Positions 1-10,309 of a stretch of 10,309 nt of DNA are shown one piece after another. The notes beneath the pieces are model-generated. The model was given only the letters and a program-made list of their open reading frames with translations, did no database searches and was not told the DNA's origin. Both the position numbers and the translations under genes were made by a program. This stretch comes from a virus (taxonomy: Duplodnaviria; Heunggongvirae; Uroviricota; Caudoviricetes). Location of the stretch: IMG/VR virus record IMGVR_UViG_2859783438_000007; one strand, 5' to 3'. Numbering within the stretch: position 1 is the first letter of the stretch; every line of letters begins with the position of its first letter.

Positions 1-31
1 GGTAAATCCCCCTGTTGGTAATGACTCCAAC

Positions 32-253
32 TTATTGATAGTGTTTTATGTTCAGATAATGCCCGATGACTTTGTCATGCAGCTCCACCGATTTTGAGAA
101 CGACAGCGACTTCCGTCCCAGCCGTGCCAGGTGCTGCCTCAGATTCAGGTTATGCCGCTCAATTCGCTGCGTATATCGCTTGCTGATTACGTGCAGCTTT
201 CCCTTCAGGCGGGATTCATACAGCGGCCAGCCATCCGTCATCCATATCACCAC
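32..253 (-). pseudogene. insB: IS1 insB, 3' fragment (last ~73 codons), fused in frame to the B' frame over insA by the internal deletion
   Basis: The C-terminal 73 aa of ORF 32..439 (-) match the InsB C-terminus. The N-terminal 62 aa are the alternative (B') frame across insA. The frameshift window and the InsB catalytic N-terminal region are deleted. Confidence 0.85.
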
Positions 254-254
254 G

Positions 255-410
255 CGTACCGGGTTGAGAAGCGGTGTAAGTGAACTGCAGTTGCCATGTT
301 TTACGGCAGTGAGAGCAGAGATAGCGCTGATGTCCGGCAGTGCTTTTGCCGTTACGCACCACCCCGTCAGTAGCTGAACAGGAGGGACAGCTGATAGAAA
401 CAGAAGCCAC
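255..410 (-). pseudogene. insA: IS1 insA, 5' portal of the gene only (first ~52 codons native, then out-of-frame junction)
   Basis: ORF 216..410 (-) begins [52 protein letters not shown], identical in character to IS1 InsA, then diverges ([12 protein letters not shown]) after the deletion junction. Confidence 0.85.
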
Positions 411-480
411 TGGAGCACCTCAAAAACACCATCATACACTAAATCAGTAAGTTGGCAGCATCACCTCATTCGTCTGTTCC

Positions 481-987
481 TTAAATCTTCCAGGAAATTT
501 CTGCATTGCCGTCAGCATCACCGGCACCTGTGAATTCAGCGTTGGTCAGCACCACGTTTTTGCCACTGACTGACGTGGACATGAATCCACCCAGCGGCAC
601 TTTGATGGATTCATCAGTGGAGACGACAACGTATACCGGATCGCCTTTTTTGATAGTGCTGGCATCAAAATCAGAACCGAGATTAACGGTCACGTAGCCA
701 CGCTTCATGGCGTCGCCCGGGAAGTTCTTGCCTGTTCCCACCTGGCGAACCATGTCCGGCTGCGACGTGGTCGGATAAGGGCGCACGTAGATCCCCTTCA
801 CCTTGTCTGCGGTATCACCATCTGCCAGCGGCACGAAAAAACCGTCATCATCGTATTTACCAGCCAGGCCATAGGCAGCGAAGGCGTTATCGGATTTAAG
901 GACCACCGGTTCGACGGTTAAGTCCTGCGGGCGAGAGACAGCCCCGGCAATGCCAACAGGCATCCGGTACAGAAATACATTATTCAT
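481..987 (-). CDS. phage head structural protein, possibly decoration-like (168 aa); family not recognised with certainty
   Basis: Complete ORF with ATG at 987 placed 3 nt after the TAA of the upstream gene, and AAGGG 7 nt upstream. It sits in the head module after the portal, F-like and scaffold/protease-like genes, where lambda-like layouts put a decoration protein before the major capsid gene. Gly/Asp/Val-rich and beta-rich in character. Function is inferred from position only. Confidence 0.45.
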   Translation of the reverse strand: MNNVFLYRMPVGIAGAVSRPQDLTVEPVVLKSDNAFAAYGLAGKYDDDGFFVPLADGDTADKVKGIYVRPYPTTSQPDMVRQVGTGKNFPGDAMKRGYVTVNLGSDFDASTIKKGDPVYVVVSTDESIKVPLGGFMSTSVSGKNVVLTNAEFTGAGDADGNAEISWKI

Positions 988-990
988 TTT

Positions 991-2211
991 TTACCCTTTA
1001 CGGTTTGCCCAGAATTCAGCGTTTTGTTTGTTCAGGGAAGCGATACTGGTCATGCCCATGTTTAGGCGCTGTGCATCGCCGGTGGTGGCGCGGGTGTTTC
1101 GCCCTTTGGCAACCTCAGACACGGCATTAAACGCCATGTCGACCGATTGTTTCGGTAATTTGCGGATATCCGCATCACCGACTATCTGGCGAACCAGCGT
1201 TTTGTCAGCAGAAGCCAGAACCTCGCGTTTGAACGCGGTCGGTTTCATCTTACGGCTCAGATCGATACCCGGAACGATAACTTCGGCACGCCAGGCTGAG
1301 TCACCAGTAATCGTGGTTTCCTCTTCATCGTCCTCGCCGTCACCGGTCGGATTATCGTCAGGCTTATTATCGTTATCGCCCGTGGCATTTCTTTCCAGCT
1401 TAGCCAGCAGGGCTTTCAGTAATGTTTTGAGGTCATCATCACTGTCGCCGGTTGGATCTCCGCCCATCTCTGGTGCTTTGTCCGGTAGTGGTTGCTGCGG
1501 GGACAGGTTGATGTTGAGATTAACGCCCTGCGGCAAATCCCCCTCATCTCCTGTAACCGATGCGGGAGCCGACTCCACCAGTTCGTTCATGGTGTCGGCA
1601 TCTCCTGTCTTGATGGCCGCACGCATGCGGTTCCACCAGTTTTTCTTTTGATTTGCCATTGTGTCTCTGTCTCCAATTGCACAACGATTTCCGGCTCTGC
1701 CTTTAGGGACAAGAGCCACATGGTTTCCGGTAATATCGACCTGCTCGGCTTTACCTGGCTCGGTCTGCTCGTACTCCGCGTCATAGCCGCACGACACTTC
1801 GCGCAGGCCATCTTCGATAAGCTGAATGGCGCTTTCGTCTTTGACGATAAGGTCAGCCAGCATCAAATCAGACTGCTCACCCGTCCCGCGCCGGACATTC
1901 TGGAGGTGCCCGACAGCAAGCTCTTTCCAGTTCTCGGGATTTACCAGCCGCACATTCCCGTTTTCATCTTCAGGATGCAGGATCGTGATGCTCATCCCTT
2001 CGAATGAGGCAAGCGTGGCCGGATGGAATACCTGCTCAGGAGAACGCGTGACGACTATTTCACCGAACTTATCGGGTTTCAGTTTTGGCAGGTCATCAGC
2101 ACCATAGAGCTGCTTACCTGTTCGTCCTATCGGCACGTCTTTGCACAGCAACGAGCCGTCAGCCAGGCGGTATCGGGTTTCCCCGAGCCTGGTCTCAAAA
2201 AAGTATTTCAT
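991..2211 (-). CDS. phage head-assembly protein (406 aa): N-terminal domain resembling DUF2213/XkdF-type putative prohead protease or scaffold, a central acidic TGD-repeat linker, and a C-terminal domain
   Basis: Complete ORF with ATG at 2211, 3 nt after the TAA of the F-like gene. It lies between the head-morphogenesis and small structural genes, as XkdF lies between portal and capsid in PBSX-type modules. Residues ~204-306 are highly acidic with a recurring T-G-D motif. Family assignment is from memory and unverified. Confidence 0.5.
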   Translation of the reverse strand: MKYFFETRLGETRYRLADGSLLCKDVPIGRTGKQLYGADDLPKLKPDKFGEIVVTRSPEQVFHPATLASFEGMSITILHPEDENGNVRLVNPENWKELAVGHLQNVRRGTGEQSDLMLADLIVKDESAIQLIEDGLREVSCGYDAEYEQTEPGKAEQVDITGNHVALVPKGRAGNRCAIGDRDTMANQKKNWWNRMRAAIKTGDADTMNELVESAPASVTGDEGDLPQGVNLNINLSPQQPLPDKAPEMGGDPTGDSDDDLKTLLKALLAKLERNATGDNDNKPDDNPTGDGEDDEEETTITGDSAWRAEVIVPGIDLSRKMKPTAFKREVLASADKTLVRQIVGDADIRKLPKQSVDMAFNAVSEVAKGRNTRATTGDAQRLNMGMTSIASLNKQNAEFWANRKG

Positions 2212-2214
2212 GGG

Positions 2215-2997
2215 TTATGCTGCCCTTTTCATTGCGAATGGAACGCGAACAAACACGATCTCTTTATAGCAGCGGCAGTTTGGCAGCTCGCCCGCGTGGC
2301 CGGTCATGCCGTCCAAAGTTGGAGGTGAATCCCAGCGGACGAATTTACCTTTCATGTGATCGTGGGAATCTCGGACATCGCCATCATCGGCTGTACGCCA
2401 AATATAACCATCCGAGCCAATAGCTATCGCTCGGGCCATATCCAGCGCGCCCGTTGCTCTTCCCAGTTCCGTTCGGGCAATCAGATCGGCCCTAGACTTA
2501 GCAACATCGCCGGTAGATGCAATCTCTTTAGCAAACTGCTCCGCCCGACCACCGGTGACAACAGCCTCTATCGCTTTGTTCTGGATGTCGTACACCCTGT
2601 CTGCGGCCTCGAGAGGCAGAGATTTGATGTACTTGACCTGTTCGGCGATGATGGATTGCATCACCTGGCCCACAGGAGCGCTTTCCACAAGATTGCGGAG
2701 CTCGCGACTGATGTTCTTGCTGTGTTGCCGCCAAACTTTCTCGTTCTGCCGGGTTAGGTCCGCAGTAAAGTTTTCCGCGACCTTTGTCGCCCAGGGGGTG
2801 ATGATTTCACTGTAACGCTCCAGCGCCGCAATAATTTCCGTGATACTGTCATTTGAACCATCGTAGCGACCATTTACGATGTCTCCGACCGCCCTCGCTA
2901 TCCTGCGTAGGCTGGTTCGATACCGGATTTCCGCCTGACGGCTCCTGCGGTTCGTCATCAGGTTCGCCGATGCCGGGCGGCGCTTCATCTTCGGCAT
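2215..2997 (-). CDS. phage head morphogenesis protein, Mu F / SPP1 gp7 family (260 aa)
   Basis: C-terminal region has the character of the Phage_Mu_F domain (…ADLIARTELGRATG…YIWRTADDGDVRDSHDHMKGKFVRWD…LPNCRCYKEIV…). ATG at 2997 has GAGGA 8 nt upstream; alternative ATGs lie at 2988 and 2958. The 5' end overlaps the portal 3' end by 149 nt in another frame. Confidence 0.8.
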   Translation of the reverse strand: MPKMKRRPASANLMTNRRSRQAEIRYRTSLRRIARAVGDIVNGRYDGSNDSITEIIAALERYSEIITPWATKVAENFTADLTRQNEKVWRQHSKNISRELRNLVESAPVGQVMQSIIAEQVKYIKSLPLEAADRVYDIQNKAIEAVVTGGRAEQFAKEIASTGDVAKSRADLIARTELGRATGALDMARAIAIGSDGYIWRTADDGDVRDSHDHMKGKFVRWDSPPTLDGMTGHAGELPNCRCYKEIVFVRVPFAMKRAA

Positions 2998-4315
2998 TCT
3001 CGATGTCCTCGTCGGTAATGGATGCCCCGATGCCGGTTACGTCAGAATTTTCTCGCAAATCAGTCATAGCGGCTTTCAGTGTCATCAGACCATCACCCAG
3101 CGCCGTACTGATTGCGTTGGTGGTGTTTAACGCCACCGTTGAGCGATCGACATCAGACATTTGCCAGAGCGGGTTAAACTCAAACGTGAAATCGTCCGGC
3201 AGCGGCTTGCCAAGTTCCGAACGATGCATGATGTCCAGTATCCGCCGCACCGGAAGACGTAAACGCCTCTCCTGCAACGAACTGATGCGATCGTAATAGT
3301 TGGCAAGGTCTGCATCACCGGTAGAAAATCCTTTCGGGGACTGTCCGAACAACCGCACCAGTGGGATACCAACAGCGCCACTAATCTGTTCTACAAACTG
3401 CGAAAGGATGTCATCCAGACCACTGAAGCTGTACTGATGGGTTTCAAACTTATCCCGCGAGTCCATGAGCGTCATGCCTTCATTACTCTGGAACTGTCGA
3501 ATCAGGTCGATATTCTTCAGCAACGCTTCATACGCAGGACCACCAAGTGCGATAAGCTCGCGTAGCTTCTCCACGCTGTAGGTACGCAAATGCGCCTTGT
3601 AGACCAGCTGCGCCGCGCCGACAGTAGCGCTGTCGAACGCGGTAAGACGATCCCAGATACGCTCTACAACCGACATTCCCCATTCGTTCTCGGTCATCTT
3701 CTGCTGAAATGGCAACGTGACGCCATCAAAGCGAATCAGGCGACTGTGATGAATGCGCCAGGCAGGAATTCCCGTTGCTGTGGTCACCACATCGTAAAAC
3801 TCAGGTTTACCCAGGTCCGGCCCCATATCTTTAATGCGGCGGGTCAGTGCCGGGTCGACCATCCAGCGGTCGAGCGGGAGAATCCCCTTAAACTTGCCCT
3901 TACCGATGGTTTCGGGTCGCAGCGGGGTCATTGGTGCCTACCCCTCAATCATGATGAAACCCACCGCGCCGCCGTAGAGGCGCGACCATTTCAGCACGTC
4001 ATTCAGCGCATCCCAGATTTGCAACTCATCCAGTTGTGATTCGAGAATGCCACGATCTTTTGCATCAATTTCCGAAGTGATGCGAATGCCTTTGCGGGTC
4101 ATATCATCCGGGATAGCATCGACTGCTTCGCCGATGATCTAGGATGAACGATAGGACCATTCCACCAGCATGCGGTTACGACTGGTGAAATTAGCCCGGT
4201 AGGTGGATGCTGAGTGCTGGTTAGGTGTCTGCATCCCTACGCGGGCAATAAAATTCTCATAACCATCAGCTGTGGCCTGCACAGTTCGCCGCAGGGCTTG
4301 TTTGTTTCGTGCCAT
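2849..4315 (-). pseudogene. phage portal protein gene, ~489-codon frame interrupted by two in-frame TAG codons (plus-strand coordinates 4139-4141 and 3938-3940)
   Basis: ATG at 4315-4313 overlaps the TerL TGA stop (TGATG). My manual translation of the minus strand gives MARNKQALRRTVQATADGYENFIARVGMQTPNQHSASTYRANFTSRNRMLVEWSYRSS-TAG-IIGEAVDAIPDDMTRKGIRITSEIDAKDRGILESQLDELQIWDALNDVLKWSRLYGGAVGFIMIEG-TAG-APMTPLRPETIGKG…, continuing into ORF 2849..3931 in the same frame (4315-3931 = 384 = 128 codons). The 128 codons upstream of 3931 contain no TAA or TGA. Size, position after TerL and the acidic C-terminal tail fit a portal. Confidence 0.7.
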
Positions 4316-5718
4316 CAGGCCTGTCTCCCCAGCTGTTCCCAGATATCCAGCGATGTATCGATTGGCGCGAAGGCCATAATGAATGCATCAGCAACGTTTG
4401 GTGACGGTATCTCGCGTTTTGCGAGGTCTTTTTTACTTTCGACCATCACACGTCCGTTACGGTCGAAATCACGATGAGGTGTTGTCAGTTCCAGTTTCAG
4501 CTTTTCAAGCAACGGACAACGAGAATCTATGCTGATCAGCTCATCCACAGGATACTGTTCTCCGTTGTTAATGGCGTTAAACGTATTTCTGAAACGGTCA
4601 GCCACCAGCCACCATGCCTGAGCCTTAAGATTTGCGAAAAAGTCTTTGTTGGGGATGCCGTTGTACTCGTCATCTGGCTCATGCACACCAGCACCGGCGT
4701 TAAACCTCTGGTAATTCACACGTCGCGCGTATGCGTTCTCGCTCTTCCGGTCAGCGTTAATTTCAGAGAATTTAGCACCGGCAGACGCACCAACACCGAT
4801 AGAGTCGTAAACAATATCTGCTTCACGCTCCAGCGCCGCCTGATAAGTACGCTGGCAGCTCTTCAGTAATTCATCTTCTTTGGCCTTCCATTCGTCGGCC
4901 CAGAAAACAACGGATCCGTGACGGTAAACGTTAGCGCACTTATCTGTACCACTGTCAGCCACGTCAAAGCCAATACGCTTTCTTCCACTGGGTTCGAAAT
5001 TTAACGTTTTGTGCGCATCCACTGCGGCTTCTATCCAAGACAGTTTGATGATTGCCGCATCATCATCAGACTCCGGAACGCCCTCATACACATGTTTAAA
5101 ACCATCCGGATCACGGCGTCGCGCCGCGTCGATAACCTTAAGCATGGTGTCAGACAGAAACGGATTTTCGTCATAGTTAATTTTGCGGATGAGAGTGCCT
5201 TCGGGCGGATCAACAACGAAGTTGCGCCAGACGAAATCAGTAACAAGTCCGGGGTTGAATATGAACCAGCATTCCGAACCCTCTTTACGGATCGTTGGCT
5301 CCAGAATTTTCCACTGGTATTCCGTCAGTGCGTGGGCTTCTTCCAGCCACAACACATCGATCCCCTCCAGTGACTTAATTTCTTCGATGTTGCGCCATAA
5401 TCCATAAAAAACAAATTCCGAGCCAGTAACCCGGTTAATGATTTTGTTGTTCAGAATACGGAAACGGTGCCGCAGACCAAACCTGTCTATCTGAATTTTG
5501 AGCAGGGTATACACCGACTCTTCGATTTTATTCTGGATCTGACGGGCACAACAAAAACGCAGGGTGTATTTATTCGACAGAAATATGGCAATGCCAGCGG
5601 CATCCCATGATTTTGACGATGACCGACCACCATAAAGCACTTTGTTACGTGCCCGCATAGTCCAGAAACTACGTAAAGCCGGATTCAGCGTCGGTTTGGA
5701 TGTCAGAGTAGAAGTCAT
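4315..5718 (-). CDS. phage terminase large subunit, PBSX-like family
   Basis: N-terminal block …LNPALRSFWTMRARNKVLYGGRSSSKSWDAAG… matches the deviant Walker-A region typical of PBSX-type large terminases; ~467 aa with an acidic C-terminal nuclease-like region. I chose ATG 5718 (MTSTLTSKPTLNPALR…, GGAGAG ~10 nt upstream). The ORF-track start at 5826 is a TTG; ATGs at 5757, 5745, 5742 and 5736 are alternatives. Confidence 0.85.
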   Translation of the reverse strand: MTSTLTSKPTLNPALRSFWTMRARNKVLYGGRSSSKSWDAAGIAIFLSNKYTLRFCCARQIQNKIEESVYTLLKIQIDRFGLRHRFRILNNKIINRVTGSEFVFYGLWRNIEEIKSLEGIDVLWLEEAHALTEYQWKILEPTIRKEGSECWFIFNPGLVTDFVWRNFVVDPPEGTLIRKINYDENPFLSDTMLKVIDAARRRDPDGFKHVYEGVPESDDDAAIIKLSWIEAAVDAHKTLNFEPSGRKRIGFDVADSGTDKCANVYRHGSVVFWADEWKAKEDELLKSCQRTYQAALEREADIVYDSIGVGASAGAKFSEINADRKSENAYARRVNYQRFNAGAGVHEPDDEYNGIPNKDFFANLKAQAWWLVADRFRNTFNAINNGEQYPVDELISIDSRCPLLEKLKLELTTPHRDFDRNGRVMVESKKDLAKREIPSPNVADAFIMAFAPIDTSLDIWEQLGRQA

Positions 5719-6433
5719 TGAGGTCACGCTCTCCATTGCCATCATCAATACCTGCATCACGGCGAAGACGATCAGCCTCCAGAGACACCTTATCAGTGGC
5801 GGCCTTGCGGTAGGCTGTATCAGCAAATATTTTTCCTACCGTCGCAAGCGTGCCAACGATGGACTCAATACGAACTGTATTGCGCATCATTGCTTTCTCG
5901 GCGGCGCTGATATTTTCAATCAGCATCTTCCTTTCCTGGTCCCCATTAGCATCTTCCAGCGACACCAACCACCGACCAATATTCTCTGCAGCGACAAGGT
6001 TGTTAGCACGAAGGCGAAATAATTCGTCCTCGAGCGTCAACGCTTTAGCGTCCTCTATCACCTCATCTTTGAGCAGAAGGCGACGGGCATAACCACCGTG
6101 TTTTAATGCCTGCTGGTTACCGGGTTGGAATGGGTTAGTCGGGGGATCGGTACGCATTCCGCGTATCGGTTTCGTATCCGGTGTAGATTCTGTTTTTAGT
6201 TGCGTACTTTTTTGTGTAAGGCCAGTAATGGCAGGCTTTCTGCTGGTACGCACTTTCCTTTTTTGCGTACCATTTTTGCAAACCTGCGTACCGCCACTGC
6301 GTGCCCAACCAAGCTTTTTGGCCCTCTTCCTGATAGCCCCTTCTGTAACGCCGTATTTCTCGCCTATATCACGGAGGCTAAGGACTCCGGCCCGGTATGC
6401 CGATTCGATGGCCTCCCAGTCCGGTTTTGCCAT
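5669..6433 (-). CDS. phage terminase small subunit (254 aa) with N-terminal helix-turn-helix
   Basis: Immediately upstream of TerL, overlapping it by ~50 nt. N-terminus MAKPDWEAIESAYRAGVLSLRDIGEKYGVTEGAIRKRAKKLGW is HTH-like, as in many small terminases. AGGAAG lies 7 nt upstream of the ATG at 6433. Stop is TAG at 5669-5671. Confidence 0.65.
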   Translation of the reverse strand: MAKPDWEAIESAYRAGVLSLRDIGEKYGVTEGAIRKRAKKLGWARSGGTQVCKNGTQKRKVRTSRKPAITGLTQKSTQLKTESTPDTKPIRGMRTDPPTNPFQPGNQQALKHGGYARRLLLKDEVIEDAKALTLEDELFRLRANNLVAAENIGRWLVSLEDANGDQERKMLIENISAAEKAMMRNTVRIESIVGTLATVGKIFADTAYRKAATDKVSLEADRLRRDAGIDDGNGERDLNDFYSDIQTDAESGFT

Positions 6434-6695
6434 GATTATGCTTCCTGTGATTTACTGTTATCGCTGCCTGTCACAATAGGTTGCTTTAATTCTTCCTCAT
6501 CACTCACTCCTGCGACGCTCCGTGGCAGGGCCCCCCACAGGAGTACCTTGTAAATGTAAGGTGTTTAAGCCTAAATTAAGTCGTATCACGGTTAAATAGC
6601 AAAGAAAAATTCACAGAAGGAAAGACATTGATGGAGTGGATAAATGCTTTGATGAACTATTTTGTACTTCATCCATATCGCCTATGTGAAGTGGC

Positions 6696-6822
6696 TGAAG
6701 TGGTCAACAAAAACTGGCCACCGAGTTAGAGTTTTTCCAGTATCGATTTTCCGATTCGTTTGGGGGTAACCCACCGTTATATTCGTGCGGTCTTAGTGCG
6801 CTGTAATATCCAACGATATAGT
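6696..6822 (-). mobile_element. IS911 right-end fragment, 127 bp, inverted relative to the complete IS911 at 8026-9274
   Basis: 6696-6822 is the exact reverse complement of 9148-9274 (…ctatatcgttggatattacagcgcactaagaccgcacgaatataacggtgggttacccccaaacgaatcggaaaatcgatactggaaaaactctaactcggtggccagtttttgttgaccacttca). The length equals the 127-bp overlap repeat seen at the first N gap. Confidence 0.85.
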
Positions 6823-7214
6823 AAGCTTAGTCAGCCGTTGTCTCCGGGTGTCGCGTGCGCAGTTGCACGTCATTCTCAGACGAACCGATGACTGGATGGA
6901 TGGCCGCCGCAGTCGTCACACTGATGATACGGATGTGCTTCTCCGTATACACCATGTTATCGGAGAGCTGCCCACGTATGGTTATCGTCGGGTATGGGCG
7001 CTGCTTCGCAGACAGGCAGAACTTGATGGTATGCCTGCGATCAATGCCAAACGTGTTTACCGGATCATGCGCCAGAATGCGCTGTTGCTTGAGCGAAAAC
7101 CTGCTGTACCGCCATCGAAACGGGCACATACAGGCAGAGTGGCTGTGAAAGAAAGTAATCAGCGATGGTGCTCTGACGGGTTCGAGTTCCGCTGTGATAA
7201 CGGAGAAAAACTGC

Positions 7215-7314
7215 NNNNNNNNNNNNNNNNNNNNNNNNNNNNNNNNNNNNNNNNNNNNNNNNNNNNNNNNNNNNNNNNNNNNNNNNNNNNNNNNNNNNNN
7301 NNNNNNNNNNNNNN
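7215..7314. other. assembly gap (100 N)
   Basis: Run of exactly 100 N, flanked by a perfect 127-bp direct repeat. Confidence 0.99.
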
Positions 7315-7441
7315 CTTGAGCGAAAACCTGCTGTACCGCCATCGAAACGGGCACATACAGGCAGAGTGGCTGTGAAAGAAAGTAATCAGCGATGGTGCTC
7401 TGACGGGTTCGAGTTCCGCTGTGATAACGGAGAAAAACTGC
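7315..7441. repeat. 127-bp perfect direct duplicate of 7088-7214 across the N gap (contig-end overlap artefact, not a biological repeat)
   Basis: 7088-7214 (cttgagcgaaaacctgctgtaccgcc…cggagaaaaactgc) is identical to 7315-7441. 127 is a common maximum k-mer size in de Bruijn assemblers. Confidence 0.85.
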
Positions 7442-7925
7442 GAGTCACGTTCGCGCTGGACTGCTGTGACCGTGAGGCACTGCACTGGGCGGTCACTACG
7501 GGCGGCTTCAACAGTGAAACAGTACAGGACGTCATGCTGGGAGCGGTGGAACGCCGCTTCGGCAACGAGCTTCCGGCGTCTCCAGTAGAGTGGCTGACGG
7601 ATAATGGTTCATGCTACCGGGCTAATGAAACACGGCAGTTTGCCCGGATGTTGGGGCTTGAACCGAAGAGCACGGCGGTGCGGAGTCCGGAGAGTAACGG
7701 CATAGCAGAGAGCTTCGTGAAAACGATAAAGCGTGACTACATCAGTGTCATGCCCAAACCAGACGGGTTAACGGCAGCAAAGAACCTTGCAGAGGCGTTC
7801 GAGCATTATAACGAATGGCATCCGCATAGTGCACTGGGTTATCGCTCGCCACGGGAATATCTACGGCAGCAAGCCAGTAATGGGTTAAGTGATAACAGGT
7901 GTCTGGAAATATAGGGGCAAATCCA

Positions 7926-8025
7926 NNNNNNNNNNNNNNNNNNNNNNNNNNNNNNNNNNNNNNNNNNNNNNNNNNNNNNNNNNNNNNNNNNNNNNNNNNN
8001 NNNNNNNNNNNNNNNNNNNNNNNNN
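7926..8025. other. assembly gap (100 N) between the IS2 right end and the IS911 left end
   Basis: Run of exactly 100 N; no flanking duplicate. Both flanks are IS termini. Confidence 0.99.
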
Positions 8026-8097
8026 TGAAGTGGCACACTGAATTTGGCCACCTGAACAGAGGTGATATGCTCACCTCAGAACAACACAGGTGCTCCA

Positions 8098-9266
<1,169 letters not shown>

Positions 9267-9274
9267 CCACTTCA

Positions 9275-9706
9275 TTACTGCAGTCTCTTCCTCACTGCTA
9301 AGCTCCCGAATCACTTTGCCCCGGGGATTCTTCTTTACAAGTATCATTGGCATAATGAAAGCACTCCTTATGTACATGCTTAAACAGTAAGTAAAATATA
9401 CAAAGAACACCCCATGAAACAAAGGCAGAGATGAACTGTGCGCCCCGATATCTTCTTCTGATATCCTTTCAAATGAATTGTTTTTATTTATATCATGACA
9501 ACATTAAAGTGAGAGAATATATCAACCATGTTTCTGTCAGGGTTCAGTAGAATATCAATTCGACTGTCACGCCATAACTGTTACTACCTCGAGTATAAAT
9601 ACTCAGAGAACGGACTTATTAGCCATGAAAAATCACCTGATGGGAAATTTACTAATTTATGAATTGTGATATTATTAAAGAGTAAAACCAGCCAGCCGAG
9701 GTATTT
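9275..9706 (+). promoter_or_regulatory. AT-rich non-coding region upstream of the FinO/ProQ-like gene (putative promoter/leader; possible small RNA or small ORFs)
   Basis: About 430 bp with no substantial ORF on either strand and visibly AT-rich. GAGG at 9698-9701 is a Shine-Dalgarno 5 nt before the ATG at 9707. No promoter was mapped. Confidence 0.3.
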
Positions 9707-10309
9707 ATGGGAAAAAATCAGGAAGAAAGGAAAACTCCCGTCATTGTGGTGAAAAAACGTCGTACTTTTTCGCCACCGTCCTTATCCGAAAAAACAGATA
9801 TTATCGCACCTGTATTTACTGAACAGACGGCAGAATCAGCCCCCGCCGGAATAAATTCATCTGCCGTCGAAACACATATCCCCGAAGCGCCAGCCAGGAA
9901 GAAGAAAAAGAAAAGACACCGTTTTCCACGTCCCTCCCACTGGACCCGTGAGTATACTCACGAGTGCGTGGAAAAAATAAAGGCCCTGTTTCCTCATCTT
10001 CGTGCTGAAGGTGGTGGATTTATTCCCCTGAAAATTGGCATAAACAATGATATATCGGCATTTCTGGCAGAACACCCGGAGACAGAACTGACCATGGACG
10101 AATGGCTCTGTGCAGTGTCCTGCATCACATCCCGCCGCGTATATCTGCAGCGGACAGCTGTCGCCGGCGTCCCACGTTATGGCCTGGATGGTCACCCCAA
10201 AGGGCAGGTCTCAGACTCTGAAGCACAGAGTGCCGGTCGCAGACTGGCGACATTAGAACAAAAGTGGCTCAGGATGCAGGCACAGCAGGAGAATATTTCT
10301 GGGCAATAA
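9707..10309 (+). CDS. ProQ/FinO-family RNA-binding protein (FinO-like, 200 aa): basic disordered N-terminus plus ProQ/FinO domain
   Basis: …IKALFPHLRAEGGGFIPLKIGINNDISAFLAEHPETELTMDEWLCAVSCITSRRVYLQRTAVAGVPRYGLDGHPKGQVSDSEAQSAGRRL… aligns by eye with the E. coli ProQ N-terminal domain (…[22 protein letters not shown]…[34 protein letters not shown]). The N-terminus (MGKNQEERKTPVIVVKKRR…KKKKKRHRFPR) resembles the basic N-terminus of F-plasmid FinO. Good SD; TAA stop at the window end. Confidence 0.85.
   Translation: MGKNQEERKTPVIVVKKRRTFSPPSLSEKTDIIAPVFTEQTAESAPAGINSSAVETHIPEAPARKKKKKRHRFPRPSHWTREYTHECVEKIKALFPHLRAEGGGFIPLKIGINNDISAFLAEHPETELTMDEWLCAVSCITSRRVYLQRTAVAGVPRYGLDGHPKGQVSDSEAQSAGRRLATLEQKWLRMQAQQENISGQ

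Follow-up and report, generated by a model that had tools for sequence, protein, structure and literature searches.

A portal gene with two amber codons in a Shigella sonnei cryptic prophage remnant

Portal genes, prophage decay and amber mutations

The closest described counterparts of the gene analyzed here are the portal genes of SEN34-like temperate myoviruses, namely SEN34 (ALF02478.1, "putative portal protein"), vB_EcoM-606R2, 689R2, 611R5 and 683R1, together with an E. coli prophage copy (WP_000113499.1), for which the reference families are PF06381 (Phage_portal_3), TIGR01555 (HI1409) and phrog_146. Our window, by which we mean the whole stretch of 10,309 nucleotides analyzed, holds a gene that resembles these portals in length (488 aa) and gene order and is colinear with them, without gaps, at 85–99.8% nucleotide identity. 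The SEN34-like genes are open frames with Trp59, Gln126 and Ala308, whereas in the window the corresponding positions read TAG, TAG and Val.

Amber codons within otherwise intact portal genes are familiar from laboratory mutants, such as T4 gene 20 am, lambda Bam and P22 gene 1 am. Those alleles, however, sit in complete phage genomes grown on suppressor hosts, while the window carries a natural, fixed allele in a remnant devoid of capsid and tail.

A second point of comparison is the decay of Shigella prophages, including the ipaH islands, driven by insertion sequences (PMC7373316). Each Shigella reference genome carries at least 199 pseudogenes, with IS1, IS2 and IS911 expanded (PMC7373316). 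The present locus is alike in being a truncated remnant flanked by IS1 and IS911/IS2-type elements, in carrying a pseudogene fixed in S. sonnei and in having an intact relative with ipaHb. It differs in that the portal was killed by point nonsense mutations and not by an IS; the conserved S. sonnei pseudogenes scored by Hawkey et al. (2020) were all IS-interrupted (PMC7373316).

The third comparison is with the Dcm sites of lacI, where CC[AT]GG sequences are roughly 10-fold amber hotspots (Coulondre et al., 1978, as reviewed in PMC12606429). The change from Trp59 to TAG is likewise a G:C→A:T transition at CC[AT]GG that yields an amber codon. Unlike the lacI hotspots, only one of the three portal changes lies at a Dcm site, and methylation in S. 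sonnei is presumed.

The portal frame and its ancestral codons

Translation, profile matches and alignment with the intact gene together define the portal pseudogene at 2849..4315 on the minus strand, as 488 codons and a stop with two internal TAG codons. Its ATG (4315-4313) shares one base with the TGA that ends TerL (4317-4315), and the frame closes at TGA 2851-2849 after 489 codons, stop included. Along the whole translated frame, from 4315 to 2849, no TAA, TGA or frameshift was found; it is interrupted solely by two TAG codons, codon 59 at 4141-4139 and codon 126 at 3940-3938. The original prediction had described exactly this, and both its coordinates and its claim that two ambers alone break the frame hold. 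Since some 23 stops would be expected by chance in 489 random codons, and the frame is colinear without gaps with intact 488-aa portals, its preservation is far beyond chance.

With both stops read as sense codons, the translation matches PF06381 at E=8e-105 (350.8 bits against a cutoff of 33.8; domain spanning residues 55-402), TIGR01555 at E=8e-76 (255.5 bits against a cutoff of 196) and phrog_146 at E=3e-174 (residues 3-488). The position of the gene, in the order TerS-TerL-portal-MuF-like, is that of a packaging/head module. Family membership calls for an uninterrupted full-length coding sequence, and here TAG stands at codons 59 and 126; we therefore class the gene as a pseudogene of the portal family and not as a functional member. 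Portal proteins assemble as a dodecameric ring at a capsid vertex, and this locus has no major capsid gene.

Against the intact WP_000113499.1 gene, the window copy is 99.8% identical in nucleotide sequence, colinear and gap-free, with three differing positions. At codon 59 (4139..4141, minus strand) an ancestral TGG (Trp) has become TAG through a coding-strand G→A at window position 4140, turning the Dcm site CCTGG into CCTAG. At codon 126 (3938..3940, minus strand) an ancestral CAG (Gln) has become TAG through a coding-strand C→T at 3940, and at codon 308 (3392..3394, minus strand) an ancestral GCA (Ala) has become GTA (Val), which brings the derived G:C→A:T changes on that branch, the one leading to S. 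sonnei, to three; neither of these two lies in a Dcm site. The earlier remark that each amber is one transition away from CAG or TGG is thus exact, and alignment of the segments to intact portals identifies the replaced residues as Trp59 and Gln126.

All intact relatives whose codons were read carry TGG59, CAG126 and GCA or GCT at 308, namely E. coli FDAARGOS_944, FDAARGOS_943, A34, PEC148, S. flexneri SFBU1023 and other species, and the phages 606R2, SEN34 and Omnitron, as do 42 of 42 non-sonnei copies in IMG/VR; the VL40 portal is counted as intact from its 99.8% identity and annotated intact CDS rather than codon by codon. Ala308 is invariant among all intact homologs checked, with Val in S. 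sonnei. Across 6,221 bp there are seven differences from FDAARGOS_944, which, polarized with PEC148 as the outgroup, divide into three derived in S. sonnei, all in the portal, and four derived in FDAARGOS_944. Both ambers and A308V are accordingly G:C→A:T transitions that arose on the branch leading to S. sonnei.

Were the three segments separate genes, homologs should show as much; instead, the 488-aa portal is a single colinear gene in 338 E. coli genomes (at least 80% gene coverage), in viable phages and in the 42 IMG/VR copies, and it is annotated as one CDS in all 30 E. coli genomes listed out of the 338. That reading is ruled out. Code reassignment and programmed read-through are ruled out as well, given the sense codons at both sites in relatives and the TAG that ends TerS (5669-6433), which, as originally noted, shows that TAG is not globally reassigned.

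The two stops leave three fragment ORFs, all on the minus strand: 58 aa covering codons 1-58 (4139..4315), 54 aa from Met72 to codon 125 (3938..4102) and 360 aa from Met129 to the natural stop (2849..3931; UniProt Q3Z426_SHISS), codon 129 (3931-3929) being the first ATG beyond TAG126. The split is already present in databases as separate "putative bacteriophage protein" ORFs. The exact product of the first fragment is deposited as "putative bacteriophage protein [Shigella sonnei]", the second equals the 54-position PHROG family phrog_28295, and some portal fragments bear the database names "Alpha/beta hydrolase" or "anti-CBASS Acb1 family".

The prophage remnant in S. sonnei

The genes around the portal, all on the minus strand, are themselves intact. 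Upstream lie the terminase small subunit TerS (5669..6433, 254 aa, stop TAG; phrog_370, E=7.5e-95) and the PBSX-family large subunit TerL (4315..5718, 467 aa); downstream come a head morphogenesis gene of the Mu F / SPP1 gp7 type (2215..2958), which overlaps the 3' end of the portal, a DUF2213 / Pa193_gp24-like head gene (991..2211) and a Gp24-like capsid cement gene (481..987), the last prophage gene before IS1. The IS1 copy (17..465), which has a 318-bp internal deletion in the window, meets the prophage at 465/466 and replaces the major capsid gene, absent from the locus, and everything downstream. At the other end, an IS911-like terminus, with a mosaic of IS2 and IS3-family pieces behind it (6687..9274), truncates the prophage upstream of TerS, inside a DedA-family gene; an apparently plasmid-type segment occupies 9275-10309.

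What remains is 6.2 kb of prophage. In S. sonnei 53G pgl comes directly after IS1, while in an intact relative at the same chromosomal site more than 20 kb of capsid, tail and ipaHb genes lie between the points corresponding to IS1 and pgl. An IS1-bounded deletion has thus stripped the S. sonnei remnant of its major capsid gene, its ipaH cargo and every tail gene; in S. sonnei genomes an IS also lies within the holin gene and the tRNA cluster is truncated. With the capsid, tail and ipaH genes deleted, and both the holin and the tRNA cluster disrupted by additional IS elements, the portal cannot matter functionally.

Positions 254-6686 of the window are 100% identical to S. sonnei 53G (HE616528.1), a lineage II strain (PMC5447701). 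Every S. sonnei assembly examined shows the split into ORFs of 58, 54 and 360 aa; index blocks containing the fragments number 2,576-2,758, each fragment occurs on at least 1000 contigs, and the longest of the contigs with exact-fragment matches, which were those read, were all S. sonnei. All S. sonnei loci checked read TAG/TAG/GTA at codons 59, 126 and 308, including the independent complete genomes 53G, 75/02, CP022457, CP044191 and others, and four IMG/VR contigs are identical to the window at the amber sites. IMG/VR scans returned no single-amber intermediate, their amber copies being of the S. sonnei TAG/TAG type only. Both ambers are real, fixed mutations in S. sonnei, and the comparison across strains that the original prediction called for places TAG/TAG in all S. 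sonnei checked and sense codons in intact relatives.

We put the probability at about 0.93 that the gene is a portal pseudogene, inactivated by nonsense mutation within what is left of a cryptic S. sonnei prophage. Of the two origins first offered for the ambers, recent inactivation of a cryptic-prophage portal is the one borne out, by derived single transitions fixed in S. sonnei within an IS-deleted 6.2-kb remnant. The ancestor would have been a temperate myovirus of the SEN34 / vB_EcoM-606R2 type that carried ipaH and resided beside pgl-ybhD. Along the S. sonnei lineage, everything from the major capsid gene to ipaH, the tail genes included, was lost to a deletion bounded by IS1, other IS elements struck the holin and the phage tRNA cluster, and the portal gained three presumably neutral transitions. 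Of these, W59→TAG plausibly arose by deamination of 5-methylcytosine at the Dcm CCTGG site, host methylation being presumed, and Q126→TAG and A308V are ordinary C→T changes. Translation should halt at codon 59, presumably without read-through, so that no functional portal would be made; nor is one needed, since no capsid can be built.

W59→TAG falls on one of only 6 positions, among the 795 G/C positions in the gene, that would pair with 5-methylcytosine (chance P=0.022). A G:C→A:T change at the methylated position of CC[AT]GG is found at codon 59 and not at codons 126 or 308. The contexts of the three changes (G[C]A, G[C]A and C[C]A) offer, over three events, no consistent pattern apart from the Dcm site, and a deaminase-toxin signature (TC or CC context) was rejected.

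Alternative explanations and biological meaning

The codon-126 lesion may not be private to S. sonnei, since 360-aa ORFs beginning at Met129 also occur in S. dysenteriae, there with the ancestral Ala308 as read from protein sequences; a 125-aa N-terminal product containing Trp59 is present in three assemblies. It is conceivable, though unlikely, that TAG126 predates S. sonnei and is shared with S. dysenteriae lineages. In that case an ipaH prophage that already bore a portal amber would have passed between unrelated Shigella lineages, whether through recombination of the inactivated locus or as a phage propagated in hosts with natural amber suppressors or helpers; alternatively, one nonsense site may have been hit more than once. 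The scan of genome contigs carrying the portal returned S. flexneri and no S. dysenteriae, and PMC4445032 gives no phylogenetic placement of strain 155-74.

The S. dysenteriae ORFs have also been weighed as a sign that loss of the portal was selected, as an adaptive knock-out, or that the 360-aa C-terminal product is re-initiated at Met129 and domesticated for host use. The ATG lies two codons past TAG126 with a purine-rich GAGGGGTAGG ahead of it, and TerS, TerL, and the MuF-like, DUF2213 and cement genes are still intact. Such a product, however, would lack the first 128 residues, including about 70 of the PF06381 domain, and in S. sonnei it bears A308V at an invariant position; the Sd197 version has four more amino-acid changes relative to the intact protein (by-eye comparison), which suggests relaxed constraint. 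Intact neighbors are expected from the short time elapsed: at about 5e-4 per site, 4.7 kb shows 0 substitutions. A uniform neutral G:C→A:T model gives P≈0.011 for two nonsense changes out of three, and the P value for every change on the S. sonnei branch landing in the portal is about 0.013-0.036; this excess and clustering could hint at selection for portal loss. The hint is tempered because the statistics are post hoc, the window having been chosen for its two stops, because one stop lies at a mutational hotspot, and because unpolarized portal divergence, at 0.2%, equals the prophage-wide average, and clustering was for these reasons set aside as evidence of selection. Moreover, knocking out the portal gives the host no protection from prophage lysis. 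Selected loss or domestication is thus decidedly improbable.

Still less credible is that full-length portal is expressed, and conditionally functional, through amber suppression by a tRNA from the host or a co-resident element, the other origin first suggested for the two stops. Both are of the same type, and a supE-type suppressor would restore Gln126 exactly. Yet 57% of the G:C→A:T nonsense changes possible in the portal give TAG, and two ambers have P≈0.33 under such mutation alone. No tRNA was found in the window and none with a CUA anticodon in the roughly 21 kb around the S. sonnei locus; the only tRNA in the extended S. sonnei prophage loci has the anticodon CAT, and a literature search found no paper linking S. 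sonnei with amber suppressors. TerS itself ends in TAG, and a restored portal would be functionless with the capsid and tail genes gone. The suggestion of a suppressor background therefore finds no support.

Sequencing or assembly error in one or both TAGs has a negligible chance of being right: the window does resemble a draft or rearranged assembly, with its internal deletion in IS1 and an IS/plasmid mosaic after 6686, but the same TAG/TAG split recurs in independent complete S. sonnei genomes, in the four IMG/VR contigs and on at least 1000 contigs, which refutes it. Chemical mutagenesis, or a laboratory double-amber construct, to which three G:C→A:T changes might point, is likewise rejected, as natural isolates, 53G and 75/02 among them, carry the allele and bacterial mutation is normally biased toward G:C→A:T.

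We return, then, to a nonsense-inactivated portal in a cryptic prophage. IS expansion and the accumulation of pseudogenes are textbook traits of Shigella genomes, and the death of a portal in an S. sonnei prophage stump is expected, ordinary gene decay of little biological weight. The change from Trp59 to TAG is a clean case, from nature, of an amber mutation at a Dcm site. The split also exposes database clutter, with three fragment ORFs standing as separate proteins and a PHROG family built on a 54-aa fragment. For S. sonnei itself, the TAG/TAG/GTA haplotype is a fixed marker that distinguishes its copy of the ipaH prophage from those of EIEC and S. flexneri, which are intact.

Portal frame and its lesions

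On the minus strand, translation yields one frame of 489 codons from an ATG at 4315-4313, which overlaps the stop of TerL (TGA, 4317-4315) by one base, to a TGA at 2851-2849. The frame is interrupted just twice, by TAG at codon 59 (4141-4139) and by TAG at codon 126 (3940-3938); the original prediction was correct in its frame, in its coordinates and in its remark that TerS ends in TAG. ORF listing divides the frame into pieces of 58, 54 and 360 aa (codons 1-58, Met72 to codon 125, and Met129 to the natural stop). When both TAGs are read as sense codons, profile searches recover a full-length portal protein, the translation matching PF06381 (E=8e-105), TIGR01555 (255 bits versus a cutoff of 196) and, across residues 3-488, phrog_146 (E=3e-174). 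Sequence and synteny place the gene in the PF06381 / HI1409 portal family. The portals of SEN34-like temperate myoviruses share this family and synteny and have the open frame that the family requires, whereas the window copy lacks it and is a pseudogene.

Intact genes of E. coli FDAARGOS_943, FDAARGOS_944 and VL40 match the portal region at 99.8% identity; the figure is ~98% for several hundred further E. coli prophages and for phages vB_EcoM-606R2, 689R2, 611R5 and 683R1, and 85-87% for Salmonella phage SEN34 and Citrobacter phage Omnitron. Exactly three differences separate the portal from those of FDAARGOS_943 and FDAARGOS_944, all G:C→A:T transitions: TGG→TAG (W59), CAG→TAG (Q126) and GCA→GTA (A308V). 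Alignment to intact homologues confirms Trp59 (TGG) and Gln126 (CAG) as the residues replaced by the stops. All intact homologues examined keep these two residues as well as Ala308 (A34, PEC148, 606R2, SEN34, Omnitron, S. flexneri SFBU1023, 'E. coli' ECMA0423 and more distant enterobacterial copies). A scan of IMG/VR with a degenerate pattern accepting either state found Trp59/Gln126/Ala308 in 42/42 prophage copies outside S. sonnei, four TAG/TAG copies that match the window exactly, and not one copy with a single amber. One IMG/VR prophage (UViG 2526164633_000041) has Trp59 and Gln126 and loses the frame later, with stops from codon 344 onward; this disruption is a different, independent one.

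Provenance and fixation in Shigella sonnei

Exact look-up of the 360-aa product leads to complete chromosomes including HE616528.1, that of S. sonnei 53G, lineage II (PMC5447701), a genome identical (100%) to window 254-6686. Each fragment ORF is indexed in 2,576-2,758 assembly blocks and lies on at least 1000 contigs; the fragments are deposited under the name 'putative bacteriophage protein [Shigella sonnei]', with Q3Z426_SHISS as the UniProt entry for the one of 360 aa. TAG/TAG/GTA is present in all S. sonnei loci fetched; across 6.4 kb they otherwise show 0-2 differences, always away from codons 59, 126 and 308. The TAG/TAG allele is fixed in S. sonnei, and its recurrence on so many contigs and in every fetched locus rules out sequencing error as the source of the stops.

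Some S. sonnei assemblies (L007, at window-equivalent 1543; L012, at 5693; L135-L139) have additional one-base indels or SNVs, located in DUF2213, TerL/TerS or the portal itself, which reflect either continuing decay or homopolymer errors of long-read assembly. The fragments have also entered databases in their own right: phrog_28295, a PHROG family of 54 positions, exactly matches the inter-amber piece (window 3938-4102), which UniRef labels 'Alpha/beta hydrolase', and several partial DUF1073 portal fragments bear the NCBI name 'anti-CBASS protein Acb1 family protein', whereas TIGR01555 was the sole match in our NCBIfam search. These entries on pseudogene pieces are artefacts.

Only 466-6686 of the window is prophage, flanked on the left by IS1 and on the right by an IS911-like end followed by a mosaic of IS2 and IS3-family pieces. 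The IS1 (1-465) lacks 318 bp internally when compared with the complete IS1 that 53G has at this site (locus L008; window 1-254 maps to 14250-13997 and 254-465 to 13678-13467), either a real deletion or a collapsed assembly. At 6686 the window diverges from every complete S. sonnei genome fetched, the IS911-like end (6686/6687) cutting a DedA-family gene after ~59 nt. From 9275 onward the sequence is plasmid-type, with a ProQ/FinO-family gene and yagA, and 1,167/1,189 of its E. coli matches are on plasmids. The stretch 6687-10309 could represent a junction between chromosome and plasmid, a rearrangement mediated by IS elements or a mis-joined draft assembly.

Origin and age of the stop codons

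Over 6,221 bp, the window and FDAARGOS_944 differ at 7 positions; with PEC148 as outgroup, the three in the portal are derived in S. sonnei and the other four in FDAARGOS_944. Codon 59 ancestrally stood in the context CATCCTGGATC, and by sequence the mutated G would lie opposite the Dcm-methylated cytosine position of CCTGG, now CCTAG. In lacI, the classical amber hotspots coincide with Dcm CC[AT]GG sites, at an over-representation of ~10-fold (Coulondre et al. 1978, cited through the review PMC12606429). Such positions make up 6/795 of the G/C positions in the portal gene, so that one of three changes would fall on one with P=0.022 under uniform mutation; neither codon 126 nor codon 308 is a Dcm site. 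That both stops are amber is unremarkable, because 28/49 of the possible G:C→A:T nonsense changes in the gene give TAG (P≈0.33).

Two nonsense changes among three G:C→A:T substitutions (P≈0.011), and the confinement of all three S. sonnei-branch changes to any single gene (P≈0.036), are not read as selection. The window was picked for having two stops, one of them at a hotspot, and the second stop was free once the first, or the loss of the capsid genes, had occurred; moreover, the unpolarised divergence between S. sonnei and FDAARGOS_944 over ~10 kb of prophage, ~0.2%, equals that of the portal. A rate of 6.0e-7 per site per year is quoted for S. sonnei in PMC7373316, and three changes in 6.2 kb would need roughly some centuries up to about two millennia, an estimate on which the Poisson range is wide. 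This short span supports a recent inactivation, and also predicts the intact TerS, TerL, MuF, DUF2213 and cement genes, which are no sign of constraint.

Exact-sequence look-ups recover variants elsewhere. S. dysenteriae 155-74 has a 360-aa Met129-start product that keeps the ancestral Ala308 (P0032), and strains Sd197 and 1617 of that species have a more diverged 360-aa product, in which four additional residues are changed when it is set against the intact protein (P0035). Logan assemblies add an N-terminal product of 125 aa that contains Trp59 (P0061, 3 contigs), a 417-aa product from Met72 (P0033, 1 contig) and an intact protein with Val308 (P0047, 1 contig). The last three are possible intermediates. 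Together these variants suggest that a lesion upstream of Met129 exists outside S. sonnei too, and that Q126am may be older than W59am and A308V.

A remnant without capsid and tail genes

In FDAARGOS_944 (NZ_CP065613.1 4314900-4346000) the same prophage is essentially complete, adjoining pgl-ybhD-ybhH-ybhI-ybhJ-ybhC and encoding major capsid, neck, sheath, tube, baseplate and fibre, with the T3SS effector gene ipaHb at the fibre end. In S. sonnei, IS1 and then pgl come directly after the cement-protein gene; therefore everything from major capsid through ipaHb has been lost. In complete S. sonnei genomes the holin gene carries an IS, and the four-tRNA phage cluster is down to one. In the intact prophage that cluster (locus L004, 13623-13933) comprises Gly-tcc, Thr-tgt, Arg-tct and a CAT-anticodon tRNA annotated Ile; the single CAT-anticodon tRNA (L008, 2320-2393) persists in some S. 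sonnei genomes, with an IS inserted beside it, and is absent from others. In FDAARGOS_943, where the portal is intact, the same prophage decays independently: an IS2 interrupts TerL, and the annotation gives the head-morphogenesis gene an internal stop.

The original prediction had offered two readings. Expression of a full-length portal through amber suppression is unsupported: TerS ends in TAG, the window has no tRNA gene, the ~21-kb S. sonnei loci have only a CAT-anticodon tRNA, and our literature search found no paper connecting S. sonnei with amber suppressors. Suppression would also be pointless with capsid and tail genes missing, as a full-length portal would find no assembly partner. 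The other reading, a recently inactivated portal in a cryptic prophage, was right, the TAGs being derived in S. sonnei and the prophage lacking its capsid-to-ipaHb genes.

Shigella reference genomes all carry at least 199 pseudogenes, with IS1, IS2 and IS911 expanded (PMC7373316); such build-up is well documented, and the locus is already deposited as split ORFs. Because of ipaHb at the tail-fibre end and the pgl-ybhD-ybhJ-ybhC neighbourhood, FDAARGOS_944 resembles an EIEC/Shigella-type strain that was deposited as E. coli, and the remnant in S. sonnei seems to be the relic of an ipaH-delivering phage.

Follow-up and report, generated by a model that had tools for sequence, protein, structure and literature searches.

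De Bruijn graph assemblers represent contigs as the edges of a graph, and edges that meet at a vertex share the k-mer of that vertex, so neighbouring contigs overlap by exactly k bases. For SPAdes, overlaps of 127 bp have been described as artefacts of the assembler, in the form of 127-bp "direct terminal repeats" on circular phage and plasmid contigs (PMC5923482; PMC9331655). In those cases the exact repeat equals the final k, has no biological meaning and is trimmed by removing one copy. A second described behaviour is that of scaffolders such as MeDuSa and Multi-CSAR, which order contigs on reference genomes and separate them by exactly 100 Ns whatever the true distance, as stated for Multi-CSAR (PMC9252826). 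The locus that we describe here lies in a window of 10,309 nucleotides, the whole stretch of DNA analysed, and resembles both. It carries an exact 127-bp repeat, as the SPAdes terminal overlaps do, but here the two copies would sit on two contigs joined with 100 N, inside a "complete chromosome" record rather than at contig ends. Likewise, both gaps in the window are of 100 N, as a fixed-gap scaffolder would leave them, but the gap at 7215-7314 would have a negative true distance of -127 bp.

We found that positions 7088-7214 and 7315-7441 were identical at 127 of 127 bases, both by direct comparison and in a self-BLAST of the window, and that the N run between them (7215-7314) was exactly 100 N long. 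The 127 bp were the sole suffix-to-prefix overlap greater than 1 bp around this gap. Because the 127-mer is of ordinary complexity (52% GC, normal complexity), a chance match is excluded; with a probability of about 4^-127, chance origin is effectively impossible. The window was identical to part of a 20.6-kb stretch of CP029794.1 (4,544,278 bp; GCA_002073875.2), a record of Shigella sonnei 4303, with window position 1 at 3,690,063 and the gap at 3,697,277-3,697,376 of that record. The assembly was reached by looking up the 5'-partial InsD product encoded just after the Ns, and its accession links the record to the publication. Masking by the data provider was considered as a source of the Ns and was ruled out, as the GenBank record CP029794.1 carries the same Ns.

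The S. sonnei 4303 assembly has a published account. Ion Torrent PGM reads from a single-end library (PRJNA361576) were assembled de novo with SPAdes 3.1 (PMC6201595), using the setting -k 21,33,55,77,99,127 (PMC6201595 supplement). Mauve then served to reorder the contigs on S. sonnei 53G and the MeDuSa web server to scaffold them, and the resulting assembly is described as "including chromosomal and plasmid DNA" (PMC6201595). MeDuSa places contigs by mapping to references, not by adjacency in the graph (PMC6201595 supplement). With a published final k of 127, the length of the repeat therefore equals the documented final k-mer size. The spacer of 100 N is presumably the MeDuSa default; we found no statement to this effect in the literature searched, MeDuSa's own paper lying outside that search.

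We conclude that the succession of 127 bp, 100 N and 127 bp is almost certainly a scaffolding artefact and not biology. At this gap we observed a suffix equal to a prefix, a length equal to the final k, a fixed gap together with a documented scaffolding step, a collapsed form that matches known sequence, and a contig end that recurs in other assemblies (the last two are described below). Since the overlap is perfect and of length k, we infer that the contig to the left of the gap (contig A) and the contig to its right (contig B) would share a vertex in the 4303 graph. Under this explanation, contig A would run from chromosomal prophage DNA into a 5'-truncated IS2 and halt at the vertex formed by IS2 positions 721-847, and contig B, of 611 bp, would open with the same vertex and end at the right end of IS2. 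MeDuSa would then have ordered the contigs on S. sonnei references and added its fixed 100-N spacer, with the overlap neither checked nor trimmed, and the true sequence would be the window minus 227 bp, an ordinary IS2 allele with the InsD frame intact from residue 14. This is an already known kind of error, a SPAdes k-mer overlap that a reference scaffolder with fixed gaps leaves standing in its output. A point against the artefact reading is that only one of the two N gaps in the 20.6-kb stretch of CP029794.1 shows an overlap. The initial annotation had reported the identical 127 bp on both sides of the N run and read them as contigs overlapping by k=127 and joined with a placeholder. Its coordinates proved exact, and the documented final k, the MeDuSa step and the 100-N gaps bear out its interpretation. 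The features of the locus are collected in Table 1.

Table 1. Features around the two N gaps of the window, with window coordinates.
Feature	Position	Strand	Description
IS911 right-end remnant, exactly 127 bp	6696-6822	-	Reverse complement of 9148-9274; joined without Ns to IS2 position ~453
5'-truncated IS2	6820-7925	+	IS2 453-1331 after removing 227 bp; InsD/TnpB residues 14-301
Contig A end (putative shared k-mer vertex)	7088-7214	+	IS2 positions 721-847; identical to 7315-7441; ungapped alignment to complete IS2 copies
Scaffolder placeholder, 100 N, probably with no sequence behind it	7215-7314	.	Predicted true distance -127 bp; published pipeline (PMC6201595)
Contig B start, duplicate of the putative k-mer vertex	7315-7441	+	Draft contigs begin at the same base
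Contig B, 611 bp	7315-7925	+	IS2 positions 721-1331; ends exactly at IS2 right terminus GGGGCAAATCCA
Second scaffolder gap, 100 N	7926-8025	.	No flanking overlap; left edge is the IS2 right terminus, right edge the first base of the IS911 IRL
IS911, essentially full-length, start of contig C	8026-9274	+	1249 bp, 99.9-100% to annotated IS911 copies, including those of the finished loci; IS3-family ORFs

To examine the sequence expected after repair, we removed the 100 N and one copy of the repeat (227 bp in all), which left a collapsed sequence of 879 bp made of 6820-7214 and 7442-7925. The collapsed sequence was found as a single piece with 100% identity in many complete E. coli genomes, and it aligned without any gap to positions 453-1331 of complete IS2 copies, including Shigella IS2. 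It holds one open frame of 288 codons up to the native InsD stop (...CLEI*). In comparison, the frame was broken by stops or frame changes both in the version as it stands and in a version with the repeat in tandem and no Ns. The InsD product scored 681 bits against the NCBIfam model NF006918 for IS2 TnpB (cut-off 597), as one uninterrupted match to model positions 14-301 of 301. Two ORFs cross the N run, 6848-7375 on the plus strand and 6827-7354 on the minus strand; both hold runs of X and are artefacts.

With these results, the check proposed by the initial annotation, merging the overlap and comparing it with IS2, gave a continuous InsD frame and an ungapped alignment to complete IS2 copies. 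Its expectation that the locus is probably free of a gap agrees with the single 100% piece in complete E. coli genomes, and its view that the X-bearing ORFs over the gap are artefactual agrees with the X runs in both ORFs and the continuity of the collapsed frame. Its further claim, that removing 227 bp restores insD, held with one refinement: one open frame is indeed restored, and that frame covers InsD residues 14-301 only, the IS2 copy being 5'-truncated. The element belongs to IS2, of the IS3 family, by its TnpB score above the curated cut-off and by its right terminus GGGGCAAATCCA, which is co-terminal with annotated IS2 copies. It shares with IS2 the right terminus, the InsD/TnpB coding region and the DDE integrase core domain, and is 100% identical to E. 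coli copies, but it comprises positions 453-1331 alone, so that the left inverted repeat, insC and the frameshift site that a functional IS2 would have are absent. Upstream of 6820 lies the end of an IS911 and not IS2. The underlying DNA is an ordinary IS2 allele, but in a dead, 5'-truncated copy.

The surroundings of the gap were compared with finished genomes. Window positions 254-6686 form a defective-prophage block that encodes a cement protein, a DUF2213 protein, a Mu F-like protein, a portal fragment and the large and small terminase. The morphogenesis genes, at 466-6686, are bounded by IS1 and IS911, the small-terminase-like protein is 254 aa long, and in related genomes the portal gene is called as three separate pieces. 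Over 254-6686, the window showed 99.97-100% identity to ten finished chromosomes, each of 4.8-5.0 Mb. After the prophage block, these chromosomes carry, in turn, a VTT/DedA-like gene, lysis genes, a complete IS2, in the majority an IS110-family element, and finally IS911. The order and orientation from IS2 to IS911 are the same as those of the pieces in the window, which is the pattern expected if reference mapping placed the contigs.

The second N run, at 7926-8025, had no part in the initial annotation. Because no overlap flanks this gap, the adjacency across it is without support in the sequence and comes from the reference genomes only. Finished relatives have 0.75-2.2 kb between IS2 and IS911, occupied by a holin remnant with or without the IS110-family element. 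The element after the gap was first read as IS600, and alignment to annotated records identified it as IS911. From 9275 onward (to 10309), the window was 100% identical to IncI1/B/O conjugative plasmids. These carry an uninterrupted yagA at the point where IS911 cuts the gene in the window, and their ProQ/FinO gene corresponds to window positions 9707-10309. Downstream of the window, at 12000-20600 of the 20.6-kb stretch, CP029794.1 continues with ParE/RelB and then with plasmid repA. The plasmid identity, together with ParE/RelB and repA, therefore indicates that a plasmid contig is embedded in a record labelled as a chromosome, which agrees with the mention of plasmid DNA in the published description (PMC6201595). 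We conclude that the wider scaffold is unreliable, as it chains IncI1 plasmid DNA to chromosomal prophage DNA.

Two further joins in the window carry no Ns. In the self-BLAST, 6696-6822 also proved to be an exact inverted copy of 9148-9274, again over 127 bp, and this second repeat was likewise absent from the initial annotation. The identity of the prophage block stops at 6686 and is followed by the 9 bp TGAAGTGGC, the right end of IS911 and then IS2, with AGT common to the IS911 and IS2 ends. The 9 bp at 6687-6695 (TGAAGTGGC) match the tip of the IS911 IRL; on one side of them lies a truncated VTT/DedA-like gene and on the other the tip of the IS911 right end, so that two IS911 tips stand in tandem. 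Searches of PLSDB, complete E. coli genomes, GTDB representative genomes and metagenome contigs returned no copy of the IS911/IS2 junction at 6822/6823. The other such join lies in the IS1 at 17-465, which is without the internal 318 bp relative to both IS1 copies in the finished loci, and in which 238 bp and 211 bp are joined at 254. None of 5,426 complete E. coli genomes matched this IS1 junction contiguously, and no record was found anywhere for the 135-aa ORF that crosses it. Look-ups of the small ORFs spanning the IS1, IS911/phage, IS911/IS2 and IS911/yagA junctions likewise gave no records.

Paired-end scaffolding or gap-closing by SPAdes was considered as the source of the joins at 254 and 6822/6823 and was ruled out by the single-end library. 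Because the library was single-end, a join free of Ns should be a path in the graph backed by real 128-mers. By our estimate, a remnant of length k would arise by coincidence at roughly 1 in 200 to 1 in 1250. The join at 6822/6823 may thus be a real scar or may be an assembly chimera. We also considered the chain of prophage, IS911 remnant, IS2, IS911 and IncI1 DNA as a real, IS911-mediated plasmid cointegrate in the defective prophage, with 6822/6823 a rearrangement scar, and we judge this to be very unlikely.

We then turned to the contig boundary at 7315. In at least five independent draft assemblies, contigs of 59-80 kb have the equivalent of 7315 as their first base and show 0 mismatches to the 611 bp of contig B. 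The 5'-partial InsD product that begins at this base (window 7315-7914) occurs in 149 blocks of the assembly collection. The same start base in independent drafts therefore marks the 127-mer as a vertex at which assemblies of this lineage branch repeatedly. As contig A ends at 7214 and contig B starts at 7088, the equivalent of 7315, another sequence must share the 127-mer and differ from it at IS2 position 720 or 848. Known allele differences flanking the 127-mer, which would be predicted at 720 or 848, were ruled out as the cause in the five alleles compared: these IS2 alleles vary at positions 697, 777, 789, 823, 840, 842, 849 and onward, with no difference at 720 or 848. The branch would most likely be due to a putative second IS2 in the S. 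sonnei genome, partial or interrupted, with a junction between 720 and 721.

In the five draft contigs (positions 1-3600), the contig-B allele, recognizable by allele-specific bases such as A at window position 7443 and C at 7470, runs past the end of IS2 into a locus with an AIDA/pertactin autotransporter and a sulfatase. This continuation means that at least one copy of the contig-B allele lies elsewhere in the chromosome and not beside IS911. Contig B is probably a shared repeat edge. An alternative reading of the gap accepts the k-mer artefact and holds that contigs A and B are not adjacent, contig B being the collapsed repeat of another IS2 copy and contig A continuing differently. Consistent with it, the same 611 bp lead in five drafts to the autotransporter/sulfatase locus and not to IS911, contig B is 3-4% diverged from the IS2 by the prophage block in the ten finished relatives while the IS2 part of contig A is 98.7-100% identical to it, and MeDuSa places contigs by reference mapping rather than graph adjacency. 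We nevertheless regard this alternative as extremely unlikely, given that all k=127 paths through the vertex at 7088-7214 must exit by an edge starting with that 127-mer, that contig B is unbranched to the IS2 end, which suggests that it is the sole such edge, and that merging A with B yields a natural allele at 100% identity. Were contigs A and B indeed not adjacent, insD would nevertheless be uninterrupted and the extra 227 bp would remain an artefact.

A head-to-tail junction of the form ...GGAGAAAAACTGC followed by CTTGAGCGAAAAC... is expected from a real duplication, and we drew a 74-mer across it. This 74-mer (...AAAAACTGC joined to CTTGAGCG...) was not matched contiguously in any of 5,426 complete E. 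coli genomes. In a scan with lax thresholds, all matches listed were two 37-bp halves at the ends of one normal 127-bp stretch. Transposition of IS3-family elements produces target duplications of a few bp. The bare pattern of repeat, gap and repeat would also fit a real tandem duplication of at least 127 bp in insD, or an insertion bordered by a long duplication, with the Ns standing for real sequence that hides the junction in the window, but the probability of this is next to nil: the repeat is as long as the final k given for the assembly, InsD would break because 127 cannot be divided by 3, the junction is missing from the 5,426 complete E. coli genomes, the collapsed form matches a common allele with 100% identity, independent drafts have a contig boundary at the equivalent of 7315, and the few bp of an IS3-family target duplication are not 127.

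Taken together, the scaffolding artefact accounts for the locus, and no novel reading survives for the N gap at 7215-7314 itself. The finding has no biological importance and is a matter of data hygiene only. The supposedly complete chromosome CP029794.1 consists of SPAdes contigs built at k=127 and concatenated in the order given by reference genomes, and untrimmed overlaps in it lead to false 127-bp duplications, split genes such as insD and X-containing ORFs. Such gaps could be flagged and repaired automatically by looking for N runs of fixed length whose flanks share an exact suffix-to-prefix match of k bases. As it stands, the record is misleading for IS counts, synteny, pseudogene calls and claims of plasmid integration.

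Follow-up and report, generated by a model that had tools for sequence, protein, structure and literature searches.

The open reading frame that closes the window (the whole 10,309-nt stretch of DNA analysed here) encodes, with a probability of about 0.9 as judged from its sequence, FopA (YafB), an RNA chaperone of the IncI1-type plasmid backbone. The gene, fopA (yafB), occupies positions 9707-10309 on the plus strand, running from ATG to TAA over 200 codons, and the last base of its stop codon is also the last base of the window. A ProQ/FinO domain, already recognized in the 200-residue translation by a preliminary description of this DNA, was recovered with Pfam model PF04352 at residues 84-186 (E 1.4e-12), and its 48 bits compare with a gathering score of 27, which is the cut-off for this family. 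PF04352 was the sole Pfam family found on the protein at E values up to 1, and the C-terminal domain of ProQ is lacking. In a phmmer comparison with PDB sequences, the N-terminal domain of E. coli ProQ (5nb9, E 1.5e-5) and Legionella RocC (7rgs, E 0.009) were matched, and the FinO-domain fold shared with these chromosomal proteins is thus detectable by sequence. No FinO-named chain was returned from the PDB sequences at E up to 1.

FopA was described from plasmid pCol1B9 of Salmonella Typhimurium SL1344 as a 22 kDa protein, formerly called YafB, whose gene is flanked by yafA and yagA (Gerovac et al. 2020, RNA 26:1448; PMC7491321). The window protein and the pCol1B9_SL1344 protein (WP_000517689.1) are of equal length and align without gaps, with 199 of the 200 residues identical. 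Their sole difference is residue 23, outside the FinO domain, which is proline here and leucine in SL1344 (P23L). Tyr146 and Arg157, both named in the published work, are present at the published positions (in RRVYLQR and GVPRYGL, respectively). The same work describes a distinct N-terminal domain with two basic stretches (PMC7491321), and two such stretches can be read in the translation, KKRR at residues 16-19 and RKKKKKRHR at residues 64-72. The basic N-terminus had initially been likened to that of FinO, a comparison that does not agree with the distinct domain described for FopA. Since the protein is 99.5% identical to a characterised one, its identity as FopA is regarded as settled, and the relation is one of membership rather than resemblance.

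Searches of genome collections place the gene on plasmids. The DNA from 9275 to 10309 is 100% identical to many plasmids typed as IncI1/B/O, IncK2/Z, and IncI-gamma, where the product is annotated as 'ProQ/FINO family protein'. The matching plasmid records number 1475, and 1367 of them are predicted to be conjugative. About a fifth of the complete E. coli genomes (1060 of 5426) contain a match, and 1129 of the 1140 matching places in them are on plasmids. Chromosomal copies of fopA are rare, being found at 11 of these 1140 places and also on one 3.5-Mb contig. No match was found when the phage collection was searched with the same segment. The fopA of the window is an already characterised and very common plasmid gene in an ordinary backbone context, and is in that sense already known.

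A comparison with FinO, ProQ, FopA, and RocC, proposed in the preliminary description, places the protein as FopA. It is neither FinO nor ProQ, because both NCBIfam models score far under their cut-offs: the FinO model (NF010317) reaches 25.7 bits against a cut-off of 136, and the ProQ equivalog (NF003434) 24.5 bits against 127. The gene could nevertheless be imagined to encode FinO proper, an F-like fertility inhibitor acting on FinP/traJ that had been displaced from its tra operon. The Pfam domain is common to both proteins, and the match to the FinO model, weak as it is, would fit such an origin. finO itself comes after traX and closes the F-type tra operon at its distal end. The window gene, in contrast, does not follow traX but stands beside yagA, and the related loci are IncI-type replication and stability backbones with MOBP/MPF_I transfer systems. 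Model scores and genomic context together rule out FinO proper, which is given next to no weight, and the initial view that this is not the finO end of an F-type tra operon is upheld.

Known FinO-domain systems differ from the window protein in function as well as in sequence. FinO of F-like (IncF) plasmids is likewise a plasmid-encoded chaperone of a cis-antisense pair, FinP/traJ, with a FinO/ProQ domain (PMC9977716), but its N-terminal region differs and it controls conjugation rather than replication. Chromosomal ProQ of E. coli and Salmonella regulates globally; the ligands of FopA form a narrow set centred on the plasmid (PMC7491321). PcnR (YaeC), which IncI2 plasmids such as pHNSHP45 encode, is the next relative after FopA; it too has a FinO domain and is ~198 aa long (PMC8053102). 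The basic N-terminal motif KTPVIVVKKRR is common to PcnR and the window protein; however, identity is 36% over 176 aa (for the protein of IncI2 plasmid p4222), and the window DNA matches IncI1/K/B/O plasmids. The gene for PcnR is found about 2 kb from the rep gene, and its product represses plasmid replication (PMC8053102). Reportedly, its target is a stem-loop of the repR leader mRNA, which it binds without involvement of the antisense RNA, instead of serving as a chaperone for Inc (PMC8053102, PMC9977716).

The surroundings of fopA in related plasmids are highly regular. In pHUSEC41-1, in pCol1B9, and around the identical protein in 10 distinct neighbourhoods, yagA on the minus strand is divergent from fopA on the plus strand, and fopA is followed by a RelE/ParE toxin-antitoxin pair and a rep gene of the IncFII_repA family. 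The start of the rep gene lies 2.4-2.9 kb past the fopA stop in all 10 neighbourhoods, and pil and transfer genes come next. On an ordinary IncI1 backbone, the sequence after 10309 would be expected to run on as ACACTCCTGATAACAGGTGGAC... into yafA, yacAB, and repZ. The segment yafA-yafB-yagA is recorded in the literature as a conserved part of the IncI1 backbone. Its yagA flank is seen in the window, as a yagA remnant followed by the native intergenic region, and its yafA flank falls beyond the window end. The gene had been called an orphan, a label that can be withdrawn, as fopA occupies its usual place in the IncI1 backbone, beside yagA. FinO-domain genes adjoining yagA are accordingly to be read as fopA and not as orphan finO. 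It had also been remarked that no conjugation genes are in view, which is true but uninformative, since the window stops at the fopA stop codon.

More distant homologues were observed in other settings. Two proteins with 65-69% identity to FopA are encoded at positions 5001-5618 of the loci L022 (NZ_CP149361.1) and L023 (NZ_CP047407.1), in each case co-directional with and following an AAA-ATPase gene. On the IncFIA plasmid pMS6193B, the homologue is ~2 kb from an IncFII-type repA with its tap leader peptide. These settings suggest that FopA-like proteins more widely accompany antisense-controlled replicons of the IncFII_repA family.

Upstream of fopA, a ~430-bp AT-rich non-coding leader had been proposed. 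Its AT-richness is borne out, with a GC content of 0.37 for 9275-9706 compared to 0.50 in the fopA coding sequence and 0.51 over the whole window, but its nature as a non-coding leader is not. By alignment, the stretch resolves into the truncated 5' end of yagA (9275-9353) and an intact native intergenic region (9354-9706). The yagA remnant lies on the minus strand, with its start codon at 9353, and retains the first 26 codons (MPMILVKKNPRGKVIRELSSEEETAV...) before it is cut by IS911. In pHUSEC41-1 the yagA coding sequence (WP_001132025.1) begins at the position homologous to 9353. When the window was aligned with pHUSEC41-1 and pCol1B9, identity was found from 9275 rightwards and no similarity leftwards. 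In both of these plasmids the divergent yagA begins 353 bp upstream of fopA. The corresponding region of the window is also 353 bp long, has a GC content of 0.35, and is 100% identical to pHUSEC41-1 and 99.8% identical to pCol1B9_SL1344. Because it is common to two divergent genes, it is not simply the leader of fopA; it presumably holds the promoters of both yagA and fopA, and the AT-rich stretch is to be read as a shared divergent promoter region.

Further comparison showed that the upstream region goes with yagA. It is homologous only where yagA is the neighbour, and is lacking upstream of fopA homologues without yagA. At one locus (L025), where FopA is 94.5% identical and a different gene is found upstream, only the last ~62 nt before fopA are conserved. 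No upstream similarity was detectable by blastn for FopA homologues of 49-69% identity.

The AT-rich region had also been put forward as a place for a cognate small RNA or a leader peptide working with the FinO-domain protein. RNAs encoded nearby are often targets of ProQ/FinO proteins, and the region, besides being AT-rich, is 100% conserved among close relatives. Open reading frames of 39 codons (at 9431) and 14 codons (at 9625), both pointed out in the preliminary description, do exist, together with a third of 44 codons (ORF9528). The tests performed nonetheless argue against either product, and the proposal is considered very improbable. A search of 9200-10309 against Rfam at E up to 10 gave nothing relevant, only two chance-level matches, and the whole window gave nothing relevant at gathering thresholds. 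Terminator-like hairpins, which it had been suggested to seek here, were not found within 9275-9706 by the terminator scan, and RNA folding of 9354-9706 gave a minimum free energy no better than that of shuffled sequences on either strand (z -0.27 and +0.95). In the related locus L026, whose upstream stretch is 96.5% identical, the stop codons of ORF9431 and ORF9528 are lost and the changes read in all three small frames are amino-acid replacements, so that the test of coding conservation failed and their interpretation as leader peptides falls away. Gene callers placed no gene in the yagA-fopA intergenic interval in any of 10 related loci. Moreover, as noted above, the region is missing upstream of fopA homologues that have no yagA neighbour, and the ligands named for FopA are Inc, repZ, STnc1590, mgtM, and STnc700 (PMC7491321).

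The terminator scan did return three sites, all inside the fopA coding sequence, compared to a shuffled expectation of 1.2 (sd 0.9), and this number is not clearly above chance. One of them is a hairpin followed by a T-run at 9909-9938 on the minus strand, antisense to a lysine-rich coding stretch; it is probably a by-product of the run of AAG and AAA codons.

Within the shared intergenic region, signals for the expression of fopA can be proposed from the sequence. A consensus scan gave a candidate fopA promoter at 9648-9675 on the plus strand, with a -35 element TTTACT (9648-9653), a TG (9667-9668), a -10 element TATTAT (9670-9675), and a 16-nt spacer. The scan found two promoter-like sites in the region against 2.0 expected in shuffled sequences, a number no higher than chance. 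Of the upstream sequence, it is this segment alone that L025 keeps despite having a different upstream gene, and the FopA homologues with 49-69% identity again have a TGATAT(T/A) element upstream. fopA is most likely served by a proximal promoter of its own within the final ~60 nt, for which the extended -10 element at 9667-9675 is a candidate. A Shine-Dalgarno sequence, GAGG, can be read at 9698-9701 on the plus strand, 5 nt before the ATG, and the motif GAGGT(A/T)TTTATG is conserved in the window, L025, L026, L022, and L023. The predicted 5' UTR of fopA would then be short, roughly 25-30 nt. A hybrid promoter derived from IS911 was considered and rejected; the outward-facing TTGACC at 9263-9268 lacks a suitably spaced hexamer resembling a -10 element, and the scan reported none. 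Induction of fopA has been described for late stationary phase and for SPI-2-inducing conditions (PMC7491321). No account was found in the literature of how this induction is controlled from the 353-bp AT-rich region.

The function of FopA has been studied with the pCol1B9 protein. RIP-seq reads were dominated by Inc, an antisense RNA of ~70 nt directed against the repZ leader, and the purified protein bound Inc, repZ, and the complex of the two (apparent Kd about 1 uM), the bound part of repZ being its 5' UTR (PMC7491321). FopA sped up the formation of the Inc-repZ duplex about sevenfold and protected Inc from RNase A; some chromosomal RNAs are also bound in Salmonella (PMC7491321). Pairing with Inc prevents the pseudoknot needed for repZ translation, and FopA in this way supports copy-number control (PMC9977716). 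According to this scheme, FopA would chaperone the pairing of Inc with repZ, the pseudoknot would be blocked, less replication initiator would be made, and the plasmid copy number would be held down. The mechanism was shown in Salmonella and is transferred to the window copy because the two proteins differ by one residue outside the FinO domain. By analogy, the near-identical window copy should act like pCol1B9 FopA if an Inc/repZ replicon is present in the cell.

This also bears on where the RNA partner is encoded. PK-repZ (RF01087), the element of Inc/repZ, was not found anywhere in the window with Rfam. In related plasmids this region, with which Inc pairs, is located 3.6 kb (L015) or 5.3 kb (pCol1B9) from fopA. 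Inc/repZ, like yafA and the toxin-antitoxin pair, is thus not visible here because the window ends at the fopA stop and the partner lies several kb beyond it in related plasmids. The proposal of a cognate RNA in the leader is not supported: Inc, the ligand that is known, pairs as an antisense RNA with the repZ leader and is encoded at that distance.

On its other side, the yagA remnant adjoins an IS911 element (IS3 family, 8026-9274, plus strand) that is essentially full length at 1249 bp. The element directly upstream had been correctly identified, and it ends at 9274. Its termini, which we take to be the IS911 inverted repeats, start with TGAAGTGGCACAC at 8026 on the left and end with ...GTTGACCACTTCA at 9274 on the right. 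It contains orfA (8062-8400) and orfB (8427-9266), which carry the Pfam domains HTH_Tnp_1 and rve. By blastn, 8026-9274 matches IS911 copies in the loci L010 and L004 at 99.9-100%, and plasmid matches over the same interval are annotated 'IS3-like element IS911 family transposase'. The exact junction between IS911 and yagA had no match among 72,556 plasmids, 5,426 complete E. coli genomes, species-representative genomes, and metagenome contigs. Because the junction is absent from all of the collections searched, the insertion is called private to the source strain.

Insertion near this site is common in related plasmids. In other IncI-type plasmids, yagA is interrupted or deleted at five other breakpoints (L013, L014, L018, L021, and L002, relative to L015 8201-10000), the elements involved including Tn3-type and IS3-family insertions. 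In L021, an ISL3-family transposase gene lies beside a breakpoint that reaches 40 bp into the yagA-fopA intergenic region. The literature likewise records ISEcp1 insertions within yagA and Tn3 insertions a short way downstream of the gene, with a Shigella sonnei plasmid among the Tn3 cases. In every yagA-interrupted plasmid examined, fopA was retained with at least 313 bp of upstream sequence. yagA is a recurrent, routine landing site for mobile elements, and the IS911 neighbourhood of fopA is not unusual. Compared to pCol1B9, the truncation of yagA by IS911 is particular to the window.

Two runs of N, each of exactly 100 nt, are present at 7215-7314 and 7926-8025. The first gap has the same 127 nt on either side (7088-7214 equals 7315-7441), and 6696-6822, again 127 nt, matches exactly the reverse complement of 9148-9274 at the end of IS911. 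The second contig ends on the last base of IS2 (7925), and the third begins on the first base of IS911. From this pattern, the window appears to be a short-read scaffold, or a path through an assembly graph, with k = 127. The real genome may be joined differently across IS2 and IS911, and only the IS911-yagA'-fopA junction falls in continuous sequence. The linkage of fopA to the sequence on the left, a prophage remnant, is not established, because the path crosses the two 100-N gaps and the 127-nt overlapping repeats.

If the scaffold is taken at face value, a different history for fopA can be imagined. An IS911-mediated rearrangement would have moved the yagA'-fopA segment from an IncI1 replicon into the chromosome, or into another plasmid, of an IS-rich Shigella-like host, beside the prophage remnant; FopA would then be separated from Inc/repZ, leaving it to act on Inc-like RNAs of the chromosome or to decay as a relic. 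In the window, fopA is indeed connected by way of IS911 and part of IS2 to a prophage remnant with 99.97-99.98% identity to chromosomal loci, and the IS911/yagA junction is unique among the plasmids and complete E. coli genomes searched. Chromosomal copies of fopA do exist, rare as they are, and FopA binds some chromosomal RNAs, as described above for Salmonella. Against this, the link passes through the gaps and the repeats overlapping by exactly 127 nt, intact plasmids match fopA and its whole 353-bp upstream region at 100% identity with nothing to indicate decay, and a rep gene follows fopA in each of the 10 neighbourhoods, including the one on the 3.5-Mb contig. This history is rated unlikely because its only evidence is a scaffold join through repeats. 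Somewhat less likely again is its more specific form, in which the copy cut loose by IS911, in the chromosome or in a non-IncI plasmid, is free to act on chromosomal Inc-like RNAs. Were it true, a copy-number chaperone would be expressed without Inc/repZ, which would represent an early step in the domestication of a plasmid FinO-domain protein. The preferred reading is that of fopA in its IncI1-type backbone, with a private IS911 insertion in yagA.

The prophage part of the scaffold has features of its own. Positions 1-6686 are 99.97-99.98% identical to a degraded prophage found on chromosomes of 4.8-5.0 Mb, and the prophage copies on those chromosomes are likewise cut by IS1. Only ~465 nt of IS1 are present at 1-465, with the segments 1-254 and 254-465 matching separate portions of the IS1 copies in L004; the short form reflects either an internal deletion or an assembly path that collapsed repeats. 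The chromosomal homology ends at 6686, inside a VTT-domain gene, and is followed by the 127 nt of inverted IS911 right end. After these the sequence resumes abruptly inside IS2 and continues up to the right terminus of that element at 7925. This join of IS911 to the interior of IS2 is not a normal insertion junction. Between the IS1 fragment and 6686, a degraded head module is encoded on the minus strand (466-6686), which comprises a cement/minor capsid gene (481-987), a DUF2213/Pa193_gp24 gene (991-2211), a Mu F-like gene (2215-2997), a portal gene, the large terminase gene (4315-5826), and a frame of 254 aa (5669-6433). The portal gene (2849-4315) is broken into open reading frames of 360, 54, and 58 aa, and the same breakage is seen in several of the chromosomal copies; the intact related prophages L006 and L009 encode a single portal protein of 488 aa.
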